A DNA stretch of 64,000 bases from Pecten maximus (taxonomy: Eukaryota): NCBI RefSeq assembly GCF_902652985.1, contig NC_047015.1:16678001-16742000 (forward strand), written 5' to 3'. Position 1 is the first letter of the stretch; the number at the start of each line of letters is the position of its first letter. The notes beneath the pieces were generated by a model that was not told the origin of the DNA, did no database searches, and worked only from the letters and a program-made list of their open reading frames with translations. A program made the translations under genes and the position numbers. Below are positions 1-64,000 of this stretch, one piece after another.

Positions 1-693
1 GATCTACTTGTACGAACTCAATAGAACTACTGGAATGGAATCGGTTTTGTGTATATGTTGGTGTATATCGGAGGTACACGAGTTCAGTATACAGACTGTA
101 TAGTGTTTTATCTGATAATTTCTCGACACGATTGGCTTTGTTTTATAGCGTGCCAACATGATCAAGTGATGATACCTATGATAAGAATACTAGTCTATTG
201 TGTAATGTTTCCGTTAAACTGTACTGCGGTACATTTTATTATGTGACTACATATATATTTATACTTTAAATGTATCGTTGCAATAATAACGAAAACAATT
301 CATTGTTAGAAATTCCAGGACTGAATTCACATATCACTAAATGTATATGTCAATGTAAATATTTCCAATATTTACGATACTACCAGACATTTGTGATTAT
401 ACGTTAACAGATCACATGACCCATTGTCCAGCGTATCGGTCAATCGGTTAATTTGTATTTATACTAATTACTGATTTGCATATGAAAAATAATTTTTAAA
501 AAGTTATAATATAGCAAAATGGATAAAGTTTAAAAACGACATCACATCCCTATCCGTCCATGTCAATAAAACAGTTAATATCCACGGTTTATCTTAATTA
601 TGTATACGTCCTTTAAAATTATTGTAATACAGTCAACCGGTCATGATTATGAAGCCCGCACACTAGTGACTTGTCTGTGGTTAAACGTACCAT

Positions 694-3600
694 CAGATGT
701 GTCTGTGGTGAGACATGTCACCTGATGTGTCTGTAGTGAGACATGTCACCTGATGTGTCAGTGGTGAGACATGTCACCTGATGTGTCTGTGGTGAGACAT
801 GTCATCTGATGTATCTATGGTGAGACATGTCACCTGATATGTCTGTGGTGAGACATGTTATCTGATGTGTCTGGTGAGACATGTCACCTGATGTGTCTGT
901 AGTGAGACATGGCACCTGATGTATCTATAGTGAGACATGTCATCTGATGTATCTATGGTGAGACATGTCACCTGATGTGTCTGTGGTGAGACATGTCACC
1001 TGATGTATCTATAGTGAGACATGTCATCTGATGTACCTATGGTGAGACATGTCACCTGATGTGTCGTCTATGGTGAGACATGTCACTTGATGTATCTATA
1101 GTGAGACATGTCATCTGATGTATCTATGGTGAGACATGTCACCTGATGTGTCTGTAGTGAGACATGTCACCTGATGTATCTATAGTGAGACATGTCACCT
1201 GATGTATCTGTGGTGAGACATGTCACCTGATGTGTCTGTGGTTAGACATGTCACTTGATGTATCTATAGTGAGACATGTCATCTGATGTATCTATGGTGA
1301 GACATGTCACCTGATGTGTCTGGTGAGACATGTCACCTGATGTGTCTGTGGTGAGACATGTCACCTGATGTATCTATAGTGAGACATATCATCTGATGTA
1401 CCTATGGTGAGACATGTCACCTGATGTGTCGTCTATGGTGAGACATGTCACTTGATGTATCTATAGTGAGACATGTCATCTGATGTATCTATGGTGAGAC
1501 ATGTCACCTGATGTGTCTGTAGTGAGACATGTCACCTGATGTATCTATAGTGAGACATGTCACCTGATGTATCTGTGGTGAGACATGTCACCTGATGTGT
1601 CTGTGGTTAGACATGTCACCTGATGTATCTATAGTGAGACATGTCATCTGATGTATCTATGGTGAGACATGTCACCTGATGTGTCTGTGGTGAGACAAGT
1701 CACCTGATGTATCTGTGGTGAGACATGTCACCTGATGTGTCTGTGGTGAGACATGTCACCTGATGTGTCTGTGGTGAGACATGTCACCTGATGTGTCTGT
1801 GGTGAGACATGTCATCTGATGTGTTTGTGGTGAGACATGTCACCTGATGTGTCTGTGGTGAGACATGTCACCTGATGTGTCTGTGGTGAGACATGTCATC
1901 TGATGTATCTATGGTGAGACATGTCACCTGATATGTCTGTGGTGAGACATGTTATCTGATGTGTCTGGTGAGACATGTCATGTGATGTGTCTGTGGTGAG
2001 ACATGTCACCTGATGTGTCTGTGGTGAGACATGTCATCTGATGTATCTATGGTGAGACATGTCACCTGATATGTCTGTGATGAGACATGTTATCTGATGT
2101 GTCTGGTGAGACATGTCACCTGATGTGTCTGTGGTGAGACAAGTCACCTGATGTATCTGTGGTGAGACATGTTATCTGATGCGTCTGTGTTGAGACATGT
2201 CACCTGATGTGTCTGTGGTGAGACATGTCACCTGATGTGTCTGTGGTGAGACATGTCACCTGATGTGTCTGGTGAGATATGTCACCTGATGCGTCTGTGG
2301 TGAGACATGTCACCTGATGTGTCTGTGGTGATACATGTCACCTGATGTGTCTGTGGTGAGACATGTCATCTGATGTGTCTGGTGAGACATGTCACCTGAT
2401 GTGTCTGGTGAGACATGTCATCTGATGTATCTATGGTGAGACATGTCACCTGATATGTCTGTGGTGAGACATGTCACCTGATGTGTCTGTGGTGAGACAT
2501 GTCACCTGATGTGTCTGTGGTGAGACATGTCACCTGATGTGTCTGTGGTGAGACATGTCACCTGATGTGTCTGGTGAGACATGTCACCTGATGTGTCTAT
2601 GGTGAGACATGTCACCAGATGTGTCTATGGTGAGACATGTCACCTGATGTGTCTGTGGTGAGACATGTCACCTGATGTGTCTGTGGTGAGACATGTCACC
2701 TGATGTATCTATAGTGAGACATGTCATCTGATGTATCTATGGTGAGACATGTCACCTGATGTGTCTGTGGTGAGACATGTCACCTGATGTGTCTGGTGAG
2801 ACATGTCACCTGATGTGTCTGGTGAGACATGTCACCTGATGTGTCTATGGTGAGACATGTCACCAGATGTGTCTATGGTGAGACATGTCACCTGATGTGT
2901 CTATGGTGAGACATGTCACCTGATGTGTCTGTGGTGAGACATGTCACCTGATGTGTCTGTGGTGAGACATGTCACCTGATGTGTCTGTGGTGAGACATGT
3001 CACCTGATGTATCTATAGTGAGACATGTCATCTGATGTATCTATGGTGAGACATGTCACCTGATGTGTCTGTGGTGAGACAAGTCACCTGATGTGTCTGG
3101 TGAGACATGTCACCTGATGTGGTTGTGGTGAGACATGTCACGTGATGTGTCTGTGGTGAGACATGTTATCTGATGTGTCTGGTGAGACATGTCACCTGAT
3201 GTGTCTGTGGTGAGACAAGTCACCTGATGTGTCTGTGGTGAGACATGTCACCTGATGTGTCTGTGGTGAGACATGTCACCTGATGTGTCTGTGGTGAGAC
3301 ATGTCACCTGATGTGTCTGTGGTGAGACATGTCATCTGATGTGTCTGTGGTGAGACATGTCACCTGATGTGTTTGTGGTGAGACATGTCACCTGATGTGT
3401 CTGTGGTGAGACATGTCACCTGATGTGTCTGTGGTGAGACATGTCACCTGATGTGTCTGTGGTGAGACATGTCACCTGATGTGTCTGTGGTGAGACATGT
3501 CACCTGATGTGTCTGTGGTGAGACATGTCATCTGATGTATCTGTGGTGAGACTTGTCACCTGATATGTCTGTGGTTAGACATGTTATCTGATGTGTCTGG

Positions 3601-5480
3601 TTAGACATGTCACCTGATGTGTCTGTGGTGAGACAAGTCACCTGATGTATCTGTGGTGAGACATGTTATCTGATGCGTCTGTGGTGAGACATGTCACCTG
3701 ATGTGTCTGTGGTGAGACATGTCACCTGATTTGTCTGTGGTGAGACATGTCACCTGGTGTGTCTGTGGTGATACATGTCACCTGATGTGTCTATGATAGG
3801 ACATGTGATCTGATGTGTCTATGGTGAGACATGTCACCTGATGCGTCTGTGGTGAGACATGTCACCTGATGTGTCTGTGGTGAGACATGTCACGTGATGT
3901 GTCTGTGGTGAGACACGTTATCTGATGTGTCTGGTGAGACATGTCACCTGATGTATCTATGGTGAGACTTGTCACCTGATATGTCTGTGGTTAGACATGT
4001 TATGTGATGTGTCTGGTGAGACATGTCACCTGGTGTGTCTGTGGTGATACAAGTCACCTGATGTATCTGTGGTGAGACATGTTATCTGATGCGTCTGTGG
4101 TGAGACATGTCACCTGATGTGTCTGTGGTGAGACATGTCACCTGATGTGTCTGTGGTGAGACATGTCACCTGATGTGTCTGTGGTAATACATGTCACCTG
4201 ATGTGTCTGTGGTGAGACATGTCACCTGATGTGTCTGGTGAGACATGTCACGTGATGTGTCTATGGTGAGACATGTCACCAGATGTGTCTATGGTGAGAC
4301 ATGTCACCTGATTTGTCTATGGTGAGACATGTCACCTGATGTGTCTGTGGTGAGACATGTCACCTGATGTGTCTGTGGTGAGATATGTCACCTGATGTGT
4401 CTGTGGTGAGACATGTCACCTGATGTGTCTGTGGTGAGACATGTCATCTGATGTATCTGTGGTGAGACTTGTCACCTGATATGTCTGTGGTTAGACATGT
4501 TATCTGATGTGTCTGGTTAGACATGTCACCTGATGTGTCTGTGGTGAGACAAGTCACCTGATGTATCTGTGGTGAGACATGTTATCTGATGCGTCTGTGG
4601 TGAGACATGTCACCTGATGTGTCTGTGGTGAGACATGTCACCTGATGTGTCTGTGGTGAGACATGTCACCTGATGTGTCTGTGGTGAGACATGTCACCTG
4701 ATGTGTCTGTGGTGAGACATGTCACCTGATGTGTCTGTGGTGAGACATGTCACCTGATGTGTCTGGTGAGACATGTCACCTGATGTGTCTATGGTGAGAC
4801 ATGTCACCAGATGTGTCTATGGTGAGACATGTCACCTGATGTGTCTATGGTGAGACATGTCACCTGATGTGTCTGTGGTGAGACATGTCACCTGATTTGT
4901 CTGTGGTGAGACATGTCACCTGGTGTGTCTGTGGTGATACATGTCACCTGATGTGTCTATGATAGGACATGTCACGTGATGTTTCTGTGGTGATACATGT
5001 CACCTGATGTGTCTGTGGTGAGACATGTCATCTGATGTGTCTGGTGAGACATGTCACCTGATGTGTCTGGTGAGACATGTCACCTGATGTGGTTGTGGTG
5101 AGACATGTCACGTGATGTGTCTGCGGTGAGACATGTCACCTGATGTGTCTGTGGTGAGACAAGTCACCTGATGTGTCTGTGGTGAGACATGTCACCTGAT
5201 GTGTCTGAGACATGTCACCTGATGTTTCTGTGGTGAGACATGTCACCTGATGTGTCTGTGGTGAGACATGTCACCTGATGTTTTTGTGGTGAGACATGTC
5301 ACCTGATGTGTCTGTGGTGAGACATGTCACCTGATGTGTCTGTGGTGAGACATGTCACCTGATGTGTCTATGGTGAGACATGTCACCTGATGTATCTATG
5401 GTGATACATTTCACCCGATGTGTCTTTGGTGAGACATGTCACCTGATGTGTGGTGAGACATGTCACCCGATGTCTACAGT
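694..5480. repeat. 28-bp satellite/minisatellite array, about 170 copies (consensus GGTGAGACATGTCACCTGATGTGTCTGT, with 26-bp variants)
   Basis: Period measured directly (AGACATGTCA at 3241, 3269, 3297). The unit contains the palindrome GACATGTC and a GGTGA/TCACC inverted pair. Confidence 0.97.
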
Positions 5481-6616
5481 GAGAGTTGATCAGCTTTATG
5501 TAACTACACATAGCTATAGATGTCTCTGTATCCTTGATCTCTACAAGATACTATCGTGTGGTGAAGACATGATCAGCTTGATACCACTAAACATAGCTAT
5601 AGGCGACTCTGTATCATTGATCCCTACACATTCGATACTATTGTGTGATGAAGACATGAATCACCTTACTAAACCTTACATTATCAAAGCGAAATCCACA
5701 TAAATATCCAGAGGAAGGCATAATTGAAATTCCTAAGGCAGGATGGAATTCCAGATTATCTCCATAGTCTTAAATTGGCACAAACTCTTGTTCATAACAG
5801 ATTTTATATCAAGGCATCACAGATGGTATGAATCCCCTCACACCAAGAGTAATCAATACAGTAAATCTATTCATAGTTCCACAGACCTCTGTTTTAATCC
5901 CAGGTGTTTGAATCATAGACTTGTTGCTCTGGAATATATCACACAACACAGAGAATTGTATTTCCTCCACAATGGAATTTATTCAACTTCCATCCATAAC
6001 CATGTAACAAAGTGCTAAATCATCATACCTCCTCCAGGTACAATCTAAAGCTGAACACAGTTTTCAATATTTTTAGCACGTCTTGTTTATCTTTGAAATA
6101 TGATTGATCATACTTAAAAAGTCTCTGAAATATGCTCATCCAAAAACGAGATTTAGCCGAGATTTAGCCAAGGTTTACCACAAACCAGGTAAGCTAGTTA
6201 TTGCAACAGGGACAATTGTGCTAGAGCAAAAGGCAATAAACATGATCATGCACTGATATTCGATGGATAAATATGTTCATCAATAAAATGAAAAGCATCC
6301 TCCTACACTGTATAACACTAGTACATGTATTACAAGTATCCTCAGCACTCCAAAAGAAAATAACAATACAGCTCTAGATATCATTTATACAGTCTCAAAT
6401 ATCAGGCAGATTAAGTTGAAGAGGAATGGTTCAGTAACCGAACTTTCAACACCAACTTTACACATTAACTATACATTCTAATGTACTTTGGGATATTTTA
6501 GTTGGGGTCATATTTAGGTTTATTTGGTGCCTGGCATGAAAGTGCCAAAATTTAATACACGGAATTATGTAACGAGTAAGATGTCTATCTTTGTTTGGTG
6601 AAACCATCAACAGGAG

Positions 6617-7164
6617 TTGTTCATACCTGTAATAGGAGATACATTTCAGACAATGCCTTGTTCATACCTGTAATAGGAGATACATTTCAGACAATGCCTT
6701 GTTCATACCTGTAACAGGAGATACATTTCAGACAATGCCTTGTTCATACCTGTAATAGGAGATACATTTCAGACAATGCCTTGTTCATACCTGTAATAGG
6801 AGATACATTTCAGACAATGCCTTGTTCATACCTGTAACAGGAGATACATTTCAGACAATGCCTTGTTCATACCTGTAACAGGAGATACATTTCAGACAAT
6901 GCCTTGTTCATACCTGTAACAGGAGATACATTTCAGACAATGCCTTGTTCATACCTGTAACAGGAGATACATTTCAGACAATGCCTTGTTCATACCTGTA
7001 ACAGGAGATACATTTCAGACAATGCCTTGTTCATACCTGTAACAGGAGATACATTTCAGACAATGCCTTGTTCATACCTGTAACAGGAGATACATTTCAG
7101 ACAATGCCTTGTTCATACCTGTAACAGGAGATACATTTCAGACAATGCCTTGTTCATACCTGTA
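6617..7164. repeat. 41-bp minisatellite, about 13 near-identical copies
   Basis: Unit TTGTTCATACCTGTAA(T/C)AGGAGATACATTTCAGACAATGCC, with starts at 6617 and 6658. Confidence 0.95.
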
Positions 7165-8151
7165 CTTTTAACATTGTACAATAAACACTACACATACATC
7201 ACCTGAGACTTGATATCTAGGTTTGTGTGTAATCAATAACAAGGAATTATTACAGTATAATGCTGTATATCCAGACTCCTGATGTGTCCACACATCATAA
7301 TGTTGTAATGAATTATAGGAACATCTGCATGACCAAACAGATTAATGTAAAGTATCCCCAAACAGGTTTGATAAAAATCTGTCAACAGAATAACAGAAAC
7401 TTTGTATACAAAATATCAGAAGGTATTATGTCTTCAACCTCTAACAATTAACAGACAACTTAACATCATTGAGCAGGAGTGAAGCCGACACAACACAGTG
7501 CTGTAGGCCAGTAACATAGTAACATCTGTGTCCACACCTTGCATAGATCACCGAGAAAGACCTTAACACCTGTGAAAGGCACAGAGTGACTACCATCATA
7601 TATTCCATACCATACATACATATTCCATCTCACTGTGTTGATCAAAGGTATAGGATAGGTAGCCAGGTGGAAAGTTTTCTGGTACAACTCAGATGAAGAG
7701 TATTCAAATTATCCTGATAACTTATTAGGACAAGGTATAAGTGAATTCCCAATAAAATCCCTACACCATTTATTGTGACATATTGAGTGGTTTAGTCTCC
7801 TAATGTCTGTTTTATATAGGCCTCTGTAAATCTGTACACCATGGGCTCTGACTCCATCATACAGTGTACTGACAAGTCATTCCACCATCAAGCAATATTT
7901 GTGCAATAACTTAACATCACTACACATGTAAGCTAACACAGAACAAAACATAAACATATTTATATATTATCAACATCAATAACGTTCATCTGTGTGTTTT
8001 AAACATCAATACACACTACGTAATCTTTGGTGTTCCAAACCAAAAACTGTGGTATCATGCTAAGGAGTGTATCCCTTCATTGAACAGAGGACAAGTCTTG
8101 TCTAATGAGTTGGTGTGGTCCCAGATTAGAGATCTCGGAGTTTCACAGAGA

Positions 8152-11100
8152 TCAAGGCAGATCTCGGTCGATGCGGACAAGTCTCTCTATGACAGCATCC
8201 AACGCTTTGTGGGTAGGTGTATCACTGAATGCCTCCAGGAAATTCTTGCCCTGCTCCAGACAGTGAGTCAGCTTAGGGTCGAGAGGGATACAGCCTGTAA
8301 AACAGACAGTGAGCCAACTTAGGGTCGAGAGGGATACAGCCTGTAAAACAGTGAGTTAGCTTAGGGTCGAGAGGGATACAGCCTGTTAAACAGACAGCGA
8401 GTCAGCTTAGGGTCGAGATGGATACAGCCTGTAAAACAGACAGTGAGTCAGCTTAGGGTTGAGAGGGATACAGCCTGTAAAACAGTGAGTCAGCTTAGGG
8501 TCGAGATGGATACAGCCTGTAAAACAGTGAGTCAGCTTAGGGTCGAGAGGGATACAGCCTGTAAAACAGACAGTGAGCCAACTTAGGGTCGAGAGGGATA
8601 CAGCCTGTAAAACAGACAGTGAGTCAGCTTAGGGTCGAGAGGGATACAGCCTGTCAAACAGACAGTGAGCCAACTTAGGGTCGAGAGGGATACAGCCTGT
8701 AAAACAGACAGTGAGTCAGCTTAGGGTCGAGAGGGATACAGCCTGTAAAACAGTGAGTCAGCTTAGGGTCGAGAGGGATACAGCCTGTAAAACAGACAGT
8801 GAGTCAGCTTAGGGTCGAGAGGGATACAGCCTGTAAAACAGACAGTGAGCCAACTTAGGGTCGAGAGGGATACAGCCTGTAAAACAGACAGTGAGTCAGC
8901 TTAGGGTCGAGAGGGATACAGCCTGTAAAACAGACAGTGAGTCAGCTTAGGGTCGAGAGGGATACAGCCTGTAAAACAGACAGTGAGCCAGCTTAGGGTC
9001 GAGAGGGATACAGCCTGTAAAACAGACAGTGAGTCAGCTTAAGGTCGAGAGGGATACAGCCTGTAAAACAGACAGTGAGTCAGCTTAGGGTCGAGAGGGA
9101 TACAGCCTGTAAAAAGTGAGTCAGCTTAGGGTCGAGAGGGATACAGCCTGTAAAACAGTGAGTCAGCTTAGGGTCGAGAGGGATACAGCCTGTAAAACAG
9201 ACAGTGAGTCAGCTTAGGGTCAAGAGGGATACAGCCTGTAAAACAGACAGTGAGTCAGCTTAGGGTCGAGAGGGATACAGCCTGTAAAAAGTGAGTCAGC
9301 TTAGGGTCGAGAGGGATACAGCCTGTAAAACAGTGAGTCAGCTTAGGGTCGAGAGGGATACAGCCTGTAAAACAGACAGTGAGTCAGCTTAGGGTCGAGA
9401 GGGATACAGCCTGTAAAACAGTGAGTCAGCTTAGGGTCGAGATGGATACAGCCTGTAAAACAGACAGTGAGTCAGCTTAGGGTCAAGAGGGATACAGCCT
9501 GTAAAACAGTGAGTCAACTTAGGGTCGAGAGGGATACAGCCTGTTAAACAGACAGTGAGCCAACTTAGGGTTGAGAGGGATACAGCCTGTTAAACAGACA
9601 GTGAGTCAGCTTAGGGTCGAGATGGATACAGCCTGTAAAACAGCGAGTGAGTCAGCTTAGGGTTGAGAGGGATACAGCCTGTAAAACAGACAGTGAGTCA
9701 GCTTAAGGTAGAGAGGGATACAGCCTGTAAAACAGACAGTGAGTCAGCTTAGGGTCGAGAGGGATACAGCCTGTAAAACAGACAGTGAGTCAGCTTAGGG
9801 TCGAGAGGGATACAGCCTGTAAAACAGACAGTGAGTCAGCTTAAGGTCGAGAGGGATACAGCCTGTAAAACAGACAGTGAGTCAGCTTAGGGTCGAGAGG
9901 GATACAGCCTGTAAAACAGACAGTGAGTCAGCTTAGGGTCGAGAGGGATACAGCCTGTAAAACAGACAGTGAGTCAGCTTAGGGTCGAGAGGGATACAGC
10001 CTGTAAAACAGACAGTGAGTCAGCTTAAGGTCGAGAGGGATACAGCCTGTAAAAAGTGAGTCAGCTTAGGGTCGAGAGGGATACAGCCTGTTAAACAGAC
10101 AGTGAGTCAGCTTAGGGTAGAGAGGGATACAGCCTGTAAAACAGCAAGTCAGCATAGAGTTGAGAGGGATACAGCCTGTAAAGCAGTGTGTTACGTCTAC
10201 GTTTGTTACAAGTGTGTAAATTTCATTAAATCATCTTCTGATATATATTTTGACACTTTATCTTTTTAAAACCTTCTGCTAGTGTAGATATCAAAGGCAG
10301 AAATTCACATACATTTCAAAGGATTTCATTGAAACCTTATTGTAAAATACGGACATTTATACCTACCCAGAAAAGGTACATGGAACTGCTTTGCCAATGA
10401 CTCCCCTCCACCCTTTGAAAAAATGTTGGTACATTCCTGAGAAAAGAAGAAATATAGTAATAAATGTAAACTTTATTTACTTAAAAACAGTTTGAAACAA
10501 TTTCTATATACTTACATCCATCAGACTATACAGTAATAAAGTAATACAATCTACATGTAAGTGTTTCATTGTAAACATTAAACAACTTAATTGAATATTT
10601 TACATTTTAAAATAAAGCTGACAAAACTACTTGTGTTCACATAAAAAGGACACATTTATTGTTCAATGTGGACAGACATACCCACACATGTTCTGTATAC
10701 CAAGGTCACACTTACTGTACAATGTGGACAGACAAACCCACTGATGTTCTGTATACCAAGGTCACACTTACTGTACAATGTGGACAGACATACCCACTCA
10801 TGTTCTGTATACCAAGGTCACACTTACTGTACAATGTGGACAGACAAACCCACTCGTGTTCTGTATACCAAGGTCACACTTACTGTACAATGTGGACAGA
10901 CAAACCCACCCATGTTCTGTATACCAAGGTCACACTTACTGTACAATGTGGGCAGACAAACCCACTCGTGTTCTGTATACCAAGGTCACACTTACTGTAC
11001 AATGTGGACAGACAAACCCACTCAAGTTCTGTATACCAAGGTCACACTTACTGTACAATGTGGACAGACAAACCCACCCATGTTCTGTATACCAAGGTCA

Positions 11101-14100
11101 CACTTACTGTACAATGTGGACAGACAAACCCAATCATGTTCTGTATACCAAGGTCACACTTACTGTACAATGTGGACAGACATACCCACTCGTGTTCTGT
11201 ATACCAAGGTCACACTTACTGTACAATGTGGACAGACATACCCACTCGTGTTCTGTATACCAAGGTCACACTTACTGTACAATGTGGACAGACAAACCCA
11301 CCCATGTTCTGTATACCAAGGTCACACTTACTGTACAATGTGGACAGACAGAACCACTCGTGTTCTGTATGCCAAGGTCACACTTACTGTACAATGTGGA
11401 CAGACAAACCCACCCATGTTCTGTATACCAAGGTCACACTTACTGTACAATGTGGACAGACAAACCCACCCATGTTCTGTATACCAAGGTCACACTTACT
11501 GTACAATGTGGACAGACAAACCCACTCGTGTTCTGTATACCAAGGTCACACTTACTGTACAATGTGGGCAGATAAACCCACCCATGTTCTGTATACCAAG
11601 GTCACACTTACTGTACAATGTGGGCAGACAAACCCACCCATGTTCTGTATACCAAGGTCACACTTACTGTACAATGTGGACAGACAAACCCAATCATGTT
11701 CTGTATACCAAGGTCACACTTACTGTACAATGTGGACAGACAAACCCACCCATGTTCTGTATACCAAGGTCACACTTACTGTACAATGTGGATAGACAGA
11801 ACCTCTCATGTTCTGTATACCAAGGTCACACTTACTGTACAATGTGGATAGACAGAACCTCTCATGTTCTGTATACCAAGGTCACACTTACTGTACAATG
11901 TGGACAGACAAACCCACTCATGTTATGTATACCAAGGTCACACTTACTGTACAATGTGGACAGACAAACCCACTCATGTTCTCTATGAGACCAATGACTG
12001 GAATGTGGGTCTTTTTACAAAAGGTTAATTCCCTTCGCACATCTCCAACAGCTACGGCCTGTAAACATAGAAGGACATACAAATCACATATTTTAGGCTT
12101 TTCAACAACTGGCAACAGAGCAACTTAAACTAAGCAGAGTCTAATCAAAGTTAGTTAGGAAGTAGAGGCCTTCATGCTACGTATAGAGACTTGTATCTAT
12201 ATAGACAAGTATCATGGAAATCCCTGTGATACTGCCATAGTTATCTCCCTTCCCCAGTGATGTAGTACACCTCAAAGTTCACATACACTTTTGATGACTG
12301 TAGGACATTCAAGATCACAAGATCAAAGATTTTTAAAATGAAAAGGTCAATGAACTGAACTGTTGAAAATGAGAAAATGGGTAGAACAAAAGTTGAATGC
12401 CTCTGAGTTATTGAGATGGGTCCATGAGATGGGTCCATGAGATGGGTCCATAAATGTTCAAAGGAGGAGTCTGACAATTGAAGTCCACAACTGTGCTGAT
12501 GATTACAGCCTTTTCAGTTTAAAAATATGAATGAAGGGGATGGTGATTGCCGTGAAAATATAGATGGTTGTAAGTTTGATATCACTGCACACTATCCTAA
12601 CATATCAGTGACCGCTGTCCTGGTACCTGAGGTGTAGTGACTAGAACGGCTCCATCAGGATTGTAGGATTTGAGACTCTCCACTACACTTATGTGTTCAT
12701 CTGATGTACCAGGGGGCGTGTCTATCACTAGGTATTCAAGGTCACGCCACACCACGTCACTGAGGAACTGCTTGATCATGGCTGAAGTAAAAAATATACA
12801 TACAGTAGTTAAATATACAGTAGAGCTGTGATCACAAAAACTGCTCATCATGAAAATAAAAGTAGAGGAATACGATTGCCTATTTCATGCTTTCTCCAAT
12901 GAAATGCACCAGTTTTACTTAAAAGTTTTAAAAAGCTGAAACTTTTAACCATGTTCAATAAAAATGACCTGTACACTTTTTCTGTACATCTTACCCAAAT
13001 CTGATCATAAATCTAAAGACTACATGCATATCTTATTTTTCAACATATTCCAAAGATTCTTTAACTTGCTTGAAAGATTCTATTGCTAAATGAAAAACTC
13101 TGTTCAGGAGAGCTACGCATGTGTAAGTGTGAAGATTTTGTCACCTGTTTTCTTGGGCCCTCTCCACACAATAGCGTCATTGGCATCCTCTAGGAGAAAC
13201 GCTATGGACATCACAGACAAATGCTGGTCTTTGTCCACAAACACAGGCAACCATCTAATAACAAATTAGTAAAGGAGTCATGTGGCAACATATTCAAAGT
13301 GCACAACCAAGAGAAGCCTATGCATGAAATTTGAGCAATATCCATCCAGTTCTTCTTGAGAAATAGTGATAACTGGATCATAAAAGAACAGGTATTGAAT
13401 ATATGAACAATGACAGAATCATATAATAACAGATATTGAATATTTGAATGATAACAGGATCAGTATTTTGAATCAATGGGATATACAAGTCATTTAACAT
13501 TACTAACTCATTGGATTAAAAATAAAATTATTTCTTTTCAAAAAGTATTACCTCGGCTAGTTTTCAAATAATACTTAATATTACAAACCCTTCTGGACAC
13601 TGGTGAATATCTTGGTTTTGCAGATTGAACATGCGTGGAATACTTGGTCCACATAAATCCAGGTCCAATAATCCTACCTGTCGCACAAATGACAACAATT
13701 CACACAAAGCACTCCCTCCATAAATAAAACAGTATTCATTAATCTTTGATCAATAAAGGCTGGCAAAAAAATACATTGAAAATGTATTAAGTTTCACAAA
13801 GCATTAAAAAGTAGAAAAAAGGCAAATAATCAAATAGAAATCTCAAAATGTTGTAAAGCAACTCCTACTGCTGTTTGACCAGCCAAGATATAGTACCATG
13901 ATGTAAAGCAAATGATAGGTAAGTATCAAGAGGTTTTACTGTCGAATATAGAATGAAGTTAAATAAGTAGTGAACAAATGTACAGTACCTTTTTACCAGC
14001 ATGTTTGAGACCAAGGGCTATCTGAGTAGCCACAGTACTCTTGCCAACTCCTCCTTTTCCAGACAGGACAAGAATGACATGTTCAATATGGGACAAATGG

Positions 14101-17100
14101 TCTGTTCCTATAAAATATAGTATAACATTGCTTTTTTTAATTATGTATGGATCCTCCTATACTTGTAAATCCTGTAGTAGTATCAAAGATTAGTCTGACA
14201 GGGGAAGGGAGCTAACTCTTCAAGGAGATATTGATATACAAAGAGCAGCTAAATCGAGCACTGCACAAATCAAGTCATACAGTGAAACAGAGACAAAAAT
14301 TGGATAAAACAAAAGACTGCACAAGCCACCACTACTCTGAAATTAACAGGAGTTATCAAAAGACAACATAGCTCGCCGAATGGGTTCAAATTTGGAATTA
14401 GTTTCTTAAAAGTAGGTCAAAGGTCACAGTCAGGTCAGCAAGTCCACAAATGTAGACTAATAATGGAAAGGTCTTGTCACAACGAACACACATGTCAAAT
14501 ATAAAAGCCCTACCTTGTACAGCTAACATACAGTATCAAGGTTAAAGCTAACATACAGTGGCCGAGGTTAAAGTGTTTTAAAAATAGATCAAAGGTCAAG
14601 GTCAGCAGGTCCACAAATGCAGTACCAATGGAAATGTCTTGTTACATGGAGCACATATGTCAAATACCTAAGTTGCATCCTCATTAGTATATCCACAACA
14701 CTATTTTCATAAATACTTCAACCTAGCTGTCTAAGGACGATGCCATTGCCGACGTGGATAATAGCAATTGCTTTCCTGGACTTTATTCCTGCATAAGGTA
14801 AAACATATGTGTGAAGTGCAATGAACAATATCACTATGCAGCAATGTGCAAATCTACACATCAGGCAGTTGTGTACATCACTTTAAATCAAAAACTTCTA
14901 TCTTATTACCATAGCAACCCAAGTTTTCGCAACTGTTCCCATCATGTTCAGCTGCCCACAATGTATGTACCAATTTTCAGCAAAATATCATACATTATCT
15001 AAATTTTGACCAATCAGAGACCTCCATTTCATTGTTTTAGGCACCCTTTAAAATCCTTTAGTACCGAATTTCAGCAGATTAGACAATGCCTTCTACAATC
15101 TGAAGCCAAACAAGAGGCCCATGGGGCCTGTATCGGTCTCCTGATTGGATTAGACCAAACGACAAAAATGTTCATGTTCAATTCATTAATCTTGAACAAT
15201 GCTATACATTGTATATGGTTATAGTGGGGATCCCAACTGCTTTGAAGAAATAATGAAGCCCAGACTCTCTAAGGGTATGAAAGACCTCAAGGATTGCTTT
15301 TACAACATGATCGTGTTTAAAGAGACTAAGTCCCTTAGGGTGGGAAAAGACCCTTGGGCCTAATTTTACATCAGAATGGTGTTCATTCCTTAACGTCCAG
15401 CGATGCAATACCTGGTTATGGGATGGAGGGTCACAGCAACCATTTATGCAAAATCTATTCCCCAAAGATGCTTCTGACCAAATTGGGTTCAAATCCATTC
15501 ATAAATTTATGACAAGTACCAGGTAGCAATTTAAAGAAATTACCTCTATTTTCCCTGTTGGGGCCCCGCCCCTTTAGCCCCTAGGGCATCATAGCATCAT
15601 TTACACAAAATCTGTTCCTCTTCCCCAAGGATGTTTCTGGCCAAATTGAGTTAAAATCCATTCATAAATTTATTACTAGTAGCGATTTAAAGGAATTGCC
15701 TGTATTTCCCCTATTTGCCCCCGTCAGCATAAATGCAAAATCTGTTTCCCTTTCCCCATGTTTCTGACTAAATTAGGTTCAAATCCATTCATAACTTAAT
15801 GACTAGTAGTGATTTAAACGAATTACCTCTATTTCCCCTTTTGGGCCCGCCCCTCTGGCCCCTTGGGGGTCAGAATCGTCATTTATGCAAAATCAGTTTC
15901 CCTTCCCCCAAAGATGTTTCTGACCAAATTTTGTTAAAAATCCACTATGTATTTAATGACCAGTAGCGATTTAAAGCAAATGCTGACGGATTAGGGATGG
16001 ACAAAGGGACGACGGATGCCGCACCATGGCATAAGCTCAAAGTAATAGTATATGTTGGTATAGTAGATAGTGTCATACTACACTGTACACCAATACATGT
16101 ATTAGACAAGTCAGTACTTTCAGTACACATACTTTGATTGTTTGATATTCCAGCTGGAGTACCTCAATACAGCACAAGTAAGATAGTCAACTTATGTTAA
16201 TGAAAATTAATATTTACATTTCTAATTTTCAGAAGCCTGTTAAGTGTCAAATCACGAAACGGTTTTCATCATTGTGTTTATCATACCATACCAATCAAAT
16301 ACCAACTTTCATGAAAATCAAACAATATCTAATAACAACCACTGGACATTCCTTTTGTGGACTATGTTCATTTTTTTTTTCGGTTTTATCTTAGGGCATG
16401 TCTCATTCCATTTCTCAAATCATGTTGATGCCCCAATGTTTGGTTTTATTTTGTTTAACGTTCTATTAACAGCCAGCGTCATTTAAGGACGTGCCAGGTT
16501 TTGAGACGGAGGAAAGCCAGAGTACCCGGAGAAAACCCACTGGCCTACGGTCAGTACCTGCCCCACGTAGGTTTTGAACTCGCAACCCAGAGGTGAAGGT
16601 CTAGTGATAAAGTTTCGGGACACCTTAACCACTTGGCCACAATGGCCCCAAATAGAACAAGAAGAAAGAATGATAATAATAAGAAGAATCCAGGTAAAAC
16701 TTTGTCTAGTGGACTTAATTATTTTACAACTACAATGTATGTACAACAGAATGGGGAACCAGAATTACAAGTCGTCGTGGAAATGATAGATCTGACACAA
16801 ATAATGAAGCAACCATTGATGTATCTTTACAATTCCAGTGATGCAAAGACAGTGATTCAGATCTTCCTAGCATCCACTATATACATACAAATGTATTCAA
16901 ATAAATGTATTGACTATAAAACCAATTCATATTAGAATGAATATTCAGACCCTGCCTTCACTACTCGCTGGCATGACCATCTGTTAGAAAGTGTCTGTCA
17001 GTCATCCAGAGCAACAATTACATACATGCCAGACTTCCTGGCCTGAGACAAAATCTCCCATATTTTCAAGTTATTTATTGTCTCCCGGGAGAAGAGTCTG

Positions 17101-17982
17101 AATTCCTGAATTTCGTGATTCCAAAAAATTGAAAATTTATTGTTTCAAAATCGAGTAAAAATTTTGCTATTCATGTTACGCACAAATATCACTAATCTTA
17201 AGTAAAAATCCCTAAAATAATCATCAAACTCCCTTATTGGTCTTCAAAAAGTTTATACATGTAATTATCAAATCTAAATTCATTTCAGCACTTCTAGCAA
17301 AATCAAAACCATTACAGTCAAAAATATGTACATTGTACTTAAAAGAAAAAAAATATGCTTCACCTACTTACAAAGTACCAAATAACACAGGGTTCTGTAT
17401 CTAATTAGTATAATTATTGAAAAAATATAATATAATTTTTATAGAAATATCACCAGATCAAGGGGCATGTGTAAATAATAACTCCAAGTAAAAAGGCTTG
17501 TTAGAAACTGAAGAAACTCATATCAACAATTGCACCTTAAAAACAAACATGTTTTATTGGAGTGGTGATAATGACAAGTAGGCCTTTTGCATCTCTATAG
17601 TATAGGCCTATATAGAGTAGTTATATAGAGTAGTATAGCAATTTTCCGTTACAGAAACACATTAAGTTCCTCTACATCTCAATCAGATATTTGCAGTGAC
17701 AATATATTGAATTAATAGTTAATTTTGCTACTATGGACACTGGCTGACCGAAACGCCTTGGGCCTACAATATTGTAATTGTCAATCACCGAAACGTCCGG
17801 GTATCTAAATGACTATATTCTGATTATGATCCTAATTCCTTCGTATCTACAAATATACCTATCTTACTGAAAAAAAGTAGTTAATAAACAGGATATGGCA
17901 AAAAAAGAAAAAAAAACTACATTCTATAAGTATTGCGACTTGTATCTTTTTGGGCGTTTATACCTGACATGGGCGCAGACAT
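8152..17982 (-). CDS. NUBP2: Cytosolic Fe-S cluster assembly factor NUBP2 (Cfd1), 8 coding exons, 271 aa
   Basis: Exons 17982-17964, 14107-13989, 13677-13589, 13254-13145, 12781-12627, 12058-11948, 10436-10367, 8294-8152 total 816 nt, all GT-AG with consistent phases. Motifs: deviant Walker [54 protein letters not shown]. It lacks the N-terminal Cys cluster of NUBP1. Confidence 0.96.
8258..10185 (-). repeat. 46-bp (42/40-bp variants) minisatellite made from the NUBP2 intron 7/exon 8 acceptor junction, about 43 copies
   Basis: Minus-strand unit is ctgttttacag|GCTGTATCCCTCTCGACCCTAAGCTGACTCACTGT. The last copy is the real start of exon 8 (8294). Period 8294 to 8340. Confidence 0.95.
10663..11981 (-). 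repeat. 56-bp minisatellite made from the NUBP2 exon 6/intron 6 donor junction, 23 donor copies
   Basis: Minus-strand unit is AACATGAGTGGGTTTGTCTGTCCACATTGTACA|gtaagtgtgaccttggtatacag. Donors run from 11947 to 10715, exactly 22 x 56 bp. Confidence 0.96.
15109..16040 (+). mobile_element. Non-autonomous Helitron/Helentron-like element with internal ~150-bp tandem cores (degenerate)
   Basis: Begins ACAAGAGGCCCATGGGGCC like the 19662 copy. Contains repeated ~150-bp cores (CCCAAAGATGTTTCTGACCAAAT...AAATCCATTCATAA). Confidence 0.55.
16440..16645 (-). mobile_element. tRNA-derived SINE (Meta-SINE-like central motif)
   Basis: Minus strand shows a tRNA-like head (GTGGCCAAGTGGTTAAGG...GAGTTCAAAAC), a GTGGGTTTTCTCCGGGTACTCTGGCTTTCCTCC central motif and an A-rich tail. 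The family name is recalled, not searched. Confidence 0.65.
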
Positions 17983-18091
17983 CTTGAACTCAATCACTGG
18001 GACGCTTTTTATTGATCTTAACGTGCCATTCGAGATTTTACGTGATTTTGGATGAAACGCAACGCACCTCGCTGCAGACGGTATTTTTGAG
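17983..18091. promoter_or_regulatory. Putative bidirectional promoter/5' UTR region shared by NUBP2 and MXRA7-like
   Basis: Only 109 bp separate the two divergent start codons, and the region is locally CpG-rich. Confidence 0.6.
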
Positions 18092-21000
18092 ATGGATGTA
18101 TTTGGATTTAACGTTTCTCTGACCAACGCAATAACTATTGTGTTGACAGTGATAGTACTTTTAGTTTCATCTGTTTATACTTTGAGAAACATCATTCGGA
18201 TATGGAGGAAAGGTCAGATCAATCCGCAGACAACAGACGCGATGCAAGGAAAGGAAGATAGGCCTGACGCGGATGTCGCCTCAGCAGCTCAGACAGATGC
18301 CATTAACGAAAATCCAGTGACGAAAACAGGTGCTTTGTCTTAGTTCGAATTGAAATATAAAAGTAGCTGTTACAAGCAATATGAGAAAATATGTCTCAGA
18401 ATAATTTCCTTTAAAATAACTAGCAATTTATTTATAAATACTATTCTAGTCTTGACAATAGACATACATCTGGTTACCGTGGTTTCTAGACGTTTCTATG
18501 GTGACTACTACAGTATAGGTTAAACCACGAATGGAAGATAATTGGCTTAAAGCCTGTGAAACATATATTGCGGTGGGGACATTGGAGGAATTTGTCTATT
18601 ATGTGTGAAATATATTTATATTCACATGTGATTTAGACATGAAATCTGCAGTAAACAAATCTTTTTTATGGAATGTGTCTGTTTCAATACTTGATATAAC
18701 GAAAACTAAAGAAGTTAAAGAGCTCACACAACTAAGTATTTTATTTGGCCTATAGGTTATTACTAGTGACTCCATCCCTTCATTTACTCATTTGAAGTCC
18801 AAATGATGTGAAATTTATATCAAGTTAAAGTTTGATTTTTTCACTACCTGATAAATTATGTTATTGCACAGGTTTAATTGCAAATAAGAGCACACAGGTA
18901 CTCGAAAGACAGTAACCCTGATATTTACAGTTCATTGGGGAACCCTCATGATCACCTGATGCTTGGTTGGTAACCCGTTCTTCGCCATCCAGTAACCAAA
19001 TTCCAAAGATCATTTAAACAAGATCCTTCAGGATCTTGGCACCCACCGTTATCCGGTCTTGTTAATAATTTGAAAACAAGAGGAACCAGCATATCAATTT
19101 AAATAGGAGAAAGATCCATCAAGAACTAAGAGTAATCAGGTTAACAAACTTCAACAAAGACGTAAAAGTGGAACCTATGAAATTCAATAATTATCCATGA
19201 ATTAACTTTCTCAGAAATAGCTATAAACATCAAGTCATCAACTGTCAAAAATTGAAATGGCCATTTCAGCCTTCAATTTAAAAAAAAAAAACTTTCAGAG
19301 AAATGTATGTTATGGCGTCAACAAACTTCAACTATGTAAGATCAAAATGGCCACCTGTTAGCCATCTTGTTTTCTATAATCGGTCTCAAAATGGAACATA
19401 CACAATTAAGGACAAAGGGAAATCTACAGGTGAAATTTGAGAAAGACCCTTCTGAGATATACTACAGCCATAGCAATCTCTAAAAATGTTAAAATAGATG
19501 CTTGTAATTGTCAACAATCATTCCCAAAGTAGAGTGTGGAAGGGGCTCCCACATCTGAAATTCAAGAATGGTTGATCTATAGCTAGTGCTTCTCCAGATT
19601 TAGCAACAACCAGAATTGTTAGACAGATGGTCACCAGACATGGAATGAAGAGAGATTGAATACAAGAGGCCCATGGGCCTTAACGGTCACCTGAGCTATG
19701 ATATATTTAAGCATATTTGACCACTGTGATCTTGAATGAAGATCAAGGTCATCCATTTGAACAAATTTGGTAGCCCTTCATCCCAGCATGCTACATACCT
19801 AATATTGGGTCTCTGGGCCTTTTGGTTATAAATTTAAAGATTTAAACATATTTGACCCCTGTGACCTTGAATGAAGGTCAAGGTCATCCATTTGAACAAA
19901 TTTGGTAGCCCTTCATCATAGCATACTTCAGACCGAATATTGGGTCTCTGAGCCTCTTAGTTATCAAGAAGAAGTTGTTTAAAAAAATTAGCATACTTGA
20001 CCCGTGACCTTGAATGAAGGTCAAGGTCATCCATTTGAACAAACTTGGAAGCCTTTCATCCCAGCATGCTACTGACCTAACATTGGGTCTCTGGGCCTTA
20101 TGTTATCAAGAAGAAGTTGTTTAAAAGATTTTAGCATACCGTTTTTGACCTAATAAGGGCGCAGGGTGCGGGTAATTGACAGTGGGGGCACCCTAATTAA
20201 GACTAGTTATTCTGAAGTTTTATGAAACAGACTATACCTGATAGCAGAATACCCAAGGCTGTGGAAACGGTAAAATATTCAGTCATAAAAATATTCCAAA
20301 TGAAGATATCTATTCATTATGATATAATAAGCTTAAACATCACTTGAATATTCCAGTGTAAACTTGTAAACCATGCCAGCTGATCTTTAGACCAGAGAAC
20401 GTGTGTTCCACCATTTATGTTCAAATGGAACTCTTTTGTGTTCTATTTATATAGACACAGGTGATTTCCCAAATCGTATCAGACATTGTTTTCTTTGACC
20501 TAATAATGGATTTACAATGTCTTTTACTAGCTTTCTGTTCTGAACAAAAGTTATTTATCAACAAGAATGAAGTCTTTTACTTTATCTTCAAATAAAGATG
20601 GTAAGTTATTATTTGTATGTGTGTTTAGTTTCGGGTGCTCTTTGCACTGACATGTCATCTGTAGGAATGGACAAAATGTGGCGAAAACTTGTGTTCTAGT
20701 TACTTAATTTGCTGAAGAACATTGAACACATAACGTATCAAAACATTTCACATGAATTATTACTTTTGAACACCATTTTGACACTCGGTCAAAGATTTAT
20801 TTCCTTGAAAAAAGGTAGGGGCGCCCTTAGGTCAAATACGGTATTTAACCCGTGACCTTGAATGAAGGTCAAGGTCATCGATTTGAACAAACTTTGTAGC
20901 ACTTTATATAATCATGCCAGCAGGCTAAACATCCAATATCAGGTCTCTGGGCCTGTTGGTTATTGAGAAGAAGTTGAAAATGTAAGTTGTTTACGATGGA

Positions 21001-21541
21001 TGCCGGACAAAAGGCGATCGCAATAGGTCAACTGAGACTTTGTCTCGGGTGACCTTAAAATGTAGATACAAATATTTGTCCAATCCTGAAGTTATTGATA
21101 TCCCTTTCACAAGCAAAGATGTGAAAATATACAATAGGGTCAGTTTTGATTTGTATCACCAAGATTCTCTTTAATTGAGTCCTTTATGATGATCTAAATA
21201 TATAAATATGTTTTTTGCATTTACTCAGATCTGCTGTATACTATATATAGGTATTGCACATCTTCTTACATTATTTTCTTATTTTTGTAGGAGCAGTCAA
21301 TTTGGATGACATAGATCCTGTAGAGTATTGTGAACATATTCAGAGTGAAGTGAAGAAAGCCAAACAACGAGTAACAAACAAGAAGATTGTGGAGGAACTG
21401 ACACCTGAACAAGTTCACGAGGAACGCGAGATTCAGCAACAGCAACTTCAAAATATTTACAAACTAATGCAGGCACAGAATGAAAAGTTTGGTGTCAACA
21501 GCCTTGACGAAGTCCAACAACAAATGAAGTTGTATGCATAA
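18092..21541 (+). CDS. MXRA7: MXRA7-like single-pass membrane protein, 2 exons, 162 aa
   Basis: Exons 18092-18329 and 21291-21541 (489 nt, phase-1 GT-AG intron). N-terminal hydrophobic helix. C-terminus LTPEQVHEEREIQQQQLQNIYKLMQAQNEKFGVNSLDEVQQQMKLYA resembles the conserved MXRA7 C-terminal motif. Confidence 0.8.
19661..21060 (+). mobile_element. Non-autonomous Helitron/Helentron-like element with ~150-bp tandem cores, interrupted by a MITE
   Basis: 5' ACAAGAGGCCCATGGGCC plus GGTCACCTGAG, four cores containing GACCTTGAATGAAGGTCAAGGTCA, and a 3' hairpin GGTCAACTGAGAC-TTT-GTCTCGGGTGACC before AAAA. Confidence 0.65.
20139..20841. mobile_element. Tc1/mariner-superfamily MITE with TA target duplication
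   Basis: TIRs CCGTTTTTGACCTAA...GGGCGC and GCGCCCTTAGGTCAAATACGG, TA on both sides. Removing it restores the host core sequence TTTTAGCATA-TTTAACCCGTGACC. Confidence 0.8.
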
Positions 21542-23602
21542 ATACCATGCTTCATTTGTAATTAATTATTCCACTTAGATTTTGTTATCAATGTTAATGT
21601 TATTGTGTTTTGCATTTTAAACAACATGCCGTCCTTATTGTCAGTTATGGTGAGAAAATTTAATGTGTTGTAAATACATGTACAAATGAATTGTGTTACT
21701 TGTGATTTTGTTAAATCATAATGATGAATAGGAAATCCGGATCCAATATTGACCAGGACTTCAAAGGTCTACTGTCATACAATTTTCCCGGAATGTAAAC
21801 CAAAATTGATCAAAGGGTATTACATATGATGATTGTTACATAATTTTGTAATAATACCATTGAGATTAAAGTTCTATATATATTGATAATTATACAATGA
21901 TGCACAGGTATACTTCTGATATATAAAGTATCACTTTTATAAAATTATGTTTTAATGAAATATATTGAACAAATTACACAAAGAAGCACAAAAATATATT
22001 TTAATCCGATTCCTGACATCAACAATTTTTGACCTAAATTGGATAAACAGGCTTTAGTATACTATACATTTATTTATACATAGATTAGATGATTGTATTT
22101 GAAATTTTGTCAAATGTGAACAAATTTATTACCGGGTATATAGCAAAATCTTAGAAGTTCATATATGTTTTTAATCTTTCATCAATATTTCCCAAGGGTA
22201 CAATGTATTCCCATTCATTCTGTACAAACTTTGTCACAAAACATACCATACAAAGCAAGATTTGTTACCAGGTAGTGCATTCCAGAAATATTGATAATTC
22301 TGTATTTCTGTACTAAAAATTGTGTTGTTTGATTATCACCTATAGGTACTTCTGGCAGGGGCTATGTTTGTACAGTGTCCATCAATTTGTTAACTATACC
22401 AGTGATTTATGGCATTGTTCACCAACGTTGGCTCATTTTTGTCACCTGTTATAGTTATAATCTAATTTGGATTGTAATTTCTTCTGGGCACAAACAGTTA
22501 TTTTATTTTGTATGCAAATACCTCTTGGGATGTCATACAATGGCAGTGTAGCAAACTGAAATCAGGTCTAATGTCCCACTGTTTTAATAGCAGGGATATT
22601 AATCCTTTGTTTATTTTTGATATAAGTGGAGATAGCTCATAAATAATGCCTTAACTTGTTGTATATGTTTAAGATGTAAATAAACTAAATATGTTTATCT
22701 GTATATTTTTTAACATTCATCCTGGTTTGAATCAGAAAAGTCTATTTTGCATCAAGGCTTTAATGCTCGCTCCTCATGTGGTTAAAAAAATAAGGTTACA
22801 GGTACATTATGTTCATTTTCAAATATTTAATTGTACATATTAGATTTCTGGTGAATCATGTTTAAATTAGAACTGGGTTTTATATATAAGGAAAAAAAAA
22901 CAAAAACCAAGAAGGATTCTGACTGAAGAAGCAGAAGAGGACAGAAAGGCCTTGTGAAATGTTTTGTTTCGTTTTTCTTTTATCTGTCCTTTGCAAGAAC
23001 TTTACTTCATTCAATTTATATATAACAGACTGCAATAATGTGAAATTCAACACTTTATTTTCTAAATTACATTGTTATGTTTACATATATGTACAATGTT
23101 TTTCAATGGTTAGTGTGAAAACAATTTAGATCCATGTATAAAATTATTTCATCTAATTCATCATTAGTCAAGATAATCACCTTACAAAGAACAAATACAA
23201 AAAATGTATCATATTTTAAGTAAATTAGAACACTGTATATTCCTGTGTTAAGTACATCACGTTACTGGTAAATGGAAATTGCAATAGGTAGGTGCAATAG
23301 CAAATTAAAAGGTAGTTATGGTATCATTTCTATAGACTGTTTATAAGCTACAAGATTATCTGTAGAAAGAAACTACACACATTGTGCAGTAGAAATAGAA
23401 ATGTTTTAAGTTTATTTTTACTTTTTGGTATTCAATTTTGTAGGAGTTAATATCTCAGTAAATTGTTGTTGTTACTTTGTTGTTTTTTCATAAATAAATG
23501 AAACATAAGTTTAAATGGATACAGTTTTCATTTGCACCAATTGAGTATGTAATACTTGCATGCATAGTCATTAACATGTAACACCTTAATTAAATATATT
23601 TA

Positions 23603-26600
23603 TTATTTGATGATGACATTTGGGTTTCTGCTCATCAGAAACAGGTATATTCTACGAGACATTTCTTTGCCAATTCGACGGGTTGTTCCAAGCACACCTG
23701 TTCCACGTCTCACCTGTAAATACAATGTAAAATTGTTTTGTTTGGAATGTTATAGATTTGTGGGAGTCTTGGCATTTTCATCCCAATTTAGAACCAGCAT
23801 GCTATGAAGAATCAAGATGGCTCCCTTATTAACATGCTGATGAAAAATGTTGCTCTCTCTCTCTCTGTCAGCCACTGTACTGTACACAAGATTATATATA
23901 GTGAAGCTGAAACGATTACAATTCTGCACACTTTCAGAACTTAATGTAACCTGGTTGTGATATATGAAAGTCAATTCTCATACATAGAAAATATTTCATA
24001 ATACCCAAAACAACATATTTATCACCTCATCCATGCCAAATACTGTTGAGTAGGAAAGCTAACAAATACTATTTCATTGTCCTACCACAGCTACCTTTAC
24101 AATGACTGGTTTATCTGTGGTATACAGTAACCCTAGACAACCACCAGATGTATTATGCTGCTATTTTCAAAAGGTTACGACAGAAAATCAATAAATACTG
24201 TAGAGGTTCAACTGTCAGTCTAGTAACTATTTGATAGTGATAATTGATTCAATAAAGACATAACTTCCATGCCATGACCAACTTTTGTCCAAGATTAATT
24301 ACTACTATAGCATACAAATGTTCTAAAACAGACTGCAGTAGAGACAGTATACTTTTATAATTTAATTTCTAAACACCTGGATAATGTGCTCGATAATCTG
24401 TGGAAGGCAACACTTACCACAATGTTCTCTAAAAGTCGAGAGGCACTGGTCTCATCTGTACATTCTGACAATGCCTGAAAAAGTAGTAACTAAGGAATAT
24501 GTATAAACTGAAGAAAACATACATTTTGTTGTTGAATTCCCTCCTATATGTGGAATAAAAAGTCTAGCTCGATGTCTGATAGGTAATTCAAGAAAATTTA
24601 AACCAAACACTTGAGGCCATAAAAAAATCAATTAATTGGTTCTCAGGCCTGCCAGAATCCAAAAGATGTAGCTGCATTACCAATTTACCAACAAAAAAAA
24701 ATATCATAAACTCGGGGAAATCAAATAGAAAAAAATTAAACGAAAAGCAGTTGCAAGCACAGAGACCTAGTTGATGCAAATGGCCCACACTGACGATGGC
24801 TTCGATATCCGTGCAGGTATGGAAAGGTTCAACAATAATACTGCCATGGAATATACTTGGGGGATTTTTGGAAGCTTGTACAATGGCAGAACTATACACT
24901 TCAATTAAGGATGGGGCTGTGGTGATTGGGACATGGACGTTTCCCGACAAACTAAAAGAATGCCATGTTTGAAATTAATAAATATTGAAGCTGTTACACA
25001 TAGAAGAATTAATTAAAATATCTCATTTTGATGTCAATGAAAAAAAGAAAAATTGCCCTCACCTGTTTTGTATTCAACAAAATGATAAAAAACAAATAAC
25101 TCCCTCATCTATTTTTCAAAAATTGGCCTTCGAACCGACTAATCAATTTTATATGGCCTAAATCATGCGTGGTGCACAAAAAATGATTTCATGATCATCA
25201 ACATAAAAAAAGAAGAGTACTGCAGAGCAGAACATTATAATTCATCATGTATTGCATTATTGTATCAAGAGAATACAACTGAAAAGCAAGATTAACTGTC
25301 TTATCAAAAAGACTACAAGATTGAAAAAAATATTGAAAACAAAGGGTGAGAATCTAGAGAGATAAACATGTAAGGGCAATAACTTTTGCAAAAATAGTCG
25401 AATCAAAATGCCATTCAGGTAAACAACTACATATCCTGATAATAAATTTTCAAAAAGATTGAAAAGAGTTGGAGATCTCTGGATGAATAAAAGTTTCATC
25501 TGGATGGACACTGCCATACCATACATGTAATACTCTTGTCAAATTTTGAAATTTTCTAAAAATAGTAATGGTGACCTTCACCCAATAATACTGAAACTTG
25601 TCCGAGATATTATGGTCCTTAAAGCCACATTCTCCCAAATAACCTAAAATTCTAGTTGCACACATGTATAAATGACAATCCGAGAGGCTCATTCACACTC
25701 TCCTAAGATTAAAATGACCACTGGCCTGGAAATCAGTGTATCAAAAAACAACTTGTCACATTTATTTTTATCACAAGATTTAACAGGGAGCCGAGAACGA
25801 GGCTATAACAACGTGCATTGCACATAAACTACACACATGGCTGTTGATTACATATCAAGTACACATGAACTTTGCCTAATAATGCTTTCATTTAAACATA
25901 TTAACAGAATATTCGCCTAATAACTGAACAAAAAAATTAACATGCATCTAAATAATTTATTTTAAAATGTAGCAATATGCATACAACAAAACATCAATAA
26001 AATTTCAGATCGGTGAAGTTGAAAATGTTTTCTTCTCTCGCTACATTCCAACGAATCATTTTCTTTCCTGAGAAAATTCTCGGGTTTGGCTGATTCCAGT
26101 CCCTTCTGTGTTTTGGCAGGCTCACTCATTTGGTGTTCTGCCATTTTCTATAGACTGATAACCTGCCCATTGTATTATGGGACTATTTCGCATTGAAACT
26201 TGGTCTGTCTGACCCAGTTATTTTTTGGGGGAATTTCCTGTATACTTTCATAAATACTTGAGATAATTTGTTAGGTATATTTCAAGTCTGAAAACTGTAA
26301 TGAGCTCGAAATGTAAACATTCCTGTTGGAGTATGCGGCTTTAAATGAAGCCACTAGAGTGCTGAAAAGGATTTTCTGGAAAAAAAAAAGTAATAATGAT
26401 CTTGAACTTGACCCAACAACCCTTAAACTCAAACTTGTCCAAGACATTATGGTCTTTTGTGTGTGAAGTTTGTTTAAAATCCCTCTAAGAGTGAAGCCAC
26501 TAAAGTGCTGTCAATGGATTTTCCAGTAATAGTACCGTTAACCTTAGCCTTGACCAAACAAACCTGAAACTTGAACTTTGTCTGAGATATATTTTGTTCA

Positions 26601-29600
26601 CAATGTGCACTTGTCTTAAACCAAGATATTCTGCCCACAGTGTAAAGTAACTTTACCTTTAAATTACACATTTGTTTCAGGATCCTTTCTGCCAACTCAG
26701 TTAAGTTTAATCGCACTGAGCTAATATCTTGTTTGGTAAATGTATGGATTGTCAGCATACCTTATACAGAAGGCGAGGAGAAGGATATTCAGCTAGAACT
26801 GCATCTGCTATGTCTGGACTGATATTCTTAAACTGGAGGAGCTGTTGTTTCCAGACTTTGAGAAGACCATGACCAGACTTGTCTACTCTGACACCAGTTG
26901 TTCCATCCTCATGAAAGGAGAATACACTCTCCAGTCTGTCCTTCCTACAACAGTTATAAGCAGTACTGATCATCAACTTACTTAAATGGTATGACATGTA
27001 TATTCAAAGTCATTTCATCTATCATTCTCTCTCTTACTCCCTTTTCCGTAACCTAATATATATGTGTATTATAAGGCCTTGAAGGGCCAATGGAGGCAGG
27101 GACCATGTAATTCACAATTTTGGTTCTTATGTCATAGAAGCTTCCTTCAAAATTTCATCAAAATACGAGGGCTGATAAGTTGTGAGCCTCGTATTGAAGG
27201 AGGTACTCTAGGATGTTCTTTTTAAGTCCTACTATTTTTTGACTATATAGGGCCATGTACCCAGGAATTGGTCTCATTTGGTTTGTTTATATCAACGAGG
27301 TAGCACTCTAAAGTAAACAAGACAAGCGATTTTTGCAAAATGGACAATATTGTTTAGGGCTTGGGTGAAATAGTATGTCATTGCCACTCCTGCCATTCAC
27401 GATCGTGGCTTTAAATTGATTGAACATCCTCCTTATTCACCTGATCTCGCTGCATCAGACTTCCATCTATTTCAAAAACTGAAAACAGCTATTCCTGGCA
27501 CTCTAACCCTAAACCTAACATGCAGTGAATGACTTTCTGAACAGCCAAGAAAATGAGTCTTATAAAAGTGGCATTGAGACCCTTAAAAACCACTGGAAAA
27601 TGTGTGTAGATACTGAAGGGGTTTATGTCGAAAAAAAATGAAATATGTCCGGCAACATTCAAATCCTTCAATATGAGATTCACAACTATCAATCAGCCCT
27701 CATAGATTCAGGGGTCTTGAAGGGAATGTCAAAAATATGGAAAAGTTCAAGGAGGGCACACAATGGATGGCACCTGGTGAAGGGCTAACCATGATAGCAA
27801 TTGGTCATCCTGTCTTACAGGTCAGGTGACTTAAAAAGTTTTATTTAATCATAGGAGGAATATACTGTACATTCATGGATGCTAACCACAACAGCTTACT
27901 TCGCAGGTTTTTCAGCAACAGCCTTGGTGAATGTTTTTACCATGTCTGCAAACTCTTCATTGGTTTCAATCAGGTGTACCATGGTTCCTGTCTGCAGCTG
28001 GGTTTCAATGATTGCCTGGAAGATCAAACACTTTCATAAGGTTCTAAACTAGAATGATGTCAGTGTGACATTAAAGCCCCTCACCAAAGACAGAAGTTTG
28101 TGGGGTATAATTCAGTCTATTTCCTATAGGACTCGCACAACTAAATATTTAAGTATGTATCTATGTATAAACTGTATGCTATACTATGCAAAATTAAGAA
28201 AATATATAAAACAGTCCAAATAAAATTATTTATCAAATATATATATTTTTTTTAAATCTTTTATCAGCAAAATTTATAACAATCTATAATTACATGTAAA
28301 AGAAAACATCTATTGTATTGCAGTAAGATTTTGTATTATTTTCCATTTCTTTCTTATTTTTTGTTGATTCCTGAATTCTAGATTCGAATTCCCCTCCGAC
28401 CATAAGTCACACCAGTCACAATTTCTAAACAAATTTTACCTTTATCTAATGAGAGCATTTAGGCAAGGATTACAGTGATTAAGTTCTTTCTATCTTTATT
28501 TCAAATTTCAGATGCAGTTTCTATTAGTTTCATCAAATTAAAAATCTTGAAAAGCATTTGTAAAAAATTCTTTCTATAATCACAGATGAGCGTCGGAGAT
28601 TCTACTTTCTAAACTATACAGTGTAAGTATGCAGGCACTTAAACTTTGTGTGGCATTTATTTTTGTTTTAATACACGAGGAACGTCAATCATGAATTTAA
28701 ATCCTTCATGATTATTTGTATGAAAACACCTTAATATAAATATTAAAAATAGCAAGTCTTGCAGAGACCATGACTCTAATAGCTCATCATTCGAAAATTT
28801 AAATTCATTTCTAGATCAGTGTTCACGAAGTTATGTATGCGTGAATATGTCTGGAAAAGTAAGTATTTGTGAAATCTAAGTGATTTACAGTATGCGCACT
28901 CACCATGAACGGAAGTGTGTCTGTCATTTACTTCTCTGGACAGAATCAATTTGCTGCTCGACTCCCGCCATGAGCGACATAAAGATATGTTGAGCTAAGC
29001 ATTAATAATCAACCTCTTTTGGGGTTTATTTTAAATTATGGGATGGCATATTGAGTTTTACCTACCTCCTCAACATCCATTCTAGACACCACAGTAGTTG
29101 TCTCCCCTGTCTTCGTTTTCTTCGGTCGGGAGGGTTCTCTCTGCTCCATAGAGCGCACTGCCTCCTTGTGTTTCCTCTGTATGGCTGTTTTCTGATCCCT
29201 GATTTACAAGAATAAAAAATCTAAAGACATAGTTTCTGAATGTAACTATATCATTAATTTTAATGATGATGTAAACAAAAAAAATGTTTATCACTTTATA
29301 ACAGGTGTACACCAAAGGACCAGCTTGTAAGTTATTTTCCCCGTGGCCTCTGGTCATTCTTAAACTTTTATCCCAGTAATATCATACACCTGAACTTTCT
29401 GGTTGTTCAGAGAGGTAATTACCAAGTGTATTTTCAAACTTGTGAACATTGACCCAAATTACAAACTGGCATGATAAGATGTCACTGGTTCCACTTGAAA
29501 ATGTACACAAACAGCCAGGGTCATATGAGGACAAGTGTCAAGGACATACCAACAGCCAGGGTCATATGAGGACAAGTGTCAAGGACATACCAACAGCCAG

Positions 29601-32600
29601 GGTCATATGAGGACAAGTGTCAAGGACATACCAACAGCCAGGGTCATATGAGGACAGGTGTCAAGGAGACACGAACAGCCAGGGTCATATGAGGATAGGT
29701 GTCAAGGAGACACTAATAGTCAGGGTTGTATGAGGACAGGATGTGTCAAGGACATACCAACAGCCAGGGTCATATGAGGACAGGTGTCAAGGAGACACTA
29801 ACAGTCAGGGTTGTATGAGGACAGGATGTGTCAAGGACATACCAACAGCCAGGCTCATATGAGGACAGGTGTCAAGGACATACCAACAGCCAGGGTCATA
29901 TGAGGACAGTATGTGTCAAGGAGACACTAACAGCCAGGGTCATATGAGGACAGGATGTGTCAAGGAGACACTTACAGCCAGGGTCATATGAGGACAGGTG
30001 TCAAGGACATACCAAAAGCCGGGGTCATATAAGGACAGCTGTCAAGGAGACACTTACAGCCATGGTCATATGAGGACAGGTGTCAAGGACATACCAACAG
30101 CCAGGGTCATATAAGAACAGGATGTGTCAAAGAGACAGTAAAAGCCAGGGTCATATGAGGACAGGTGTCAAGGAGACACCTATAGAGGAAAACAAAGCAC
30201 AGAAAGACAAAGCAGTGAGGAAAGAAAGGAAATATTAAAGAGCTGCAATGGATGCAAAAGATCTACTTTGGTCTCTTCAGTGTCCCCTAGATACGTGTAG
30301 AAGGCATGGAAGAATATCCACAAATCTTAAGGGGGCCTATTGTGGTATGTATTATTAGTGTTTATGATTCAAGATCTCAAGAAAGGATGTCTATGTGTGA
30401 AAACAAACTTACCATGTCATTGCTTTGTTCCTTTATCTCGTCCTGTATAGCAGAGGACTGTAACATGTCTATATGAAAACAAACTTACCATGTCATTGCT
30501 TTGTTCCTCTATCTCGTTGTCCTGTATAGCAGAGGACTGTAACATGTCTATATGAAAACAAACTTACCATGTCATTGCTTTGTTCCTCTATCTCGTTGTC
30601 CTGTATATCAGAGGACTGTAACATGTCTATATGAAAACAAACTTACCATGTCATTGCTTTGTTCCTCTATCTCGTCCTGTATAGCAGAGGACTGTAACAT
30701 GTCTATATGAAAACAAACTTACCATGTCATTGCTTTGTTCCTCTATCTCGTTGTCCTGTATATCAGAGGACTGTAACATGTCTATATGAAAACAAACTTA
30801 CCATGTCATTGCTTTGTTCCTCTATATCGTTGTCCTGTATATCAGAGGACTGTAACATGTCTATATGAAAACAAACTTACCATGTCATTGCTTTGTTCCT
30901 CTATATCGTTGTCCTGTCAAACAGGGGACAGTACATAGCAAGTTAAGTTGCTTTATCTTCTGCAGAACTAAATTTAATGTGAGTAAAAATGATTTTATAT
31001 GAGACTGAGCAAAGACACAATCCCTTGGATACCACTCTGATAGATAAACCTGTACCTGAAATATTTCTCCATCCCTAGGACAACTGCAGTTATATTCTTC
31101 TCTTGATAATGCTGTTGTAAGGTATGTATGTATTGCTTCAGAGTTGTCTGCCCTCGGTCTTCTTCCATCTGTACCTGATAAAAAACTTACTGGTTTTAAT
31201 ACTGATGCAACTTGTTTTTGAGTTCAACATACTTATGCCTTTCATTTCAAGTTTTTTTTTTGTATTTTACATAATATTCAAATAAAGGAACATTAACACA
31301 ACAATATCCATTAACACCCCCATTAACAGAACTGGAATTTAAGTTAAAAACATATTTTTTAAAATGACAGGGATATTGGTCATCTTGTTTTCTGACAGAA
31401 CTCAAAAATACCAAAGCCAACATACTGCAAATGCCATGAAATATTCAAATCATTTCAATGATATTTGAATGGAAATGAAATTGTATATTATATACATGTA
31501 GCACACAACATACAATGGCAACTTATAAAGGCATGTCACAATACTGTTACAAACCCAAAAGAGACAGCCTGACCAAAATACACACAGAATATTTCACATC
31601 ATACAAAACTTTGCACTCAATATATTGATGTTCAGTCAAACATGAAATATATGTGATATTCATTGGAAAACCACTGAATATCCTCTTCATATCCTAGTGA
31701 AAGAAAAAACCAACAAGGTTTGTAAATTAAGGTACCTGTTTGAAATTTTCCACAAAGTGGACAAAGTCTGATGTAGGTATAAGGGTAAGAACATTATCTT
31801 CCACCATCTGTCTTGTCCATGTATTCACCTGTCAGGAAATAATCACATGTATTGTTTTAAAGAAAGAAGACATTTTAAAGATTTTAGCATTTTTGAGCCT
31901 GGTGGCTATGAATGAAGGTCAAGGTCATGCTCATTCATTTAAACAATCTTCATAGCCCTTAACCCCAGTATACTATAGGTCCAATATCAGGTCTCTGGGT
32001 ATCTTGGTCCAAATTTGGAAGTAATCCACCAAAGGGTTAAGGAGGAGTAGTGTTTTGAAATAAAAAGTCTTACGCACGGCGGATGGCGCACAATGACGGA
32101 AGGAACACGATGGCTATAGGTCATCCTGACCCTTTGGGTCAGATGACATAAAAATGACACCTGTGACTTTAAATGAAGGTCAAGGTCAATCATTTGAACA
32201 CGTTTGATAGCCCTTCATCCCAGCATGCTAAACACCAAATATCAGGTCTCTAGGCAAATGTAAATTGTTTATGAACAGATGATGAATGACAATGGATAAA
32301 AGGCGATTAGACTTTGTACATGTAGGTGAACTAAAAACACCCCTGACTGCTTCAAACAATCTCTTTGATAATAAAAATTAAAAAAAAACAAAAAAGATTA
32401 AAGTCAATGTCACAATGATCCAATGATAAAGAACTGCACATTGTCAGGGGGAGATTAAGGTATAAATCAATTTCCATTAAATATCTCTGGTTTAAAGATT
32501 ATTGTCAGGTGATGCAAGTATAGTATGAGAATATTTAAATGCAAACTTATTAAAAAGTTTATTTTCCATGTCAGTGTAAGTCCTACAAGTAAGGAGGATA

Positions 32601-35600
32601 TCCTCCCATCAGAATGTTAGTGTAGGACCTACAAGTAACCAGGATATCCTCCCATCAGAATGTCAGTGTAGGACCTACAAGTAACCAGGATATCCTCCCA
32701 TCAGAATGTCAGCGTAGGACCTACAAGTAACCAGGATATCCTCCCATCAGAATGTCAGCGTAGGACCTACAAGTAACCAGGATATCCTCCCATCTAAATG
32801 TTAGTGTAGGACCTACAAGTAACCAGGATATCCTCCCATCAGAATGTTAGTGTAGGACCTACAAGTAACCAGGATATCCTCCCATCAGAATGTTAGTGTA
32901 GGACCTACAAGTAACCAGGATATCCTCCCATCAGAATGTCAGTGTAGGACCTACAAGTAACCAGGATATCCTCCCATCAGAATGTTAGTGTAGGACCTAC
33001 AAGTAACCAGGATATCCTCCCATCAGAATGTTTGTGTAGGACCTTCAAGTAACCAGGATATCCTCCCATCAGAATGTTTGTGTAGGACCTACAAGTAACC
33101 AGGACATCCTCCCATCAGAATGTCAGTGTAGGACCTACAAGTAACCAGGATATCCTCCCATCAGAATGTTAGTGTAGGACCTACAAGTAACCAGGATATC
33201 CTCCCATCAGAATGTTAGTGTAGGACCTACAAGTAACCAGGATATCCTCCCCTCAGAATGTTAGTGTAGGACCTTCAAGTAACCAGGATATCCTCCCATC
33301 AGAATGTTACTGTAGGACCTACAAGTAACCAGGATATCCTCCCATCAGAATGTTTGTGTAGGACCTACAAGTAACCAGGATATCCTTCCATCAGAATGTT
33401 TGTGTAGGACCTACAAGTAACCAGGATATCCTCCCCTCAGAATGTTAGTGTAGGACCTTCAAGTAACCAGGATATCCTCCCATCAGAATGTTAGTGTAGG
33501 ACCTACAAGTAACCAGGATATCCTCCCATCAGAATGGTAGAGTAGGACCTACAAAAAACCAGGATATCCTTCCATCAGAATGTTAGGACCTACAAGTTAC
33601 CAAGGTAACGTCCCATCAGAATGTTAGTGTAGGACCTTCAAGTAATTATCTTACTTTTCCTTCGGTAATCTCACACTCTGTGACAGTCCTTTGCCAGGTA
33701 ATGGTGAAGGGAGTGATTTGGGGCTCAGCCACACATTGTACTCCAAGGGACTCACAGCTTTTAAAGATGCTCGCACCAAGGCCAAGGTCATTGACGAGAT
33801 GAGTGTCCAGGACAACCTTCATAAACTAGAGGTACACACAAACCAAATTTATATTTTTCAAATGCATACTTCAAAATAAAATACATTTACCAAGATTTTT
33901 AACACTTAAAAAAAGACTTTCCACTCAAGACATACTAATATCAAATCCAATTATTGTTCACATAGCTAGGGCATTAAGTCCAAGATTTTAATTCAAACTA
34001 AACTATAATGGCCAAGTAAGGTCAATTAATTAAAACTAACTGTGAAATAACAATACAGATGTACTTTTCAATAAAAATGTATGTTGTTCATGGCCTCATG
34101 TACAAATCCACTTTTGTGTTCTTAATCATCATCATCATGATCAGTTTACACATGAACAATTATGTGCTTTTTCAGAATTAAAACAAGGCACCGACTGCTG
34201 ACAACAAAAATCTTATCAGGAACTAATTTGAAATATGACAAGAGCATATAAAAATTCATGAGAAACAGATTTAAATAAAGTTTGGAGCGGACATCAAAGT
34301 TCTACTTATAGTAATTACAGATACCTGTGACACTCGGCTCTGACCCCATGTGGCATACTCATACAAAAGAGCAATATTATGACAATTTGATTAAAAAGAT
34401 TGCTGGGTTATATAAGTATGGGAGATCCTCGGCCTATATATCCTCTTGACAAATTATCCTTGTCCTAGAAGGGCTGGGGGGACTATACTGCTGTATATGT
34501 AGCACCCCTCCTCTTGTTGTAGGTCACATCACAAAATATACCCATTAAAACATAATATCCATTAGATAATTAAAGTGAGATTGATTGTGTTCAGCCCATC
34601 TAATAACATTGAATAAACAGTAAGTCAGAAAATAATTAACAAAGAAAGTGATTTATCACTCACACTGAGACAGTCCTTCAGCAGACCATACTGTTTTTTT
34701 CTGTCTCTCTCTATATTTCTCATTAGTGCTGCTCTCTCCTTCTCTACCTGTTTCTCCTCTTTTGATTTCTGTCTTTCTAACTTCTGTTTTTCCTTAGCAT
34801 CTCGTTTCATCTGTAATGTATTACAAGTACAATCTATGTACTATAGTATTATATATTACTCATGGTAAATAATCCATTGTCAAAGTCAACTAGTGTACAC
34901 GGAAGTATTATTGAGTAAATGTACATTTTTTTTGTTTTTGCTTTGTTTTTGATTTTGAAATATTCTTTTTATTCCAAGATTTTTCAGCAATATGGTACAG
35001 TTACTGTCATTTAGTTCTAGCTATATAGGCTATACATTCCTCCATCACATGACTCATATATATTCTTACTTATGTCAGTTGATATATTTGATGCCAGTAC
35101 ATGCAATGGCACATGTAATATGCATTGAGGAGGACAGAGAGAAAATGACAAAGGGAGAACGTTCCCAGAGAAATGACTTTAGAGGGAAGAGAAAAAAGGT
35201 AAGTCCAGTATTTGCACTTAAAAAATTAGTGACAAGAACAAAATTGCACTTAAAAATAAGAGATAAGAACAACTCTTTAAGTAAGATGCTTTCGGCTTTA
35301 AACTGCAAGTAAATAAAGCCATATACACATATATACTTTTGTTATCAAGTTTTATAATTATTGCTTGGAATAGAGGGACATTACTGATGATCAGGACAAA
35401 ATATATTAATATCATAAAATGGATTATGATTATGATTATAATAGACAACTATTTCAACCGAGATTCACAGAATAGGAGACAAAAAATACTGGAGACAATA
35501 TTCAGTTCAGGTATGGTAGAAGAGGCATATTGTAATATGTATGAATATCGGTGTATTTTACTAAACCAAATGAAAACTATGGCAGAAGTTGTATGATTTA

Positions 35601-38600
35601 ACTTTCAGCTTATATTTTCACAGATATACAGTTGTTTTAGTATGTGATGGAGAAAGATTACATGGAATATACACAATGGAATTTGATAGAGACATGTATA
35701 ACTTTATTAAAGTATTACATAGAAGCCTTAAGGAATGTAAAAAAAACAAATTAAGGAGTATCATTGAATAAACCAAGACGTAAGTTGTGTTATGCAGAAT
35801 ATTGTTTTGATTAATATATCTTCTGAGAACTGATTACAATATACATGTATATAGAAAAAAACTCAACAACATGTCTTTAAGGCTTTCGTGGCATCTTGGC
35901 ATATAACAGTAATACTGCAAAAAAATTGTCTTCATATATACTGTATTTGTTACTAAATTCATCATGTGTATAAAATGTATGTGTGAAGAAATCTTCTTTT
36001 ATCAAGTCTTTATAGTAATTCCACATCTGTAGCATTCTGGGTGAAACTTTATTATACCATAAAAACAATTTTACAAAGGTCCAGAGGGCCTGTATTGTTC
36101 ACCTGGATATTGCAGTGATCATGGCAAAACACTATACATTTCTACAGAAGAAGAATGATTTCAAAGAATTTCCTCTATTGTGACTCTGCTCATCAAGCCC
36201 ATGGGGCCCTTCCCTCAGCCCCCTGGGGGTCAGATTCTACAAAATTGTTTCCACTTCACCCAAGGATGCTTCAAACCAAATATGGACCAAATCAATTATG
36301 TCCATAATAACAGATAGTGATTCATGGTTTGGTTTAGTATTGTTTAATGTCCTATCAACAGGTAAGGTCATTTAAGAACGGCCTCCCCTGTGTGCGAGAT
36401 GGATGCGTGAGGTGTATGCATGTATAATTTGGGAGGCTGCCGTATATTAATGTTCATCTCTTTGTGATAGCTGAGAACTTATGCTTACATTATAGTGCTA
36501 CCTCACTGAAGCATGCTGCTCAAGACACCCAACAGAACACCCCACCTGGTCACATTATACTGACAATGTGCAAACCTGTCATATCATACCACTCCCAAAA
36601 TCTTGAGCACTAATTAGCAGGAGTAGCAACTTTTTAAAGACTCTGGTATGTTTCAGTCAGGGGAAATAACCCAAAACCTGCCTTACAGGGGAGACCACTC
36701 AACTAAAGACCAAAAGTGAGGCATTTAAAGATTTACTTCTATTACCACTATTGGGCAGAGTCACAATTTATGAAAATTAGTTCCCCTTCCCCAAAGGATG
36801 CTTCTGACCAAATATGGTCAAAATCCATTCAGTACATTATGGCCAGTAGTGGTTTAAAGAAAAAGTTGATGGACGACAAATATTTTCACTACTTTATTGG
36901 CAATTGACTCTGTCATGAAAATTTGATCTGTGAAATAATAAACACAGGTAAAACAGTATCTGTCATAAGGTGACACCCATCTCCAATGCAATCATCCGAA
37001 GTTATTTCAATGATTGGGATTGCATGAAACAATTCTTTTGTTTTAACATACGTATATGTATTTATACAGTTAAAGAGAAGACCAATATTGATTTGGCTTG
37101 CTTTTGGAGAAGCCTTTTATATTATCCAACTTCATTTTGAAGATTATGTGAATGACATTCAGCGCACCATCTTAAGACCTATAGCTATTTCCTTATCATT
37201 TCTAACAACCACGTCTCTCTTTATTTTATCAACTATATGTATACTATTCAAAAGAAATTCCTAAAGGATAAAATCAAGTTTATGTCAAATTTTTTTTCGC
37301 AAGGATTTGAAAAAGAAATTAAATTATTAAATTAGATTACCATTACTGGTTTTATCACACAATACTTTACCAATAGTTACAATAGAAGTACCTTCACATA
37401 TTTATAACATGTTACTTTACCAATAGTTACAATAGAAGTTCCTACATGTGTTTATAACACGTTACTTTACCAATAGTTACAATAGAATTTCCTACACGTA
37501 TTTATAACATGTTACTTTACCAATAGTTACAATAGAAGTTCCTACACGTATTTATAACATGTTACTATACCAATCGTTACAATAGAAGTACCTTCACATA
37601 TTTATAACATGTTACTTTACCAATAGTTACAATAGAAGTTCCTACATGTGTTTATAACACGTTACTTTACCAATAGTTACAATAGAAGTTCCTACACGTA
37701 TTTATAACATGTTACTATACCAATAGTTACAACAGAAGTTCCTACACATGTTTATAACACGTTACTTTACCAATAGTTACAATAGAAGTTCCTACATGTG
37801 GTTATATACACGTTACTTTACCAATAGTTATAATAGAAGTTCCTACACGTATTTATAACATGTTACTATACCAATCGTTACAATAGAAGTACCTTCACAT
37901 ATTTATAACACGTTACTTTACCAATAGTTACAATAGAAGTTCCTACATGTGTTTATAACACGTTACTTTACCAATAGTTACAATAGAAGTTCCTACACAT
38001 GTTTATAACACGTTACTTTACCAATAGTTACAATAGAAGTTCCTACATGTGTTTATAACACGTTACTTTACCAATAGTTACAATAGAAGTTCCTACACAT
38101 GTTTATAACATGTTACTTTACCAATAGTTACAATAGAAGTTCCTACATGTGTTTATAACATGTTACTTTACCAATAGTTACAATAGAAGTTCCTACACTT
38201 ATCTATAACATGTTACTTTACCAATAGTTACAATAGAAGTTCCTACATGTATTTATAACATGTTACTTTACCAATAGTTACAATAGAAGTTCCTACATGT
38301 GTTTATAACATGTTACTTTACCAATAGTTACAATAGTTACAATAGAAGTTCCTACATGTGTTTATAACATGTTACTTTACCAATAGTTACAATAGTTACA
38401 ATAGAAGTTCCTACACTTATCTATAACATGTTACTATACCAATAGTTACAATAGAAGTTCCTACACGTATTTATAACATGTTACTTTACCAATAGTTACA
38501 ATAGAAGTTCCTACACGTATTTATAACATGTTACTATACCAATAGTTACAATAGAAGTTCCTATATGTGTTTATAACATGTTACTTTACCAATAGTTACA

Positions 38601-39714
38601 ATAGTTCCTACATGTGTTTATAACACGTTACTTTACCAATAGTTACAATAGAAGTTCCTACATGTGTTTATAACATGTTACTTTACCAATAGTTACAATA
38701 GTTCCTACATGTGTTTATAACATGTTACTTTACCAATAGTTACAATAGAAGTTCCTACACTTATCTATAACACTTGTACAGTGGTATATTAAATACAAAC
38801 TGTAAATACTAAACTGCAAACGAAACATTTGTTGAATCAATTCAAAGGTTTTTAAATTATTATGCCATGTAATTGACAAAAAAATAACATAACTGAATGT
38901 GTCATCAATTCAAATGATTAAATCAATTAGAATTTATTAAATTTCAGAATATGGAAAATACTTTCTAAATTTCTTGATGAAAAACTCTTGAACAAAGAGT
39001 TCAGTACTTTTTGTGTTACAGAAAGCATGGTGACATGTGAGTATAACATACTGTTTTGGGAGCCAATATGTTTAAGTTGCTCTAACCAAACTCTGTTTTA
39101 TAACAGTCAACAATAAGTTCATCCCAACATACCTGTGCTTGTTTTTTCCTTTCCAGGATTTCCTCTGCAGTTCTTTTCCTTGAGTTTTGCTTACAGGTGA
39201 TGGCTGACAAAGAGGTCTGAGGTAGGGAAGGCTGTGTATATCTGGAAATCAAAGTTCCAGGTTCACCCTGATCACTAACAATGTGATCAGTAGAGTGAAC
39301 TGAAGGAGTACAAGGGGACATGGATGCCCTCCTGGTGAGGTTGGACAAAGGTTGATGCTCCAAATCATTGTCACTACTAGGGCTGTGGCATCTCACAACA
39401 CAACTGTCATTTGACTCATCACTTATAGCAACTGGACTATGGGCAAGATCACGCTTGGCTTTATATCCTACAATTTCAATATCTGATCCATCAGAAAAGT
39501 CATGAGCATTGTTAGTTGATTTTTTATTCTGGCAATTCAGAACCCGTTCTTTCAGTGGAATGTGCAAAGGCTTATGACTAACTTCATCCGAGTCAGAGCT
39601 ATCGGATAAACAGTGAATATGGCGAGCCGATCCAGCCACAATTTGTGGATCATCAAGATCTGGTAAGTCATCCATATCACTGTTGACATCAGTGTCACTC
39701 AAGTCACATTCCAT
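23603..39714 (-). CDS. EME1: Crossover junction endonuclease subunit EME1 (MUS81 partner), 10 coding exons, 570 aa
   Basis: Exons 39714-39133, 34810-34664, 33825-33655, 31828-31736, 31174-31056, 29198-29066, 28015-27900, 26944-26761, 24474-24418, 23713-23603 total 1713 nt in one frame. Acidic Ser-rich N-terminus, K/E coiled coil, inactive ERCC4-like core (GMEKYFR, SRMDVEEAII, FTKAVAEKP), and HhH tail (VWKQQLLQF..ISPDIA..YPSPRLL, VRRGTGV..TRRIGKEMSRRIY). Confidence 0.92.
25619..26344. mobile_element. Non-autonomous DNA transposon with TTAA-flanked imperfect TIRs (Kolobok/piggyBac-like)
   Basis: Left end TTAAAGCCACATTCTCC and right end GGAGTATGCGGCTTTAA are imperfect reverse complements. Confidence 0.45.
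27166..27702 (+). mobile_element. Internally deleted mariner element
   Basis: TA-flanked imperfect TIRs (CGAGGGCTGAT..AGTTGTGA and TCACAACT..ATCAGCCCTCA). A remnant near 27420-27480 translates to EHPPYSPDLAASDFHLF, the mariner YSPDLAPxD motif. Confidence 0.85.
29510..30340. repeat. 41-44-bp tandem array (about 16 copies) inside a dispersed element
   Basis: Unit CAACAGCCAGGGTCATATGAGGACAGGTGTCAAGGACATAC over 29510-30180. The downstream tail is homologous to 57515-57677. Confidence 0.85.
30389..30917 (-). repeat. 79-bp (76-bp variant) tandem array, 7 copies, each with an AG/GT-flanked 33- or 30-nt cassette
   Basis: Donor positions at about 30411, 30487, 30566, 30645, 30721, 30800 and 30879. 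Minus-strand unit is acag|GACAACGAGATAGAGGAACAAAGCAATGACATG|gtaagttt. Confidence 0.93.
31860..32337 (+). mobile_element. Degenerate fragments of the same Helitron-like core-repeat family as 19661-21060
   Basis: Shares AATGAAGGTCAAGGTCA, TAGCCCTTCATCCCAGCATGCTA and AATATCAGGTCTCT with the 19661 element. Confidence 0.6.
32569..33645. repeat. 46-bp minisatellite, about 23 copies, in EME1 intron directly after the 33655 donor
   Basis: Unit GTAGGACCTACAAGTAACCAGGATATCCTCCCATCAGAATGTTAGT; period 32622 to 32668. Confidence 0.95.
36325..36722 (-). mobile_element. Degenerate SINE-like element nested in a Helitron-like repeat
   Basis: Its end (GTTTAATGTCCTATCAACAG..GGTCATTTAAG) matches the tail of the 16440 SINE. 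It interrupts a core repeat of the 15109 family. Confidence 0.5.
37362..38773. repeat. 50-bp AT-rich minisatellite, about 28 copies, in EME1 intron
   Basis: Unit GTTACTTTACCAATAGTTACAATAGAAGTTCCTACATGTGTTTATAACA(C/T), with occasional internal 10-bp CAATAGTTA duplications. Confidence 0.95.
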
Positions 39715-40444
39715 CTCCTGTGTCTAATCAATTTATGTGTCCGTGTATTTGAGATGTTTCTCAATCATAGTAATTTCATTTTATATCAACTGTAGATTAT
39801 AAAAAAATATATGTAACATTGAATTCACTGCTTGATGGTTTAAGTATCATCCCTCTTGTTGTTTCTGCAAAATGAAAGAAATACTGATTGATTCAATATT
39901 TTACATGATGTGACTATATGGCATTATAGTCATTATAAGACAAAGCTTATATTATATTTTAGCCTTTGTCTCTGTCTTTATATATTCTAAGGACAGTTGT
40001 TCACAACATACAACTTGTACAGTCTCATTCAACTTAAGTATAATGGAAGTTTTATCTGGAGGTAATTCATACATGTAATTGTAGACTTGAAAGATATTCC
40101 AGGTAGATTTATGGGACCAAAAAGAAATAAAATTAAGAACACCAAAAGGCATAACAAATGTACCCCCTCCTATGCCAAAAAACAACATTAGTGTATCAAT
40201 TAAGAGACCATCATGAATACAAACATTTAAATGCAAGATTACTTGTCTAACCAAAATATGCTATTAGCAGAGTACAATTCCATGTAAAGGTAATAACTTT
40301 GGCAAAAATAGTCAAATAAAAAGCACCACTAGTATCATAAATTATTAGCCCACTAAAGAGATCTATCAAAACAGGGTAAGGAGATCTCTGTAAACTTTAT
40401 ATATATCTTACAACAATTGCAAAAGAAGTTACATCAACATATAT

Positions 40445-40630
40445 TAATCATGCTTGTTGGCCTAGATGGAAGCGCGCAAGGTGTCTTACTGTGTGAGGAA
40501 ATTAAACTGGTCAAGAGTACCTGGGGAAAACCCATGTGGTCAAGCAGGTGACCTTATACTTTTTCACGTCCGATTGGGGAATCAAATCCCTAGGTGAAAG
40601 GCAAGTGTGTGCCACCCAATGAGCCAGGTG
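40445..40630 (-). mobile_element. Degenerate tRNA-derived SINE
   Basis: GAGTACCTGGGGAAAACCCA motif shared with the 16440 SINE, plus a B-box-like GGGGAATCAAATCC. Confidence 0.5.
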
Positions 40631-40987
40631 AGATCCCTAGACAAGATTTAAATAATGAACCAATGGGCAATGTCTGCAAAAATATTCTACCTTGTGTAAT
40701 CAAAATGCCACAGGAAAACACAACTTATCCAATATATACAGAGTCTACCAAGTTTCAAAGATATTGATAAAAATATAAGATATCTCCTGACAAAAATAAA
40801 CTGAAATATAAACAAAGATAAATAACTTTGCAAACAAAAGTTTTACACTGGATAAGCAGACGATACACCATACAAAAATCAAATTATTCCCATCAAATTT
40901 TGATGGGCATATAAAGATGTTAGATGTTTCAAAAAGATCAATAGTGTCATCACTGGTAAATGTTGGGCACAACACCGCAAATGGGTA

Positions 40988-41132
40988 TGTAATAGGAAGG
41001 AGTGATGAAAAATACCTTGCCGTGCTAGGCTTTGAACTAGCAACCTTTCGCTCTCAAGGCAAACATCCTACCACTAGGCTAAAGGGAAATTCACCCTAGT
41101 TTGAGCTAGTAAGGTTACTCTCTACTTTTACA
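40988..41132 (-). mobile_element. Solo LTR of a tRNA-containing TRIM (Helenus-like), 145 bp, GGTA target-site duplication
   Basis: TG...CA termini with GGTA at 40984-40987 and 41133-41136. Minus strand CCTTACTAGCTCAAACTAGGGTGAATTTCCCTTTAGC matches the 63550 LTR and is followed by A-box and B-box-like motifs. Confidence 0.8.
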
Positions 41133-41368
41133 GGTAATAGTCCTGCATTAAAGAAATATTTACTACTTTTAGTAAAAATTAGTTACTCAAATGCAGAATA
41201 ATTTTAAACAGTGACACATAAATTTCTCTTATACATTTATTTGTAACAAAAAAGGGTGTCATACTTTTAACATGGTCCCATAATTAACCAAAGCAACATA
41301 ATGGTCAATTTTTTTACACAAAGGGAATAATTCCATTGTCTGTTTTTTTTAAAAGTCATATATATCAA

Positions 41369-41547
41369 CAGGGGTAGGCGCGGACCTAAGTCACAAAAAT
41401 ATTTGTCCCCACAAAAAATTAGCCTCCCCTGAGTATGACCCATCCCGCGCCTATATTGTAAAGGATATGCAGGATGGGTCATACTCGGGGAGGCTAATTT
41501 TTCATTAGACAATTTTTTTTGTGACAAAGGTCCTCACCTACCCACTG
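41369..41547. mobile_element. Fold-back MITE (near-complete palindrome of about 180 bp)
   Basis: Arms GGGTAGG..GGACCT..GTCACAAAAA..AAAATTAGCCTCCCC-GAGTATGACCCATCC are mirrored on the right side. Confidence 0.8.
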
Positions 41548-41806
41548 TGCACAAGCTAGGCATGTCCGTCTAATATTAAAAAATAGCCAGATATACCTAC
41601 ACATATATATAAAGACAAGGGAAGCATTGACCGATCACCATTGAAATTCTTACCTATTTTTTTCTGTATAAAATCTCTTTATATATATGTAATGGGAGCG
41701 CATCAGTAATCAAATTTATAAATCACTGCCTCCACTAGGGATCCAACCCAGGAGTTCTCGAGCCCTCAGGTCCTATCACATTAGATACCTTGTTGCCCTT
41801 TTCTCC

Positions 41807-42290
41807 TTCATTAACAGAGACGATACCAAAGAAGATGTTTTTGTCCATCAGACTGCCATCACGAAGAACAACCCTTACAAATATACCTCTAAAGTGTCAG
41901 TGATGGAGAGAAAGTAGAGTTTGATGTCGTAGAAGGAAAAAAGGGTAATGAGGCATCTAGTGTGACAGGACCCGAGGGCAACCCTGTCCAGGACAGCAAG
42001 CTTTAAGTATGCCGCTGATCGCCGTTGTTACCGAGGCTACTACAGGACCTGGAGGCTGACGTCTCCCACCTTACTGCAATGGGAAAGCGGGAGAGGTCCG
42101 AGAAGATACTGAAGGAGAAGAGAGACAGAGGCATCCTTCAGGACCTCCTCGACGCAGGCCATATCATGGAGAACACTATGGTGGTTACCGTGGTTATTTC
42201 TGTGGGGGCAATTTCTGCCGTGGCCTAATGAGACCTCCCCCAAGGTACCAAAACCACGGAGGACAGATGATGGAAGAAGATCATGGATAG
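41807..42290 (+). pseudogene. Processed pseudogene fragment of a Y-box (cold-shock domain) protein
   Basis: Intronless. Translates [26 protein letters not shown] / [33 protein letters not shown] / YAADRR followed by R/G/Y-rich sequence, with frameshifts and a 5' truncation. Confidence 0.9.
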
Positions 42291-43174
42291 TACATGGGCG
42301 CCAATGTAATAGAGTGAATAATTAATAGAATCTATCAATAACTTATTTGACAGATTTTCATGGCAGCGCGGCCTACTTTTGTCCATTTGTCCTAATTCAG
42401 GCTTTTTGTGTTGCAGGTTTTTTTTTTGTTGTATATGTCTCCGGTCTAATAAAATAAAATGACGCGAACCAGCAGGACGTCTGAACGTTTCATTAAAGAT
42501 AATGTCCTGTGACATATAGGAATTTCTGGCAATTTTGTTTTAATAAAATACTAGACATGCCCTGTGCCCTGTGAATATTTCATCTCCATCAAATATAATG
42601 TGGTTAAATATAGAACACAAGTAAATTCTCCCATGACATTTGCACTTAATGGTTCCTAATGCCTAATGGTACACTTTAATCAATGGAGAACAAAGTCAGT
42701 TATATGATTTGTCATTTTAGCACAAAGTAAGTTCATCTGAACAGATTGATCTAAAATCAAATTTCCCGCCACCAATAATTCTGTGGAAATGTAGTGCCTA
42801 GTATGATTGAACGAAATCGTGGCATGGAAATTGGAATAAAAGAGCACTGGCTTAATACTTTTTAGCTTTAACCAAAATTCAAAATCAACCTGAATATATT
42901 TACCATCACCATTAGGCGACTGGTCGTTACATCCTTTAGGGATTCATGAATGCCCAACAACACCTCCGGAAGTACAGTCGCACGAAAAAAAATACATATA
43001 TCGGTATCATCAACCTCCTTGAATAATGCGAAATGATCAATTGATTTACTTTATTCGCAAATTTTGTATATTGATTGTGCAATAAACGTGTTTTGCATAG
43101 CAGTAATGCTAAATTAACTCAATAGGTTAACTAGCGTATTAATATATCACTCTCTCATTCGAACTACTTTCAAG

Positions 43175-46100
43175 ATGTCAGCCTCCATGACAAAATGCTG
43201 TCAAAGGATGGTTCCAAATTTATTATCATCTTTCAATGGTTTGTTGTTTCTTTTGGGTGTATATAGCCTTGAAAATCCAATGCATATATTTGAAGTTCAA
43301 CTTGGATACTGATCGCTTTTCTTACAGATCGTACGCTTTTTGAATCCCAGTTTATTTCTCTACATAAATGATATCCCTGTGGGTCTTCATGCTACTATAT
43401 CAGTATATGCAGATGGCACCATTACATACTTGGTTGTCAAGACAAAGAGTGTTGCATAGTGACGCTTAAGAAAAATCTTGACAAATTTTCACTTTGGAAG
43501 CAAAAATTGAAGATGGCTTTCCATTCAAGTAAATGCAGTTATCTGCTGATACTAAAACCAAAACCCCCACAGTCAACAACTCAATTACATGGGCATATAT
43601 TAAAGCATGTTGATCGGGCAAAGTATTTAGGTGTTGCCATCCAATCTGACCTAAACTCTTGGCTTTCCGAGATGAAATCTAAAAATGACTCAACCAGAGA
43701 TGTGTATATGTGGTATTTACGTCTCTGGCTCAACATCAGTCAAACTCAGGGACATATATATCTTATACGTCCCTGGTCAAACTGCAGACATACAAATCAA
43801 TAGTACGACCATCATTGGAGTATGGGAACCACACACCCAATCCAACATACACAAAATAGCAATGGTCCAATGCAGGGCTGCACGCTACATCCTAAACAAA
43901 CATCGGTACATGTACAATCACAGCACATCCAGTGTGTCTGAAATGCTGGACTACCTGAAATTGTACCTCCTAGCAGACAGATGAAGAGATGCTTGTCCAA
44001 CCATGTTGTATAACATCGTCAACAACACAGTTGCTATAATGAAATCTGATGGGCTAACTCCGGAATCCCCTCACTAGGTATTCCAGGCATAGGCACCAGC
44101 TTTCATTTAAAATACACCATTTCGAAACCCTAGCTAGAAAAACTTTCCAAAAACTGCATATGAGTGGAACAAATTACCACAAGACATTGTCTCCTGTCCC
44201 ACCACAGACACACTTAAATCATTAAACCATCACCAAGTAGAGCCAAATACTTCATCAAGCTTTTATTTGAATATACAGTACCTTCCATTTAATCGGGTAA
44301 TGCTTACATGTAATTGGGTATTTTGTTTATTTGAGTAAAAATTCTAAAACCAAAACCATTTTCTCTTAAATCATGTTAAAAACAATTGTTTTATTGGGTT
44401 GGAAAAGTCGTATTTTTCTGTTATTCGAATAAAACAATTTGTCAAAAAAATGGAAATGCTCCAATTTTCACTAAAGTCATTACTTATATCTGTAAGTTTT
44501 AGACATTTATCAACAAAGAAGGTAACTAAGATGGTTATGTCAAAAAACAGTAAAAATTACCTTAAGCAATAATGTCATGTCAAAATTACCTTAAGTGATA
44601 ATGTCATGTCAGATTTTTAACTAGGTCGTTGTTGTCTTGTGGGTTTCCCTTCCAACAGGAAATCAATTAAGCATTGTGGTAAAATTAAATGTTATTTTTA
44701 GAGCCAGCATTAGGCCAATGAAATGGAGGTTTTAAAAGCATAATTAGCTTCTAGAAAAATGTAAAAAAAATAATTTATCTACCTGTTTTGCCACTCCTCA
44801 TTTTTCCTTCAAATTGTTGAAGTTGGCCAGCAACCTATAGGCATATAGACAAAGACTCCCCTGGGGATTGAACCTGGAACATCTGGCTTACTAGACTTAT
44901 TCTCAACCGATCAAGCTAAATAGGGTTTTATACTCCCCCTCCAGGAAAGAGCTCGTCCTCAAGTTTCCAAGGGTTACAGCGATGCTTGTGGAGCAAGGCT
45001 CAGTATTTTTCCCTTTTTCCTACATTGGCGCCATTGAATGTAATGGACCACATGATTGATAGAATTTAAATTATTGTCCCTTCTAGAGATCAAACCTGGG
45101 ACCTCTGGCTTACTAATTATGTAAAAGGAACTGGTCGGTGTGGCTTGTACAAAGTGTTAAATATGGTCTCTGTCACTCAGCTGAATGAGCATGCTTCTTT
45201 GGCTCAAGAGGCTTATCATGCCAGTGACCCCAGGTTCTATTTTTGTCGGGGCACTTGACATCATAATATTGTGCTCTCACTAATTTAATCTGGTTTCTTC
45301 ATCTTATTTTCACTTTCAGGTTTACCTGTTGTCCAGATAAGGACTGCTAAAAAGATGAGAGGTGGGGCAGGGAGATCCACAATGGATACTGGCAGAGCAA
45401 GAAGGAGGAATAGGGGTATCAGAGTGCAGGATGGTGCATTTGTTCATGGAGGTCAAGTTCTTGTGAAACAGAATGGCCTTCGATTTTATCCAGGAGAAAA
45501 TGTAAGTTTGCCAATGTAGTTTGTCTAGATCTGTTCATCGTCTGACATTTTGAGATAAGATTCAGGCATATTTATCCGGAGGAGTTACAGAGAAGAAATA
45601 GCATTACTGTCATCTGTTTCCTTATAAATGTTGGTCTGTCTATCGTTAAAACATGTTTGCATAATTAAGTGCACGGCATAGATGATAATCAAACTTGGAA
45701 TGCTTGTTCCTATTCGTTATCAGATTCAGAGGTCAATAATGCAAGGTCATATGGCAATTGTTAGATGAGGGCAAGATGATCAGACATGTTAGGTTGGGGG
45801 GAGGGTATACTTGAATCAGCTTGCTGGCTATTGTTCATCCATAGAAAAAATTGTCCAGCAAACTCTTCCTGAACTTGAGAACCAATTTCAATAAAACTAG
45901 AGATGGGAATGTTAGGGACCATGTGCCAAGTCTCAAGTGACATATTTTAGCCACCTTTTGTCTGTCTTTCGTTGTGCATCCGTAAACAATTCACATTTTC
46001 AAATTCTTCTTCATAACAAAATTAAATGAAATTTGACAGGAAGCTTCCATGGCTAAAGGTCAACCAAAATTTCTGTAAATATTAAGTTTCCAGGCATAAT

Positions 46101-47238
46101 AATTGAATAAACCGACTTATTATTTGTGTTTTAAAAGCACTAGAAAGCTGCGTTTGGTTGTGTTGAAGTTACCAGTGCTGATATTTGTCGGTACTAGATG
46201 GCATGTTTACATGTGCCGATAACTAAATACACCAATAATGACATACTCTTGATTCATTGCCAGTAGATGGATTCAACAAATATGTCTGCAGAGTATCAAC
46301 TATATACAACAACTACAAATATGATAGATATTGCATAAACTGACCTCCTATCCTCGTCCGGTCTGTCCAACTCCGCTTCGCCTGGTACCTATATCCAGAT
46401 TCTTTCCTACACAGTGGTTGTGATCTCTTGATAAAACTATTCATTGCTAATTATGTCTCCCCATCAATTGAAGGGAGCATTAGCATATATATATAAGCTT
46501 TTATTAATTTCTTGTCTGGGCTATATACTTGTTAACTCTAAACCATTGAAGATACCCGATATGTTGATGAAACTTTTTTGAGGATAGGTTCATCACCTAA
46601 ACCTGATGTGTAGTGTACTGCCATTAGGTCTCTAGATCTGTAACCTTGACCTCAATATCAGTTAAATAAATGCTTATTTTTCCCAATAGTTATTTTCTGG
46701 GGGATAACTCTTTAACCTTTTAGGACACCTTTATGAAAATTGCTGTATATCTTGATCACTAACAGAATAAATGCTGTGCCCTGTCAGTGTTATTGGATCA
46801 TTGTGACCTTGATCTCGAGGTCAAATGTCAACTAAGTTAGAGTTTTGTCCAGGCTATAATTTCTCAACCGTTGAAGATATCTTGGCAAAACTTTGACCAA
46901 GTTGCTGCGTGATCTTGACCTACAGGTCAAAAATCAATGGAGTGCAAAAAAAGCAATACATAGTAAAGGGAGGAGGGGAAACATTCATATATTTTGGTTT
47001 TCATAAAACAATCTTTTGAATCTTGGTCACTTTTTATTGACAGGTGGATATTTCGGGCAACTACACCATTTCGGCCATATGTGATGGGAAGGTTATAGTA
47101 TCATGTGAGCGCCTCAACCCAAAGCCAGATAGTCCACTTTTTGCACCTGTACAAAAAGGTGTAGTCATATACAAAAAGTTCTTTAATGTTTATCCAACCC
47201 CACTTCATGGAAAATTCAGACTAGTTGATGAAGTGTGA
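43175..47238 (+). CDS. MRPL27: Mitochondrial ribosomal protein L27 (bL27m), 3 exons, 146 aa
   Basis: Exons 43175-43238, 45320-45501, 47044-47238 (441 nt). Motifs RGIRVQDGAFVHGGQVLVKQNGLRFYPGENV, TISAICDGKV and YKKFFNVYP...GKFRLV. Exon 1 (targeting peptide) is less certain than exons 2-3. Confidence 0.88.
43270..44230 (+). mobile_element. Degenerate non-LTR retrotransposon (LINE) RT 3' fragment in MRPL27 intron 1
   Basis: Remnant peptides LFLYINDIP, YADG(D), W..K.KMAFHSSKC, KYLGVAIQSDL, WEPHT..I.KI.MVQ.RAARY, with many disablements. Confidence 0.75.
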
Positions 47239-48118
47239 TAAAACTGTAAATGTGACCTTCAGTGTGAAAGAAGAAGAAAAAATTAAAGAGTAAACGTGTG
47301 AGCATGAAGTATTGTTGAATTTTAGTAAAAAAGTTTTTATATGAAATGTTGGTCATCATATTGATTTAACAAGTGTGATATTTAAATGTTGTAAATAAAT
47401 TATTTGTAGATATATCAAGTTTTGTTATCTTGTTTTCATTGCTTTGTGGTGAGTTTTTGATAAACAACAGATGCTGGCCAAGCTCATGAGCACTCTGTAC
47501 CATGCAAGCTAAATATAAATCAACACAGCTTAACATATAATGTACTTTACTTGTACACAATATACACAATATACACAATTCTTCATCTATACCCCATACA
47601 TCAACATTCATTAACACAGTTAAAATAATGTACAACAATTTATGATAAAATGAACTATATTCAATCATTGATTTACTTTTACACTATAGATTCAAATTTT
47701 CCCCAGTCCAGGATAAAATATTAAAACAGTTACTTTTTGTCACACAAAAATACATTTTCACACAATCTCTACTGTACAGCCTCTTCTGTAAACTTCTTTC
47801 TGCTACGAGAATGAATAAAATGTTGCCTTCATAACATGTTGAGCCATAGAGGTTCTGATTGGGACATCAGAGCTACAATATCAATTCATTGTACAAAACC
47901 AACAATATATAAAACCGAAAAAAAGTTTACAGAAAATTTACTCTGTCATACAATCTCATATCATCCCTTTGGTACCACAGTGTGACCTCCACTTTGACTT
48001 ATGTTTACTTGCTGTGTTGTTAAGTCAAAGTCCATCAAGGCACAAGGGGTGGTAGCTGACCCTGTATCACTGTGGGACAGCTTGAAAGACATCTGGCAAT
48101 AATCAATTGTCTGCTTCT

Positions 48119-51100
48119 TCAGCTTGAGCCTGTAATTTTTTGCATGGTTCTGGTTCCCCAGTAGCTTGCAAGGTCAAATGGTTCAAAACCTGAAACATTT
48201 TCATAATTATGTAAACAGTCAATATTATTCATCAGCTATCATTATTCCATCATACAGCATGAATTTTATTTAGGGGTAATTTACTTCCTTCTTTAATTAG
48301 CCAGACATCTATAAAATATATAAGAGTATCCCAAATGATACAGAGGAAAATGTTTGGAGTTTCTATGAAACGTGAAACACAAGACGTGGAAAAACTCTAT
48401 CTTACCCTGTAAACTAGGATTATGCATTTTGTCCTTGTAAACAACTGGTCCACCTGGAAAAAAAATTAATTGTTGCAATATACAAATGTGTCGGAATCAA
48501 AGTATTACATAACACTACAAGTGATGGTCAATATTTTTTTAAGAATAATGTATATACAGCCTAGTTTTAGTATGTAATTTTTTCTAAACAACCTTATCAC
48601 GTAATAGATACATAATGGGTACGAGTGATGTATCGGATATATCACACGAGTGTGATATATGCGATACGTCACGAGTACCCATTTTGTATCTGTTTTATCC
48701 AATGACAGTCGAGGTTTTGTCACCCACGTGCCTAGGGGTGGAGCTATAAAATTGATCAGAACCTGTCACTGTGATATGTTTCCCGCCAATTTCTGACACG
48801 TTTTGTTTTCTGTCACAGTAGCCCATTCATTTCTAGTGAGACTGTCAACCATGACGGATCAGGTACTGATCACTGATGTCGATGTGTTCACTGACCTCGA
48901 CGATATAACATTATCACAGGCCGTAGATAAGTATGAGTATGAACTTGAAGATAGTGACACGGTAGCTACTGACATTGGAATAGTTGATACCAAGGAATTA
49001 ACTCAGCCAATTGTTGTAAATGAACTGAATGGTAATGTGAAAAACATGTGAAAGGCTGTAGGATTCGAGGGAAATTACATAAACCATTCCGGAAAGAGGA
49101 CCTGCGCTACTTCCCTTTACCAAGCAGGTAAGTGTAAAATCATATCGTTTGAACAAATTGTGAAATGAAATATTTTTCGTAAATTTCGACGTTCACAATG
49201 TCACAAAATCCTTTCAAAATCCGTGAAATTGTTCATAAAGAAATCAATGAATCGGTTAATCGGTATTTTTATCCACTCGTCTTGTTATCATTTTCATCAC
49301 TATTTTGTTTATGATAGGATTTTTGTGCAACGAAAGTATATTGTTACATTTAGCGTAATCTGTATAACCATTTTTTTTAAATGACTGAAATTTTATATGT
49401 AATCATGTAATGTATGCTTTTTTTACTGACCTGTTAAAATGGATTTTACTTAATAAAATATTAACAGGGTTTTATATTCTGTTTGGTCAGGTTTTGATGA
49501 ACAACTCATTATGGACAGAACGGTACATCGCAGCAGGGCTGTACGTGCATACAAGATGAAGAAAGAAGACGGAAAATTTCTAAACGGCACTCGTATTTCA
49601 TTAAATTTTGTTTGAAATGCATTTCCTGTCTTTGTTCATTTGTCACGCCTACATTTGAAATTGGCCCCGCCTCAAGACCTCAAGACCAATCAGAAATGCC
49701 ATGTGATATTTCAGATATCACATATGTGATATTTGAAATATCACATAGTATGCAATATATCGCCAACAAAAGATCAAAGAAAAACCGAGGCGTCATTGGA
49801 TAATACATAGTTATTGTGTGTACAATTTCATATTGAAAGTAGGGAATGTTTTTTTTCGAAACCACCTGTACATGAGTGACCACATCTACAGAATCTAGTA
49901 AATTAGTAGTTAACCAATTTTAATTGGGATAGTTGACAAAATCTTAGCTTCTACTTTTAATGCAATAAAGTAAGAACTAATGACCACTTTTGAAAATTCA
50001 TAAAATAACATCATTTTTAAACACTTTCTTTTCTTTTTTCTTTTTTGTTTCAGTAAATAATTATCAATTTTACCATCTCTTTGATTGGAATTCCGTGAAG
50101 ACATTTCCATCTCATTTTTCACTTTGGACCATGCTGTAATTACAAAATCAATTAAATTAATTTCTCAAACTTGACAAATTCAAAAACAAATAAAGTAATA
50201 ACCATGTTGATTTGGACAGTACTGATTACAATGGTTAGTGTGCTATGACTTTAACATCTGTAACAAATAATTTTTGGAATACATCATACATGTAGTTGAA
50301 AATGGATGTAAATAAAGCAGCAAAGAGTGTGGGATATCAAATTTAAAATTAAATATGGGAACAACAAACATATGAAACAATTTATCTGCAAAATATGTAA
50401 AACTATCATTTATTATCAAATTATAAAGACAGATCAGTGCTTAATTATAATACCAGAGAGTTATGAAACATCATAAAATGAAATTACATTGCATTACAAA
50501 TCGGACAAGTTCTTCATGTTGAATTTGTGAAGAGGTTTCCAGCTGGGATCCATTTGCATTTTGTGGTCGCTGGAAGTTTCCGCCTCCACGCCTTACAGCA
50601 TGGGGGTTGAAGTATGGTCTCGGTGAACTAAAACGGAAATGAATAATGCAAGTCTATATATATAGTGTAAATGTTTTGAATATAACACTAAATGCATAAA
50701 CTATATGCCTATACCAAGACAAAAAAGAACATTGTAAATTAAATGTAAGACTATTATGCTGATGACCTGACACTAGATAAGTTAAGACACCACAACCTTT
50801 AGCTTATTAACTATATTGTTAGGTCTGGAGAAAAGTACCATAATGGGATCATTGTGAATTTTTCTTTTTTCAATCAATTTTATTGTATGGCCAGTAATTG
50901 TGTTTCAATACTAAGCTCCAGTGTGTCGGATGTGATTGATTAAAGTTAAATCATTTTCATTTTTATCAAAAGGATATGGAATTGAAAAAAAACCCAAGCT
51001 GTCACATATAAGGAATTAGTATAAGGAATCTGAATTTGAGACACCATCACATTGATCTGTAATATCCATTTCTTTTTTTCGTGATGGACTTTCCCAGCCT

Positions 51101-52916
51101 ATTTGAATATTCAATTAATTTCTAATATGCTTTATCTCAAATAGCAATTATATTATGATTAACTGAAAAAAGGAAATGGGCTCCAGTATAAATTTATAGT
51201 AATAGAAAACCTAAATTTTGAGCTGATTTTACATTTTACCCCAGTGGATAAATAATTTTTAATATTTGCATCCCAAAGAAGTTTTGATATTGTATGCATC
51301 AAATCTTTCTGTGTTATATAGATAGATGTTTGGTTTAAACATATTTCATTGCCTTAAATTAAAGTGTGGCAGACCAAAGCTAACAGGAGGAAGTAAAGTG
51401 AAGGGAACAGGAAACAATTCCAGGACAGTCCAGAATTAGAATACATGGGATGAGACTAAGGTGGAGGATGTTAAGAGAGTAAGACTGTAATTATAACTGA
51501 CATTGAAATCAGACAAAGAAGTACTTTTTGACATGTAAGTAGATGCAAAACGTTGCACCTTAATAATATAACTTTTTGGACTTATTAGACAATTGTTTAC
51601 TTCACAATGACACAATACTGTTTAATAGCTATAGTCATCTCATAAAGTAAACATGTGCAAGTAAAATCCAAATTCCAACTTGTTACTTCCAATGGAAACA
51701 GCAAAAGAATTTTCGGACTTTTGACAACAATTGTAAATAAGGACATGTTAGAGTGAATTTCATCTGCTGTTATATCAATATTTCAACTTATATAATTACG
51801 TACAGTATAATCTTGAAACATAATAAGTTGGGCATTCAGTTATGGTGCTTCAGTACAAGTAGTACACTTGTTCCAAGTAAGATTTGAGATATATTAAAAC
51901 CAAACGGTTTGTAATCAATGACGAACCCTTCCACTAATGTTTTGATCTGATATATGTTTTGAAGGATAGTTACAGAAACATTAAAAACAAGATATTTCAA
52001 TATAAAACATTATTTGAATTAAGATAAAATAAAAAAAAAAACCTTAACAAATGATAATAATATACATAAATAATATTTAAATTTCTAATATAATTAGGTT
52101 TATTGATTGTATGTATATTGAACATGTATTTGTATATATTTGGAATAATAAAATAATTTTTGAATTGAATAAAATGGCCCAGTTTATGATTGGGATATAT
52201 TCAGGAACTACAAAATATATCCATATTGATTCTTTTATTCTCCAAGATTATTTAGAGAAAGTTGCATATACTGGAGTTTAAACCTTCTGATAGAGTATAT
52301 ATTTATCTCTTTTTTTTTATCCTTGTCCGAAAGGCGGCACGGGCAGCTTATAATTATATACAGTAGGTCTAGAGAAGAAAGGTATCCTATATGTTTTTTA
52401 GAGTAATTGATAACATATCAACTTCATGTGATTGCTCCTACTTTTTCACGTAAATCGTGTTCAAATATGCCAGGATTTGTATACGAGTCTAGGCCTAGTT
52501 TCATATGAATGTTGTTGAATGATCAGATGACGAAATCGGTAAACACGTGGATAGAAAGGTAAATCCGTAACCTTGCCAAATTCTTTCGAAAAAAATAACA
52601 CAGAAAACAGAATACAAGATGAAATTAATATAGCTCGTATGATCATGTGACACGGGCACTTTCACTTGCAAACAAACCTCATTATAACGCCGTTCGAAGG
52701 TTCTTTCTCGGTGTCCTTAATTTCAAGGTTGTCGAGTTGCGTAGCAGGACCTAAGAGAAAATAAATACATTTAGAAACGAAACAGAACACTTTTTCTTCA
52801 AAATGACACACACATGGGATCACACTGTTACATATAGCGAGAGTATTTTTAAAATGAATCTTACCTCTGCGGGTGCTAGCAACAATTTTTCTGGGTCCTC
52901 TTGACAAAGCGTACAT
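48119..52916 (-). CDS. MCRIP2: MAPK-regulated corepressor interacting protein (MCRIP/FAM195 family), 6 exons, 147 aa
   Basis: Exons 52916-52865, 52750-52678, 50627-50488, 50133-50074, 48453-48406, 48189-48119 (444 nt). Motifs MYALSRGPRKIVA..R.GP, SSPRPYF, HEELVRFVMQSWSKV, PVVY..K..NPSLQGFEPFDL..YWG. Probably a single pro-orthologue of MCRIP1/2. Confidence 0.88.
48600..49810 (+). mobile_element. Internally deleted Crypton-like (tyrosine recombinase) element in an MCRIP intron
   Basis: 49052-49127 encodes KAVGFEGNYINHSGKRTCATSLYQAG. A GT-AG intron follows (49128-49490), then FDEQLIMDRTVHRSRAVRAYK. These are the HxxR, H and Y catalytic-region motifs. Element boundaries are approximate. Confidence 0.7.
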
Positions 52917-53156
52917 CCCGTGGTTACTTCCGTTTCAAATCGATTTATGCGCATCGGTAGTGCGCAACCATGTGCGCTTTGTTGACATTTATTAATAGTA
53001 TATTTTCTAAATTTCAAGATGAATATTTAAAATATGGATTGAGAACATTGATCTACTTACTCAGTTGAAGCAATTTTAATACACAAAGTGACATAATAAG
53101 ACAAAATTGATAATGTCTGCTAATATATATTTTCAATTTCCAGCAGTTGAAGTAAC

Positions 53157-53227
53157 GCGCCGCTGGTGTAGTGGTATCATGCAAGATTCCCATTCTTGCG
53201 ACCCGGGTTCGATTCCCGGGCGGCGCA
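53157..53227 (+). tRNA. tRNA-Gly (anticodon CCC)
   Basis: GCGCCGCTGGTGTAGTGGTATCATGCAAGATTCCCATTCTTGCGACCCGGGTTCGATTCCCGGGCGGCGCA has a perfect acceptor stem, CCC anticodon loop and A/B boxes, followed by an oligo-T Pol III terminator. Confidence 0.97.
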
Positions 53228-53539
53228 CATTTTTTTCAACCTCTAATAATTCAGAAATAAACAAGATACCACTCATCACAAACTGATATTAATGTGCTTT
53301 TCTCTGAACATTAAATCAAAAGAGAGGTCGTTAACCAGAATTAGTTTTTTAATAACCTCATTCATTGAAATTTTTATTTCAGTTCTCTATTTTCATAATT
53401 ATTTATTTAATAAGGAAGAGTTTTGATCAAAAATTTGGTTGGATAATTTTTCATTGTTTGTAAATATCAAACAATTAATGGGATATTGATCTTGCCTCCA
53501 ATCTTGATCGAAATTCTGTTGTGATTTTCACTAATAAAG

Positions 53540-53960
53540 TTAGACCGCCCTTCGTCGTCCATCATCGATTTTTGGCATGCAAAGCATTCTATGTCGTGAG
53601 AAGCCATATGCATTCCTTTAAAAGCACCTACGTACAGAATGTTTTAAAAACAGTATTGTTCAAGGTCATAGGGATCAAATAGGCTGAAATTTTAAACGCC
53701 TTTGAGTCCCAGGAAGTTGATATTGGGTCTGTAGCATGCTGGGTGAAGGGCTACCAAGTTTGTTCAAATGAATGATCCCGACTCACATTCAAGGTCACGT
53801 CGGTCAAGTATGCTTAGATCTTTAAATGACTTCTGCATAGCCAAAAAGCCGAGACATTATATTGGCCCTGTAGCATGCTTTCAAATAACTTCAGGATCCA
53901 TATATGAAAAGATCAATGCATTGCAGGTCAGGGATTCGGGCCCATCGGGCCCTTGTTGTG
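53540..53960 (-). mobile_element. Degenerate Helitron-like core-repeat element (same family as 19661)
   Basis: Reverse complement starts ACAAGGGCCCGATGGGCC and contains TTTGAACAAACTTGGTAGCCCTTCACCCAGCATGCTACA. Confidence 0.55.
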
Positions 53961-54149
53961 TTCAGGTATATAGCAGTCTTTATTGTTTTCGCAAAAACAG
54001 TTTTAGCTTGACTGTCCCTTTACCTGACCAAACAGAAACTGCTACCTGAACACAATAACAATCAAATTCTGATATTTTCATTAAATATTTATATTTATAT
54101 ATATTAAATATGTTTGTATGATTGATATGTAAGCTTGCTTGAAATTTTT

Positions 54150-54600
54150 ATGCAGTAGTTTTCTGTACTTTCCATTTTATCTTTTGCACCACTGGCAAAC
54201 ATTTTCGCTTTACATGTTCAATGAGGTAATTGATTAAGAGCAATATGGGGATCAGTCCAAGCATGCTTCCCCAATTTATTCTTCTCTTTCCAAGTTTGAT
54301 GCTTCTCCATAAACAATAACTCATTGTTTTCTGTCTTCCATGAAGTTCCTGATCCAACCTTGAGTTTTGACCTCTAATGTCATAGCCATCCAACTTGATT
54401 AAACAGATTGTTTATGAAGAACGGTGTCAAATGCTTACGCCGATTCTTTCTCTTCAATTAGTTTGGTTAATTTTGTCCATGTACATCAACCCTTCCACGA
54501 CTTTAAGTGATATCAATATTTCTTTGCGCACTTCAAACATGTTTTTTTCCAGATGAATACAGTCGGCGCCCCGTGATTTTGAGACATTTATTTCAGTTAG
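54150..54600 (-). mobile_element. Degenerate LINE RT fragment
   Basis: Remnants resembling K.DGY.IRG..L.WI..F..GR.Q and GSMLGLIPILLLIN, typical of the CR1/L2-type RT region. Confidence 0.5.
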
Positions 54601-55900
54601 CGTTTCCTCGATCAGTCTCGCCTATTGATTGCCATTGACATTAAGAGTTCCCCTGATGAAGATTCAAGCATACATTTTGTATTTTTGGTCTGGACAGAAA
54701 ACCGAAAGACAATCTGATTAAAATCAGCTGTTATATGTCTTCATTTTCTACGTACTACGCCTGAACATCTGAAGGTGCTTAATTTGCTGTCAATGTGGCC
54801 ATGTAACAGCTGATGTTAATAAGATTGACCAAAAGAAGTCCGATAAGATTCAAGAGTGAATAGAAAAATAGACCAGTAAAACAATACATGTATTTATATT
54901 CTTGTAGATATAAGAACATTACAACACTCATGATCATATGGCTGTGAATGCCAATTTGTTTAGAATTAAAGGAAAGACCTTTCGCAAACTTCACATATAT
55001 ATGTTCCCATTGGTTCCTAGTTTTGCCCATTTCATTTTGAATCTTATCAGGAAAACAGAATGGCCGACAGCGCCATTTTTATTTGTGGTGGTTGAACTTT
55101 TTTATCGCCATTTCTTAAGAAGTACTTGGATATGACTGAAATTACGTTGGTTCCAGTTCATCTCTCGTTGTACCCGTTCAATTTTGAGTCTGATGGTTTT
55201 AAAAAGTTCAACAGGCAACCATTTTGAATTTTGTCAGTTTGGACTATAAGCTCACCCCTATTTCTGAGAAGAACTGGTACAATCTATCTTAAACTTGATA
55301 TGTAGGGGCCCCTTGGTCACTAGTAGATCTTGTTCCATATAGAGTTTGACCAGGAATATAAAATGGCCGACAGGCAGCCATGTTGAATTTTGTCAGTTGA
55401 ATTTTGTTAATCGCTATATCTCAAGAAGTACAAGATATTTACAAGTTGATGTGTCGGTTCTCTGCCATTCAATGTTATGTATGATAACCAAGTAATTTTT
55501 AGAAATCTGAGAAACAAAAATGGTGCCAGGTGAAAGTTCTTGAGCAATCTATCTCAGATTACTTATCTATGTAGGTTCCCCTTGTTTCGAAATGATTCAG
55601 AGGAAGAGGAAAGATGGGAAACGTATAGAAAAGTTTAATCTTGTATAGATCCAATTAAGATTTGACAGTGGGGTAGGGACCTATTTCTTTTTTTAAGACC
55701 TGTATATGTATACCTTTTACAGCAACTTCTCTCTGTGACTGTGGCAGTAACCACGGGATCAACCAAATAAAAAAAAAATGAAACTTAATCTCTCCCAAAA
55801 CTTTTTATTATTTCTTAAGTTACAAAACAAATCAAGAAGTGTCTATATATTCAGTCTACAGTCCATCCACTGGAACATATTCCATACTAGCACTCCATCA

Positions 55901-58900
55901 TCAATGATACTTCCGCTTGTCAACTGTAAACATAATATCATTAACAAAATTACTTAGTAACAGTGATAAGTTGGGTTTTTTTTAACCATCTTCCACGAGA
56001 AAATGTTTGTCAGAGCTTGTAGGAGCTATCCCCTCTTTGCATGCTCTCTAATTTAGAAATCATAAATTGTACATGAAAACAATCACAAGAAACTTCAATG
56101 TCATGTTTAACATATAAATGATAAATGTTGTTGTGGATGTGACATTATTATTAACAAATATTGCTGATGAATAGATATATGGATTAGGGCATCAGTCCTG
56201 ATACATGTTAAATGTAGTCGGGAGGCATGTAGGGCTATGTATGACAATAGGAAAATAACAAGAGCAACATGATCAAAACAGGGAAGATACTCCCTTGTGT
56301 TGTATTTCTTATTTCCATGGTAAAGTCATGTTTTCATTCTTACATAATGTAATATTTATCATCGATCTATCACTGCAAAAATAAAGGGTTGTATGAATTC
56401 AAATTCATCCATTACAAAATATTCATTTTGCTAAAAATTTAAATTCTCCATATTTTGTTGATAAAAAAGTTCCCTCCAAAATACAATTCTTGCTTAGATG
56501 TATGATTTCCTAGCTAAACAAGATCTAGAATTCTCCTTGTAAGTTGTAACTAAACAAATTTCAGATAATTGTCTTACTTTTTTATCCATATTTGGAAAAA
56601 TTGGGGTTTTGTTTTGTATTTTTCCCAGAATGTCCAGATTTTGAGAAAATTAGCATGGAAAGGCTCAAATGAAAACTTGTATTCTTAATCAATATACATA
56701 CAGACATGGTGGAAATGGTCACGTGCTTCGTTGAGTGCAACTGGTATACACAGGATTGGGAGTACCTTCCAGTTACCATTTTTACATGTAACATACTTCA
56801 ACTTGAAACTCCAAAAGCCTGAAATGGAAAATCTTGTAAATAAATTTGTTAAAATGTAGAAATTATTTCGGGCAATCACTTGCAAATATGACTCCATTAC
56901 ATTTCAAACCCACTCAACAAAGAATGTAGGCTTAGTTGGAATGTTGGTTGCATCAGTCTATGTGAATCTATTCTAGTCAATACTTAATTAATACAAAAAT
57001 ACAGATTTCATCCTACATTTTTTGTTTTGTTTTTAGTGGTGTAACATTCTGGCAACAGCCAGGGTTATATATATATAAGGATGGGTGTAAAGGAGACACC
57101 AACAACCAGGGTTATATAAGGATGGGGGTGAAGGAGACACCAACAGCCAGGGTTATATAAGGACAGGTGTAAAGGAGACACCAACAGCCACGGTTATATA
57201 AGGATGGGTGTAAAGGAGACACCAACAGTCATGGTTATATAAGGACGGGTGTAAAGTAGACACCAACAGTCACAGTTATATAAGGACAGGTGTAAAGGAG
57301 ACACCAACAGTCACGGTTATATAAGGACGGGTGTAAAGGAGACACCAACAGTCACGGTTATATAAGGATGGGTGTAAAGTAGACACCAACAGTCACGGTT
57401 ATATAAGGACGGGTGTAAAGGAGACACCAACAGTCACGGTTATATAAGGATGGGTGTAAAGGAGACACCAACAGCCAGCTGCAGGGTCACATAACGACAG
57501 GTGTAAAGGAGACACCTAAAGTAAGAAAACAAAGAAATACAGAGTAGTGACGAAAGAGAGGAAAGATTTAAGTTTAAGATTCCAAGTGCTGTAATGGGGT
57601 CAGAAGACTGATTTGGTTCACTTCAATGGCCCCTTATAGAAGACACTGAAAAAATCCCTGATTCTTCTGGGGGCCCATGCCCACTTTTAGTCACCAACTA
57701 CAATCAACATGCAGTGGGATACACCATGCCTTATTCTTGAGCTTTCTGGTGTCCCTTAAAAAAAGACAAAAGAGTAAAAGACATCAACCATGCAGGGGCA
57801 CCAACAGTAAGTTGCCTCTTATGACATGTAGCGAGATGCAGCAGGCATATTCTTTCCCCGATCCTGTACAATCAAATTTCATCCTACAACATGGAGGTAT
57901 AGCAAAAGGTGGCTTATATTATTATGATGAGTGAACGCAAAAGTGACAAGCGACTCAAGGGACCTGCATTGCTCACGACACCTGGATATTTCGGTGAACA
58001 TTGCAAAACTTATTCCCTATTGGGCCCTGCTCTTGATCTTGACCATATTATTATTATCATTATTTAATCAAAATTTTGAAAATTTCAGTCAGTCAGAATG
58101 CATGTTATCAGCACTGCTATAAAATCACTTAGCAGTCACTTACCTTAACAGACCCTAGTATTATTGTAGTATACATACTCAGTAGCAGTATAGTGGTATT
58201 ATAATAACCATTGGGATTGTGTAATACTGTGTTTGGCATGACAGTCATCTTAGCATCATTTCACAGGCAAGTATGAGTTGAAACCAACTGGTGGAACTTA
58301 AGAAAAAGTTGAAAATGGATTTTTCAAAATGACATTTTCAGACGGTGGTCTTAGCCAAGTGTTGTTATTTTTCAGAAACTCACTTGCATAAGATCATCCA
58401 GGATCACTTCAGGAAAGTTTTAGCTTAATTCTACCGGTGGAACTTGAGAAGAAGCTTAAATTAGGTGTTAGAAGCATTTAAGTTATATTCCTTAAATAAT
58501 ATTTTAAACTTTACCTCTCCCAATGGCCCTTGCAGCTCCTTGTGGGGAGTAATTCCTTCTTGAAATCCAGGATGGCAATTCCTTCATTTTTACATCCATA
58601 ACAGGTTTGTCAGCTGAAATTAATTCGAAACTATCATTATATGTCAATAAAAGCCACTATCCATAGCATGACAGAAGCTTAAGTATCCATGAGAGAAAGT
58701 CTAATACACTTTTTATACTATGTATACACCATCTCCACATGCTCTCAAGTGGAATCTTTCACCAAAGTTCAATCAGAGTTTTGTGTAGATAAAACATTCC
58801 CCTGACCTCAATGCATATGGTTTGTGTTTAGTCAATATATATAGAACACCACTGCAGTCACCCATCATTGAAGCTAGAGACAAACAAGATTCTTTCATCA

Positions 58901-59929
58901 AGTACTGCTACTTTATTTGGTGAAAATGAAAAGAATTGATATACCGATACATTGTAGTAGAGGTGAGGGTCAAGGGATTTTACTTTTTTTTTAGAATAAT
59001 TTAACTTACCTGTGAAACTTTGAAATAAGCCAGAATTAATTATGGGTATGTACAGCATGTACAACCATTTTGTTTTTCTGATCAAAAATTGAAATTCAAT
59101 CTGCACAACTAGGCACTAAGGGGAACCTACAAATGAAGTTTGAGACGTATCCCTCCAGTACTTTTCAAAAAATAACGATAACAAACTTCAACTCTTAAAA
59201 TTCAAGATGGCCACCTGTTGGCCATTTTGTTTTTCTGATAAAAAATCTAAATTTAAATGGCACAACTGGGGTTCATAAGAAATCTGAGAAAGATCATACT
59301 TCTGTCATATATTAGGACCAATGGAAACCTACAATATCCTTCCAATAGAAGAAATATTGACAACTAACTTCATCTGTCAAAATCCAAAGATGTCGCCAGT
59401 CGACCATTTAATTTGCCAACAAAAACCTGAATGGGCACAATTAAAGACCAAAGGAAAACTACATCTAAAGTTAGCCAATACATTAAATTAACAGTGATAA
59501 CAAACTCACAGTCAATATCTAAGATAGCCACCTGTCGGTCATCTGTGTCTATATTTCTAGTAATTACTTCAGTAAAAACTAATAAAAAATCAAAGATTTT
59601 CTATCCTACATTTTCTGACATTTTAACCGAAACACGCATCTTTAAGGCCTTGTACTACGCACAACATTCTAATTCTTAGGGACCTACATACACTCCAGTG
59701 CGGCGGTATACCAGTACGGTCAAAATAACACTGTCCAGATCCGCATGTGGAGTCAAGGACGTGAACATGTAATGGCGTATTTAAATGTATATTCAAATAA
59801 TGTTACTGATATCTTACGTTTTCCATAATACCGCGAAGGGTTGAATGTACCATGCACCCTTGGCTTATATAAAGGATCGTATTTGCCGGTTTCTGCGAGA
59901 GCCTCGTAGATTCCCCGTGATACCGACAT
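55901..59929 (-). CDS. ATP5MF: Mitochondrial ATP synthase subunit f, 4 exons, 116 aa
   Basis: Exons 59929-59818, 58613-58515, 56818-56702, 55923-55901 (351 nt). Motifs YKPRVHGTFNPSRYYGKPD, DVKMKELPSWISRRNYSP, and C-terminal RKYH. Confidence 0.87.
57030..57680. repeat. 41-bp tandem array (about 11 copies) inside a dispersed element related to 29510-30340
   Basis: Unit CAACAGTCACGGTTATATAAGGACGGGTGTAAAGGAGACAC over 57053-57517, with a homologous downstream tail. Confidence 0.85.
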
Positions 59930-60599
59930 CTTGCTTCAAGGGCAAAGTAGCTTCTAATATAAGGGTCCAATTACACATTATTAAAATCCGGAACACGTTA
60001 TTAATTTATTAATTGAGTAAATATATTTTGTGTCAAATTAGAAGCAGTGTCTCACTTGAATAAACATTTCAAGTCAGTAACATTGCCTAAGCTATATAAG
60101 CTATTGCTTTTTATTCGTGCATTTTCAAGGCGGATACTGGCTTCACCGAGTCCGTTTTCTTCATGTCCTCGTCCACAAATATTCCTACGCCAGAGCTGTC
60201 TCCATAAAAGCGATAATGGCAACATAAATTAACAATAACCGTAACAAGGTAATAAGATGATATAAATACCTGGATCGCAATGTATTTTTGGGAAAATACC
60301 AGATCCAGGTATTCATATCATCTAATAGACGACTTCCACAATGATCATGTCAGGGTATCGGGCCGACCATCACTGCGCCATTGTAACGTTCTTTTTTAAG
60401 TAAGCTGCGAGTATTTCTGGCTAGGCGATTGGGTGTCGTAGGTCGTGAGTTCGAGGCCCGGTCAGGGCACGAGTCATAAAGTTATCTTCCTTCGTCATTT
60501 GTGTTTTTATATATACATACTTATTTGTATACACAAAAAACATAACATACCATATGTAAATATATACATAAAATATAAATATATAAGGGGTGTAGGAGA

Positions 60600-61480
60600 A
60601 AAATCAGAATCTATTTGAGTTTGCAATGTACATGTATATCTGAGTGACTTGACAAATTCTTAAATTTTCATCTTGCAATAAATCATTTCTTCCGTGTAAA
60701 AGTAACTGCAGATCTAGTGGAATATACTCATTCATATCACGAAACAATGCTATTCTCTGGTTCACATAAGTATTACAAGCAAAGAAAACGTGATATGTAT
60801 CTTCAATTGGGTGTCCACATTGGCCGTGACGGTAATTAATCAAATTTACTCTTTATAGGTCATTGTTAAGTGTGCTGGATTTGTTTCTTGTCTAGCATGC
60901 ATTTTCTAGCACCGAAAGAATAATAATTTGGAACTACAGTACTGTTTTCGAGGGATTTTTTAAAGGATGGATAAGACACTATTTCTGATTTCAAGATCAA
61001 GTTGGTTCCACTGTCGAATGGAGGATGATAAGGAGGAGGAGTTAGTTAATTGTAGACGGAAATTTGGTAGAGAAAATTTGTGTGAATCACGCAGATTGTA
61101 TTGAGAGTTTTCTGAAACAGGAGGAGGTATTATAGTGACGATAAGTACTTTGGAACCAGGTGATTTTTAATTTTATAAAATAATTGAATTTTTCTTCTGG
61201 AACGTCTGTTACACGATGGTTCCAATCCACTTTCTGAATAGAGGGATTCTCTGCTGGCGTACGATGGTAACCCAGTTATAATTCTGACAGCTTCTAACTG
61301 TAGCTTTTCGAGTTTGTCTGCATCACTAGAGAGAACACCCATCCCAAACTTCACAACAATATTCAAATAATGATAGACAATAAGCTTTGTAAATCTTTAA
61401 TAAAGTTTGCTTGTTTAATACATATTTCAATTTACGAAGTACATTTAACTGCTTTGCAACGTTTTTACCTTTTCAGAAAT
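60600..61480 (-). mobile_element. LINE (CR1/L2-like) 3' fragment
   Basis: Remnant peptides KLEKLQLEAVRIITGLPSYASRESLYSESGLE..RR and C-terminal CGHPIEDTYHVFFAC..Y...R, disrupted. Confidence 0.75.
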
Positions 61481-63549
61481 TAACTCTTCCCAAGTATCTT
61501 GCCAAAATTTGGCTCCTGTTTTTATTTTGTTTACAACAACCACAATTAAACGACAACAAAACGCACACTGAACTCAAAAGAGGCGTAATCTGTAGTGATT
61601 GGTACTACAACTTTGTGATGTCAAATAGTGGCGTCCTTGTTTATTTTAGAACAAATGACAATTTTTGTACGGAAAACTAAACAAAAACGAGCCACAACAA
61701 CGTTACTTACATAACTGAAGAATTGTCTTACATATCATGTTTCGTGTTTGCTAATTACTCACAAGTTTTATTTATGTTTAGTGTATATTTATTAAGATTG
61801 TACGCATTGCCTGGCCCGGTAAAGAAATATTGATCGATATATTCCGTCGTAAACGTTTATTGCAATGAAAGAAGTCAACAACAACAACAAAACAACTAAA
61901 TGATATAGATTCATATGTCGGAAGACAAATCATATTTCTAAACGGGGTTTCAAAAGTATAGATGTTGGTCGAGGACCGTTGCACCGGCATCCATCTATAG
62001 GGACTTGAGTGTTACGTTTCACCGAGAACGTTTCCATTTCATGCTGATATATTTCCACAATTTCAACAAGGGGTTTTTAACTATTAGAAATAATAACAGT
62101 ACGGTTTTCGTTAAAATAATAACACAACAAATTTCGCGAAAAAAATATGCTACATAAAATTTGGAAGAACTGGAATTTTGGGGCCGATATGACAATTTTT
62201 TTGGGCCAAACGGTTTTGGGGCGTAACAATCGGGGCGAAATGGTTGGGGCGTAATGAATGAAATTTTGGGCGTAATAACTTTGGGGCGGAACGCCTGACA
62301 TCCTAATGGATATACGACCAGGAATGATTAACATATTGGGAAGCACGGTAACATGTTTTAAACTGACATTTTACCTTAAGGGTACGTCGTCTCTTTGTGA
62401 CGTCACAAAGATACGACGTATCCTTAAGGCAGAGACTTATAGGCCTACGTCTCTGCTTAGAATTATGTTACGGAGTCCCTCACTTTTTGACACTTTTGAT
62501 TTTTATATGTTTTTAGTTTTGTTTTAAAGTATATATGAAATGCAATAAAAAGAAATATTAACCTACCAAGATACGCCTCTGTTAGCTATTTCAAGCTAAC
62601 AGCGAAATAGAGACTTAGGTTTTTTTATTGCCTGTTGGATCTTGTCGCTTGTTCCTCGTCTTGGCGCTTCTTGTCGTATTTTAGGTATAACTTTTAAAGG
62701 AATATCGAAGACATTTTCTGTTACGTTCTTGTAAATCTGCAAAGACTGATTTATATAAATAAAAATTAAAATGATATTTTTTATCATAATTTCTACATTT
62801 ATGAAACGTTTTATTTTGAATATCCATGCCATAATATTAGGACTATATCACGGTTTAAACACCCCGGAAGCTGATCGTAGCTACATCCGGTGTGTTGATC
62901 GGTCGAAGAATCGGTTGATGAGCTAGGACTGCGATTACTGTACTGCAGTATGTTTTGGCCGACGTAGAAACACAGGGTGTGTATTATAGTATTAGGCCAA
63001 ACTGGAAATTTGTCTGTTTGGTAAACGGTGCAATATTGGTATTTGACAACAGAAAATGTCTCGTAACTCGGGTTACAATTAGTTTACTTCAAGCAGTGTT
63101 TTTAGCTTACATGACACAGGCAGGCAGATTAAATTGGGCAATTGATTACATGTTCATTTATCGCTGTTATAACTATGAATCGTTTAAGCTTGATGTTTAT
63201 AAACAACATTTGAACATATTCTATATGATGTTGCAATAAATTTTTATTCGAAACGATATAGTACTTTTTAGCATTGTCAGATGATTTTTTAGAAAAATGT
63301 TTGACACCAGTGTATGGAATTTTCTAACAAAATAATGTATACGTTCGTAAAACACACACAAAACAGCTTAGCTTTCACAAATTCTCCCTACAATTTACTC
63401 CAATCTTTATGTCAAATGATATGTGATAAACAATGTAATTTAAAATTTTGATTGACTTTACTGCATAGACTACTGTAGTTATATTTATATTTGATTACTT
63501 AATTGTAAATGTTTTGTAAATAATTAACCGAAATGGCTATTGAATACTG

Positions 63550-63979
63550 TGTAGCAGGCCGGGTTTTAATTGTAAATAGTTGTATGGTCGCCTTCTAGCT
63601 TCCGGCTAGGGGGAATTTCCCTTTAGCTCAGTCGGTATAGCGGCGGACCAGTAAGCCGAGGGTCGCGGGTTCGATCCCGGCTGGCTGCACACTACTACTC
63701 CTTGAACTTTTACATTGGTGCCGCAGACCACTCCAAGTGAAAGCAAGAGGCTTCCTTGGAGATAGAACCTGGGTTGGTGTGTTCGGGGGCGAACACGTTT
63801 GAAGGAGGGAGTAGTGTAGCAGGCCGGGTTTTAATTGTAAATAGTTGTATGGTCGCCTTCTAGCTTCCGGCTAGGGGGAATTTCCCTTTAGCTCAGTCGG
63901 TAGAGCGGCGGACCAGTAAGCCGAGGGTCGCGGGTTCGATCCCGGCTGGCTGCACACTACTACTCCTTGAACTTTTACA
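63550..63979 (+). mobile_element. Intact TRIM (non-autonomous LTR retrotransposon) with tRNA-derived LTRs, Helenus-like
   Basis: LTRs 63550-63714 and 63815-63979 (165 bp each, TG...CA, one mismatch seen). PBS TGGTGCCG at 63716, PPT GAAGGAGGGAG before LTR2, 100-bp internal region, ACTG TSD at 63546-63549 and 63980-63983. Each LTR has A-box TAGCTCAGTCGGTAGAGC and B-box GGTTCGATCCC. Confidence 0.92.
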
Positions 63980-64000
63980 ACTGTTAATGAATGAGAATCC

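Follow-up and report, generated by a model that had tools for sequence, protein, structure and literature searches.

Tandem repeats that begin with a monomer lying across an exon-intron boundary are an already known class. Among human genes, such minisatellites were described for F7, IFI6 (6-16), CBS, LMNB2 and PDGF (PDGFA), and in F7 the most upstream donor alone is used (Borensztajn 2006, PLoS Genet, PMC1557585). The "mirages" of amphioxus leave splicing undisturbed, and homogenisation does not extend to their boundary copies (PMC3087553, PMC3902484). Here we analysed an array in intron 6 of NUBP2/CFD1 of the king scallop Pecten maximus, located on the minus strand of a 64,000-nt stretch of DNA (the window, to which all coordinates refer). 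The array is very probably a tolerated splice-junction minisatellite of the mirage or F7 intron 7 type, a by-product rather than a set of extra mini-exons.

Like the 37-bp VNTR of human F7 intron 7, the scallop array has a boundary-spanning first monomer and identical pseudo-donors following the authentic donor, and the most upstream donor is the one found in normal mRNA. However, the F7 unit comprises 4 nt of exon in 5-9 copies, whereas the scallop unit comprises 33 nt of exon (in-frame, including CPxC) in about 23 copies, and in the scallop, unlike F7, the repeat junction creates an AG. The F7 pseudo-sites were tested for functionality, whereas the scallop decoys are known from sequence and RNA contigs. 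The mirages of amphioxus (Adh3, globins BflGb6/9, TnC and PGBD5; PMC3087553, PMC3902484) are similar in that they are boundary-spanning tandem repeats, on the donor or acceptor side, with normal splicing and with concerted evolution within the array from which the boundary copies are excluded. The scallop case differs in its host, a bivalve mollusc, and somatic or allelic length instability is a feature of amphioxus. In human IFI6 (6-16) and CBS intron 13, the donor is also reiterated by a boundary-spanning minisatellite, and the first two pseudo-sites are constitutively used, giving in-frame insertions in IFI6 (PMC1557585). In contrast, a later donor in the scallop shifts the frame (56 nt) and leads to a TGA, and no such transcript occurs in the contigs. 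A literature search retrieved no scallop work on junction minisatellites.

The NUBP2 locus and the organisation of the array

The exons were compared to protein families and structures one at a time. Five exons match Pfam PF10609 positions 4-182 in consecutive order (profile match), exon 6 covering positions 148-182. Among solved structures, CFD1 (6g2g) is the best relative; exon 6 matches its residues 167-203 including the CPxC motif, and the scallop CPHC aligns with the CPNC of CFD1 6g2g. By these sequence matches the gene is assigned as NUBP2/CFD1, a Mrp/NBP35 P-loop NTPase with a C-terminal CPxC motif, and an earlier reading from sequence only had thus identified the gene correctly. The features of the locus are as follows.

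11948..12058, minus strand: NUBP2/CFD1 exon 6, 111 nt, phase 0/0, 37 residues; RNA joints at both ends, PF10609 and CFD1 matches
11925..11947, minus strand: spacer 1, intron 6 nt 1-23, with the authentic donor GTAAGT at its start and ACAT (not ACAG) at its end
10693..11924, minus strand: 22 decoy units (copies 2-23) of 56 bp each; known from sequence and from 86-nt collapsed-unit contigs of three studies
10622..10692, minus strand: decayed distal copies 24 and (partial) 25, from sequence comparison of the units
10437..10621, minus strand: non-repetitive remainder of intron 6, with a pyrimidine-rich acceptor (15/17 pyrimidines at -20..-4)
10366..10436, minus strand: NUBP2 exon 7, 24 residues; direct joint to exon 6 in RNA contigs

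The array consists of 23 units of exactly 56 bp with zero indels (10693-11980, minus strand); Tandem Repeats Finder calls it at 10646-11986 with period 56, 23.9 copies, 95% matches and 0% indels. Each unit is composed of AACATGAGTGGGTTTGTCTGTCCACATTGTACA (11 residues, phase 0/0) followed by GTAAGTGTGACCTTGGTATACAG. The 23 GTAAGT donors are spaced exactly 56 nt apart, from 11947 down to 10715 (minus strand). Copy 1 is the genuine 3' end of exon 6, whose final 33 nt are its exonic portion, and copies 2-23 are decoys in which 33 nt derived from the exon precede the 23-nt spacer with its intact GTAAGT donor; AG precedes 21 of the 22. Unit alignment thereby bore out the description of the repeat in the sequence-only reading, namely the terminal 33 nt of exon 6 with a 23-nt spacer, 23 donors without indels, and an AG mutated to AT beside the true donor (spacer 1 ends in ACAT). 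Interior units show 0-4 changes each. In copy 24 (10692-10637), 12 changes have accumulated and the donor is dead (ATAAAT), and the partial copy 25 next to it is recognisable only in part; these decayed distal copies are the edge of the array, beyond the reach of homogenisation. An acceptor-side array of like kind is present in intron 7 of NUBP2.

A genome-wide search of the 918-Mb genome found the 56-bp array only once. Repeats are difficult to polish and the copy number derives from the assembly, so that long-read mis-assembly might have created the array or set its length. However, decoy-specific ATGGGT-type units, distinct from the true exon, are present in contigs from three independent studies, where they appear as 86-nt contigs (56 + 30) representing collapsed repeat units, and thus the repeat was not invented by assembly. 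The ordered variant units, the decayed edges and the comparable arrays throughout the genome also argue against such an artefact, which we consider extremely improbable.

Transcripts and splice signals

The RNA data are assembled contigs from four runs, and as contigs drop rare isoforms, low-level use may escape. The direct 11948/10436 joint was observed in contigs of two independent studies (X1/X15 and X9). The X1 contig (705 nt) and the X9 contig (1,837 nt, from a recorded RNA-Seq library) both read exon 5-exon 6-exon 7 with this joint; X15 looks like the same data as X1. In a third study (X3), an apparent 10435/10995 joint rests on 29 nt identical to the true exon end and is therefore compatible with 11948/10436. 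Thus, the exon-adjacent donor is used in mRNA contigs and the copies are silent at the contig level: within the limited sensitivity of the contigs from four runs, neither cassette inclusion nor decoy donor use was detected. The sequence-only reading had proposed RNA as the check for cassette joints in NUBP2 transcripts, and the contigs show only the direct 11948-10436 joint.

That reading had put forward 21 in-frame micro-exon cassettes adding CPHC motifs. According to this proposal, non-adjacent cassettes would be spliced in combinatorially, each inclusion adding one or more 11-residue segments to NUBP2. It is consistent with cassettes that are phase 0/0 and stop-free, 21 of them flanked by AG and GTAAGT, with splice-signal parts that are nearly invariant next to a variable cassette interior, and with the suggestion that exonic parts of mirages are potential real exons (Ebner 2010, PMC3087553). 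However, besides the lack of an inclusion contig in the four runs, the decoy acceptors are pyrimidine-poor (8/17 pyrimidines at -20..-4, versus 11, 12 and 15 of 17 in three RNA-verified acceptors). Only 23 nt separate neighbouring cassettes, and an intron between cassettes would measure at least 79 nt. With the neutral variation among the cassettes described below, the proposal is unsupported, and combinatorial micro-exons are very improbable.

Alternatively, the decoys might be used unproductively. Splicing from donor 2, 3 or a later one to exon 7 would add 56n nt with an early TGA, leading to degradation, and the array would thereby lower or tune NUBP2 expression. Reading on beyond the true donor does meet a stop 9 codons further on, confirming the TGA that had been noted from the sequence, and because of this early stop and probable degradation, contigs would contain too few of the decoy-donor products. 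Each of the 22 decoy donors matches the authentic donor exactly, as do the 12 nt before it and 16 nt or more after it, and human IFI6 and CBS are cases in which use is made of the first two pseudo-sites (PMC1557585). However, no decoy-donor contig was found in the four runs, pseudo-sites are silent in F7, LMNB2, PDGF and the amphioxus mirages, and there is no sign of a regulatory use of the array. We therefore regard unproductive use as unlikely. Masking of the decoys by RNA structure was rejected, as three units fold worse than shuffled sequence (z = +1.8), and known RNA families were not detected in window positions 6000-15000.

Variation among the units

The units hold 14 variant states, only 2 of which lie in the spacer. 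All variants listed in the sequence-only reading are present (NTSG, NMGG, NMIG, NLSG, NISG, F>Y, F>S, the synonymous TGT>TGC, and YPHC in two copies), and it had overlooked S>R, V>I and GGG>GGT, the last of which is synonymous. Its claim that changes are concentrated in the cassette holds for the count, but taken by itself this contrast is weak (binomial P = 0.033, Fisher P = 0.052). It was also right that the cassettes are free of stops, but this carries no weight: as stops can arise from just 2 of the 99 possible substitutions, their absence is uninformative and expected by chance (P = 0.78). Within the cassette, 2 synonymous and 10 non-synonymous states were counted, and 18/99 synonymous are expected under neutrality. 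In the two YPHC copies a Cys to Tyr change abolishes a motif cysteine. Judged from this sequence variation, the cassettes appear to drift neutrally at the protein level, without coding constraint, as opposed to what would be expected of functional micro-exons.

Below the level of the unit, the variation is unevenly distributed. Eleven of 13 variable sites fall within unit nt 4-21 (P = 3.5e-4), the hexamer ATGAGT is hit by variants at 6 of 6 positions (P = 0.0025), and a 28-nt run centred on the donor is invariant (P = 6e-4). This clustering is not predicted by simple neutral turnover of whole units, and it counts against the tolerated-satellite account. Over the final 12 nt of the cassette, synonymous positions are frozen too. 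The invariance thus concerns the nucleotide sequence and not the protein, which also speaks against micro-exons. A donor-centred block of 28-38 nt that is identical in 23 copies, beside 18 nt that change freely or are driven to change, could mean that decoy splice signals are under selection, or that the block drives its own homogenisation; we give this little probability. Selected decoy signals might be rarely used in-frame micro-exons or an intronic U1-binding array affecting NUBP2 processing.

Clustering of the nt 4-21 type is absent from five other arrays in the window. Eight donor-bearing arrays not picked by similarity show at least as much variation in the donor core as in the remainder; a general conservation of decoy donors was thus rejected, and this is a further point against micro-exons. 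Kinship to a dispersed satellite was likewise rejected. A 27-bp satellite on C10 (weak) and arrays on C19, C8, C9 and C15 share only the donor-like core GTACAGTAAGTGTG, and outside those arrays single matches to the 14-mer are about as frequent as those of a control pattern. On sequence comparison, the likeness to the C10, C19, C8, C9 and C15 arrays is convergent and does not reflect shared descent. The idea that scallop minisatellites universally contain a donor-like core was rejected too, as enrichment is only mild and the arrays have no core in common. In a rough test with a 5' splice-site weight matrix of metazoan consensus values, 6 of 31 arrays of an unbiased set scored beyond shuffles (p < 0.05; 1.55 expected), and scores of at least 8 bits were reached by 6 of 31 arrays versus 2 in the reversed control.

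Origin and significance of the array

The sequence-only reading had named a tolerated splice-site satellite as its alternative, and it is this one that is favoured, by the exclusively direct joint, the neutral cassettes, the weak acceptors and the precedent of unused pseudo-sites in F7 and amphioxus. The array probably started with the tandem duplication of a 56-bp segment across the exon 6 donor (33 nt of the exon and 23 nt of the intron), potentially aided by short homology between the exonic ATAGAG and the similar intronic ATACAG. Growth to 23-25 copies would then have come about by slippage or unequal exchange, in a genome that seems to produce minisatellites at a very high rate; minisatellites make up 17.9% of a random 200-kb genome sample and 19.8% of the window. 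The ancestral intron 6, lacking the array, is estimated at about 223 nt; for an intron of this length, the donor would fall within 20% of those 56-bp duplications that are tolerated, and one or other junction within 40%. The duplicates are situated 3' of the authentic donor, and the first, exon-adjacent donor is joined to exon 7 in RNA contigs. The whole array would be removed inside the 1,511-nt intron, and its exon-like parts would be non-coding and drift neutrally at the protein level.

With this array, NUBP2 joins the class described in human genes and amphioxus, and as a single locus it is ordinary. For annotation, it illustrates that gene predictors can take cassettes for exons. It also offers a natural test, of modest value, of 5' splice-site choice, with 23 identical strong donors in the same 33-nt upstream context, of which the first is used. 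The pattern of variation below the unit is the sole part that may be instructive, either on the homogenisation of minisatellites or on selection on decoy splice sites.

Structure of the NUBP2 junction arrays

Two arrays on the minus strand span exon-intron junctions of the same gene.

Features: junction arrays (window coordinates)
10646-11986, minus strand: period 56 bp, 23.9 copies, 95% matches, 0 indels (Tandem Repeats Finder); the last 33 nt of exon 6 (the cassette) plus the first 23 nt of intron 6 (the spacer)
8257-10186, minus strand: acceptor-side array, 46 bp x 43; unit TTTTACAG (the terminal 8 nt of the intron) followed by 38 nt from the start of the final NUBP2 exon

Compared singly, the flanking exons follow Pfam PF10609 in order (profile positions 4-34, 35-61, 67-96, 99-146 and 148-182). 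Among solved proteins, CFD1 (6g2g) is the closest, and exon 6 aligns with residues 167-203 of CFD1, its CPHC facing the CPNC there. On these alignments, assignment of the gene to NUBP2/CFD1 is sound.

The 56-bp unit reads AAC ATG AGT GGG TTT GTC TGT CCA CAT TGT ACA, then GTAAGTGTGACCTTGGTATACAG, and 23 GTAAGT hexamers follow each other on the minus strand at a spacing of exactly 56 nt. In copy 1, which is the genuine 3' end of exon 6, the spacer terminates in ACAT. Copies 2-23 are referred to here as decoys, and 21 of these are directly preceded by AG. Copy 24, with 12 changes, has lost its donor (now ATAAAT), and a partial copy 25 lies beyond it; the array therefore has the divergent edge typical of tandem arrays. 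A genome search detected no other occurrence of the 56-bp array in the rest of the genome.

Transcripts and coding potential of the cassettes

The RNA data for the region are assembled contigs of public runs, in which rare forms are lost. A 705-nt contig of run X1 joins exons 5, 6 and 7 with a direct 11948/10436 joint; the figures for X15 are identical and probably stem from the same data. A 1,837-nt contig of X9, a recorded RNA-Seq library, has the same exon 5-exon 6-exon 7 structure. In X3, exon 7 is apparently joined to 10995, but this contig ends after 29 nt that match the true exon end exactly, and it was flagged as having two possible placements. The contig can be reconciled with the canonical junction and gives no evidence of decoy donor use. 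RNA contigs also run on from exon 7 into the unit sequence of the acceptor-side array. A decoy unit of the ATGGGT type was found as 86-nt contigs in three studies, the size (56 + 30) expected from repeat copies merged in assembly at word size 31, and a piece of intron 5 is also among the contigs. Both fit unspliced RNA or DNA traces and, as the 86-nt contigs show, other samples also carry decoy units.

The sequence-only reading had offered two explanations, a tolerated splice-site satellite or a combinatorial array of 21 in-frame micro-exon cassettes that are spliced into NUBP2. The latter is unsupported: in none of these assembled contigs, with their loss of rare forms, is exon 6 separated from exon 7 by a cassette, although low-level use is possible. 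Adjacent cassettes are separated by 23 nt, and the shortest usable intron would be 79 nt; read-through past the true donor meets a stop after 9 more codons. Decoy acceptors have pyrimidines at 8 of the 17 positions from -20 to -4, compared to 11, 12 and 15 in three RNA-verified acceptors. All listed cassette variants were recovered, together with S>R, V>I and a synonymous GGG>GGT. It was correctly stated that no substitution creates a stop; however, of the 99 single substitutions that the cassette allows, only 2 would do so, and their absence from 12 variant states (P = 0.78) is therefore uninformative. Two of these states are synonymous and ten non-synonymous, which matches the expectation of 18/99 synonymous and thus indicates neutral change, and the first cysteine of the motif is lost in two copies. 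At its 3' end the cassette is invariant over 12 nt, synonymous positions included; the invariance therefore exists at the level of nucleotides rather than of the protein.

Uneven variation within the unit

Eleven of the 13 variable sites fall in unit nt 4-21 (scan P = 3.5e-4), and the longest invariant run, 28 nt, has the donor at its centre (P = 6e-4). Within the hexamer ATGAGT, different substitutions affect every one of the six positions (P = 0.0025), and 20 of 22 decoys are unlike the true exon there. Such clustering is absent from five other arrays of the window, the NUBP2 acceptor array included. Eight donor-bearing arrays that were selected without regard to similarity vary at least as much in the donor core as elsewhere. 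The units showed neither RNA structure (z = +1.8) nor an Rfam match. The pair T12+C14 is present on two backgrounds, suggesting either exchange inside the unit or recurrent mutation. The clustering may be due to a local mutation hot spot, to homogenisation limited to the longest perfectly identical stretch or, least likely of the three, to selection on decoy splice signals.

Minisatellites in the genome and a known class of junction repeats

In 20 random 10-kb samples (L019-L038), 28 minisatellites (period at least 12, at least 4 copies) make up 17.9% of bases, compared to 19.8% in the window. According to the Pecten maximus genome paper, simple repeats account for 0.99% and unclassified repeats for 16.7% (PMC7191990); minisatellites may make up a large part of the latter. 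With the array removed, intron 6 would measure an estimated ~223 nt; by calculation, 20% of tolerated 56-bp duplications in such an intron would straddle the donor and 40% either junction. With a rough 5' splice-site matrix of metazoan consensus values, scores beyond shuffles at p < 0.05 were obtained for 6 of 31 arrays (1.55 expected). Donor-bearing arrays are thus mildly enriched, and a universal core is absent.

Features: other arrays with donor-like motifs
L009 1538-6438 (C10:27753537-27758437), and L010, L012, L015: 27-31-bp satellites, 68-228 copies; core (G)TACAGTAAGTGT or a close variant in common with the NUBP2 unit, rest differs
Window 6617-7164: 41 bp x 13; CAGGTATGA on the minus strand; single variable site
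Window 696-5473, directly downstream of NUBP2: 28 bp x 172 (4.8 kb); donor-like GTGGTGAGA in the unit
L014 3212-3771 (C1:29952211-29952770): 54 bp x 10; donor-like ACGGTAAGT and CAGGTAAAC in each unit
Window 30398-30917: 79 bp, higher-order periods 155 and 234 bp; ATGGTAAGT on the minus strand

Several of the 27-31-bp satellites are ~70% identical to the NUBP2 unit solely via the donor-like core, a likeness that we would read as convergence. In three of the four listed satellites the core shows less variation than the remaining positions, in a set biased by having been found via this core. The X9 mRNA contig extends 1,159 nt past exon 7, where its end would meet the edge of the 41-bp array; the NUBP2 3' UTR may therefore reach this array.

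Repeats of this kind have been described elsewhere. Pseudo-donors in F7 are functional, yet only the most upstream site is chosen, whereas IFI6 and CBS additionally use their first two pseudo-sites (Borensztajn et al.). In amphioxus, boundary-spanning repeats of donor- and acceptor-side types were termed mirages; they leave splicing undisturbed and their boundary copies stay outside homogenisation (PMC3087553; PMC3902484). Ebner et al. suggested that an exon could eventually arise from the exonic portion of a mirage (PMC3087553). Of the two initial explanations the satellite is retained, and our verdict on the NUBP2 56-bp array is a tolerated boundary-spanning minisatellite. Such minisatellites are an already known class, to which the NUBP2 array adds a member.
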